From assembly GCF_009914755.1 (NCBI RefSeq), contig NC_060939.1: DNA of 64,000 nucleotides, one strand, 5' to 3'. The DNA comes from the human T2T-CHM13v2.0 reference genome, Homo sapiens. A program made the position numbers and the translations under genes. Below, one piece after another: positions 1 to 64,000 of the stretch; the stretch's first letter is position 1, and every line of letters starts with the position of its first letter. Under the pieces are notes generated by a model. The model made no database searches. It was not told where the DNA came from and was given only the letters and a program-made list of their open reading frames with translations.

Positions 1-289
1 AACTTTAGAAAGTCCAAATGGCTACATGTAGAACATCACATATTACTGAATGTAACAATTGTATGTACACTGTTTTATAGTGTATAATGGTGAGTATTAC
101 CTATTATTGGTTTTATAAAAACAATTAACTGTAATAGAGTTGTTTTTACGTGGAAAAAAGAAAACCCCTTGTAAAGTAGGCTTGTAAACCTCATGTTACT
201 CTTCTCAAATACTGAATAATGATGTTTTCATGTTGTATTTTAAAAATGATTTATAGTAAATGAATTCTCTCAGATGGGTGGAAAAAAGA

Positions 290-440
290 GAGCATTCAAG
301 CTGGAGTTAGAAATCCCATTCTGGCACTAACTCAAAGATCTTAGCCCAAGGGAAGTCTCTCAGAGCCTGTTTTCTCCTTTGGTAAAATTAGGGGTTTGAA
401 CATGATCTCTAATGTTTTTTGAGCACAAACTGTATGATCT
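290..440 (+). mobile_element. MIR-family SINE fragment
   Basis: Degenerate MIR core: ctctcagagcctgttttctcctttggtaaaattagggg...atgatctctaa. Confidence 0.5.
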
Positions 441-1088
441 AGGTGTATGTTTAAGAATTTTATTCATTGAGTTATACTTGCTACTCACTCAGTGCTTTTT
501 GATTAAACGTTATTTTCCAACACATTTAATACATCTCCTATTTGTAACCCATAAATTTCAAACTTTTGTACATAATTAGTCTCAAGTGAAATTTCAATAC
601 ATGTTTGTTAGCATTTTCATTTGGGATTGTCAATTTGGAGACGGGGGCCAATCTAACCACTGGTTTCTATTTCCATCTTTATGTCTTAGGCCTGGTTTCT
701 TCTCACAATGGCCTTCTGTCTGGATACTGCCTCTTGAAATGGCATTAGCCAGTACCAGATTGATAGGTAGACCAGATTGTACATGCTCACATCTGGCTCT
801 GCACAAAATCTCATGAAATGAGTAATATACTCAGAAAAGATTATCTACAGGGGAAGGATGGAGACTCAGGTGAAGCACTAGGAGTTTTGCTCACTTTCAG
901 CTCTAGAATTGTGAGTGTAATAGGCAAAGTCTATCCAGGTATATTACCCTCCCTAAGGAGATCTATTAACTTGGGGCTTTATAAAGACATTTTCACTTTC
1001 AACAAATCCTTTTGAGCTTATACTCTGAAATAAAAATGGTATATAATTTACTATATGTACACATATACAGAACAAAATTTGAAGGTAT

Positions 1089-1160
1089 ATTATATGTCTT
1101 GATGTCATCTTCAATTTTCTGAAGACTGAAGTTCCATAGCCCACATGGTAAGAGCAATCC
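1089..1160 (+). repeat. 72-bp direct repeat, copy 1 (copy 2 at 1748-1819)
   Basis: 68/72 identical to 1748-1819, ungapped. Confidence 0.95.
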
Positions 1161-1235
1161 TCTCACAACTCATCTGGTCTGTATCTTTTTTCTGTGTCTC
1201 CCACATTGACCTCATCTTGATGACTCAATAGCTAC

Positions 1236-1310
1236 TTCCTCCCTCCCTCCCTTCCTCCCTTTCTTCTTGCCTCCCTTCCTTTCTCCTCTTCTCCTTCCCT
1301 TTCTCCTTCC
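1236..1310. repeat. CT-rich low-complexity (polypyrimidine) tract
   Basis: ttcctccctccctcccttcctccctttcttctt..., almost purely C/T. Confidence 0.9.
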
Positions 1311-1747
1311 AGAGATATATAAAATTGCTCTCTGTCAAGAAACAAACACAAATTATTAAAAAGAGTATAATAATTTACATACAAAAGGAGAGAAAAATAA
1401 CTGCCTCCTAAGATATTTAACTTGGGTAAGATAAGACCTGGCAAGAGATGACATTGTAATGAGTTTTGAAAAAAGCAAAGTAGGATATTTTTTCATCATG
1501 TTTTTCTAGCACACAAAAGGCATGATCTAGTGTGTATGGGGTAAAAACTGAAATAGTATAGGAGATTCACTATAATATACTTCCTTTAGTGCTATCTTCT
1601 ACTTCATCCATAGCTATATGAAACTTTGCAGGATGGCCCTGGAAGATCTGAAAGTATAACTGAAGTCTCTACCAGGGTACCTTGGGGAGGTGACTTGGTT
1701 TGTGGTTACATGTGATAACTTCACTTTAGCTCCAATGCAGATTGGAG

Positions 1748-1819
1748 ATTATATGTTTTGATGTCATCTTCAATTTTCTGAAGACTGAGGTTCCATAGCC
1801 CATGTGGTAAGAGCAATCC
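1748..1819 (+). repeat. 72-bp direct repeat, copy 2
   Basis: 68/72 identical to 1089-1160. Confidence 0.95.
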
Positions 1820-2176
1820 ACACAGATTCTACAGAACGCAGATTCTTCCGTAGAGCAGTTGGTGGCTCCTGCATTCACAACTCATTTACCTTTAAGTGTA
1901 TGATCTTCATGGTAGGGCTGCCCAGCTATTTAAATATTGACCAATACAGAGTCTAATTAGTGAGCAGATGCACAGATGGTGCTGGTATAAACACAATGGT
2001 TGACCCTGAAGTTAACTTGCATCATTCTTCATTGCATTTTAATTTGCTTTGTGATTTATGGACAATTGATTTAATTAGAGTAGAAATCTGCTAGGCAATT
2101 TCCAGGTTGCTTGAGCTATGCGTCCTGTAACATCATCTGACTATGTATATTGTCTTGTTAGTTTTAGGTTTTAAAG

Positions 2177-2934
2177 TGTTAACCAAAATAACAAACACGT
2201 AGAGATTCTCTAAAATAAAATCTATTTATTTGTGAATAAAGCATTCCAATGGGAATGCACATGCCACAGTAAACCATATGCCTATACTGAAAGATAAGGG
2301 AAGACACAGGTTTTTAAAGGAACAAATGAGGTGGGTTGCATAATTGTCTTGAAATGATTATCCCTGGCTACAAAGACCAATAACGAGGGCCATGCTGGTC
2401 TGCGGTTGGACAGGCAGTTGCTGGCTGTTTTTTTTTTTTTTTTTTTGAGACGGAGTCTCACTGTCGCCCAGGCTAGAGTGCAGTGGCATGATCTCGGCTC
2501 ACTGCAGGCTCCGCCCCCTGGGGTTCACGCCACTCTCCTGCCTCAGCCTCCCGAGTAGCTGGGACTACAGGCGCCCGCCACCACGCCCAGCTAATTTTTT
2601 GTATTTTTAGTAGAGACAGGGTTTCACCATGTTAGCCAGGATGGTCTCTATCTCCTGACTTAGTGATCCACCCGTCTTGGCCTCCCAAAGTGCTGGGATT
2701 ACAGGCGTGAGTCACCGTGTCCGGCCTTGCTGGCAGATATTTTTGTAATAGCATTTTTTTGTGTGTAAAGTTGCAATGGCCTTTTTTGCAAGGCTATAGT
2801 TTTTTTTGCAGTCTTTCCTGACAGTTTTTATCAGGCATACAAGCATGAGAACCCTCTCTTCATGGCCTTCCGCAGCTCTTTTTGCCAGGATTATTGTAAC
2901 ATTGGACTCCATTTTGATTCTCAGAACTTTCACA
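2177..2934 (-). mobile_element. 3' LTR (MER65-like), interrupted by an AluY
   Basis: Minus strand reads TGTGAAAGTTCTGAGAATCAAAATGGAGTC...AACA; shares the block caggcatacaagcatgagaaccctctcttcatggcctt with the other LTR. Confidence 0.9.
2428..2726 (-). mobile_element. AluY, Ye-lineage-like
   Basis: Full dimer with poly-T on +; AACCCCAGGGGGCGGAGCCTGCAG and a 2-bp deletion near the 3' end; TSD core ttgctggc at 2418-2425 and 2727-2734. Confidence 0.95.
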
Positions 2935-2946
2935 TTTCCCCCTTTT
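2935..2946 (-). other. Polypurine tract of the provirus
   Basis: AAAAGGGGGAAA on the minus strand immediately before the TG of the 3' LTR. Confidence 0.85.
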
Positions 2947-5441
2947 GATCAAGATCTTTCTCCAAAAGCATCACTGATCAATCATTCTGTATTTAGGTTT
3001 TGATGTTTCTTGATGCCAGGATGGACCTGTCTAGTTGCTGGTCTTGTCCTACATTGAGGGGAGTGCTTGGCAACTAAAAGCCAGTGTCAAAAGTTTTTAG
3101 CCACATTTAGGCAACAAGGGAGGCTTGAAGAGAATGGCTGTCGGACTAAGGCTACCTGGAATCCATTATTAAATTCAGTTTTGTCTGTTCTATAGTCATT
3201 TGTTATCATCTCAAAGTGCTGGGGCAGCATTGTTTTGTTAGGAGTTGTACTTCTGCAAAACATTTAACAAGTAACAGATACAAAGTTTAAAAAGGGAAAA
3301 TGCAAAGTAAAATTAATAGTCATATGACAATTCTAGTTTGCATAATGGTTTTGAGTCATGAATTTAGGCTTAAGGACAACCGATTGAATAAATCAAATCA
3401 TGATAGGGAATTAGTTAAGACTTGTAACCATGTAGCCTGTGTTCTTATTTTGTGTGTATGAGTCTCAACTTTTCCACAGCAATTTATCCAGGTACAGCAT
3501 GTAGTACTAGCAATAGTACAGACATTTTCTTATTTAACCAATCGATACTAAAGTATGTCTTAGGTTTTCTGAAGTTACCAGCAGAAGCCATTGATTGTGA
3601 AACTTTGATTGTACCATTACCCTGCCAAATGAAAAAGATAGCATTAAGAAGGGTAAAAGTCTCATTATGACATGGAGTCTTATCCCAACATGTTGGGAGA
3701 CTCTGTTTACCACATGAAAACAACATCTCCTCCTGATTTGTAGTTTGAATGTCTCTGGTCGTCGCATTGGGCTGTGTGGTGAAATTTTGTGTGCCCCATA
3801 CAAGAGGCACAAGGCTTGTTCCTTAAAACTTGTCTAGTTTCAGTTTATAAGGCTGTAGGAACAGAAATTTTTTGTTGTTTTCACTTGGAGAGTTGTAGCC
3901 AAATATTGGAGAAAATTAGAATTCAGGAACTAGTCCTGTCTACAAGTAGATAACAAGCACTTGAAAATAATGCATAGGGCTACAATCTAATAACGGGTGT
4001 ATTATAGTTCTTTTACTTATTTTTTTTAGAAATCTAACTTTTTCTTTCCACATTGATCATATAAGAATCTCAGATTTAAAAACCTAGGAAGCCAAACCAA
4101 GATAGATTTTAGATTTTGCTCACAGTGATAAGGTTCTTGGGCCTGCCAGGAAGTGACAAATTTACTCACTCACTCTAAGGCCAGGAACTCTTGAAGCCAG
4201 GCATTTTATGCACGGTCTTAAATATGACATTTTAGTCAAAGCCTTGTTAATATGGCCAGTGTTTCCAGTTATATCCTCCCCATAAAGAGACAGCATATTT
4301 TTCATTAAACTTATGTAGTAAAAATAAGAATACTCAAGAATAGTTTCTGAATTTTAGAAGAGTCAAGCAGAGAGAAAAAGCAAGTACTTTGACCTTTATT
4401 TATAAAAGTATACTTTGCCAAATTGTTTTAAATTATAGCTTATGGGAAAAAAGTTTTCTTAGATCTGGAAAACCAAACATTTAAATAAGGAATGAAAAAT
4501 GTTTTAAATAAAAGTCAGTAAAACATCTTTATCAAATACTTAATTTTATGTAATCAATTTTTTGTTTAATCTTGATTAGCAGTTTCATAAACCCATCAGT
4601 TTATTTATTAGAATTCTGGAAATTTATATTTAGTCCATTGGTGTTAAAGTGATCAGAAATCTGTCTTCAAGAGTACTTGTTAGAATGTTTTCCATAAAAT
4701 ACAATTTTGGACTATAGATGCTTTTAAAGAAGAATTCAAATAATAACTGTGAATAAAAAGACTTAGTCATGGTTAAAAATCTGATGAATGTTCCCAATTG
4801 ACAAGGACACTTAGATGTTTCTAATACATATAGCATTTTAAGATAAAAACCAGAATCATGACTGACGGTGTCACATCAGGACTATCAGACCTTTTTAGTT
4901 CTCACATAATCTTTAGAATAAATTAATAACATATCCATCCCAATACCATTTTACAAAAAAACAAAAATATGACTGATAATCTATTAGATATTAATAAACA
5001 TATATAATTTTTGGAACATTTGTATATTGACATACCCATAAATGTAGTGGAAAGAAAATCTAGTATTACTTATTGTTTGACAATGTTTTCCATATAATTT
5101 ATCAAATAAGCCGAATCATTTAACATCTCTGCAAGATGAGAGATACATTCTTTGATACTCTCAGGGGCACAACTAGAAAATCCCAAAGTTAATTTTAGGC
5201 CCCAAATACTTAATTTAGGATTTTGATACTGGGAAAACCTGCCAAAGATGTCAAGATGATCAAAGCACTTGATCAAAACAGAATCACAGGTCACCGTAAA
5301 TAAAAGCCATTTATTTAACCAGAGTGATATTAAAAAGACTTCAGAAGCAATACAGAAAGTTACGTGGTTATAAAAGTCTTAATTCTGCTAAAGCTCAGTT
5401 TCCGTAAAGACAACACAGGAAATTGTCTTGATGAAACAAAG

Positions 5442-5443
<2 letters not shown>

Positions 5444-5470
<27 letters not shown>
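5444..5470. repeat. poly(T) run, 27 nt
   Basis: Direct reading. Confidence 0.95.
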
Positions 5471-5477
<7 letters not shown>

Positions 5478-7339
5478 AGGCCAGTTACCAGAAAGGAAAA
5501 GAAAAGCTTTGTACACCGTGATTGCTTCTCTTTATGGTAAGCCCATTTAGATGTCCAACCCTATGCAAAGGGTACTTGAATTTAATCAGACACAGAAAGA
5601 CTGTGTCTAGGGTTATGCATAGACACTATGTCATAGAGGAAAGTAAACAAGAAAACTAGACCTTGAGCAGGAGAATACATGGCTCTTAGTTAACAGCATG
5701 GGAAGTTTTCTCATTACATAGAACAATTCAGGTTTATCAAGAAAAGCCAAGAGTACATGATCAACTTATACTGGAAGAAAATACTGCACTTCTAGGCCTT
5801 TAATATAAACATTTCGGCATGAGGCTGTGAAAGTAGAGTTGAAACCAGAGAGAAAGAGTTACAGGAGTTGATGAAAAGGCAGAAGGAGAAAGTTATCACC
5901 CAGCCAAGTAAAAAGATATATCTTTTTAAGGGGATGGAGGAAGACAGCTGAATTTTCAACATGAAATAAGGGAAATTAAAAATATCTCAGGAAGAAATGT
6001 GGCAGAAATAAAAACTGCCTGTAGTTTAGAAGATGGCTGTCAAAGAAAGAGTTTTCAGAATTAAACATCAAACCTTCTTGCAATTTTATTAAAAGCAAAT
6101 CAATACTTTAAGAAAACCTCATTGTTCTAGCATAGGGGATCTTTTTGTAAGTGTTGTATTAATGTCTTTTTAACATCAAAGCTAATCTTCAGAAAGAAAG
6201 AAGTAAATAATTATCTTTTAATTATAACCAACTGAATCACAAACACAATTCCTTTCATAAATTTCATTTTCACATACCCTATCACAACTTACTCAGGACT
6301 TTCTGCTTTATCCTTTACTTTCTCTTTCTTAAGTACCCAGTCATTTTACTTTAGGACACAAATGTACAACATGAGGTTCTTTGTCATATACAAGTATACT
6401 CTCTTTTTTTAAACCTTCCTTACCGAAAATACATCATTATAGTCATAACTTTCTTCACATCTCTCTCTCTCCTCCTTGCTGCTTTATTTCTAGTCTGTGC
6501 CTTTTAAAACGACCTTTAAATAATTTCTGAATTAGACAAAATTATTATTTTTTTGAAAAAGAACACATCTTTATGCCATTCTTAAAGCTTTTTCTCATCC
6601 AAAACACATATTTAGAAATGACTCACACATTTAATGAATATCTATTTAATTTAACATAATATAACATATCTTCAAAGTTTCATATTACATGACGAGTTCA
6701 TTTATAGATATTTATACTATTTACATTCTCCTAATTTATTTATTTTTAGCAGTTTACCTAGATTGTTTATGAGAACTAAGAGGTTAGGCAAAGTTAGTCA
6801 CCATTTCAAGTTACTTCCCTATTAACAATTTTTATAGCATGTGAATATCAGATGTTCACCTAAGTAAGAACCTTAAAGTTAAAAATATGGGTATCTTGCT
6901 GCTACCTCAGGAGATACAGCTGTTTTAATTAAACCAGCAATATTAAATTAGTTTTACCCATAAAAATTACATAAACAAAGATAATTCTGTTTTAGACTGG
7001 GTTTTTATAGTTTTATAAACTTTGAATCAAAGTCTGGTAGCTTGAAACATCTAACAGAGACAGATATAAAACTTACTGATCAATAAACCCAGGCAAAAAA
7101 GTATGCTGACAATTTTGAAGATTTCTATTTGTATTTTACCAATAATTTAAAAACCAGCTTATTATTAAATATTTTCTTAAGTCATGTGAACTAAAAAGAC
7201 TTTGAGTTAATTATTATATATCTTATATTTTATGTGAGTGCTCATTTGTCTAAATAGAATTCCTTAAGTGATTTCTGTATGACTACACCAGTTTTTATCA
7301 TGTAGACACAATATATGACATATGGGTAAATACATATAA

Positions 7340-7382
7340 ACACACACACACACATATATATGTGGAGAGAGAGACACACACA
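7340..7382. repeat. Compound (CA)n/(TA)n/(GA)n microsatellite
   Basis: acacacacacacacatatatatgtggagagagagacacacaca. Confidence 0.85.
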
Positions 7383-9024
7383 AAGATTTTATAGCTTTCA
7401 TTTTAGAGTTTTAGTAATAAGATGGTAATTATAAACTCACCAGTTTATAAAAGACAATTGGATCCAAATTATATTTCTGACAAAATTTATGCCCATTCAC
7501 ATGGCTAGAATTTATTTGCCCTGATCGGGACTCTAATGAAGGCTGTGAACCAAAATTTTGGGTAAAGCAGTTTCCATGTTAGTTTGATTTTTAAAAATCT
7601 CTTTTACTCTTTCCCTACCACTCCTTTTTTTTTCAAATGAGCTTATGGTTAAATTTCAAATTATTTACATTTTAGTTAGGACTGGCTGAATTGTACAACA
7701 AAAACAATATTTTCAAGTAGCCTTGAACTGGTAACAAATATATCTTTTGTTTGCTGGTCTGGCTTGATTAATTAGCAAATGTGGGAGGGGAAAATTTTTA
7801 GTAGTTTTTTTCCTGGCTTTTTCTTTTTGGCCTCTGTATTGTGGAAAAAGCAAAATTTTTATGCTGGACAGAGATACCTTATATTATAGCTCTGAGCCCA
7901 AGATTTTGATCTGTTTGATCTGAGAGCCTGACTTTTGTAAACATTTATCTACTTATTTTTCTTTTTAGATTATTAAGTTTTAAATTACCTGTTTTGTCAT
8001 CGTACACAATTGTTAGTCAGTCAAACCTAAATTTGTATTTCTAAAAGGTATCTAGGTTGTTGGTTACCATAGAGCTGTTGTAATTTGTAAAGCCATGAAT
8101 GTGAAAGGCCTTTAAGATTTCTTTTTTTTAAAATCTTGGCTGAAATGCCATAAGCAGTGAGTTTTATCTCAACACCAGTCAAAGAGTCAGCAGATTCAAA
8201 GTGGGCAGAAAAAAATAGATGAGAATTTAGAAAACGCTACATGTTAACTCCATAATTGCAGGTTTTTAGTATAATGACCATTTGAGCTCTGAATTTTCTT
8301 TGATGTAGTTTTGCCCATTGGTTTAAAAATGGGCACAAGAACAGACCATAATATGTACCTGACAGGAGTTGTGGAAAACCTGGCATGCCTTAGTGTTTGA
8401 GAATCCCATTCCATTTCTTATTAATCTCTCAAAAGCAATGAAAATCTCATAAGTCCTTTCAGAGAATGTCAGGGTTTGGACTGACATTCTAGATGGTGGC
8501 AGTCACCCTAGTGGCTTTTAATTAGCCATCCTGCACTCAGCATTTAGAATGTTTATTTTTGCTCCTGGGATATTTTCAGAAATAAGCAAGGGAAAAGAGC
8601 CAAACCAAATCAAAAGAAACCAAGATGAGAGTGTTTGGAAAGTTTTAACCCACGTATGCAGATTGAACAAAATATTAAACTGGTGTGCAAACCAGATAAG
8701 AGATGACCCACAGACAGAATGTAAATTTTGTAGAAACCAAGATTACTCTATCCCCTGAGTCACTCGTCTTTATTCCAGAAAGGACAAAAAGCTTTTTATT
8801 ATCGCAGAAGGGATGCATGGTCCTTTATTAAGGTGCCCTTATCCAAACCAGATCCCAAATAATATAAAAAAATCCTCTACCAAAAAGAGGGAGGGTAAAT
8901 CAGACTGAAGACTCAGCAGGGCAGAAAAGGCTAGCCATGGAAGCAGGGAGGTCAAAAGGCTCAAGTGAGTACTGGGCATTGCTTCCAGGAATCACCGATT
9001 CCTTTCAATAGTGATATTTTTCAG

Positions 9025-9042
9025 GTCCCATTTCTGATACCA
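9025..9042 (-). other. Primer-binding site, tRNA-Leu(CAA)-like
   Basis: + strand gtcccatttctgatacca resembles the tRNA-Leu(CAA) 3' end atcccacttctgacacca (15/18 from memory), 4 nt from the LTR. Confidence 0.75.
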
Positions 9043-9046
9043 TGTA

Positions 9047-9492
9047 CATCAACCTAAACAATGAACAGAGAGAGGCTCTCTAAAATAAAAGATATTTATT
9101 AGGAAATAAAGAATTGCAGTGGAAATACACATGCCATGGTAAACTATGTGCATATTCAGAAAGGTATATGGAGATAAAGGCATTTAAAGGAAAAACTCAA
9201 GAGGATTGGATAACTGTTTTCAAATAATTGTCCTTGGCTACAAAGACCCATAACAAGGATGACACCAGTCTGAGGTTGTACAAGCAGTTGCTAGGCAGAT
9301 GTCTTTGCAGAAGCATTTTTTATGTAAGGTTGTGATGGCAGTTTGTGCAGGGTTGTGGTTTTTGCAGTCTGTGATAGTTTTTGATATCAGGCATACAAGC
9401 ATGAGAACCCTCTCTTCATGGCCTTTCCCAGCTCTGCTTGTCAGGGTTTTCTTAACATCAGTGACTCTATTTTGGTGGAGACAACTTTCACA
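9047..9492 (-). mobile_element. 5' LTR (MER65-like)
   Basis: Collinear with 2177-2934 once the Alu is removed; ends ...aactttcaca on +, followed by the TSD aaag. Confidence 0.9.
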
Positions 9493-9699
9493 AAAGTGTT
9501 GTCTTTGAGTAATATTTTAGAAAATAGAAAACCCTCCCCTGCCAGTTAATTGAATAAAAGTAGCTGATGCTCTATCAAGAGAATTAGACATCAAAAGAAT
9601 TAGACTTTTGGGCTGTGATAGACTTGTAACAAAGTAGAAATGACTACAAGTATTATCCTCCCCAAAACAAGAACATTGTATCTAGAATTTAAGTACTTA

Positions 9700-9800
9700 T
9701 ATTGTGGTTCTGGATTTTAATAACTAACTGTGTGTGCAAACTCACCTAACCTATCTGGCATCCTGCTCCTCATATGTAAAATATGAGTTACACTACATCA
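9700..9800 (+). mobile_element. MIR fragment
   Basis: actaactgtgtg...ctcacctaacctatctgg...cctcatatgtaaaat core. Confidence 0.55.
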
Positions 9801-9878
9801 GTGCAACTCCCAAGCGTTTTTCTCCCAAAAAGCTTGAAAGTAGTCTTTAAATAAAATTGCAAGATGAAAATAATGTTA

Positions 9879-10494
<616 letters not shown>

Positions 10495-10794
10495 TTAGAT
10501 GGGTTACTTAGTATTTAGCCTTCTATCACCTTCAAACTACGAAATTCTACCTCTAATCCTCCCATGTGTAAGAAGACACCTCATGAGAACACATCATTCT
10601 CTGAGATAGTGATTTATTTCTCACATGTTGACAATCCTGAAAAAAAAAATCTCTTATGGTCTGAAGCTGGCATATTGTAGTTTTAAGCAGAGACCCCAAA
10701 GTAATCCCATTTCTGGGTGATTTCATTAACCACTTGCAGTGACTTTCCTGATCTGGAGATGATTTTCTACCAGAATCGGAAGTACTCATTCCTT

Positions 10795-11400
10795 TGGTAT
10801 TTATTTAGTGTCTTCCATATGCCAGGCATATGCTCAGTGCAAGATAGAAAGCTCTTTGTCTTCAAGGAAGTTAGGGTGTAGAGTGGGAGACTGCCATTCA
10901 AACTAACAATTCCCATTCATGATGATGAGTTCCACTGAGGTCTGCACAAGGTGCTACTAGAAAGATGGGGAAGTAAGCCAACACAGCCTAGTGGGGGCAC
11001 TGGGGAAGCCTTCTTTGAGTGGAAGATGATGCCTGAGTAGGCATAGGAGGAGGAAGAAAAGTGTTCTAGGCAGAGGAAACAGCACTTGGGAAAACAGAGA
11101 GTCAAGAAAAAGTAAAAGGAGTTGAGGATCTCCAAGTATTTTGCAATGGCTAGAGGATCAACCCCATGTGTGTGGGCTGAAAACAAGGCTAAAGAGGTTG
11201 GTAGAGCCTCCCTCATGTGCTGTGATCAAGGAGTTAAACTTTATCCCAAAGGCTGTGGAAAATCTCTAATGGAGTGTAAGTAGGGGAAAAACAAAATACA
11301 GACATGTGTGTTGGAAAGCTCTGTCAACAAGATGGAGTATAGACTATGGTGGGGGATGATGGGAAGAGACAGGTAAGGAATGAACCTAGAGGGCTGGGGA
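10795..11400 (-). mobile_element. L2 3' region fragment
   Basis: tatttatttagtg...atatgccaggcatatgct and ttctaggcagaggaaacagcac, typical antisense L2 motifs. Confidence 0.7.
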
Positions 11401-11599
11401 TTAGTGACAAGATTGGCCCAACGAAGGAGTAATCAATGTCAGATGGAAGACCATGGCCTTTAATTGCTGTTGAAAAACCCTTTCATTCCTTAATAAGCCC
11501 TATTTGTCATGGTACATTTTTTCGTGTTCTGTATTTACCTATGTTATATTAGAGACTTTTACATTGTCATTAACTAGCAAAATTGATCTGAATTTGGAA

Positions 11600-14230
11600 A
11601 GTGTATTTCTTTTCTATGCTTTGAAAGGGTTGAAATAATACCACATTATTTGTTCTTTAGAGATTTGGAAAAAAAAGCTTTTGAATCTTTTTTGACCTAG
11701 TTTTCTTGGGTGTAGGATGTGTGGGGAGTAGTTGTTCTTTGACTTAGAAGAGAAAGATGATAAATCTATAGTCATGAAATAAATCAAGAATACTTTCAAT
11801 TTGGATGTTATAATTTCCTAGAAAATATTTATTTCATCTAGAAATTCAAAATTATTTTTATAGAGTTTTTACAAAGTACTCATAATTCTTTTTAATATCT
11901 TATGCAGATGAGGTTTCTTTCTCCCTTTAGTCTCATTGTTATTATTTGTGTTTGTGCCTTCTCCTTTTTAATTTTTGTTTAGGCTAACTGCTGATTTATG
12001 TATATTACTTCCCCCGCCAAGAATCGCCTTTTGGTTATATTGATAAATTCTACTTTCTGTCTTCTGTTTTATAACATATGCATTTCTTTTTATTGTAAAT
12101 AATGTTTTCCTTCTGCTCTCCTTAGGTTTAATTCCTTTTAAATTATTGAGTTGAATTCTTATTTAGTAATATTTAGTAATATAAGTATAGAACTTCAATT
12201 TTTCTACTGTTAACAGCTTTAGCTGTTTACTATGGTTTATTATTAACTGAGTGCATTTAATATTATTATTTTCTAGATATTCTGCAACTTTGGAGCCAAT
12301 AACAGAATCATGAACTAAATAAATTGTTAGAGAATGAGTTAGCATTTTCAGGTGATTCATTTTGTTACTCATTTCTACTTTTATTGCATTATAACCAGAC
12401 AGCATGGTCATTACTATTATTACAATTTGTTTTTTGAGGTTTATTTTGTGCCCAATATATAGCCAAGTTTTTGTAAATATTTTTACAAGTATTTGAAAAC
12501 AGTTCTATACTCTTTTTAAGGATGTGGAATTATAAAAATGTAATTTAATGAATTAGATTCTAGATTCTTTATATCCTCACTAAATTTTTGAGTATTTAAC
12601 CTATTTGAGGTTGAGAGAAATAAATCAAAATCCTCCTCTATTTGAAGAATTCTCATTAAATTTTCTGCATTTTACACTTTATGTATTCTTATGTTATAAT
12701 AATTAGAATGTAAAATGTAACATTAGTGATGTCTTCATTGATATCACTAGATTGAATGTTTTTGTGATGATAAACTGTGCTTTGGCCTTGTTTAATATAT
12801 TTTTTGCCTTGAATTCTGTCTGGCAAAGACGTAAATAAGTGCAAAAAAGAATAGTAATATGAATAATTTTACCTATAACCTTTATGAATGACTATTTGAA
12901 TAATATAAAGCATACAGCTAGTTTTTGTTTATTCAATCCAATTTGATAATTTTTGATGAATTTATTGTATTTACACATACACATGTAACATACATATTAC
13001 ATTCATAACGTGTGTTTCAATCCTGTCATCTTAGGGGTTTTCTCTTTCTAATGCTTCCATAGTTTTCCATCTTCAATCTCCCATCTTTGGTTATATGGTT
13101 TATGTCTTCTTTATTTTGGTTCTGTTGCTCCCCTTCTACTGACATTTTGAGAGATTTGTAATCTGGTTTTTAGTTCCTCTGGGGGTCACTGTTATGACTG
13201 TAAATATTTTTTAAGGCTAGCTCTATTGACTCCTTGCTATGAAATACAGGGAAATAAATGCCCTTGTTCATCCATCACCCATATCTCACTACCTTGCTTT
13301 TTAATTTCTTTATTTTCACAATGTCAAAGTTTACAAAACATATTAAATGTTGTAAAATTCTAATGGCTCCATTGTTCACCGCCAGTCCTTAAATATCAAA
13401 GCTTCCCCATTTCTGGTTCTTTACTTTGGGTCATCTTTTGGCTGGCTGGGGCTCATTCTGTATCCGTTTTTCTCATGAGGGCTTATGGTTGTTAGGTCCT
13501 GACTGCATATGCATGTCTAAGGACCGTATTTATGGCTGATAATTGGTTGGCCTGAAATTGTTGGGGTACGGTTATGTCTTCCGAAGACTCTGTAAACATT
13601 GCCCTGGAATTGAATATTCTGTGGATGTATCATGCTAACACAGTGTTTCTATTTTCATCATTGCTCCTTACCCAAAGATCCTTTAATATTACAGATATGC
13701 TCTATATTTATTTATATATTATGGTCCTCTAGAAGGCCACAAACTATTATAATATCTAATATTATTTTCATTCCCCCAATAATAAATTTTTGTCCCCTTG
13801 AAGGCAATATCATCCCTCTTGAGAATGAATGTAGTAACCTGATGACCCTTATCCTCTTGTAAGTGACTACTTTTTCCGTGTAGATAGTGGATTTATTTTT
13901 TTCTGCAAATTTTCTTAATTCATAGTGTGTTTTTTTGCGACTGCAGATTTAGGGCTTTCTTTTATCTCTGCCAACTTTTATTGTATTTTGAACTTTTTTC
14001 AGGGCTTATTTATTCCATTCTCTTATCGAAAAATAACAATTCTATATTAGGTAACTGCTTTCATCTTCCACATCTCTAATCTTCTCTTTGTCATCTTCTT
14101 TTGTCCTTTTTCCCCCATTTTGCCTAATTGTCTCAAAAAGTACACATCATTGCATTTCAGATATATATTTTTTCTTTCTTGCTGCTTTTAATGGTTTTTA
14201 AAATTTGGGTAGTAGTTTTATTATCTTCTA
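11600..14230 (-). mobile_element. Highly decayed old L1 (L1M/L1ME-type), ORF2 to ORF1 region; may extend to about 14900
   Basis: T-rich block with antisense L1M motifs (tttcctagaaaatatttatttcatcta, ttgcattataaccaga, tttttgccttgaattc). Confidence 0.65.
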
Positions 14231-15799
14231 TTTCATATATATCATAGCATCACTGTTAGAATTATCGTTCTAATTTTGGGGGTAATCTTTTCCTTCTCTC
14301 CCTCTCCAGGTAAGCAGATTGCCAGCCAGAGGATCCATGTGAATTTGCAGCATAGTTCCATGGCTCATAGGTCTTCTATTTGATGATTCTGTACTAATTT
14401 ATTTTGCTTAGTTGGATGTTGTAAGCAAGTTCAAAGCTAGTTGCTATTTCTGGTCTTTTTTCCTCCTTGCCTCATCTCAGGCTGTTTTCAGCATAGGAGT
14501 CTTACTCGGAAAAAGCAAAGGTGAAAACAGTACTTCTTCAGTCCTTGTTCTCCCTCTGTTCACCCGTGTGTAACAAGACTCCTCTACCCTTCCCCTCTTC
14601 TCCAGGATGGCCTCCACCTCAAATGGCCTCATGGTCCTCCTTCTCATCGTTCTAGGTAAAGCTGGGACCCATGGGTCCCTCCCACTTATTTTCAAAGAAA
14701 TCTGCATTCTTATTAAGACTCAAGGAGGTATGAATTGTTTTTCACTATCTCTGGTTTGGGTCTAAGGTTTACTATCTTTTGACAGTATTCTTCACAGCCT
14801 GGGGTTGGGAATTGTAGCCATTTTCTATTTTTCATTTTAGATGCAGTTTTCTTCATTTTTTATTCTTTTGGATTGTATCTAATAATTTCAGGAAATTAAG
14901 AAGAGTAAATACAACCTTAGTCCTCATCCTTGACTAGAAATTCTCAGCTCATGGTTATGCATCTCCCCAGTAGGTGCAGTTTACATTCCCTGTTCAGAGT
15001 TGTGACTAGGATCAGGCAAGAGGCCACTAGTTATAAAATAGGGATGCCTATTAGGCATGCCCAGTTAGGGATTTCAGATAGTTAAAGGATTAAAAAAAAC
15101 CCTGTTACATTAGGAAGTGTGAGAAATAAGGATACAAAGAGGCAGAGAAAAGAGAGAAGGAAAATTCTACCAGGTTTCTGTGACAAGATGGTTGTTGAAA
15201 ATCAACAATGAAATTAACTTGAAAATTACCAGAATCCAAGGCTGAGGAGGAAAATCACAATGGCCTATTCAGCTTTCATCTTGATGAGGGGAAGCACATT
15301 ATCCAACAGAGATTAACCATTATTCTGCTCTAAAAATTCATATGAAGAATTTGTTAAATGAATATCTGCGTGCCCTTTACGTTTCTGACAGCAGGAAGGT
15401 TTGGAGAAGAGGAGCTGGGGGCCTGGCACTCAGCTGGTCCCCAACAGTGAGGGAAGAACTTGCCTCTGCCCTCTGGGTTCACTTCCTGATGCTGGTCCTG
15501 GGCCTTCCTCCTGTGCTTTACACCTGGTGCTTTACACCTTGGCAGTCTTGGTTCCTGAAACCTAGGTAATCCTTCTGACTTTGTTCTTCTGGTTCATAAA
15601 CTTTCTACTCATTTCAGATAGTGAGAACTTCCTAGACTTGTCTCTGCCTGGTCTTTCCTGGTCACTTAGCTTGAGCCTTCTGCTTCAAATGCTGTCTGAT
15701 GCCATGACATAGTCATGAGTCTCCTTCACCTGGAAGAGCAAAGGGTCAGATCAACCTCTCAGCGAAGGGTGGATGCACTCATGGTGGCTTGGTGGCTTC

Positions 15800-16196
15800 T
15801 GGGGAAGACTATTGAAATGCACTACTCAGATCTCATATCAGAATTGGAGGATCTATTCCCCCAGCTACTGAGAGTTCTGATGGAAGAAAGACTTCAGTTG
15901 TCAGCTTCTTATTGCCTTAACTGAAGGCCATGCCCCTTGTGAGGGCTGCCTACATCTGATGACTGATGTTTATGGGGATTTGAAAGCATGGACAGCACTG
16001 AAGAGCCCCCATACAAAAAAAAAAACTTTCCATAGGGTTCATGGAGGCCTTCATTGAAACTACATTACAGCCAAACTTCTCCTTTCACCCAGTCTGGCTT
16101 TTTTTCCTTTCTTTTTCCAAGAATATGCACTAACAACCTTCCTGTCCATGAATTCTCATTAAGAAGTCTGCTTCCTGCAGAATTCAACAGGTAACA
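15800..16196 (+). mobile_element. LTR16-family (ERVL) solo LTR
   Basis: attcccccagctactgagag, aacttctcctttcacccagtctggctt, and agtctgcttcctg...aaca end. Confidence 0.7.
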
Positions 16197-16619
16197 GCTT
16201 CTTACAGCCAGCTCAGGCTAATCCACTACATCATAATTATCAGAACATCATGAAATTGGCCTACACACTGCAGTATTAACTAATAAGAACGTATAGGGCT
16301 GGGAAGGAAATGTGGGGCACTATAAAGGATTGGAATTCCAGAATAGAAGAGGATGGATTAAAAGGGCAGGAAGAAGTAAAGAAGAAAACCAAGCATATTG
16401 GTGTAGCTACATCTGTCCTCAAGATTCAAGCTTTGGGGTTTAGACATTGATGGAGCATCTGAAAACTACTCTCCCCATTCTACCAACTTCACTTGAACTA
16501 CTTAAATTACAAGGAACATCTAAAATCTCTATAATATTTCCTATTCTCACTCTGTTTAGAATGCTTCTACTTACCTTCCCATCTGATCCTTACACCAGTC
16601 TCTGTCTGAAGTGGTACCA

Positions 16620-16728
16620 TGTTTATCTTACAGAAGGAGAGAATCAGAGAGTTTGGGTGACTTGTCCAAGGCCACCCAGCCAGAGGCCAGGGCTCCAGGG
16701 CCCAAGGCCAGTGCATTGTCCACACTGT
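16620..16728 (-). mobile_element. MIR fragment
   Basis: ttacagaaggaga...cagagagtttgggtgacttgtccaaggccacccagc. Confidence 0.7.
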
Positions 16729-17559
16729 GGGAGTTTCCTCTCAAATGAAGGAGCTCAAGAGAGCCAGAACAGGCACTTCCCCCATTTTAAGTTCAGTACA
16801 TTTTTTTAGAGTTGCCTGTTTCCTGGTATTGTTTGCACAGCTTGAATAAAACACCCTGGGGTCTCTGGCCTGCATGAGGACACTGCAAAAATAATGGAAA
16901 TCAAGTTAGAGTTAGAGAAAAACGCTGATTCTCTCGGCTGACACCTTCTGCTCTCTCCACAGGTGTAAATACTACTCAACAAACCCCTTTAGTGCACAAA
17001 GCTAGGGGTCTATTTATTTTTAAAATTAAAAAAGCCTATCTGATATTTTGCTTGTGGTCTCAGAGCTTCTTGCTATGCCACTGTGCACCTGCACTGTTGG
17101 TGTAATAAATGCCTGGGGGATGTTCCCTGAAGTTTCCATGGGGCCTACATTAGTTTTATTTTCTTTATGTGGGTCTAAGCATTACTGAGCAGATCAAAAT
17201 CAATTCCTGGAAGACCAGAAGACCATTTGATAGAGTTGTGGCGTAGCTGGCAAGGGATACTCTGCTATGAGTCTTGCTACTGAATATTTTAAAACAGAAA
17301 TAATTCAAGAAACTGGAGAAAATCTCCCTCTGTCTTTGCATGACTCGCGAGTCTTTGGATCTGTGTTCCGCTCGTCCTTGTCTTCCATAGCTTGTATTGC
17401 TCTGGATGATGGTGGAGTGCCAGGATTAGAGTATAATGTGTATTCCCTTTTGTCTCTCTCTTGAGACCTATGGTTAATTTTTTTTTTCACATGTAAGTAA
17501 AATAAGCAAATCTCTAAGAATACTAACAGTAAAAAAATAGGGATGTTTCTCCTCCTCTC

Positions 17560-17930
17560 TCCGCTCTTGAAAAGCCCAGTACAGCCCGCTCCCATGCATC
17601 AGCTGGGCTGGGCGGCCACACCTCTCCCTCCAAGGCTGATTCAGCAGTGAGTTTCGTAAAGCTGTTCTGACGCTTGAGAAGTCCTCTTAACACTAAGCAG
17701 GTAGTGGATTATGGTTGCTTACTTGCTTTATTTATTTATTTATTCATCCTTTTGATGTTTTCTTTCTAATAAGAGGTATATGAGTCATCTGTTGTGGACT
17801 TTATTTTGTGAAGGAATGCTTGGCATGATAAGAACTCTGTAGAAGTTAACAAGTTGAAGAGGAAAAATGACTCATCAACACCGACATTTTATATCACTGT
17901 GTGGAATGAAGAAAAATACTACCACAAAAT
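17560..17930. promoter_or_regulatory. Candidate enhancer: GC box, MARE-like, 2x AP-1, 2x TEAD, RUNX motifs
   Basis: GGGCGG near 17610; GCTGATTCAGCA 17635-17646; TGAGTCA 17781; TGACTCA 17868; GGAATG 17813 and 17903; ACCACA 17921. Motif evidence only. Confidence 0.35.
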
Positions 17931-18420
17931 GGAGTTGTGGGTGATGGTTAGGAAATTAGACAAGAGCCATATAAACAGAAAGGCACTTCTTTTAGTTTTC
18001 TTTTTTTAAAAGTTTTTTTTTACTTTTGTTTTTTACAATAAAGAACAGGACAAAATGCATTTCTATCCAATTGAATGATTTTAGTTAGTGAATATTTTAA
18101 AGAGAAAGTGAGTAGGGATGGTGGTAGAGGGTTGGAGAAGACTCACAGGGTAATAAATCATAGCAATTTAGAGAGTACAGTTTGGGACTATGCTACCGTG
18201 GACTAGATAAGGGTATTAACTGGGAGCTAGACCTCTGGGTACTGACACCATGGGCTAAATTAAGTGAAGAGCAGATGAGGGTCACACTCAACCATTCCCA
18301 CCCCTGCTGTCTAGGTGTCATCTACATCTCAGCTATAGCCAGAGACCAACTTCTTAATGTTAGCTGGTTTGCTCTAGCTAAAACTGATTAACTTTATTGA
18401 GGGCTAATTTTTCTCTCTAA

Positions 18421-18743
<323 letters not shown>

Positions 18744-19115
18744 AGATGGTCCTCTCTTTGCCCAACTTTGTGCTATCAGGAAGGAGGCCTGAGGAGCTAT
18801 GAAGCACGGACCAGCATCTTTCTAAATAACCAGATCAACTGAATCAACTGTTATAGTCAAAGGAGTGACAGATACTTCTTTAGATCCTTCCTTCCTTGCA
18901 TATTAACAAAGTTAACTTACATAGAACAAAATACACATCTTTTTACAACATGCAATTTTCATTGGTATATAGTGCAATGTTTTCCAACACAAAGTGCCTC
19001 TCAGTCTGACAAGAATGATTCTTTAGAAAAGATCCCAGAGTTAAGATAACCTGGAAAAGACAGCAGTAAAATAAACCTTCTTCAAAAAATATTCTCAGAA
19101 GGTAGGAAGGAAAAG

Positions 19116-19515
19116 TGTGGTAGACACAGATATGTGCTGTCCTTCTGAGAAGGACGTCTGCTTAGCTGTGGGGCTTTGGGGAGTGTGGTCAGCAAGATTG
19201 CTTCCAGCTGTCAGCTGCTTTGGGCTCTCTCAGCTAGAGACAGTCACTTGGCCAGGTTTCTGCCTTTTCTAGGATGGTCTGTCATAACTGAGGGAGGTTT
19301 CAGCCCACCAGGCAGCTCAGATTGGCAATACACATTTCTGAGCCTCCTGCCAGCTTCCTGAAGACTTTATTAGGCCTGCGTTGCAGTTCAGCAACTTCCT
19401 GATTCCTCAGTCCTGCTTCCACATGCTTTCTTTCACAGGTGTTGACTCTTAACAAATAAGTGTCTTGCATCACAAACGCCAATGAGATGTCTGCCGGGGA
19501 ACCCAGCCTGTGACA
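19116..19515 (+). mobile_element. LTR16-family (ERVL) solo LTR
   Basis: TGTGGTAGACAC start; cagtcctgcttcc...ttcacaggtgttga; ggggaacccagcctgtgaCA end. Confidence 0.75.
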
Positions 19516-19959
19516 ATTGGTGTCTGTTTCTGAAAAAGCAGGCAGTAAGATGCAGATCTGTAAGGCAAAACTGTGAAGCAGACAGAATATAGTTCGAGAG
19601 CACCTCCCATTGCCCCATCTGCCCTGTTCCCACCCTACTGCCAAATGTTCCCTTCCCAAATATCTAGGGTGGTCTTGCTCTTCTGGATCCCTCCACTTCC
19701 CCATCCTATGGTTCCCTACACTCTAGGTCCTTTTGCTTTTGTCTCCTGGATATCAAAATTTATGTCTAATATATAGTACATGTAGGTATGAACAGAGGAT
19801 GGTATCTTAATGTTGCACTCAAAAAATGTTTTCCCTTTACTGGGTACAGTCAATTGGCATTCTTAAATATTGACTTTGTGCTATGAAATGTGGAAGGGAT
19901 TGGTTTCTTGCCCAAGAGTTTCCTTGTTAGTTTCACCTGCCTTCAGCCTTGTCCTTTGT

Positions 19960-21015
19960 ACATGTGTTTGCCACACTGTCCCTTAAACAGCCTTTCTTTC
20001 TTTTTTTTCTTTTTTTTTTTTTTTTTTTGAGATAGAGTCCTGCTCGGTTGCCCAGGCTGGAGTGCAATGGAGCGATCTTGGCTAACTGCAACCTCCAACT
20101 CCCAGGTTCAAGCGATCTCTTGCCTCAGCCTGCCAAGTAGCTGTGATCACAGGCAACTGCCACCATGCCCGACTAATTTTTTTTGTATTTTTAGTAGAGA
20201 CAGGGTTTCGCCATGTTGGCCAGGCTGGTCTCGAACTCCTGACCTCAGGTGATCCACCCACCTTGGCCTCCCAAAGTGCTGGGATTACAGGCACCTGGCC
20301 TGAACAGCCTTTCTAAAGCGTAAATTGATGGTCTTTGCCTTTGTGAAACTCCTCCATGGCTCTCCTGACCCTCAGAATAAAATAACAATGATGGTAATAG
20401 CTACCTTTTACCCAGTACTTTGTATAGGCCAGGCACTATACACAGCATTCTCTATGGGTTAGCTCAGTAGCTCCTCACCACATTGCTTAGAGGTGGGTAA
20501 ATTGTTGTTTCCATTTGATAGCCTTGATTCAGGTGCCAGCTCAGGATGTCAGATCCTGTCCTCCTACCACACTGCCCCAATCTTTTTCTGTGGCTGCAGA
20601 TGCCATATATAACTTAACATCAACTCATCTTTCCAGCATCACTAAACTTCTCTCCACTCCCCACGCTGAACTCCCTGGGCTCTCTTTTATTTCCAGACCT
20701 TTGTCCTTGCTGTTTTCTAGAACTCTTCCTGACCCATGCTGCTGCAATCCCAGCTGCTCTCTCCTCACTGAGCTTCTGTTCGCTTTTCCAGTCTCCTTTT
20801 AGACATCACTTCCTGTGTCAGCCCCTCTCACCCTTCTCCAAATAAGCTGGGGAAGATGGCCCTCCATGTGTCCACCATTACTGTGATACCTGTTTCTGTC
20901 ATCCCCACTGGTCTGCCTCAAGTTCTTGAGGGAGGAAACATGTGTTGCTCACTGCTATATCCTCAGCACTGGTAGCACCTGACACAAAGTAGATGCTCAA
21001 ATATGAGTGATGAAT
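19960..21015 (+). mobile_element. L2 3' region interrupted by an Alu (19998-20300) and a minus-strand MIR (about 20385-20515)
   Basis: aaactcctccatggctctcc...ctcagaataaaat; agacatcacttcctg; agcacctgacacaaagtagatgctcaaat L2 terminus. Confidence 0.7.
19998..20300 (-). mobile_element. AluSx-like with a short deletion across the A box
   Basis: TSD t(a/g)aacagcctttct at 19984-19997 and 20301-20314; attacaggc joined directly to acctggcc. Confidence 0.95.
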
Positions 21016-21101
21016 CCCAAGGGAATACATGTACTGTTAATTTCGTGATGGTGGTGGAGGTGTGGAGGCAGGATATCATTTCTTTGGGAGTGGTCTTTTC
21101 T

Positions 21102-21104
21102 TTC

Positions 21105-21136
<32 letters not shown>

Positions 21137-21418
21137 AGACAGAGTCTCACTCTGTTGCCCAGGCTGGAATGCAGTGGCACGATCTCGGCTCACTCGCAAC
21201 CTGCGCCTCCTGGGTTCAAGCGATTCTCCTGCCTCAGCCTCCCGAGTAGCTGGGATTACAGGTGCCCATCCCTACACCCAGCTAGTTTTTGTATTTTCAG
21301 TAGAGATGGGGTTTCACCATGTTGGCCAGGCTGGTCTCAAACTCCCGACCTCAGGTGATCCGCCTGCCTCGGCCTCCCAAAGTGCTGGGATTACAGGCGT
21401 GAGTCACCGCACCCGGCC
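21102..21418 (-). mobile_element. AluSx-like
   Basis: Full dimer; TSD ggagtggtcttttct at 21087-21101 and 21420-21434. Confidence 0.95.
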
Positions 21419-21699
21419 AGGAGTGGTCTTTTCTAGGATGTAGTCATGTTTGCTCCTCCCAAACAAAAAGCCTGTTCTCTGGGACATCAGGTGACAGACT
21501 AGCTGTAGAGTCATAATTTCTCACTTTCATTAAGTAGCTGTCCTTATCAGTAGGATAGGTGAACAGCAGCAGAAATTTTTCCCTAGGGAATTTCAGAGGC
21601 CATGAGGTTGGAAACTGGAGTCTTAGTTGTCATAACCTAGTTCCCTTGCGTGGTGCTGCAGATCCCCATTGTCTGGGGAAGTCAGCTCGGCTGCTCACA

Positions 21700-21840
21700 C
21701 AGTGGGGCAAACATGGGCTCCAGGGTGCAACTTGGGACTCAGATCTGGGCTCTGCCACTTGTTATCTCACGTCTCTAAGCCTCCATTTCTTTCTCTGAAA
21801 AATGGAGATACTATCTACTTCTCTTATTTTAAGCTGTGGA
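21700..21840 (+). mobile_element. MIR
   Basis: ctcagatctgggctctgccactt...tctctaagcctccatttctttctctgaaaaatggagata. Confidence 0.75.
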
Positions 21841-21923
21841 ACTAATTTATGTTGCATTCCCAGCCCTCAATTAACCGTGGAGTGTACAATCTGATTGAAA
21901 GAACCCGATCGAGGCCATTTTCT
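21841..21923 (+). repeat. Left arm of 83-bp inverted repeat
   Basis: Reverse complement of 23006-23088, 78/83 identical, no gaps. Confidence 0.97.
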
Positions 21924-23005
21924 GGGCGTGCATCCCTGTCTTCCTCTTTGGACAGCCTCTTGGGAAGGAAACATACCATTTAAAAAAGAAAAGTAGGGTT
22001 TGTGAGTGGAGCTGCAGCCATCTTGCCCGACAAATTGACCTCTTTGGTGATTGGGGCTACATTTTTTATCCAAGTCAGGTCCAGAGTCTCTTAATGCCAT
22101 TTTGTCTCTGACCATGTGTGCCACCCAGGAGGATCTGGGGTCGTATCGTTCCAAGCCAGAAGAAGCCTAACGATTGCTTGTTGAAAGAAAATTGTTATGG
22201 GCTCTCTAGGTATTTGCAGCCTGACAAATAACTGTCTTTCTCAAAGAGTTTAGACACACATAACTAAACACTGAATACCCATATGGCCCATCACAGATGA
22301 AAAGGTGGTAAATAAGAAAAGCCCAGTGTAATCAATAATGTTGTCTTCTAAACTACATGAAGAAAAATTCCAGTCAATATCTGGGATAGTCAGTTCTTTT
22401 AAAACCAGGGAATGATGAGAATGAGACGATTCCATATATAGAAAACGATGTGAGGAAATCTTTATTCTAATTCAAAATGTTCACATTTTTGCAATTCATG
22501 AGATTTCTCTGTAGCAAAAGAGGAATATGATTGTATATAAAATTTAGTGGCTCTGAACAAAATTGAGTAAATGCTGGAAAAAATTTTGCCGTGTCATTTC
22601 GCCTACAAAATGATAAAGGAAAATAATAGCTAAAAAGGCAGCAAGAAATAAGCAGGCTCTGGTTGGGAGTAATTTTTTTTTCAAATGCATTTTTTAATTA
22701 AAAAGAAATTGCCTCAGTTAACTGTTTTCAGAAATAAGGCATAAGAATAACCTAAAAACACTGCTTTCTGGAAAGCATAGATATTAATTTTAAATCAACT
22801 TGGTTAAAAGACCTTTAACTTGCTATATAGCTCGGTGACTAAATGTTACTGCACTAAGAAACCACAGACTATTTTTCTCAGGATCTTTTATTTTTTCCCT
22901 TAGAGAGGGAGATTGTCTCTTCCCTGGTGGAGTTCAGTGAATCAGAATATTGGTCAAATATGTATTGAATGCACATGATTTGACCCGTGTGGATCCACTC
23001 TTTAG

Positions 23006-23088
23006 AGAAAATGGCCTTGATCGGGCTCTTTCAATCAGATTGTACACTCTACGGTTGATTGAGGGCTGGGAATGCAACGTAAATTAGT
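23006..23088 (-). repeat. Right arm of 83-bp inverted repeat
   Basis: Reverse complement of 21841-21923, 78/83 identical, no gaps. Confidence 0.97.
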
Positions 23089-23429
23089 ATGCTTTTTTTA
23101 ATGTGTAGAGAGTGGTTTCTGCTGCTTTTGAACAAGCTAAAGAAATGTTTTTCCCATGAATCTCTGGGCATCCTGGGTATATCTGTCTGTTCTAGCCCTG
23201 ACTTCCTCACCGTACATGGGGTGCTTCACTCACTTAGGCCTCCCATCCCCTACCTACATCATCCTCCCTCCCCAGTCTGAACACTCCCGCACTCTGCCCA
23301 GCTGTGCCAGGAAGAATGGCCACTCAGGGACAAGGCAGCAGGACCACTGTTGTTCTTTCCTTCTTTCAAACACGTAGGCACTTGGTGTGGGCACTCTTCT
23401 AGGTGCTGGAGAGAGAGAAAGTAATGTGT

Positions 23430-24228
23430 AGAAAAGCAAATACTGCATGATCTCACTTATATGTAGAATCTAAATAAGTCAAATCCATAGAAGCAGAGGG
23501 TAGAATGGTGGTTACCAGGAGTGTGAGTGAAGAAATGGGGAGATGTAGGTCAAAGGGTACAAAGTTACAAAGTTACAGTCATATAGGGTGAATAAGCCTA
23601 GAGATCTAATGCACAGCCTGATGACTATAGTTAATACTGTATTGTATACTGGAAATTTACAAAAAGTAGATATTATGTAGAGTCCTAAGTAGAGAAAGGG
23701 AATTAGGCTTGTGGGAGCAGGAGAAAGCAAAAAGAGAAAACAGATAAACTGCAAGTTTACCTTTCTTCATGGTTCAGGACACAGCCCTCCTGTGCAAATA
23801 ACTCTCAATCTTCCTGCATCCAGCTATCACCAGAAACCTGCAAGTCAGTTCACTGCAACCTTGGCATTATCAATATTGCACAAAGCCCTCTTCGACAGAC
23901 AGCATAAACACTATCCTATAAAATCTCCAGCAAGCCTTTGTCTCTTGGCAATTGGCTTCTCTCTTTGAGGCTGTCCGTTCTCTCTCTGGCAATGTATTTT
24001 TTCACTTTCTCTAATAAATCTGACTTCCTTGAGCTACAACTGTCTTGGCAAATTCTTTTAACCCTGCGCCATTGACTGTGGTTCCCCAAAAACACTCACC
24101 ACAAAAAAAGTAACTGTGAAAAGATGAGTATGTTAAGTAGCTTGACTGTAGTAATCATTTCACTATGTATATGTATATCAAAACATCATGTTGTATGACT
24201 TCAATATATATTTTTTTATTTAAAAAAG
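23430..24228 (+). mobile_element. L1MA/L1MB 3' end, split by an LTR
   Basis: aaatactgcatgatctcacttatatgtagaatct...gactatagttaatactgtattgtatact; resumes at ctcaccacaaaaaaagtaact. Confidence 0.85.
23676..24094 (+). mobile_element. ERV1 solo LTR (MER83/MER84-like)
   Basis: TGTAGAGTCCTAA start; TATA-like ctataaaa near 23915; AATAAA near 24013; CA end; interrupts a continuous L1. Confidence 0.8.
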
Positions 24229-24509
24229 TAATGGTAAGCATTACTTCTGCCTGGGAAGAACCAAGATGAGTGCTAAGGAGAAGTTGGGGGAGAGGCTTTG
24301 CTTTTGATTGAGAGGACAGTTTGAATGTCAAGAAAGAGGCCAACTGCAAAGATCTAGGGGCAGGGAATTCAGGCACAGAGATAGGTAACTGTACAGGGCC
24401 TACGGTGGACAGGAAAAGGCCAGTGTGATTGGATCACAGTGTGGGAGTGGGATGGCTTTTGGAGGGAGGTGCATTTGAAGTTGTAGTAGGAAAGAGGGGC
24501 CAGACCATT

Positions 24510-24848
24510 TATCACTATTTACTGATATCTCTCCATTTTCCTCTCTAGCTCCACCCTCCACCCTGTTCTATGGCCCTGGGCGTGACTTGCTCTTGCCCCT
24601 TGCCTTCTGTTTGGATCCTGCCAATGAGGACTCCTAGCAGGAGATGGGGGCTCTCATATTTAACTGAAAGGCTCAGCTCCACGCAGCGTTTCTGTCTCCA
24701 GGTAACAGTAGCCGTACCTTCCTGCACCCCACTATATGTGTAGCTTCATGACCCGTCTGCCCAGTTTTGAGGAGAGTTCCATGAACTATTTACAACTTTT
24801 TCCTAATTTGAGTATGTCATCTGTTTCCTGTGGGACCGTGAGTCATTA
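24510..24848 (+). mobile_element. LTR33-like (ERVL) solo LTR
   Basis: gccaatgaggactcctagcaggagat; terminal tttgagtatgtcatctgtttcctgtgggaccgtga. Confidence 0.65.
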
Positions 24849-24917
24849 AGCCATGTCAGCCGTGGTAGAGAACCTGGATTTTGTTTTAAGAACAATGATA
24901 TCCATAGGAGATTTTAA

Positions 24918-25062
24918 TTTTTAAAACTTTAAGTTGGGTTTATTGAGGTATATAATTTATATACAGTAAAATTTACCCCTTTTAGATGTACAGTTTTATG
25001 AATTTTGATAAAGGCCTATGGTCATATGATCACTACCACAATCAAGATGTAGATCATTTTCA
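24918..25062 (-). mobile_element. L1MB/ME extreme 3' end
   Basis: tttattgaggtatataatttatatacagtaaaatttacccc...cactaccacaatcaagat. Confidence 0.8.
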
Positions 25063-25809
25063 ACCATTGGAGGGTCTTAAGCAGGGGGGTTACCTGACTT
25101 GTTTTCCATTTTAAATACATTACTCAAACTTGAAGAAAGGTCATAGGAAGGCAATAGTACAGCAGAGTCTGGTTAAGAGACTACTGCAGCAGTGTGGGCA
25201 CTGTGCTGGACAGTCAGGGTACAGTAGTGAATGATCTTTTGCTCTTAAAAAAGATTACAGTTTAGCAGGAGAAATCAACAAGGAAACAGAACATTATAAT
25301 TCAGCGCAGTTGCCTGTGTGACATGTTGAAATGTGGGGTGCTATGGGAGTGCCTGGGAAGAAGGTATAGGGATTAGCAATGTGCAAATTCTGCCTTCCTG
25401 TGGCCTCTCTGGTCTACCCAATCCCTTTGGGTTGGGCTAGAATTCTCCGCAAGAGGTCTGATTCCAAGTTCTTATGGAGAGAGGGGATCGGAGGTTTTGA
25501 ATTCTTTAAATCCTAATAGTTCAAGGTATGAATATCACTCCTTTGAAATGCAGAACACAAAGGTAAAAAGATTAATACATCAATGCCAGATAACACGTAT
25601 CAGTGCCTCCTGACATTTTTCACACTACAGCCCACACAGCACGATGAGATAAAGACTAGAGGCTGCTCACTGCTGAGAGTGGACCATCCAGCTCATTTGG
25701 TCACATAATTTCCAGCCAGCCACCTTATGGGCAAGATTTTGGCTCACCTGTAAGCTATTAGCTGGTAAGTGCTAACATAATCTACCTCCCAGCTGGTGAG
25801 TTGTCAAGG

Positions 25810-25960
25810 GATAGAAAGAGCTATGGATAGAAGAGCTAAAATCTGCTTGAAGTCACAGCACTGTTTGGGTCATCTTTGCTGCAGCACAACCTCTCTGAGC
25901 TTCAGTTACCTCACCTAGGTAATGATAATAATATCTTCCTATCTTGTAGACTACTGAGCA
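25810..25960 (+). mobile_element. MIR fragment
   Basis: aacctctctgagcttcagttacctcacct...gataataata. Confidence 0.6.
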
Positions 25961-26825
25961 GTTTTTCAAACATCAATTATTGCATTGTAAAAACCTCAGT
26001 GACAGGAGTATATGGAATCCTCAGGATTGATCACAGTGTTCTGCTTGATGTTTGCACCTGGGAAAATGCTTGTGGTTGATTTTAACCACTCTGAAACAAC
26101 AGCTCAGGGAAGGACAGCGCAGAAGAGGGAAAATCTTGATAGCTCCTTGCCATTAACCACTTGCTTTCACTACCTATTGAAATCACCAGCTTTAATCGCT
26201 TCCTGCAGCAAATTCCTGGAGAGAAGAGACTAAAAAAAGTGAGAAAACGTGTCTAGAAGTGCCATCTTGGATGATTTTAGGTTATTAAATAACAGCCTTA
26301 CAGAGGGGTTGACTGTCATGATTTTATTGCCGATTCCATCCTTGGTTATATTTCCCGAAGTTTTAAAATCATCTTTCCCCTGCATTTGTAGAATTATCTG
26401 AAATGGCTTGTTAAAAGTATACAATGACTATTAAAGGATGTCATTTTAAAAGGCAAATAGGTATCTGTCTGGATACTCAAATGGTATCTGCTTAATGATC
26501 TAAGAAATTGCTAAGCTGTTTTTTTAAAGTGGCTGTAATATTTTGTACTCCTACTAGCATAGAATAATTCCAGTTGCACCACATCTCTACCAGCACTTGA
26601 TATTGTCAGTCATTTTAATTTTAGCCACTCTAGCTGTGTGTAGTGGTATATCATTGTGATTTTATTTGCATTTTCCTAACAACTAATGATACTTGGCATA
26701 TTTTTATGTACTTATTTGCTGTTTGTATATGTTCTTTAGGTGAAGTGTCTATTCAAATCTTTTACCTATTTTGAAAATCAAGTCGTCTTATTTTTAGTGT
26801 GTTGTAAGAGTTTTTTAAATATTCT

Positions 26826-27018
26826 CAGGTGTTGGCAAACTTTTTGTTTAGGAGTCAGATAGTAAATATGTTAGGGTTATAGGTCATAAGGTCTGGATTG
26901 CAACTACATAACTCTGATATTTTAACTTGAAAGAAGCCACAGATAATACAGATAATAAACTTCTGACAAAGATGGGGGCGGGGGTGGGGGCGGAGGGGCT
27001 GTAATTTGCTAACCTCTG
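26826..27018. mobile_element. MER58A (hAT-Charlie MITE)
   Basis: TIRs caggtgttggcaaact / aatttgctaacctctg; cagatagtaaatat motif. Confidence 0.8.
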
Positions 27019-28679
27019 TTCTGGATACAAGTTCTTCATTAGATATGTTTTCAGCAAATATTTTCTTTTAGTCTGTAACCTTTTAAAAGTTTTGTTACTA
27101 ATATCTTTTGAAGAGTAAAAGTTTTTATTTTTATGAAGTTAAGTTTATCAGTGTTTCTTTTATGGATTGTGCTTTTTTGGTCTTAGAAAATCTTGGCTAA
27201 CCCAAGGCCATAAAGGTTTGGTTTTGTTTTTTCTTGTGGTTTATTCTAAGAGTTTTATAGTTTTAAGTTTTACATTTAGGTCTATGATCTATTAGATCAT
27301 ATTGATTTTTTAATTAATATTTTTGTGTGTATTTTATAAGGTAATATTAATATAAGGTAATGTTATAAGATTTTTTGTGGATGTAATAAGGTGTCAAGTT
27401 TCTTTTTTTTGTTTTACATATAAATATTCAATTGTTTCCAACTATTTGTTGAAAAGACTGTTCTTTCCACATTGAATTGCTTTGACAACTTTGTCAAAAA
27501 TCAGTTGGCTAAATATGTGTAGGTCTGCTTCTTTAAAACGATATTCTAGTCTCTGGTGTGGCTTTATAATATATCTTGAAGTCAAGGAAGTCTCAAACTT
27601 TATGTTTTCTTTATCAAAACTGTAGCTATTTTAGGTCCTTTGTATTTCCAAATAAGTTTTAGAATCTTTTTTTTTTTAAAAAAAGCAACAAATGCAAAAC
27701 AGCTGCTAGGACTTTATAGGGATTGTGTTGAATACCAACTTGTGGGAGAATCAACATTTTAACATTATTGAGACTTCCAATCCATGAGGATCAGAAGTTT
27801 TACTCTATTTATTTAAGTTTAAAAAAATTTATCTAATCAATGTTTTATAGTTTTTGATGTACAAATTTAATTTTTTTGCCAAATGTATCCCTATTTTACA
27901 TCTTTTAATGGTATTTTAATTCTCAGTTGTTGACTCCTATTATATAGAAGAAATACAATTGGTTTTGCATATTGACCTTGCATCACACAATCTTATACTC
28001 ACTTGGTTCTAGTAGCTTTTTTTTTTTGTAGATTCCTTAGGCTAGTCTACATAGATGTTCATGTCATTTGCACCATAGTGTTTTACCTCTTCTTTTCCAA
28101 TCTGTATGCTTTTTCTTCTCTCCCTTCTTTCTCTTTCCTCTTCTGTTATTTCTTCTTCTCTGTACCTTAATGTTCTGGCTAGGGCATCTAGTATAACATT
28201 GAATAGAACTGGTGACAGCAGACACCTCTGTCTCCCTCTAGATGTTAGGAGGAAACATTCAGTCTTTCACTATGAAGTAGAATGCTAGCTATATGTTTTT
28301 ATAGACACTCTTTATCAGAAAATTTCTTTCTATTTCTGTTTTGCTGAGAGCTTTTCATCACAAATAAATGTTGGTCTATTTCAAATGCTTTGCCACATCT
28401 ATTAGGATGGTCACATGACCTATTTTTATTTGTCTGTTAATATGGCAAATTATATTGACTGACTTTTGATACAACTTGGCATTACTAGGATAAATTCCAC
28501 TTGGTCATGATGTATTTTTGAAAATATATTACTGGATTCAATTTGCCAATATTCTCTTAAGAATATTTGCATCTATGTTTATGATTTTTCATTTTCATTT
28601 CTGTATTTTTAATTTTTTTTGTGATGTCTTCATCTGGTTTATGTTAGGAAAATACTGGCTTCATGAAATGGCTTGGAAG

Positions 28680-28955
28680 ATTTGGAGGCAACCTAAATGT
28701 CCATCAACAGATGAATGGATAAAGAACAACAGGGTGACTAAAGTCAATAATAATTTAATTATACATTTAAAAATAACTAAAAGAGTGTAATTGGATTGTT
28801 TGTAACACAAAAGATAAATGTTTGAGGGAATGAATACATGAAGCGATTATTTGCATGATGTGATTATTTGCATTGCAGGCCTGTAACAAAATATCTTATG
28901 TACCCCATAAATATACACACCTACTATGTACCCACAAAAATTAAAAATTTTTAAA
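28680..28955 (+). mobile_element. L1MA2/3-like 3' end with an internal deletion
   Basis: gatgaatggataaagaa fused to caacagggtgact; TSD aaatggcttggaag / aaatgacttgggaag. Confidence 0.85.
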
Positions 28956-29634
28956 AAATGACTTGGGAAGTTTGTCTCCTCTATTTCCTGAAGAAGTTTG
29001 GGAAGGATTGGTATTATTTCTTCTTTAAATGTTTGGTAGAATACATCAGTGTAGCTATTTGGCTGGAGTTTTACTTGTGGGACAGTTTTGATGTAAGAAT
29101 TCAATTTCTTTAACAGATACAGAACTACTCTGGTTATTCCTTCTTTTTGAGTGAGCTTTGATAGTTTGTGGATTAAATGGCAAATATTCATTTTCTTTGT
29201 CAGATGTATTGGCATAAAGTTGCTTATATAACCCCTTATTATCCTTTAAATAACTATATGATCTGTAGTAATGACTCCTCTTTCATTCTTGATATTGGCA
29301 ATTTGTGTTTTTCTTAATCAGTAAGACTGACTAGACGTTTATCAGTTTTTAAAATTGATCTTAAGAAAGTGTCTGATTTTGTTTTTTTCAATTTCTACGT
29401 TTTTCTGTTTCATTGATTTCTGCTCTTATCCTTATTTACTTTATTCTAATTATTTGGGTTAAATTTACTCTTATTTTCTAGTTGATTTAGTTGGAGATTT
29501 AAATTACCTGAGACCTTCCTTCCTAATACAGACATTTAGTGCTATAAATTTTCTTCTAAGCACTGTTTTATCTCTATCCCCAAAATTTTGTGATGCTGTG
29601 TTTTCATTTTCCTTCATCTCAAAATACATATATA

Positions 29635-29965
29635 TATTTTAGATTTTTAGGTTCGTGAGTACATGTGCACATTTATTATATAGGTAAATTGCATGTCACA
29701 AGGGTTTGGTGTACAGACTATTTCATCACCCAGGTGATAAACCTGATACGTAGTTTTTCAGTCCTCACCCTCCTCCCATCCTCCATCCTCAAGGAGGCCC
29801 CAATGTCTATTGCTCTCTTCTTTGTGCCCATGTGTACTTAATGGTTAGCTTCCATTTATAAGTGAGAACATGTGGCATTTGGTTTTCTGTTCTTGTGTTA
29901 GTTAGTTTAGGATAATGGTCTCCAGTTCCACCCATGCTGCTGCAAAGGACATGATCTCTTTTATG
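29635..29965 (-). mobile_element. L1PA15/16-like 3' end
   Basis: gtacatgtgc...ggtttggtgtacagactatttcatcacccagg; ataagtgagaacatg. Confidence 0.85.
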
Positions 29966-30442
29966 ACATGGTGTCCCTTGTAATTTCTTTTTTAACACAA
30001 GCAGTTGTTGAGAAAAGTTTTAGTTGTTTTAAAAATATTGAGTTTTTAAAAGATATCTTTCTGTTATTATCTCTAGTTCTATTTTGGTCAGAAACATGAT
30101 TTGTATCATTTTACTTCTCTTAAATTGGTTGAAATTAGTTTCATGGTACAAGATACAGCCTATTTTGATGAACACTCCATGTGTAGTTGAAAAGAATGAA
30201 TATTTTATGGTCATTGATGGACTACTTAATAAATGTAAATTTGGCCTACTTGATTGATAATAATGTTTAAGCATTCTATTACCTCATTGATGTTTTTATT
30301 TATTAATTACTGAGAAAGAAGTATTGAAAGTGACAACTATATTGTGGATGTGTCTGTTTCTCCTTTCGGTTCTCTCAGTTTTTGCTTCATGTATTTTGAA
30401 GCTCTGTTACTGAGTGCATGTATATTTCGGATTGTTATGTAC

Positions 30443-31097
<655 letters not shown>

Positions 31098-32231
31098 AAG
31101 ACTTTTTAAATTATTATAAAAGTCCCTTTTTTGTTGGCAATATTTCTCATTCTAAAATATTTTCCCTGTTTCCTTTTTTACTTTGATTAGTGTGTTTTTG
31201 TATTTTATCACTTTTAACGTATTTGTATCTTTTAAAATTATCTTTCATTGCCTTCATTATGCTAATTTTTTCCTTTATCTTCTTAATTATATACAGTATA
31301 TTTATAATGCCATTTTAATGTTCTTGTATGTAGTTCCATTGGTTCAATCATTTATTGATCTACTTATAATTTTTTTTTTGTTTTGGCTGGCTGTAGGTCA
31401 AAATTCTCTACCACATTGCATGCCTCATAATTTTTGATTGGATAGTTGGCGTTGTAATTTTACGTTGTTTTTTATTTTATTGATTGCTGAATTTTGTTGT
31501 TTTTATTTAAATAATTATGGATTCTATTCTGATGTGCAATTAATTTACTCGGAATCAGTTGGATCTTTTTGAATTTTGCTTTTAAGCATTGTTATTGTGG
31601 GTCTAGATTATTATTTTGTTGAGCACCAAGTTAGCTCACTGCTATGGTGATATTCTTCTACATGATGTACCTTGTGCTGTAATAAATATCTTTACACTGC
31701 GACTGGTAGGAACATAAATGATTCCAATCTGTGTGTGGACTTCTGGAATTGCTCTTCATACTCTTTTCCATTGATTCTTTCCCTGTCTCACATGTGCTTC
31801 TTTACTTAGCCAAAGACTGTAGGGAACTCCTTGTAGAAATCTGGAGTTCTTCCTCTTGCATATCCCTTATTTTTGTTTTCTGTATCACAAATTCTAGGTG
31901 ACTTTGTCTTCTGATCTCCAGTCTCCATCTTCTCAACTCAAGGAGATTGCTGGGCTTTGTGTTTTCACTCCTTGCACTGTGGCCTGAAATCACTCTCAAA
32001 CAGTAAACTGGTAAAGTTGAAGGGCTCATCTTATTTGCTTTTCTTCTCTTGGGGATCACTACACTGCTACTTTGTTGTTTAATATCTGAAAACTGTGGTT
32101 TCATATATTTTGTCCAGGTTTTTGGGTCTTTAGTTGGGAATATAAATCAGTTCCTATTACTGTCTCTTGATGTCTTTATTTGATTTAATCCTAAAAATTA
32201 TCTTCTTTTTAAAGTTAATTCCTATTCTTAG

Positions 32232-32895
<664 letters not shown>

Positions 32896-33293
32896 AAAGC
32901 GCTGTCCTTTTAATTGTGTTTTTCTTTGGGTCCATCCTGGCTCTGTGGTGTCCTGGTATCTGAATTATGCCTGGATCTCTTTTTCAGCAGCTGCAGCTTG
33001 AGGTATTTCTTATGGAAAATTGCACTGCTCTTTGGTAAATCCAGAAATTACCTCAATATCAAGTCTCTCATATTTCCAAAGTTCTGAAGAGCTGTCAGGA
33101 TACTTGGAATCTACTAAACTAAATATTTGCAATCTAAGTACATATTGCCTTGTGCGCATGTATTTCCCAAGCAAAGCAGTGTTTCCAGTACTAAGCAGAT
33201 ATCTTTGACTCTAACTCCAATTTGCTATCAACCAGATACCACCATAGAGATGCAGTATATTTGGGGGAATCAAATAAATAGAGAAAACAAATA

Positions 33294-33363
33294 AGGGAGG
33301 GAGGGACAAATGGCGGGGGGCGGTGGGGAGAGATAGAGGAGGGGAGGGAGGGAGGGAGCGAAG

Positions 33364-33396
<33 letters not shown>
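33294..33396. repeat. G/A-rich tract with (GGGA)n and (GA)n
   Basis: ggggagggagggaggg at 33341-33356; (GA)n at about 33366-33396. Confidence 0.95.
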
Positions 33397-33400
<4 letters not shown>

Positions 33401-33774
33401 AGTTTCTCCAAAGGGCCAGGCTAATTGGTACCCATTGTCTAGTGTACTGCTGTTGAATTTAAGGTTCAAATGGAATAGGTCTTCTGACAAAAGACTCTTA
33501 CACTATAAAATGATCGTGTTTGGTGGGGAGAGAGAGGGGAGAGGAAAATATGTATAACTCTGAAACATCCCCTTCTTTCAATAACATTTCTAAGTTTGAG
33601 ATGATAGGATCCCCTTCTCTAGGTCTTTTTGACGCCTTTCTTCCATTTAGTGTCCAGGTCACGTGCTGTGAACTTCCAAAAGAGGGAAACCAAGATGTTT
33701 TATATCCATTTTGGACTCTGCATTCATGCTATTTCTTTCCAGAACCTACACTTTTGAGATCCAGGGTCATACCC

Positions 33775-34191
33775 TGTAAGAGATTCTATTGGTGCACCCT
33801 CCATATCCTCGTGGGCCTTAGCTTTGTGGTTACTCCCTATCTTACTTCTGTTAGCAAGTGCCTTTCTTTACTGGAGGGCTGTCTAAAGCAGCTGGAGTGC
33901 ACTGCTTGTGCCCAAGCTAGGCTAGAAGTGCCACAGAATTAATGTCCCATAATCAGCTCTTAATCAATGTCTTAGCGGGATATCTCTGAATTGTCTGTAC
34001 TGCATGGATATCTAGAGTTTCCCAGTGGGATGAAGCTGTAGTTGCCCACAGTGGTAGCTGGCTTGATACGTTCCTTTTTCTGTTTCATTCCCACTTCCCT
34101 GCCATGGTTTATTGGATCACCTTCCAAATAAATGACTTGTTCTCTATTCCTTGTCTCATGATCTATTCCTGGGAGAATCTAAATTAAGATA
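33775..34191 (+). mobile_element. LTR16C-like (ERVL) solo LTR
   Basis: cccagtgggatgaagctgtagttgcccacagtggta; ccaaataaatgacttg...ccttgtctca...taagata. Confidence 0.75.
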
Positions 34192-34583
34192 CCCCTACTT
34201 TCTGGCAAGCAAGCTACTTCCTTATTACCTCACAGATGACAAGAATTCTATAAGTAAAATTTACAGCTTTGCATTCCTAGCAGTGATAGTCCCCAACCCT
34301 CACTGAATACTGAAGAAAGAAGGAAAACAAATACAGGATAGTGAATGCCCTGCCTCCTACTATTTCTCCATACTGTTAGGCCCAAAGTGAACTTCCCTAT
34401 GTGAGCTGAGCCTCCCACACTCCAGAAATGAATTTCTATCCCCAATTAAGTCCAAGACCTATTGTTCCAAGTGGGATCAGATACATAATTGCTGTCGTAA
34501 TTTGTACCTCAGAAGTGAACCTGCCTTAGCCCCTAAGATGAATTCTTATCCTCACCAAGATGACTTCTAGAATCAGTAATTGA

Positions 34584-34949
<366 letters not shown>

Positions 34950-35953
34950 TGAGTGAATGTGTCTCCTGTATCCATCACCCTTCTGCATATCCCCACCTCC
35001 AACTGCTTTACTGCCCCAGGTGTCAGTCTAGGAGATTTATCTGAGATCTCTACGAGCTGCTACAGTGATGGCTGCCGCCCCGTCCCCAAGAATGTCTGCT
35101 TTGGGTCCTCTTCTATGAAAGCAACTGTCTAGTTTGTAGCCACAGCTACACTCTCAAGTGATTTCTTACTTTGGCAAATTGGCCTTAACTAAGACAGAAC
35201 TATAAAGACTATTAATCTAGAGATTTCTGCTGGGCCTCTATGCCTTCTTGTCTCTGAGACCCCCACTCTGGCAGAATCCCTCCTGCCAGTGGAAAGATAT
35301 TTTAGACTATTCCTTTTAGAGCAGTCACATGAAGAAGTGGGTTCTAGGAGACTGAAGCAACCTTAAAAGCGGGGGGATAAAAGAGCCTTCTACATGGAAA
35401 ACAAACTTATCTCTGCTTCACAGAAAACTCCACCTGCTGTGTCTGATTGCTTTTCTGAATATTGATTATATAATGTTCTTAGGTCCACCTTGAGGAGGGC
35501 ATGAGGTTAGTTTGGGCAACCAGATTGATTGAAAATCAATACCTTTTCTTGTTCAAAATATATCAGATAAAACATGAACCAATCTTCATTTTACCAAAGA
35601 AATGGCTAAACTGAAGAAAGACAAACAGAAGACCCAGGATTCTTGCAGCCATTTGGAATGAGTACAGAATTTGTTACTGGGTAGTGGGTACAATGTTTTT
35701 GCTGTAGTCTGGAAGACCAGCCTGACAGGACTGCATTTTAGAATATATGGATATACCGGTGAGTTAGAAGATAACTAAAGGAATAGGAGAGAAAATAGAA
35801 GACCAGGAGGCAATAGGGAAGAGGGAGAGGAGGAGGTACAGACTTAAAGAGAAAAATTCCATGTGGTTACATGTGAGATTATGTTTGAGAGAGAGCATAG
35901 ACGAGTAGTCAAGGAAATACGTCAGGAAGTGGAGAGGCAGGAGATGGACTAGG

Positions 35954-36163
35954 CAGGGGTCAGCGGCTGCAGGCCACATCTGATCTGCTGCCTGTTTTTG
36001 TTAATATTATTGTTTATCAGAACATAGGCAGGCTCTTTGGTTTATGGATCATCTATAGCTGCTTTAGTGCTACAACGGCAGAGTTGAGTAGTTGTGACAG
36101 AGATGATATATGGCCTGTAAAGCCTAAAATATGTACTTTTATGTAAAAGATTGTCAACACCTG
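35954..36163. mobile_element. MER58A
   Basis: TIRs caggggtcagc / gtcaacacctg; ctacaacggcagagttgagtagttgtgacagaga core; ctag-centred flanks. Confidence 0.85.
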
Positions 36164-36247
36164 AACTAGAAAGGCGGAGGGTAAAGTAGGAGAAATCAGC
36201 TGGTTAATAAAATAGTCATAAGTGACCAGTTGCCAATGAAAATTCCT

Positions 36248-36833
36248 ATAGTGGGTGTTGTGGGTGTCCCACTCAGATCCCCCAGCTGCTGTTGAATGTT
36301 GATAATTATCACAGATATCCCCTATTGAGAACTGACTTTGGCTAATGACTTTGTTTTTATTTTTATTTTTATTTTTTTGAGACAGAGTTTCTCTCTGTTG
36401 CCCAGGCTAGAGTGCAATGGTGTGATCTCAGCTCACTGTAACCTCTACCTCCTGGGCTTTTAGAGATGGGGTTTTACCGTATTGGTCAGGCTGGTCTTGA
36501 ACTCCTTACCTCAAGTGATCCACCCACCTCAGCCTCCCAAAGTGCTGGGAACACAGGAGTGAGCCATCACACCCAGCCACCTTGGCTAATGACTTTGGCA
36601 AATGTGTACAAAGGCCAGTCTTCTTCCCTCAAGGTGCAACTAACTCTGTGGTGCCATATTTGTCTAGAACTTCCCCAGGGGTCAGGCTGAAGCTGGTCTC
36701 CAGCTTTGCTTTGTTCCCCTTTCCTATTCTGTTTCCCTGATGTCCCTTCTCCTGAAGAAACTTCCCTCAAAAATCAGTTGAATGCACAAGAGTCCGTTTC
36801 TCAGGCCCTGCTTCAGTAGAACCCGTCTTAAGA
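36248..36833 (+). mobile_element. LTR16-family solo LTR interrupted by an Alu
   Basis: gtcccactcagatccccc; ccccaggggtcaggctgaagct; tctcaggccctgcttc...aacccgtcttaaga. Confidence 0.7.
36354..36578 (-). mobile_element. AluS with a central deletion
   Basis: cctcctgggc fused to ttttagagatgggg; TSD ttggctaatgactttg at 36338-36353 and 36582-36597. Confidence 0.9.
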
Positions 36834-37389
36834 TGGTACTATTTAACGTCAAACTGTGCACTTAGCCAAGATTTTAATAGAAATGAATGCAAAGCACAAA
36901 AGGCTACCCGAAAATCCATGTTTTTATAGAAAATATGATCATTAAAATTGTCACTAATCAAATTAACTTACCGATTGTGGTCAGAGAAGCATACTAAAGC
37001 AATTTACTGCATCCCATTCTTCTTGGCCACAAGCACTGGATTTGCTTCAGCATACAGCAGACACACACAAGCAGGTTTGAGGCCTTTTGTCATCCATGCG
37101 GGAGCTGCTCCGGGCAACTATCTGTGATTAGGCAGGGAGTCTTTCTAACTAGCAAGGCTAATGCAGATCACTCAAAAATTTCTCTGTGGCATGGAACACT
37201 TGAAGCCCTTGTGTCCTGACCCAACCAAAAAAAAAATGCCTTAAATCTTGAATCAGCAAAGGGGCCTCTGGCCTGTCATTAATATTTTAAGTTTGTGCTA
37301 TTCCTTTTCATTGTCCTGAGTATACTGGGAAGCACAGTACACCGTACATCACATTCATGGCTTCACTCGCTGTGGAAGTCAAGAAAACT

Positions 37390-38050
37390 TGGCAGGTTGT
37401 GGAGAAAAGGGAACGCTTATACACTGTTGGTGGGAGTGTAAATTAGTTCAACCACTGTGGAAAGCAGTATGGCGATTCCTCAAAGAGCTAAAAGCAGAAC
37501 TACCATTCAACCCAGCAATCCCATTACTGGGTATACACCCAGAAGAATATAAGTCATTCTAACATAAAGACACATACATGTGAATGTTCATTGCAGCACT
37601 GTTCACAACAGCAAAGACATGGAATCAACATAAATGCCTATCAATGACAGACAGGGTAAAGAAAATGTAGTACATATATAGCATGAAATAGTATGTGCCA
37701 TAAAAAGAACAAGATCATGTCTTTTGTGGGAATATGAATGAAGCTGGAGGCCATTATCCTTAGCAAACCAACACAGGAACAGAAAACCAAATACTGTAGG
37801 TTCTCACTTACAAGTGGGAGATGAATGATGAAAACTCATGAACATAAAGAAGGGAACCACAGACACTGGAGTCTACTTGAGTGTGGAGGGTGGCAGGAGG
37901 CAGAGGAGCAGAAAAAATAACTATTGGGTACTATGTTTAATACTTGGGTGATGAAATAATCTATACAATAAACCCCTGTGACACGAGTTTACCTACATAA
38001 CAAACCTTCACGTGTACCCCCAAACCTAAAAGTCAAAATAAATAAATCCA
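37390..38050 (+). mobile_element. L1PA15/16-like 3' end
   Basis: ORF2 C-terminal and 3' UTR motifs; aactattgggtacta; A-rich tail. Confidence 0.9.
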
Positions 38051-38210
38051 TAAAAAGAAAAATGAGCAAGAGAATCATTGGCCACAGCAGTGGTTTTCTA
38101 GCTCTGCAGTTTCTTTTTCTCTCACTAGCATATCCTAGGATGACATCCACTAATTCACACAGCCAGGAAGCAGAAGAGTAGAGTTAACATAAACCAAGCT
38201 TTTAGTAGTA

Positions 38211-39416
38211 CCGTCATATGTCACTTACTGATGGGGATATGTTCTGAGAAATGTGTCATCAGGTCATTTTGCCATTGTGTGAACATGATAGAGTGTACTA
38301 ACACAAACCTATATGGGATAGCCTACTATACGTCTTGGCTAGATGGCATAGCCTATTGTTCCTAGACCACAAACCTGTACAGCATGTTACTGTAGTCAAT
38401 ACTGAAGGCAACTTGTAACATAATAGTAAGCATCTGTGTATCTAAACATAGAAAAGGTACGGTAAAAATACAAAATAAAAGATAAAAAATGATACACCTG
38501 TAGAGGGCACTTACCATGAATGGAACTTGCAGGACTAGAACTTGCTCTGGGTGAGTCAGTGAGTGAGCAGTGAGTGAATGTGAAGACCCAGAACATCACT
38601 GTATAATACTGTAGAATATAAATACTATATACTTGGCTACACTTAATTTATACAATAATTTTTCTTTATTCAATGTTATTTTACTGTAACTTTATAAACT
38701 TTTAAAATAACTCTTTGAATCTTTTGTAATAATACTTCACTTAAAATACATTTTGTAGCTGTACTAAAATATATTTTTTCTTTATATTCTTATTCTATAA
38801 GCTTTTCTTCTATTTCTTAAATTTTTTATTTTATATTTTTTCACTTTTTACACTTTTTTTGGTGAAAACTAAGACACAAGCACACACATTAGCCTAGGCC
38901 TATACAGGGTCAGGATCATCAATATCACTGTCTTTCACCTTCACAACCTGTCCCACTGGAAGGTTTTCAGGAATGGTAACATGCATGGAGCTGTCATCTC
39001 CTATGATAACCATGCCTTCCTCTGGAATCCCTTCTGCAGGACCTGCCTGAGGCTGTTTTATAGGTAACTTTTAATTTTTTTTTCAAATAAGTAGAAGGAC
39101 ACTTTAAAATAAGTATAGTATAGTAAATACATAAACCAGTAACATAGTAGTTTATCATCATTGTCAAGTATTATACACTGTACATAGTTGTATGTGCTGT
39201 ACTATTATGTGACTGGCAGCGCAGTAGGTTTACTGACAGCAGCATCACCGCAGACCCGTGAATAATGCATTGTGCTATATGACAGTGTGATGGCTGTGGT
39301 ATCACTAGGGGATAGGATTTTTTCAGCCCCATTATAGTTTTATAGGACTGCCGTTGTATATGCAGTATACATGCAGTCCATTGTTGACTGAAACATTGTC
39401 ATGTGGTGCATGACGC
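38211..39416 (+). mobile_element. Tigger3b-like (Tc1/mariner-pogo) non-autonomous DNA transposon, near full length
   Basis: TA at both ends; degenerate TIRs ccgtcatatgtcact / tgtggtgcatgacgc; ttctgagaaatgtgtc...gtgtactaacacaaaccta; about 1.2 kb. Confidence 0.9.
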
Positions 39417-41399
39417 TATTGGTAAAGTACCCAGAGACTCTTTGGAGAGAGCAGCAGGAACTAAGATCAAAAACATTTTCTTCAGGGCTGCTCAGGCTGA
39501 AATATTTACTTTTTTAAACCACCAATCTGCTTTCAAAATTCTACTAATCATTCAAGGCCCAGTTATAAAGGGCTCTTTTCTTCACATTTGCATAGTTGGC
39601 ATTACTTACAGGTGTATTCATCTATATCTACTTTCCCAGTTAAAACTATCAACTTGTATCAAAGGCTATGTCTAGAAGCAAACAATCACATGCATAAACC
39701 AAGTTCTGAGCCTCATTTATGCATTTAACCACCACACTTTTAACTGATAGTGAGTGACCCTAAAGGCCTGTGTAGTAATTTGGAAAATGCTGAGGCAGGG
39801 TCTAGAACTGATCATGTTGTGAGGTGCTGGGCAGCGGCAAGCCACTTAGCTGCCTGGTAAACCTTGCTGCATCTCAGTGGGATATGACTGTCTGCTATGC
39901 ATTAGCTCCCTTAGCTAGAAATTTTGTTACAGTGAAAAAACAACTTTAATTTGTGTGTGTGTGAGAAAAATATCACTCCAAATAAAGCCAACTGCTTCTG
40001 CTGGTTCAGACAAGGAGGAGTCAGAAGTAGCTTTAAAACCAGAGAGATCCTAGGTTAAGGTCAGCAAAATATGGCATGTGTCTCACCAGCCTTTTCTTTC
40101 AAGCCCATGACAGATATTGGAAGTTGATTAGCTTTTCTTTCCTGCTAAATTCAGCCCCTGCCTCACAAATCTTCTGAGCCTCTCTAGGCAGTCTCCACCA
40201 AGACATCAAATTGGGTACTTAAAATGATACCTGTTACCTATCCTTGAGTTTGTTCAAAGTAATTTCTCTCAAATTGCCTTTCATCCTTTTTTTGCATGAC
40301 CCAGTTCAAACTTTCTGGCCTTATTATGTTCTTTTCCAATTTTAGGTAGCTATGTTTTGATTGCTTTTACTTTTCAATTGACTTATGTTGTTTATGAGAC
40401 ACTACAGCAGCTACTACTATAGCTTAGTTACTAAATTCTGATAGTTGGCACATACACATTTCTCTGGCTTTGTGACAATTTGTGATTAGGCATTTTAAAA
40501 ATTCTGATTGGTTGAAGTTGCTTGTGGTCCAAGTCAGTTTTGCTCACTGACATGTAGCTTTGAATAACTACCCTTGCAGTAGTCATATTGCATGTGTTTT
40601 ATATTACATAAAATTCGTTTTTGTTCTATGAATATCTGACAATCTTTTAGCTCAATTCTATAAATGCAATGTCTCAAAACAGGTTTTCTTTAAAAAGTAG
40701 CTGCAAATATATTTTAACTGATGTTGTATAGTTTGTGCAAATTACACTTAAATAAGTGAACTGGGATTTTGTTCACATATAAATAATTACTATGATTTAG
40801 TCTGAGGCTTGTAGCTTCTTAAGAATTTTGCACCTGTGAGGCTCTAGGTAGATATCTATTCACGTTATGGTGTCTGTGATTCTGGACAAAGTGAAAAAAT
40901 GTTGGTTCTTGGTTGAATTTAACAGTCTAATTTATTCCAAATTATTTTTAGCTAGCATTCTGTCCTTGACCAGAGCTAGCTTTACCATATGCGCTCGATG
41001 GAACAAAAAAAGTGACTCATAAATTTTCAGTGAATGCTTTGGTTCACTCTACAATGGCTCATCAAATAAAAGACAAAACTTTAGTGAATGCTTAACCAGC
41101 AGTTATCTGTGGTTGGGGATAAGCCTAGGAAACTCATGACTGAGTCTCTATGCAAATACAACTTAAAGTCAGAAGGCGGAACAGTCATTTCACTGAAGCA
41201 TGAGGAGTTAAAGGCTTATCTGTCATCACTGAACCACACTTTTGTGGAGTAAATAATATGCTATGGGTTTGTTCATGTGTTGAGGGATTAGCCAAGGTCT
41301 CTACACAGAGCTCTTGTAAGTGGCAAAAATCCGCTATGTTGAGTATTGAGCACTCTGTTAGTTCTTTAGCAAATGAAATAAAATATGGAAATCATTGAT

Positions 41400-42130
41400 C
41401 TCTTTCAGTATGTTTGAGTGACTACTTTGTGCTGGGCATTATTGAAGTGAAACAAATATATTTTTTTCTTTTTTTGTAGCACATGTGATTAAGATGTGAT
41501 ATTTCTGAGGAAGTTTCTCCTGCTCAAATGTACTTCATTCAAGAGATTTATTGAACATGCCATATGTACCAGCTATTGTGCTAGGTGCTGGTGATATAAC
41601 ATGTATAATAAAGAAACAAATTTTGTGATGATTTGATTACAGATGCTATGAAGGAAAATCAATGCATAAATGAGTAACAGCAGGGCATGGCCAGGCCTAT
41701 GTGATCAGGAAAAGCCTTGATTTTATATCTGAAGGAGAATGAGTACGAGTTAACTAGCTAAGTAGGGAATGCATTTCAGGGAAAATGAGCACTAAGAGCT
41801 AAAGCTCAGTAGTAGAAAGGAGTATAGAGCCAAAGAAGCTGTTGAGAAAGCCAACCCAGGTCTTTGTGTCTGAGCACAGGGGACACAGAGTGGTATGAGA
41901 AGAGACTGACCAGTGGGCAGGGCCATGTCAGACATACCATGTATTTCACCATTTGTTTTAACAGCTACATCATGAACATGTTCCAAGCAAGCCATGCGAA
42001 TCTCATTTTGAGAAGGTCACCGAGATTTTGGGGGGCTGAAAGGCCATTAGAAGGGGATGTCAGTGTATGGGGGAGAGCAGCTGGGAAGCCACTGTGAAAA
42101 CCAGGCAAGAAGTGATGCCAGTTTTGACTA
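41400..42130 (-). mobile_element. L2 fragments
   Basis: tttattgaacatgccatatgtaccagctattgtgctaggtgctgg; gatcaggaaaagcct. Confidence 0.7.
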
Positions 42131-42291
42131 GGACAATTCAAAATACCCGAAACCATCGTTAATCTCTCCTCTGAGTTAAGGAGGAATAAAGTTCCTGTAA
42201 AGTTGTTTTCTGGGAGGTAGATGGTCACTTTGCACTCACCTTTACCATTCATAGAAAGGTTTAGCAGATCAGTCCTGATAAGAAAGAAGCC

Positions 42292-42570
42292 GGCCGGGCG
42301 CGGTGGCTCACGCCTGTAATCCCAGCACTTTGGGAGGCCGAGGCGGGTGGATCACGAGGTCAGGAGATCGAGACCATCCTGGCTAACACGGTGAAACCCC
42401 GTCTCTACTAAAAATACAAAAAATTAGCCGGGCGAGGTGGCGGGCGCCTGTAGTCCCAGCTACTCGGGAGGCTGAGGCAGGAGAATGGCGTAAACCCCAG
42501 GGGGCGGAGCCTGCAGTGAGCCGAGATTGCGCCACTGCACTCCAGCCTGGGCGACAGCGAGACTCCGTCT

Positions 42571-42599
<29 letters not shown>
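42292..42599 (+). mobile_element. Very young AluY, Ye5-like
   Basis: Nearly all CpGs intact; GGCGAGGTGG, AACCCCAGGGGGCGGAGCCTG, GACAGCGAGAC; pure A run 42572-42601; perfect TSD aagaaagaagcc at 42280-42291 and 42600-42611. Confidence 0.97.
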
Positions 42600-42603
<4 letters not shown>

Positions 42604-42891
42604 AAGAAGCCCCAGAGGATGGGCCTCAGGTTAGCAAATAGTGGAAACCAGAATCCTTGTTTGGAGGCACGGTCTGCACAGGTGTGGTAGGTGAAGCTTG
42701 GCAGCTGGGAGTTAGCAGATGCTCCTCAGACCTCACACCTGATAGTGCCAATCAATCTGGTGCTAATCCGAACACAGGAAAGGATACAGAGAGGCCCAGA
42801 GAGCCGGCCCTATCACTTCTCTATGTTGCTGAGTGTTTGCTCTACCGTGTGTTTCATGAATTCACAGAGACACTTTAAAAATTATAATAAC

Positions 42892-43406
42892 AAGAAAATG
42901 TGGTATATATACACAATGGACTACCATTTAGCCATAAAACGAATCAAAGCTTGTGATTTTTGGCAACGTGAATGAGCCTGGAACACTTTATGTTAAGCAA
43001 AAGATAAATATCATATCGTCTCACTCATATGTGGAAGCTGAAAAAGTTGAGCTCATAGAAGTAGAGAGTAGAATTGTGGTTATTAGAGGCTGGGAAGGGG
43101 ATTGGGGAGGAGAGGACAGGGAGAGATTGATTAATGGACAAAAAAATGACAGCCAGATAGGAATAAGTTCTGGTGTTATGCACTACTGTAGGGTGAATAA
43201 GGCTAACTATGATATATGTTTACAAAAAGCTAGAAGAGAATTTTGAATGTTCACAGCACAAAGAAATGATAAATGTTTCAGGGCATGGTTATGCTAATTA
43301 CCCTGATTTGAACATTAAACATTGTATACATATATCAGAATATCGCTCTGTATCTCATAAATATGTATGATTATTATGTGTCAACTGAAAAGGAAAAAAT
43401 AAATAA
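42892..43406 (+). mobile_element. L1MA5-8-like 3' end
   Basis: aagaaaatgtggtatatatacacaatgg...ctaattaccctgatttga; degenerate TSD aaaa(t/g)tataat. Confidence 0.9.
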
Positions 43407-43482
43407 AAAAGTATAATGATAAAGGGTAGAACTGGAAGGGATGCAGAGATCATCTAATGGAGTGGTTCTCAAAGTGCGGTCC

Positions 43483-44287
43483 AGAAACTTCTGCTTCCAG
43501 GAAGATGGAGATGTCCTTTTCCCTATTCTCCTGGTAAGTACAGATAAATACCCTGGATGTTTTTCATTTTCAAGTTTTTTAAATTTTTATTTTAAACCGA
43601 TGAATAATTGTACATATTTATGGGTCCAATGTGATGTTTTGATATACATTGTAGAATGAGTATATCTAGCTAATTAATGTGTCCATCACTTCAAATGTGT
43701 ATTTCTTTGTGGTGAGAACATTTAAAATGTATTTTTTTAGAAATCTGAAATATACATGATTATTAACTATGGTCACCATGCTGTGCAATAGATCTTGAAA
43801 ACGTATTTCAAGATCTATTACTAACTGAAACTTAGTACCCTCTGGTCAACATCTCCCCATTCTGCACTACCCATCCCCAAGCCCTGACAACCACCATTCT
43901 ACTCTCTATTTCTTTAAGTTTGACTTTTTAAAGATTCTGCAAATCAGTGAGATAATACAGTATGTGTCTTTCTGTGTCTGGCTTACTTCACTTAGCATTA
44001 AGCCTGCACATTTTTAGAGAAAGCAAACATGAGACTCTGAAGGGTAGAAAAAGAAGGGAGGCTGACTAGAGAGCTCAAGAATGACTCCTTAGGGAATGAT
44101 GAGTTCCCTAGTTTTCTTTTTGACTCATATACAGACTTAGAGCTGAAGACACTTGCAACCTGAAAACATCAACAGCCACACACAAAACAAAAACAAACCC
44201 AAACCCAAAAATGTTCTGCTCTTGGGCCTGGAAAGGGGCATCCCAGCAAGACAGAGAACTTATAGACAATAATCATTATATTCTAGG
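43483..44287 (+). mobile_element. Old L1M 5'-end-like fragment (43483-43560 plus about 44000-44287)
   Basis: acttctgcttccaggaagatgga YY1-type start typical of L1M 5' ends; bounded by duplicated MER5A sequence. Confidence 0.6.
43562..43998 (-). mobile_element. L1MA 3' end
   Basis: ataattgtacatatttatggg...gtctggcttacttcacttagcat. Confidence 0.9.
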
Positions 44288-44609
44288 CAAAGTATGGTAC
44301 CTGGACCAAGCAGCATCAGCATCACCTGGGAACTTATTAGAAATGCAAATTCGCAGGCCCCACCCCAGACTTACCGAATCAGAAACTTGGGTCTGGAGCC
44401 CAGTAGTCTGTGTTTAATGAGTCCTGTGGGAGATTCTGATGTGTGCTCAAGGTTGGGAACTGCTGGTGGGGTACAGCTGGTCTTTTGTTTGACAGCAGAA
44501 ACTCCGGTTGATTTCCCCCAGGTGATAGTTTGTGAGTAGTCTAGCGCTTGTTCTAGATTTGCCTAGAATGACTCTTCTAGTGCTAAAATCTAAGGTGAAC
44601 AGAGAAAAT

Positions 44610-44711
44610 TTTATTTTTTATTTTACAAATGTTTTTATTTTAGATCCAGGGGATAAAATGCTTATTTGTTACATGGATATATTGTGTCATGGCGGAGAAT
44701 GGCTTTCTAGT
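44610..44711 (-). mobile_element. L1PB-like 3' tip (about 100 bp)
   Basis: ttttagatccagggg...ttgttacatggatatattg; TSD core aacagagaa at 44598 and 44714. Confidence 0.75.
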
Positions 44712-45928
44712 AAAACAGAGAATTTTCAATAAAACATAAATTAAGTGGTAACAAATGTTAGTATGTGTATTGTTTTAATTAAGTGCTTGGCACATAGTGG
44801 ATTCTAGATAAATATTTGTTGAATGTTGAACATATTGTAAGTCTTTGATTCAGTTATAGTTTCAGAGAAGATGCTGAAAGAAAGAGGATCTTTTGGAAAA
44901 CCTCAGTCAGCATCTGCAAATCATCTACAGCATCTATGAACCTGTCCCAGCAAAGATGGCTGCCGCAGGCAAATGGGTTGCACAATGTTCTTTCACATGC
45001 CTGGTCTCTTTTTTCTCAATATAAGGCTTTATACATACATGACATCATATCATGCCAGAATTTCTCAACTCTACACTATCACCTTTTCCTAGATTCCTGT
45101 AGTTCAAGCACTAAGTCTATTCTCCAGGTTACTTAGAAGGTGATTTTTAAAAAATAGTGCAGTTTTGTAATTGTCCCTCCATTGGATCTTAGCCCCAGAC
45201 CACATTTACATCATTAAACCTTTGGTTTAATTGGACAAGAGCAAAGCATAAATGTCTGCTGCTTGAAAAATAAACATTTCTGTATTGTCTAGATGTTTAT
45301 CTCAACATATAGTTACAATTACTCAGAGACTAAATGGGGTTTTAAAATTTATTTAAAAAGTCGTGGCTGCTAGGATAAACTGAAAAAAGCCAAGTTTGAA
45401 TCCAAACTTTATTTTTACAAGTAGTTTTCTAACAACCCTTAAGGGGTTCTGGGTAACCCCTTAGGTATGAGGAGAGCTCAACAGTGACTAAATTGGGTAG
45501 GACAATGAGGCACTTTGACCCTGCAGATGCCAGGGACCTACTGTCACTTTAGTCTGGCTGTTCTGGCAGTCTGCTATTTTGTATTTTGTAAAGCTTGTTG
45601 AAAACAGCACTAAAGCTTTGTTTTAAAGATTTTTCAAGCCACTGGGTTCAACAGATGAAGAGGGGTGATAATTGGGTAGGCATCTGAAAAGTCTACTGAA
45701 GGATCCTTTTCTAATTCTCACCACCAAAGCCAGCATATACAAAAGGCGGCAGGAGACATGGAAACAGTGCCTTAGGAAGTGAAGGCTCAAGGTGAGACAC
45801 TTTCTGAGGGGACCAAATATGCACAAGCCAAGCATATGCCTTATGCTAGCTTCCTGATGCCATTTGTGTGTTGATTGTGACATACCACTTGGCTCAGAAA
45901 CCCATAGGAACTTGATGCTGGTTTATAG

Positions 45929-46115
45929 CAGTAGTTCTAAAAGTGTAGTGCTAGACCAGCAGCCTTAGTGTCACTCGGGAATGTGTTAGAAATGCAAATT
46001 GCCTGGCCCCACCCCAGACCTACTCAATGAGAAACTGTGGGGATGGAGCCCAGCAGTCTGTTTTAACGAGCACCCCCAGGTGATTCTAGTGTACACTAGA
46101 GTCTGAGAGCTACTG
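45929..46115 (+). mobile_element. MER5A, full length
   Basis: cagtagttct...tagaaatgcaaatt...ccccaccccagacctact...agctactg. Confidence 0.9.
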
Positions 46116-46590
46116 CAGTAATTTGAAAGAGAGCATATTTTTTCAAAGGGACACAGCATCTCATTGCTCATGTGAAAAGTCAGTTCAAAGCCTGACTAGG
46201 AAACCGCAGTAACCATGTCAAAGGCAAGAAAGGAGTCTTTTAAAAACCAGATACACAAAGCAATGGCTCTCCTGCTGGTTTTGAGAGGAATGAGAAAATT
46301 CAAGGAAATGGAGGAAGCTATACATCTGAAAGAACCAGAAAGCAAATAGCCAGTAGGCTCCAGCGCACATGTGAAACATATTTGAATAACTCGATTCAAC
46401 TCTCATATATTCTCTGCCTTAAACTTTTTCCAGATTATTTGCAGTTAGCAAAGTTTGTATATCTTGTTTGTGAACTCGACAGCAAAACTAAGTGATAACC
46501 CTTCTCTTTGTGGTGGTGTGAGTGGGGGATGGTGAGTACAGTTTATGCATAATTTGTGTCCATCATGTGAACATAACTGAGGAAGCACAC

Positions 46591-46971
46591 TGATATGGTT
46601 TGGCTCTGTGTCCCCATCCAAATATTATGCTGAATTGTAATTCCCAATGTTGGGGGAGGGACCTGGGTGGAGGTGATTGGATCATGGGGGCAGATTTTCC
46701 CCATGTTGTTCTCATAATAGTGAGTGAGTTCTCACGAGATCTGATGGTTTAAAAGTGTAGGGCACAACCCCCTTCACTCTCTCTCCGGCTCTGCCATGGT
46801 AAGATGTGACTGCTTCCCCTTCACCGTCTGCCATAATTGTAAGTTTCCTGGGGCCTCACAGCCATGCTTCCTGTACAGCCTGCGGAACAGTGAGTCAATT
46901 AAACCTGTTTTCTTCATAAGTTACCCAGTCTCAGGTAGTTCTTTATAGCAGTGTGAGAACGGACTAATAGA
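46591..46971 (+). mobile_element. THE1D-like MaLR solo LTR
   Basis: TGATATGGTTTGGCTCTGTGTCCCC start; gagtcaattaaacct; 5-bp TSD cacac at 46586-46590 and 46972-46976. Confidence 0.93.
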
Positions 46972-48294
46972 CACACCTACCCGAATTTATTACACAGATG
47001 TCATGGGAGCCTCCCAGGAAGGATGTTTGTCTCTGACCAGTAACTAATCTGGAGTCACCTGAGGGAAGGAGTAATCCCTCCCGGGCGTCCTATCCTGGCA
47101 ATCACCTGGATTTGCCTCTTGACTCCTAGTTCTGTGCAAGATAGGTGAACTGTAGGTAAAAACGGTAGTTTCACGTAAAAAACTCAGAGATCTTTGAGCA
47201 TAAGCAGCACTGCTTTGGTGTCTGCAAGGAAAAATATAACTCAATTGAGAGAAAGATTCCATCCTGTCTCTCCTGTAAGGAAAATGGCTTCTGTTTTAAG
47301 GCATTCAGAACTCCGGGAAACACAGTCAAGCATTTCCTGACTCGGCAACTGGGAATCAGTTGAGGGTCTCTCAGATTCATGTTGGTGCTGCCTGAACAAC
47401 CTTGGCATTAGTATTATAAAGAACACAATACAGTGGGGAGTTTGCATTTTCCTCTTGTTTATTTTCAATTGCATTTATGGTTGATGGGGCTGGGTGCTGG
47501 GTGGGGTACAGGGCAAGTTTCTCTATATCTTCATTTCCTTTGTCTCACACTGTAACACCTAGGTCGTAGCTTAGTTTACACAGCTAGTGTTCAACTAATT
47601 ATGTTGATTGAGATAACTGCTGAAAGCAAACCTTTTAAGAATTATTTGCGTAATAAAAATGTGGCATGCCTGTGAATTATAAACAGAGTCCGTTTACTTT
47701 TCAAAATATTCCTAACCAACCAGAAACCTCATAATCAACTAACGGTGCTGGGAAACTAGGAGAAAAATACTTCAGAAACTTTAGTTAGGGGAGCAACTAG
47801 GTATATATTTGTTTTTAACCAAGTTCTACCTCAGTTTCCCACTTATGGTTTCTGCTTGAAGATCCCACCAAGACCCAGGCCTTGTCATGAATGCCGATGG
47901 GTGGCTGTGCTCCTTTAGCCTACCTTTTACCGTCTGCCTTCCTTGGCCTTGTCTCTGCTTCCTGCAGCCCCTGGCACCGCCTCCGTCCTTCACTCCCTCC
48001 CACTTGTGTGGGTCCTGCATTTGGGTGGCTTTCTTAGAAAAAGCCACTGCCTTCCTGCCTGATGGCAAGTATGGTCTGATGCTTGTGTTTCCTGGTGTTC
48101 CCTGTATTGGCAAGGACCTCTGGCTACCAACCAACAACTGCCCAATTCTCTATTACGTTTGTATTGTCCTTGTTACTACTCTACTGCCTTTGTTCAAGTT
48201 CGCTGAAATCATTAGTTAGTTTCAACATCAGTCCTACCATGCTTTGTGGCGAGCAAATTTCTAGCCTTTTCCTAATACCTCCATGAAAAAAAAA

Positions 48295-49028
48295 TTATTT
48301 TAAGTTCTGGGGTACACGTGCAGGATGTGCAGGTTTGTTACATAGGTAAAGATGTGCCATAGTGGTTTGCTGCACCTATCAACCCATCACCTAGGTATTA
48401 AGCCCAGCATGCATTAGCTCTTTTCCCTAATGCTCTCCCTCCCCCGCCTCACCTCCTGCCCTCCCCTGACAGGCTCCTGTGAGTGTTGTTCCCCTCCCTG
48501 TGACCATTGTTCACCTCCCACTTATAAGTGAGAACGTGCAGTGTTTGGTTTTCTGTTCCCGTGTTAGTTCGCCGAGGATAATGGCTTCCAGATTCATTCA
48601 TGTCCCTGCAAAGGACATAATCTTGTTCCTTTTTATGGCTATATAGTGTTCCACGGTGTATATATACCACATTTTCTTTATCCAGACTATCATTGATGGG
48701 CATTTGGGTTGATTCCACGTCTTTGCTATTGTGAATAGTGCTGCAGTGAACATACACATGCATGTGTCTTTATAATAGAATGACTTATATTCCTTTGGGT
48801 ATGTACCCAGTAATGGGATTTCTGGGTCAAATGGTATTTCTGCCTCTCGGTCTTTGAGGAATTGCCGCACTGTCTTCCACAATGGTTGAACTAATTTACA
48901 TTCCCACTAACAATGTAAAAGCGTTCCTATTTCTTCACAGCCTTGCCAATATCTGTTGTTTCTTGACTTTTTAATAATCACCATTCTGACTGGCATGAGA
49001 TGGTATCATTGTTTGATTTGCATTTCTA
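48295..49028 (-). mobile_element. L1PA8-10-like 3' end
   Basis: Minus-strand ORF 48598-48882 resembles the L1 ORF2 C-terminus (AALFTIAKTWNQPKCPS). Confidence 0.93.
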
Positions 49029-49118
49029 ATTTTATGAAGTGATACTCGGGTCAAAAAGTGTGCACATACTGGACAGGCTAAATAGGATGAAGGCATTGTT
49101 TCTTAACCCAAACATTAG

Positions 49119-49508
49119 CAAGTGTTTCTAAGAGTGTGGTCTATGGGGCTATCTGCATCAGAATCATTTGGGGAGCAAATTAACGAAGGAAATTTCTGGG
49201 TCCTTCCTCCAGTAACTAGTTTTTTTGATTCTGTAAGTCTAAGAAACAGGTTTTTATCGTTGTTGTTGTTTGTTTTGCTTTAAACCCAGCCAGTTTGAGA
49301 GCCACTGCTTTATATTTCGTTCTTAATTTTGGCTAAAAATCCCAGGGTAGAGGTGAGGGGTAGGGAGGTGAAGAGGTGCTTTTAAAAAAATATACATTGC
49401 GTGGGTCTCAACACGTCAATTAAATGAGAAGTTCTGAATGTAGAGACTAGGCACTGGCATTTTTAAAAAGCTTCCGAAGTATAGTGCAGCCAGGTTTAAA
49501 AACAACTT
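49119..49508. mobile_element. Two adjacent decayed MER5-type hAT MITEs
   Basis: gtgtggtc...ctgcatcagaatca...tttgagagccactg; then gcatttttaaaaagcttcc...gtgcagccaggttt. Confidence 0.6.
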
Positions 49509-49714
49509 CTTTAGTTTTGATTATTAATATATGTGGTTTCAAAAGTCTGTAGTGCAAAAACTGCCTTCATTAAGTTATTTCTCTTTAGCAACGTTGTTTA
49601 CAACCTTCCTTTCTATAGGTCATGTTAATAAAATGTACTTCCTTCTGTGTTATGGAATCATCTTTCCTCTTTTCTTTATTGCTTTTATTTTTCTGGTTAA
49701 GTTAAAACATATAA

Positions 49715-50008
49715 AGCTGGCTTTGCAAGCTGATGGTCCACAGCTAAAATTGGTCTAGCAGGTGTGTTTTGTGTTTGCAGAGTACTTTAAAAAAGATTTA
49801 AGCCAATAGTTAAATTGTGACTTTCGACATAAAAATTCAGACTTGACAAAATGAAGGAAAAAGCAGATGTCTCCTTAACATGGGAGCCACCTTCCCCAGA
49901 AAGCAGTTGGGTAGCAGTGAGCCCCAGCTGCCCCCTTTAGGGGGCTAAGTGCTGCCTGCCCATCAGCCCTCCTTGACCCATTTATGCCATGCCCCTCTGA
50001 CACTTCTG
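49715..50008. mobile_element. MER102-like hAT MITE
   Basis: gcaggtgtgttttg, cataaaaattcagactt, cagctgccccctttag motifs. Confidence 0.5.
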
Positions 50009-50413
50009 GTCATGACCTTCAGGATAAATAAGTGAATTTAATCAATTAACATTTGGGCATCTACTAAGTGTCAGGCATTCTATGATACATGTTTTTCTTG
50101 AACAGACCTATGACAAATGTATTATCTTCTTTGTAGAAATATAAGGTGGGGCATGGCTGAGCAAGGCTGACCAGGGACTGGGTCAGAATTCTAATCCAGA
50201 TCTGTATGCTGCCAAAGCACCTCCAGATCCTCATACTTGTAAAAACTGCAGGAGATTTGGCTTGGTTCCACAACTCTGAGATTAAAGAGAAGGAACATTT
50301 TGGGGCACCTGGGAAGTATTTTGCATTCCTTTAAGGCTCTAACACCTGGATTAAGGGAATTCTGAAACCAGTAAATTTGGGGGAGGGCTTTAGTCTAATT
50401 AGCTTGAAGAGTC

Positions 50414-50436
50414 AAAAAAAAAAAAAAAAAAAAAAA
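50414..50436. repeat. Free-standing poly(A) run, 23 nt
   Basis: Direct reading; no adjacent SINE body. Confidence 0.9.
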
Positions 50437-51449
50437 GAGAAAGCTTTTGGGCTATTTAAGACCGATTTGCAATCCCATCAAGTGGATGCAATCGTGTATG
50501 TAACCTGAACATTTCAAGGAGAGTTAATAATGACTTCTCAGGCACCCGGGGGAACTGAACGGGAAGAACATTTGTTCAACGTAGTTAGTTATCTGAGCAT
50601 TTTTTTTTTTGTAAAACAAATTCTTGAGTGTACCTCTGAAGTGAGGCCTCATGCCCACATCTCAATAGCAGTCACTTTGGCTTCCCGTAGTCTAAAGTAC
50701 CACCTTTTTAGTGTAGTTTACAATTTACGTTATAAATATTTTACCAGAGTTACTTTGTTAAATAGCATTTTATATTCTTTGTGTGATTTTCAGTGACATC
50801 TTGGGGTCAGAATCATTCCCTTAGAAATGGATCTCAATTTTTGGTGTATTAATAGAAAAATCCTGTTCCTAGACAAGTTTCTAGAAAACATCTGCTTAAC
50901 CAAAGCATGCAACTGTTTTCTTCTCTAGAGTGTTTTCAGGGTCCTAAAAATGGGTTGGGAAGAAGGCTACTAGTGAGCTGTTCTGAATCTAGAAACTTCC
51001 CGTTTCTCAAGTAGGCTGTGTGAACTGGCAAGTTAATAAAAGAAGTGGTAAAAAGGCACTGAAAGACATTAAAAAAAAAAGGTAGTAGTTATTGGGACAG
51101 GATAATATTTAAACCATTTAATGAGACCGTGTTCAATAAGTTTTTGCCTTTGTATTCCTGCATTGTCTGCTGTGGGGTAGTTGGCTGTGTCTATTAGTAT
51201 ATTGTCAACCTCGGTCATCATTGGCTCAGGGTTCAGCTGAGCCTAACTCTGAGGTTAGCATGTCTTCATCATCTATAGCTAACTGAACTTAGACCAGATA
51301 GATGCTTGTTTTCCCCTACTACCAGGAGACCAGAACTGAGTAGCACCTTGTGCTTTTTTGGTGACAGCCTAGTCCCACACTACCTTTCTGATCAGCACCT
51401 TGCAAGGGCTACTGTAGTTAGTCCTAATATGAAAGGAAAATTGACTACT

Positions 51450-52178
51450 TTTTTTTAAAGTTATACTTTAAGTCCTGGGATACATGTGTAGAATGTGCAG
51501 GTTTGTTAAACAGGTATACACGTGCTATGGTGGTTTGCTGCACCCATCAACCCGTTATCTACATTAGGTGTTTCTCCTAATGCTATCCCTTCCCTAGCTC
51601 TCCACCCACTGACAGGCCCTGGTATGTGATGTTCCCCTCCCTGTGTCCATATGTTCTCATTGTTCAACTCCCACTTATGAGTGAGAACATGCAGTGTTTG
51701 GTTTTCTGTTCCTGTGTTAGTTTGCTGAGAGTGATGGTTTCCAGCTTCATCCATGTCCCTGCAAAGGACATGAACTCATCCTTTTTTATGGCTGCATAGT
51801 ATTCCATGGTGTATATGTGCCACATTTTCTTAATCCAGTCTATCATTGATGGGCATTTGGGTTGGTTCCAAGTCTTTGCTATTGTGAACAGTGCTGCAAT
51901 AAATATACGTGTGCATGTGTCTTTATAGTAGAGTGATTTATAATCCTTTGGGTATATACCCAGTAATGGGTTTGCTAGGCCAAATGGTATTTCTGGTTCT
52001 AGGTCCTTGAGGAATTGCCACACTGTCTTCCACGATGGTTGAACTAATTTACACTCCCACCACCAGTGTAAAAGCATTCCTGTTTCTCCACGTTCTCTCC
52101 AGCATCTGTTGTTTCGTGACTAAATGATCACCATTCTTACTGGTGTGAGATGGTATCTCATTGTGGTTTTGATTTGCA
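51450..52178 (-). mobile_element. L1PA7-like 3' end
   Basis: Minus-strand ORF 51664-52077 resembles the L1 ORF2 C-terminus (WHIYTMEYYAAIKKDEFMSFAGTWMKLE). Confidence 0.95.
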
Positions 52179-52671
52179 GAAAACTAATTTTCTAATTCTA
52201 ATTCCCAGGATGCCACCCTAGACCATTCAAAGGGAGGGCAGCTAGGAGAGTTGCGCTACTATGGGGGCTCATTTTTCTCTGCTGATCTGGACCTAGTTTT
52301 TTATGTCAGCTCCCTGTTTTATCCCGTCAGTATAGGTAGATTCTCTAGTGCTAGGAGCCACCTCTCTAAGGTGGGTATAGAGGCTGTAGATTCTCTCCCA
52401 GATCTTGGTGTATAATGAATGGGTCAGAGAGACTGGCTGACATCCTTAGGCCCTCAAATGAAGGATTTTGATTATTGCAGTTTACTGAAAGTTAAGACCC
52501 TGGACTTGAGGTAATGCTTCCTGGTATTTATCCACAGAGGTGCCCACAAATCCACCTTTGCAACAGGCTTCCATCAGAGCTAAGAATAATTTCCTCGTGG
52601 TTTACTTTTGGTAAAGGTTGTCTCAGTAACTGACAGCTCTTAATTAAGCAATAGTTTTGTGATCTCTCAGC

Positions 52672-52890
52672 CAGGAGGTGGTGGAGAATAGTAATATGAG
52701 GTCAAGGACTGGAAACATTCAGACCAGCAGTCAAATCCTTACTTATGGGTTACTGGAACACAAAGCTCTGAGCCTCAATGCCCTTATTTGTAAAAAGGGA
52801 CAATATCAAACTGAGGAGGGGAGTATTGGAGGATTAAATGAGAATGTCTATCAAGTGCTATCACAGAGCCTGGCACACAAGTGCTCAATG
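52672..52890 (+). mobile_element. MIR
   Basis: ctctgagcctcaatgcccttatttgtaaaaaggga...ggattaaatgaga...cctggcacacaagtgctcaat. Confidence 0.8.
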
Positions 52891-53167
52891 GATAGGATGT
52901 GTTTTTAATGAGGAAATATTCCTAAAGTTATCCTCAACCTCTCATTCATCAGGTATCCAAAGGTCTCCAGACTTTCAGAATAGGAACACTTCCACAGACT
53001 GCCATCAGCAGGAGTCAAGGCATTGTCGGCTCTGGCTGCAGGCTCAGCATCGTGCATTTATCAGGGGCTGCTTGCTTGCCTGAGCCAGAGTAAGACCACA
53101 CTCTCAGCAGTCCACCATCAGCAGAGTCAGAAGCGGGTCAGAACCCTACAGACTGCCATTTGGCAGT

Positions 53168-53497
53168 TGCTATGGTTTGAATGTGTCCCCTCTAAAATTC
53201 TGGTGCTGCCTATGTGATAGTATTGAGAGGTGAGGCCTTTAAGAGATGATTAGGCTATGAGGGCTCCTCCCTCGTGAATGGGATTAAAGCCCTTAAGAGT
53301 CTTCAGAAGCATTTGGCTAGCTTACTCTTGTACTTTGTTACCTGAGGAAACAGTAAGAAGGCCCTCACTGGACCAGGTGTTGGCACCTCGGCTCTTGGAC
53401 TTCCTGGCCTCTAGGACTATGGGGAAATTAATCTCTGTTCTTTTAAACTTACCTCGTCTCAGGTATTCCATTATAGTCGCAGAAAGGGACTAAGACA
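53168..53497 (+). mobile_element. MST-family (MSTC/D-like) MaLR solo LTR
   Basis: TGCTATGGTTTGAATGTGTCCCC...ggactaagaCA. Confidence 0.9.
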
Positions 53498-53699
53498 GTG
53501 GGTGTCCAGAGTGAGCCTACATTAAAAAAGATCACCCTTCTTTAGGGTGTACTTCCTTCAGTGGAGTGAATTAGAAGTCTAGGACTAGTTCTGTTCCTGG
53601 AAAGACTCCCTCCCCAACCTGCTCTCAACACTCACAACTTCTCCATTGCTATCTGCCTGGGGACCAGCAGCAAAAACTCCATCACATTCCTTACCCCTG

Positions 53700-54770
53700 T
53701 GCAACGTGACATGTTTAGGACTCTCAGGTCATTGCTCATTCCCCATATAATTCCACCACCTCCTCTGACCTGTCTCCCTCACCTCATCACCTCTTGAAAT
53801 TCTTACGCTTTTTTCCTAGGAACACAAGGTCAATCATGATCAAAATAACCTTTATGCGGAGCCTCTTCTGAGAAAGTTGTCTTCACTTTCTTGCTCTAAC
53901 TGAAAACTGCTCTGCTCTTATTGGCTCCTCTGTGGTCTTTTACATCCACCCTACCAAGGAGTCTGGAGGTCAGGAAGGTGCCATACTTCCTCTTCGTATC
54001 CCCTTCCAGATCTCTTTTTTCCCCTCATAAAACACTCAGCCTTGAACCTCAAGTAATTGGACTCTATTTTCCTCTACCTCTCTTTATTGCAGTTGTTTAC
54101 TGCCTCCCATCTTAGCCCACTCCCTCTTACTTTTTTTTGATTACTTTAGCTTTCAGTTAACTCTTTAATGCTACTCCTGTTATAATTCTTAGTGATTTAA
54201 TATCCATATTTATAATCTTTCCAATACACTGGCTTCCCAGACTGATAATATTAAAATGTCAGATCATGTCACACCTTGTTGAAAATTCTCCAGGGACTTT
54301 CTACTTTATGTAAGGAGCCTGATCATATAAGGCTTTACAAATCATAACACAGGCTCTGAATTTTACCGTTATTGTTCCTTCCAATCAGCTTCACAGATCT
54401 CCTTGGTACTCCATGTGCACTACACAAACAGTCCTGCCTTAGGGATTTCATACTGCTGTTCCCTCTGCCTGGAGTTCTCTTCTCCAAGAAGTATGGTTTG
54501 GTCTCTGTTTATTCAGATCTTGAATCAAAAGCCACCTTCTTATTGAGGTTTTCCATGAACATCTTATCTAAAATGCCAAAACCCCTGCTGAGATTTCATA
54601 TCTGAGTTCTTCCTTATGTTTTCTCATTAGCATTTATCACTCTGTAATACAGTATTTTATTATTCCCCACTAGAATGTAAGCTTCATGAGGGAAGGAGTT
54701 TTTGTCTATTTTGTGACTCCAGTGCCTAGGGAAGTGTCTGACACTTGATACTTAATGTTTGCTTATTATT
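53700..54770 (+). mobile_element. L2 (internal fragment plus 3' end)
   Basis: cttcttgctctaactgaaa-like ORF motif; cagatcatgtcac; ccccactagaatgtaagcttcatgaggg. Confidence 0.75.
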
Positions 54771-55428
54771 AACACATTGTCATTGGTAAAGTTCTTATCT
54801 GTTATGTTCACCATTCACTCATTGAATAGTCAGTTTATTTTGAAAATGAAACCTTCCAACTGAAATGGAATAGTCTATCTTTCATGGAACAATCACATGT
54901 CCACACCTTTTCCCTATTCATTCCCTAAAAGGAACCAAGCTGATGACCATCTCATAGCTCTTTCTAAAGCAAGCAGTCATACATAAGATCCATATTCAAA
55001 ACAGTTTTACTGTACTCAGTTTAAAAAATAATCCTGGTCCATGCTGGCATATTTTGGCACAATGAGATGATTAAGTGCCACAGCCCATACAAGATTGTCA
55101 AGTAGGGGAAGCCTGGTTTGGGTCCTGTGGGATATCCTCAATCAGCCCTCCTGTTCCTGTTTCAGGGTCCTCGTCTTCAGGTACTTTTACCACAGGGCCC
55201 TCTGGAGCCCTATATTGGCAGTGAACAGTTTATGGACAACTTGGGTCATGAACAGAGCTCAGTATAATTACATTAAAAATTAAACAACTTAAAATCTATT
55301 TGGTAAAGACTTAAAGAATAACCTCAGGTGGGGTTATTGTATTTTTAAGTGGAAATTATGAGAACTGCCTAGTTGCCCAGATGTAGAGAAGATAGGGAGA
55401 ATTCATGGGCTCAGAACTTTCAAGGCTG

Positions 55429-56251
55429 CGGGCAAAGGACATAAGCAGAAACTTCTCAAAAGGACATTTATGCGGCCAACAAACATGAAAAAAAGCTCAG
55501 CATCACTGATCATTTGAGAAATGCAAATCAAAACCACAATGAGATACCATGTCACACCAGTAAGAATGGTGATTATTAAAAAGTCAAGAAACAACAGATA
55601 CTGACGAGGCTGTGGAGAAATAAGAACACTTTTACACTGTTGGTGGGAATGTAAATTAGGTTGACCATTGTGGAAGACAGTCGGGGCAATTCCTCAAAGA
55701 CCTAGAGGCAGAAATACCATTTGACCCAGCAATCCCATTACTGGGTATATACTCAGAGGAATAAAAATCATTCTATTATAAAGACACATGCAACTGTATG
55801 TTCACTGTAGCACTAGTCACAATAGCAAAGACATGGAATCAACCTAAATGTCCATCAGTGATAGAATGGATAAAGAAACTGTGGTACATATACACCATGG
55901 AATACTATGCAGCCATAAAAAGGAAAGAAGTCATGTCCTTAGTAGGGACATGGAGGGAGCTGGAAGCCATTATCCTCAGCAAACTAACACAGGAACAGAA
56001 AACCAAACACTGCATGTTCTCCCTTATAAGTGGGGGCTGAACAAAGAGACATGGACACTGGGAGGGGAACAACAGACACTCGGGCCTCTTGAGAGGGAGG
56101 GAGGAGCATCAGGAAGAACAGTTAATGCATGCTGGGCTTAATATCTAGGTGATGGGTTGATAGATGCAGCAAACCACCATGGCACACGATTACCTATGTA
56201 ACAAACCTGCACATCTTGCACATGTATCCTAGAACTTACAATTAAAAAAAA
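55429..56251 (+). mobile_element. L1PA (PA10-13-like) 3' end
   Basis: ORF 55798-56040 resembles the ORF2 C-terminus; TSD tttcaaggctg at 55418-55428 and 56252-56262. Confidence 0.93.
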
Positions 56252-58249
56252 TTTCAAGGCTGAAGCCAAGAATACCTGTAGGTGTTTCTGACCCCATTTT
56301 TAGTTGTACAGAAGAAGGGATAATGATTACTTGGATTAATGCTTCTGAAAGTTTGCTGACCCCTGGTCTAAATGTTATTAAATACGTAACAAGTTCCCCT
56401 ACATATTGGTAAGGTGAAAAATATAGGTATATGACACATGACTGTGGAAGTAGAGACATTTGAATGCAGTAATAGAAAGGTTTAAAATCGGTAAGCCCTC
56501 TTTGTTAGTGAATTTAATTTCCTTCTAATAGACACATTTAAGAGTTGTAGTCATTACTCTAGCCTAGCTTTGAACTCGGCCGAGCCCTCCAGTCACCTTC
56601 TACACCTTTCCAATCATTTTGAGAAAAACTGGAGATGAAGTAGAGAGAAATGAGGCCTCAGGAGTGGAGCGGGGAGATATCTTAAAATTTTTCCTTTCAA
56701 GTCTGACGTATTGATCTCTGTGCTGGAGACATGAAAGCATACATAGAACATCATAAAGTATTTTGTCACATAAAAATGGGTTAACATTAGCAGTCACGTG
56801 ATTATTGGAGGTTTACTTTGGTCACTCATCCTGTTCTTCTAAGGTAAAGACAAACCAGAAATGAACAGCTTGTTAGTTACATTTCTCTTTGTGAAATATA
56901 TTTGTTCTTCCTTGATTTATAGACCTTTCTTTCAGGTGATGTGAAATAGAACTAATATAAACTGTATCAACACACACATATCCACCTTTAAAACTTCTAT
57001 GAGATGTAGCCTTAAGAAGTTACTGAACAATGGTTTTGAAAGGTTTCTCAAAATTATATGAAGAACAGTTTTATAATGCAAATGGTTTTTATAATTGACA
57101 AACATTTACATAATTTTCAATAAAATGTGTTCCAACACCTTGGCAAATTATTGCTTAATACTATAAAAATATGGCATTAATGAAATTGAAAAGACAAATA
57201 TCATCAGCTTAAGTATCAAAATCAATCTTCATTTGAAATTAATGTTATCAAATACAATATGTTATGTGAATGCAGATTGATTCTTTGACTCATTGTCTTA
57301 AATTTTAGACAGCTGACAGTATTGCATAGTTTATTTTGGAATTGTACTGCATGCTATGTGTCTAACATAATAAAAGCATTTATCAATGGAATAGTCACAG
57401 TTGGGAATTAAGTCTTGATTTAGGTAAATTACATTTTTAAGCTTATAGGATTAATATGAAGAAAAAAAGCTGGGATATTTTAAATGTTTATTTTAAAATG
57501 CACCTCTTAAAGTGAATTTCTACAGAATTAGAGAGTTTGGTGAAGTGAGGAGAAATGATATATTGGGAGACTGGAAAATTCAAGGTGACTTTTATAAAAA
57601 ATTGAATTGCCCTACTTTGGCTCAAATACTGAAAGTTTTCTACTTCGTAGATCTTTCTTTGCAGATGAAAACACAGAATGGTTCTGGTTCAGTTAGTGCC
57701 CTGCAGAGTGAATTATGAGAGGTGCAGGAATGATTTAGTGAGTTAGAGCTGCTGTTTTGACTTCTGAAAATGGTAAATATAGTCTGAAAACATCAGAAAT
57801 AATCACAAAAAATGACCCCATAAATCTTAAACACTTCATTGAAAAATATGTCCAAAAAATAATGCTCACCACATATTAGTGTTTCAGGTATAATTACAAC
57901 AAGAGGTTCCTTGAGTTCTCCAATTAAGCCAGTTTCTTAAGCTTGGCTAGTAAATAACTTGTGGCCAATTATATTTCACCTAAAATAAAAAATACTAGGA
58001 TAACATGGATATTTTTAATAAGATGAATGCTTATAGTTAGGGCATGACCCTGTGGTTAGAAAGCATCCCGTATAGAGTTTATTGATATGGACAGGAGTTA
58101 AAAGAATTTCCTTGGTTTCCAGCTTAATCAGTCTAGGGACCCGCATGTGCAAAAATTGTTTTTTTTTTTTAAATAATTCAGAATTTTTTAAAATTTTAAT
58201 TCCTTTAAAAAAGTCAAATGTTTTCCATCAAAGCTAACAACTTCAATTG

Positions 58250-58495
58250 CTGCTTCCTTAGAAGCCTTTCCTGACTTGCCTGCTAGGACACTTTCCGATA
58301 TTATACACTCTCATAGCACTTCATAGCAACATGTCTATGCATTTTCTTATGTGATTGTTTTATTATGTCTGTTTTACTCATCTGTATGTGACCTACATGA
58401 GTGCAGGGACCAGGGCTGCTTTTGTCATTGTATTTTTAGTGACTGTACAAAACATAATAAAAAGATATTTTTTGACTGAATAATGAATGAATGAG
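58250..58495 (+). mobile_element. L2 3' end
   Basis: cttccttagaagcctttcctgac...tgaataatgaatgaatga tail. Confidence 0.75.
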
Positions 58496-59434
58496 TCTGG
58501 TTCATAGTCCCGAGGGTCTTTATGGCTTATATAGTTAGATGGAATTGATAATATAACCCAGTAATACTCACAAAGTGACAGAAACATGTGCACAGAATAT
58601 ACTAGAGAAACAATATACTTCAAGTTCTGAGAAGTTTTGCTTCAAGGAATGATCAAGTGACAAAAATGTAGCATCGCTTCTACACTTAGCCAGTCATTTT
58701 AGCACATCATTTGGATGCAAGAGTAGTCACATCTCCTTATCTGAATGTATTAGGACTTTCTCATGTGCAAGTGATGGGAAACCTATCTCAAGTTGGCTGT
58801 CCACAAAGGGGAATAGAACTCAATTTCTGATAATATGTATAGTTAGGTATTTAAACTGACCTTTCCACTTAAAGCAAGTAAAAATGCTGGATTAACTACA
58901 TTTTCTAAAAAGTGTTAGAGATGCCATGATAGTGAGAAATCATACAGTTAATATCAAAAAGGTGGGAGCCCAGAGAGGTAAATTGAACATTAAATCTTGT
59001 TTTGACAAATAACATTTATCAAATCACAAAAGATGGCATTTCCCCAAGATGGGGCACCTAATGAGAGACCCTCCCTCAATAAAGCTGAGATTCAAAACAT
59101 CACTCTTCAGTGTAAAGGAGATCCAGAATTAAATCTTTAGTAGATCTCTACTCCCAGGGGACTGCAGGGAAATTTACTTTTGTACTGAGCAGAGCAGGGA
59201 GTTAAAAGGCAATGAGAAGTTTGAACAATATACTGGCTGGCCCTTAAGTGAATTGCTAGCTTAAATTTGCATCACTTTGATCCAGAAAATAGTTGGAGAT
59301 TGGCAGAAGCAAATTCAAATATTTGGATAAATGTATATATGTCCTAGGCCCTGAAAGAAGTTCCTCAGAAAATGTCCAAGTTAAATGACAAACTTACAGT
59401 TCTGGGTAACTAAGCACACAAGCAAACAAGAAAC

Positions 59435-60274
<840 letters not shown>

Positions 60275-61228
60275 TTATAAAACAACAAAGTAGACAGATT
60301 TGAAAATCTAAGGATGAATCAAACTATAAAAAGTGACAAGCTTGTAAGTAAACCAAATAGAACTTTAGGAAATAAAAAATTTAATAGCCTGAATTTAAAG
60401 CTCAGTGAATGATAAATTACATCACAGTAAAACTGATGAAAAAACTGAGTGGATGGGCCTAATAGCAGATGAAACTTGGGTAATGAATGAGAACATACTA
60501 ATGTTCTCATTACTAGAATACTAGAACTGGAGGACAGGTCAAAAGAAATTTTCCGAAGTGCAACACAGAGACAAAAAATGGAAAGCACACGTGAGGGCAG
60601 TAGAGGCTTAAGGCATAGAGTTAAAAATTGTAACATACTTCTAGTTAGAGCCCCAAAAGGAGAGGAGAGACAGAGTGAGGAAGAGTTGATATTTAAAGAG
60701 ATAGCAGTTGATACGTTTGGAATCTTTCATCAATTCCAGAAAACTAAGACACAAATAGCCCAAAGAACCCAAAGCATAATAAATAAAAAGAAACTAAGCT
60801 CTAGACTCATGGTGAACCCACAGAGAACTAGAGGCAAACAAAATCTTCAGGCAGAAAAAAAGATTAATTCCAATGAGTGGTAGTTAGTAGGCTTTCTCCT
60901 CAATGATAACAATAATCACATTCAATGGAATGTGATCCATAATAAGTTGAAAAATATATCTTCCAAAATACTATACCTTCAAATATGCCTTTCAAGAATG
61001 AAGGTGAAATAGAAAAGAAAAAAGAATAAAGGCAAAATAAAGATATTTTCAGACAAGCAAAGACCCTGACAGTTCATATCAGCAGTCCCTGACAAAAGAG
61101 TTTCGAAAGTCAGGTGGAAGAAAAATAATTCCATATTGACAATTTGTTATTGAAAGAAATAAGACCAAAAAAGTGAAATGTTAGTTTTACACAATATTAC
61201 TTAAATTTACTAACGTTTAATTGGGTTA

Positions 61229-61588
<360 letters not shown>

Positions 61589-62449
61589 TTAATATGCTAT
61601 GAGAAGATACATGCAATTTTTAGGATACCACTAAAAGAACAGAAATGGAAAGAAGTACAAACTAGTTGACAGAAAAATGGAAAAAGGAAAAATAATTCAA
61701 AAGAAGAAAAGAGGGAAAAAAGATATAGAAAAAGCAGGACAAATAGAGTATATAAAATAGCGTCATGACACAAGGTTTATAATTAATACATCTTTTTACC
61801 TAAACTCCAAGAAAAGTTTAAAAAATTAAAATAGTCAAACCAACCTAAAAATCGAGAAGATATAAATAAGGTTAAGAGTAAATATTGCCGAAATAGAAGA
61901 TGAACATAATAGAGAGGATTTAAAAGTTCCATAATTTGTTTCATGACTGACCTTATTAGAATTATTTTCCAAAGGGAGAAAGCATAACTAATGGTATCGG
62001 AAATGATTAAAGGAACATCACTACAGATCCTCTAGTTCTTAAAAGATTTATGCCACTAACTTTGAAAATTTAGAAGAATGAAAATATTTCTGTTAAAAAA
62101 TCAACTTACCAAAAAAAAAAAAACCCAAGAAGAAATAGAAAACATAATTACCTAATGATTAAAGGAACTGAAACCATCATTAAAACCAAAGAAAATTCCA
62201 AATCATATATATTCATCAGTGAGTTCTTAACCATTCCAGAAGAAATATTTTCAACCTAAAACTCTTTTGGGAAATAAATATGTTACTTCCCCAATTATTT
62301 TTATACTGTCAGAATAACCTTGATACCACCTATTAAGGATGAGAAAAAAATTAAGAGAAATGGAATAAGAACACAATATAAATAGAAATTTATAGAAAAG
62401 ATAAATATGTAATGAGAAAGTAAGGTTTAAACATTTAATATTGATTTAA

Positions 62450-62970
62450 CATCAAACATCTTTTGTGCACTACTTCAAATCCTCTGGCCCTACCTTTTAC
62501 TCCAACCGTTGTTAGGGAGACAGTGCCACACAGGCTTTAATCATATTTGCATAGCTGCAACCTGACAGCACCTCACCTCAGCCTTGGATATTTTTTCTTG
62601 CTTCCTGATTTTTTTCTGACGCTTCAATGTGAGGTGCTTGTGGGAACCTACTGGCACTCATCTTGTACCACATGAAAGTGAAGGAGTTAATATTTTGGGT
62701 GGCATTTTTTCCAATGAGAGGTCCCCTTTGGAGGATTGATAAATACTTGGTCCTTTCATCCCCTCAGTGGATGTAAATTCATCAGGCTTCTCAGAATGCT
62801 CAATGGGATTGAGCATCAGTTACCCTTAGAGGTGGCCAACTTGATAGGGCATCCTTGTATAGCGTATTCTCTATTGCCTCCAGGGCATCCTTGGACAGGC
62901 TATTCTCCTGTTTCATTTCCTTATCACTTCATTTCCCTTTCAATTCCCCTAGTATTCTTTGGGGGAAAAC
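62450..62970 (+). mobile_element. LTR16-family-like solo LTR
   Basis: gataaatacttggtcctttcatcccctcagtgg; atgggattgagcatcagttaccc...ggtggccaacttgata; ctttgggggaaaac end. Confidence 0.6.
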
Positions 62971-63198
62971 AGAATACTAATGTAATTTGCTCTATTAACA
63001 GATTAAAGGAGAAAAAAAATCATATGAAAATCTCAATAGACATAGTAAAATATAGAATTCAGCATCTATTCATGATAAAAACTTTAAAAAATCTATAACA
63101 GTAATTGAGTAAAAAGATAACCCAGAGAAGGGGAGAAAATATTTGCAAATCATGTCTGAGAGGGATTAATATTCAGTATAGAGAACCTCTAAAACTCA

Positions 63199-63675
<477 letters not shown>

Positions 63676-64000
63676 CTACTTTATATCCATTAGGATGGCT
63701 GCTATCACAAACAGAAAACAAATGTTGGTGAAGACGTGAAGAAATTGAAACACTTATGCACTATTGGTGGGAGTGTAAAATAATATAGCCGCTATGGAAA
63801 ATAGCACGACAGTTCCTAAAAAAATTAAAAATAGAATTACCACTTCTCCATATATACCTAAAAGAATTGAAAGCAAGGTCTCAAAGAGATATTTTGTATA
63901 CTCATCTTCATAGAAGCATTATTCACAAGCTAAAATGTGAAAGCAACATAAGTGCTCATCAACAGATGAATGGACAAACAAAAATGTGGTATAAACATAA

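What the first reader, a model, noticed from the sequence alone, without database searches (positions are those of the whole stretch)
21841..23088. 83-bp inverted repeat in unique sequence, with differences that preserve RNA pairing on the + strand
Seen: 21841-21923 is the ungapped reverse complement of 23006-23088 (78/83), with a 1082-nt spacer. On a + strand RNA the five differences give G21911-U23018, G21879-U23050, U21872-G23057, U21850-G23079 and one mismatch, A21903-C23026, so 82 of 83 positions pair. A further 7/8 helix (21928-21935 with 22991-22998) extends the stem inward. I recognise no repeat family in the arms and see no TSD. Established: A-C mismatches in long dsRNA are preferred ADAR sites, long-range intronic duplexes can alter splicing or back-splicing, and inverted repeats can mediate inversions and arm-to-arm conversion. 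Inference: this is a long-range RNA duplex or an inversion-prone cassette. The left arm abuts a MIR end and may be the ancestral copy. Caveat: a 4:1 split among five transitions is weak evidence, two of them are CpG decays, and a neutral inverted duplication would look similar.
Basis: partly seen in the sequence, partly recalled or inferred. Interest (0 to 1): 0.8.

Follow-up and report, generated by a model that had tools for sequence, protein, structure and literature searches.

The report
Single-copy inverted repeat in lncRNA intron
Two 83-base copies of one unique sequence face each other 1.1 kb apart inside an intron of a non-coding gene; they are real and would pair strongly in RNA, but nothing here shows the pairing is more than a by-product of an old one-off DNA rearrangement.

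Summary
21841-21923 is the ungapped reverse complement of 23006-23088 (78 of 83), with a 1082-nt spacer. All five differences are transitions, giving 4 G·U and 1 A·C on the + strand.

Arms, spacer and both flanks have no other copy in the genome at BLAST level. There is no Rfam or Pfam signal.

The strand argument is weak. A 4:1 split gives p = 0.375. The − strand duplex is almost as stable, −136.5 against −148.6 kcal/mol. Sense-strand G+T enrichment is a known neutral bias of mammalian introns (PMC2927911).

No annotated exon lies between the arms. The longest perfect identity block is 23 bp, so the circRNA and inversion readings lack support.

One new point contradicts "no TSD". An 18-nt direct repeat (14 of 18) flanks the whole unit, and only 13 of 20000 random flank pairs match it.

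Best reading: a single-locus, roughly primate-age structural relic. It is most likely a local inverted duplication, or possibly a TSD-flanked insert, that is decaying neutrally and forms an incidental intronic dsRNA. No orthologues or RNA data were available, so origin and editing remain untested. Interest is low to moderate.

The parts
21841..21923 (.). Left arm of the inverted repeat (83 nt)
   Evidence: unique in the genome apart from its partner; 3 CpG, observed/expected 0.83
23006..23088 (.). Right arm, the reverse complement of the left arm (78 of 83)
   Evidence: 3 CpG, observed/expected 0.81
21924..23005 (.). 1082-nt spacer: unique, AT-rich (GC 0.369), CpG observed/expected 0.30, no ORF over 99 aa, no Pfam or Rfam match
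21823..21840 (.). Left copy of an 18-nt direct repeat (CTTATTTTAAGCTGTGGA), directly abutting the left arm; a possible target-site duplication
   Evidence: 10 of 2000 shuffles and 11 of 2000 window pairs reach its score; 120 of 20000 pairs reach the score; 13 of 20000 also have both copies within 3 nt of the boundaries
23092..23109 (.). Right copy of the 18-nt direct repeat (CTTTTTTTAATGTGTAGA), 14 of 18 identical to the left copy and 3 nt (23089-23091) beyond the right arm
21727..21821 (+). MIR SINE fragment (core region) left of the unit, ending about 20 nt before the left arm
   Evidence: nhmmer E = 0.002-0.003 with an HMM of 30 genomic MIR copies
21928..21935 (+). Inner 7 of 8 helix partner (pairs with 22991-22998); weak and possibly chance
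   Evidence: (523 of 20000 random pairs do as well)

Best explanation
This is a single-locus structural relic, not a repeat family and not a selected RNA structure. An 83-bp stretch of unique DNA was copied once, in reverse orientation, about 1.1 kb away. The most likely cause is a replication template switch or fold-back between strands; an inversion with a staggered break at one end would give the same picture. Since then the two copies have diverged by ordinary transitions, two of them CpG decays. With recalled neutral rates of 1.0-1.2e-9 per site per year, the 6% divergence puts the event, or the last homogenisation, at about 27-32 Myr. The binomial interval on 5 of 83 gives about 8-68 Myr, that is, within primate history. 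The unit lies in intron 2 of the + strand lncRNA LOC105370802, 1460 nt upstream of the exon at 24549. Whenever that intron is transcribed the arms should therefore zip into an 83-bp, 82-pair duplex that loops out the 1082-nt spacer. Such a duplex is long enough for dsRNA-binding proteins, so promiscuous A-to-I editing by ADAR is the expected consequence, and it is removed with the intron. Shown here: the repeat, its uniqueness, the pair types, and the predicted stability on both strands. Inferred: the mechanism of origin, the age, the neutrality, the transcription and the editing.
For: The repeat is exact in register with sharp ends. Arms, spacer and right flank match only themselves in the 3.1-Gb genome, and the left flank adds only two MIR copies. 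A sequence model of the arms finds no third copy in the window (best other hit E = 0.48). The terminal 26-mer with up to 3 mismatches has 1 extra hit genome-wide; that hit shares 24 of 27 bases and has no inverted partner. An inner 23-mer has 7 extra hits against 9 for the reversed control. There is no Rfam hit in the arms or the spacer and no Pfam hit reaching a curated cut-off in 16 of 16 ORF translations submitted, out of 17 ORFs listed. All 5 differences are transitions and 2 of the 5 lie in CpG. Both strands give very stable duplexes, -148.6 and -136.5 kcal/mol, and the 4:1 split has p = 0.375. Template switching is documented to create new inverted repeats and hairpins in hominid genomes (PMC5453318 passages; PMC7954356 passages: copied fragment median 12 nt, maximum 128 nt). 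Non-repetitive predicted dsRNAs are a catalogued class of about half a million in human, of which 4,597 are edited (PMC11838218, Results parts 1-2).
Against: The 18-nt direct repeat that flanks the whole unit (14 of 18; 13 of 20000 random pairs match its score and adjacency) is not predicted by a local template switch or an inversion, and it points to insertion of the unit as a whole. The documented short-range template switches were searched only within about 100 nt, and this copy is about 1.1 kb away. The arms are CpG-rich (observed/expected 0.81-0.83, against 0.11-0.30 in spacer and flanks and 0.20 in the window; only 4.3% of 83-nt tiles have 3 or more CpG). That is unexpected if an old neutral stretch was simply copied. 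No outgroup sequence, RNA-seq or editing data could be consulted, so neutrality and age rest on five substitutions.
Confidence: 0.45

Rival explanations
1. The whole 1251-bp unit (21841-23091) was inserted at one time into a staggered break. It would be either a lone non-autonomous element with 83-bp terminal inverted repeats or a captured fold-back DNA fragment, and the 18-nt direct repeat would be its target-site duplication. After insertion it behaves as in the best explanation: neutral decay and an incidental intronic dsRNA.
For: Both arms are exactly terminal. An 18-nt direct repeat (14 of 18) abuts the left arm and starts 3 nt after the right arm. A score that high occurs in 10 of 2000 shuffles of the same flanks and 11 of 2000 window pairs, and in 120 of 20000 window pairs, of which only 13 of 20000 also sit that close to the boundaries. 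The high CpG content of the arms would fit sequence that was young when it arrived. Pooled divergence of arms plus repeat is 9 of 101.
Against: No second copy of the arms or the interior exists in the genome at the sensitivity available. A mobile family or a copy-paste donor should have left one. By recall, an 18-bp duplication fits no TIR transposon superfamily (2-11 bp). It fits L1-mediated insertion in length only, since there is no poly(A) or poly(T) at either end and the T-run sits at the wrong end of the repeat. There is no transposase or viral protein signal. The repeat is more diverged (4 of 18) than the arms (5 of 83), Fisher p = 0.051. The MIR fragment on the left does not detectably resume after the right repeat, although that test had little power.
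Confidence: 0.28
2. The duplex is a selected long-range RNA structure in the lncRNA precursor, for example an ADAR-recruiting or processing element, kept paired on the + strand by purifying selection.
For: 82 of 83 positions pair on the + strand, with 4 G.U and a single A.C. The arms pair in the minimum-free-energy and centroid folds. The arms keep 3 of 4 inferred ancestral CpGs each, while the surroundings are CpG-depleted. The arms are less diverged than the flanking 18-mers.
Against: No compensatory (double) change exists to count. The 4:1 split has p = 0.375. The - strand pairs nearly as well. The sense-strand G/T bias is a known neutral feature of mammalian introns (PMC2927911). There is no Rfam family. 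A full-text search for four arm substrings found 0 papers, and the 6 papers naming the lncRNA concern other topics by title (listing only). In the dsRNAscan study the section heading states that conserved dsRNAs are less structured and rarely edited (PMC11838218 outline; I read only the opening of that section).
Confidence: 0.08
3. The repeat is older than it looks. The arms are kept alike at the DNA level by arm-to-arm conversion, template switching between arms or recurrent spacer inversion, so the 6% divergence dates the last homogenisation rather than the origin.
For: The 18-nt flanking repeats are 22% diverged against 6% for the arms (Fisher p = 0.051). GC-biased repair of arm heteroduplexes would retain CpGs, which fits the CpG observed/expected of 0.8 in the arms. 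Homogenisation of inverted-repeat arms and spacer inversion by template switching is described (PMC5453318 passages; PMC8604942 abstract start, in the listing).
Against: The arms are short, with a longest perfect block of 23 bp. By recall that is far below the tract lengths that support efficient homologous exchange in mammals. The arms are also 1.1 kb apart, whereas the documented switching is short-range. The spacer's strand skews are unremarkable (21% and 25% of comparable windows are as extreme).
Confidence: 0.1

Closest known systems
Template-switch mutations that create new inverted repeats and hairpins (four-point model; PMC5453318, PMC7954356, PMC8794818)
   Same: A stretch of nearby sequence reappears as its reverse complement, giving a near-perfect stem from unique DNA with sharp ends and no repeat family involved.
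   Different: Reported events are short and local (copied fragment median 12 nt, maximum 128 nt; template sought within about 100 nt). Here the copy is 83 nt and lies about 1.1 kb away. The ancestral state could not be examined, and the flanking 18-nt direct repeat is not predicted.
MITE-like or fold-back DNA transposon copies (terminal inverted repeats plus a target-site duplication)
   Same: Terminal 83-bp inverted repeats bound a non-coding 1.1-kb interior, and a direct repeat flanks the unit.
   Different: There are no sibling copies in the genome. The duplication is 18 nt, imperfect and offset by 3 nt, and by recall no known superfamily makes one that long. No recognisable transposase remnant was found.
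Non-repetitive predicted intramolecular dsRNAs of the human genome (dsRNAscan catalogue, PMC11838218) and inverted Alu pairs as ADAR substrates
   Same: An intronic duplex with a kb-scale loop, well above that study's 25-bp threshold. Introns hold most predicted dsRNAs and editing sites.
   Different: It is not made of repeats. It is 98.8% paired, and only 31,017 of 5.13 million predictions exceed 96%. At 83 bp it is far below the >300 bp used there for putative MDA5 ligands. I could not look this locus up in that catalogue or in editing databases.
Inverted duplications left at inversion breakpoints by staggered breaks (Drosophila model; recalled, no paper on it read here)
   Same: It would give the layout L-a-(inverted middle)-a'-R, with a unique segment duplicated in inverse orientation at the two ends of the inverted piece.
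   Different: This cannot be tested without an outgroup for spacer orientation. Strand-skew tests on the spacer were uninformative. No second duplicated segment was seen at the other breakpoint.

Membership tests
TIR DNA transposon / MITE | Terminal inverted repeats at both ends of the unit | tested here: met
   83-nt arms, 78 of 83
TIR DNA transposon / MITE | Target-site duplication of a superfamily-typical length directly abutting both termini | tested here: inconclusive
   An 18-nt direct repeat (14 of 18) abuts the left arm but lies 3 nt from the right arm. By recall 18 nt fits no TIR superfamily. No 2-11-nt perfect repeat was seen directly at the ends.
TIR DNA transposon / MITE | Related copies elsewhere in the genome | tested here: not met
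   Only the two arms match each other and the interior matches only itself. Pattern searches show no clear excess: 1 extra hit against 0 control and 7 against 9. The 20-mer gave 678 against 346, but that control carries a forced CpG, so it is uninformative. Copies below about 80% identity would be missed, and Dfam was not available.
TIR DNA transposon / MITE | Transposase remnant or known terminal motif | tested here: not met
   No Pfam match reached a curated cut-off in 16 of 16 ORF translations submitted. Comparison with known termini was by recall only.
L1-mediated retro-insertion | 7-20-bp target-site duplication plus a 3' poly(A) and a T-rich/A cleavage site at the start of the duplication | tested here: not met
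   The length fits (18 nt), but there is no A-run or T-run at either end of the unit and the T-run is at the wrong end of the repeat. The rule itself is recalled and was cross-checked on the neighbouring Alu.
Template-switch inverted duplication | Reverse-complement copy of nearby unique sequence | tested here: met
Template-switch inverted duplication | Ancestral (outgroup) state lacking one arm | not testable with these tools
   No primate or mammal genomes are held. The genome search states that this genome has no relatives here.
Template-switch inverted duplication | Size and range as in described events | tested here: inconclusive
   83 nt is within the reported maximum of 128 nt, but the 1.1-kb distance is outside the roughly 100-nt range examined in PMC7954356.
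ADAR-edited intramolecular dsRNA | Duplex of 25-30 bp or more within one transcript | tested here: met
   Predicted only: 82 of 83 pairs, -148.6 kcal/mol, with the arms paired in the MFE and centroid folds. Both arms lie in one intron by the hub's gene table.
ADAR-edited intramolecular dsRNA | Transcription of the region and A-to-G mismatches on both arms | not testable with these tools
   No RNA-seq or editing catalogue is available.
Selected (conserved) RNA structure | Compensatory double changes or significant pair-preserving bias | tested here: not met
   With one sequence there are 0 double changes to observe. The 4:1 G.U:A.C split has p = 0.375, and the - strand duplex is -136.5 kcal/mol.
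NAHR inversion substrate | Long tracts of uninterrupted identity between inverted arms | tested here: not met
   The longest perfect block is 23 bp. The threshold of hundreds of bp is recalled.

The most novel reading that the evidence does not exclude
The unit is an old, once-mobile or captured fold-back insert with an unusually long (about 18-bp) target-site duplication, and it has no surviving relatives in the genome. Its 83-bp arms, which are less diverged than the duplication and have kept their CpGs, would have been held alike by conversion or by selection for pairing. That would make it a lone representative of an undescribed insertion mechanism, or a maintained long-range duplex in a primate lncRNA intron.
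Probability: 0.1. Interest if true: 0.6.

Novelty: new member of a known kind. Interest (0 to 1): 0.25.

Why it matters
If it is what it most likely is, it matters little: one more non-repetitive inverted repeat among roughly half a million predicted human dsRNA-forming pairs (PMC11838218). It is useful mainly as a clean, non-Alu, almost perfectly paired 83-bp test substrate for intronic ADAR editing, and as a possible example of a longer-range template switch. It would matter more if orthologues showed either of two things. The first is an empty site with a single 18-mer, which would mean an insertion mechanism with a long duplication and no known family. The second is arms conserved or homogenised well beyond neutral expectation, which would mean a maintained long-range duplex in a lncRNA precursor.

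Tried and rejected
1. MIR continuity as an insertion test. I built an HMM and consensus from 30 genomic MIR copies and asked whether the MIR tail continues into the left arm or resumes after the right arm.
   - Local alignment gave 402 of 500 and 177 of 500 shuffles at least as good.
   - Semi-global alignment gave 968 of 1000, 472 of 1000 and 262 of 1000.
   - nhmmer found nothing there. There is no signal either way, so the arms are not detectably MIR and the test cannot show an interrupted MIR.
2. The chr6 26-mer look-alike (L040). It shares 24 of 27 bases, then only weak similarity, and has no inverted partner among 17 listed pairs. I rejected it as a sibling copy.
3. The 20-mer pattern count (678 against 346 control). 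I rejected it as evidence because the reversed control contains an obligatory CpG.
4. Viral or transposase origin. No Pfam hit reached a cut-off and there is no long ORF (maximum 99 aa).
5. Spacer inversion from strand skews. This was uninformative.
6. The 7 of 8 inner helix as an extension of the repeat. It arises by chance 2.6% of the time, so it is left open.
7. Literature.
   - Searches for the lncRNA name found 6 papers, and only the listing was seen.
   - Searches for arm substrings found 0 papers.
   - The inversion paper PMC3961182 (passages) held nothing on staggered-break duplications.
8. Steps that could not be run.

Full report
**What is there.** Window 21841-21923 is the ungapped reverse complement of 23006-23088, matching at 78 of 83 positions, with 1082 nt between the arms. 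Within the window blastn scores the pair at E = 3.8e-26.
- The five differences are all transitions.
- Two of them (21850 and 23018) are C-to-T changes on the + strand at CpG sites that the other arm retains.
- Identity stops sharply at both ends of the arms.
- In a scan of the whole window for inverted repeats of at least 40 nt within 5 kb, six pairs were listed. Four belong to one long repeat pair at 51.5-52.2 kb and 55.5-56.2 kb, one is a 60-nt pair at 77%, and the sixth is this one.

**Is it a repeat family?**
- BLAST against the window's own 3.1-Gb genome finds only the two arms for the arm query, only itself for the 1082-nt spacer, and only itself for the right flank.
- The left flank finds itself and two MIR copies.
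- The outer 26 bases of the arm with up to 3 mismatches give one further hit, on another chromosome, against 0 for the reversed control. That hit shares 24 of 27 bases, then fades, and has no inverted partner among the 17 pairs listed for its locus.
- An inner 23-mer gives 7 further hits against 9 control hits.
- A 20-mer gives 678 against 346. I discount this because the reversed control carries an obligatory CpG.
- A sequence model of the two arms finds no third copy in the window (next best E = 0.48). The same model cannot be run on the whole genome.
- Rfam has nothing in the arms or the spacer; its significant hits in this stretch are Alu-derived, at 21134-21419.
- Seventeen stop-to-stop ORFs of at least 40 aa overlap the unit, the longest being 99 aa. 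I submitted 16 of them to Pfam and none reached a curated cut-off.
- The limit of all this is sensitivity. Copies below roughly 80% identity would be missed, and Dfam was not available.

**Surroundings.**
- A profile built from 30 genomic MIR copies places a MIR fragment (+) at about 21727-21821, about 20 nt short of the left arm.
- I tested whether the MIR tail runs into the left arm, or resumes after the right arm as it would if the unit had split a MIR. Neither is detectable. Local alignment gave 402 of 500 and 177 of 500 shuffles at least as good, and semi-global alignment gave 968, 472 and 262 of 1000.
- By the hub's gene table the unit lies in the intron before the exon at 24549 of the + strand lncRNA LOC105370802. 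Both arms are in the same intron and no annotated exon lies between them.

- The 18 bases that abut the left arm (21823-21840, CTTATTTTAAGCTGTGGA) match 18 bases that start 3 nt after the right arm (23092-23109, CTTTTTTTAATGTGTAGA) at 14 of 18 positions.
- A score that high between 30-nt flanks occurs in 10 of 2000 shuffles of the same flanks and 11 of 2000 random window pairs, and in 120 of 20000 random pairs in a larger run. Only 13 of 20000 also sit within 3 nt of both boundaries.
- I devised the test after seeing the similarity, so the figures flatter it somewhat. It still looks like a target-site duplication around the whole 1251-bp unit.
- Against that reading, by recall 18 nt fits no TIR transposon superfamily.
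- The length fits L1-mediated insertion, but there is no A-run or T-run at either end and the T-run lies at the wrong end of the repeat. The neighbouring Alu, with its 15-nt perfect duplication, shows the expected layout.
- The repeat is also more diverged (4 of 18) than the arms (5 of 83), Fisher p = 0.051.

**Does the pairing look selected?**
- The 4:1 split of G·U to A·C has a two-sided binomial p of 0.375.
- The arm duplex is −148.6 kcal/mol on the + strand and −136.5 on the − strand.
- In the folds of the 1268-nt stretch the arms pair with each other on either strand, in both the minimum-free-energy and the centroid structures.
- A + strand excess of G and T is what neutral evolution of a + strand intron predicts. 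[quoted passage not shown] Here G+T is 0.523 over the lncRNA-covered part of the window.
- With a single genome no compensatory change can be counted.
- One oddity remains. Each arm has 3 CpGs (observed/expected 0.81-0.83) and the inferred ancestor had 4. The spacer, flanks and window stand at 0.30, 0.11-0.20 and 0.20, and only 4.3% of 83-nt tiles in the window have 3 or more CpGs.

**Age.** Divergence is 5 of 83 (Kimura two-parameter distance 0.064; 3 of 75 outside CpG sites). With recalled neutral rates of 1.0-1.2e-9 per site per year this gives about 27-32 Myr. The binomial interval gives about 8-68 Myr. This dates the origin or the last homogenisation.

**DNA-level instability.** The perfect identity blocks are 9, 21, 6, 23, 7 and 12 bp. 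By recall that is far below what supports efficient homologous exchange in mammals, so 'inversion-prone' is unlikely. Spacer strand skews give no hint of a past inversion (21% and 25% of comparable windows are as extreme).

**Best reading and rivals.**
- I take this to be a one-off, single-locus structural mutation of primate age that is decaying neutrally. It gives an incidental intronic dsRNA, which is a probable ADAR substrate.
- For the origin I favour a local inverted duplication by template switching or fold-back (0.45). New inverted repeats from unique DNA are documented in hominids (PMC5453318), although those events are shorter-range (copied fragment median 12 nt, maximum 128 nt, template within about 100 nt; PMC7954356).
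- Insertion of the whole unit with an 18-nt duplication is a serious rival (0.28). The flanking repeat argues for it; the lack of any relative or donor copy, and the odd duplication length, argue against it.
- Maintenance of the arms by conversion (0.10) and a selected RNA structure (0.08) are not excluded. The retained CpGs and the better-preserved arms are the only hints in their favour.

**Comparison with what is known.** As a potential dsRNA the locus belongs to a catalogued class. A genome-wide scan predicted 5.1 million human dsRNAs, over 90% of them repetitive. About half a million were non-repetitive and 4,597 of those are edited. Of the 5.13 million, 31,017 are more than 96% paired. 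About 30 bp is needed for robust PKR activation and more than 300 bp is favoured by MDA5 (PMC11838218, abstract and Results parts 1-2). At 83 bp and intronic, this duplex is an ADAR-type substrate rather than an immune ligand. I could not look it up in that catalogue, in editing databases or in supplements.

**Verdict.** It is a new member of a known kind, of low to moderate interest. The flanking 18-nt repeat and the CpG-rich arms are the points worth a look in an orthologue alignment.

Noticed in passing
window 21087-21434: An Alu in minus orientation. A T-run starts at 21119 and there are two SRP-like Rfam hits on the - strand at 21134-21282 and 21301-21417. It is flanked by a perfect 15-nt direct repeat at 21087-21101 and 21420-21434, a textbook L1-type target-site duplication.
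   Followed up: partly
window 51469-52178 and 55522-56238: A long inverted repeat in four collinear blocks (365 nt at 87%, 100 nt at 83%, 96 nt at 81% and 56 nt at 96%), with 3.3-4.6 kb between the arms. Both arms overlap stretches the hub lists as masked repeats. The sequence looks L1-like to me by recall only. It would form a far longer dsRNA than the finding if transcribed.
   Followed up: no
window 20396-20498: A well-preserved MIR 3' half on the - strand (nhmmer E = 1.5e-10 with the MIR profile made here). A weaker MIR core fragment (+) lies at about 25887-25933 (E = 0.003).
   Followed up: no
window 21841-21923 and 23006-23088: The arms are CpG-rich for this region: 3 CpG each, observed/expected about 0.8, against 0.20 for the window. 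This is unexplained. Candidate causes are germline hypomethylation, GC-biased conversion between the arms, or sequence that was young when duplicated.
   Followed up: partly
window 43041-43100 and 43870-43929: A 60-nt inverted repeat at 77% complementarity with a 769-nt spacer. Its nature was not examined.
   Followed up: no
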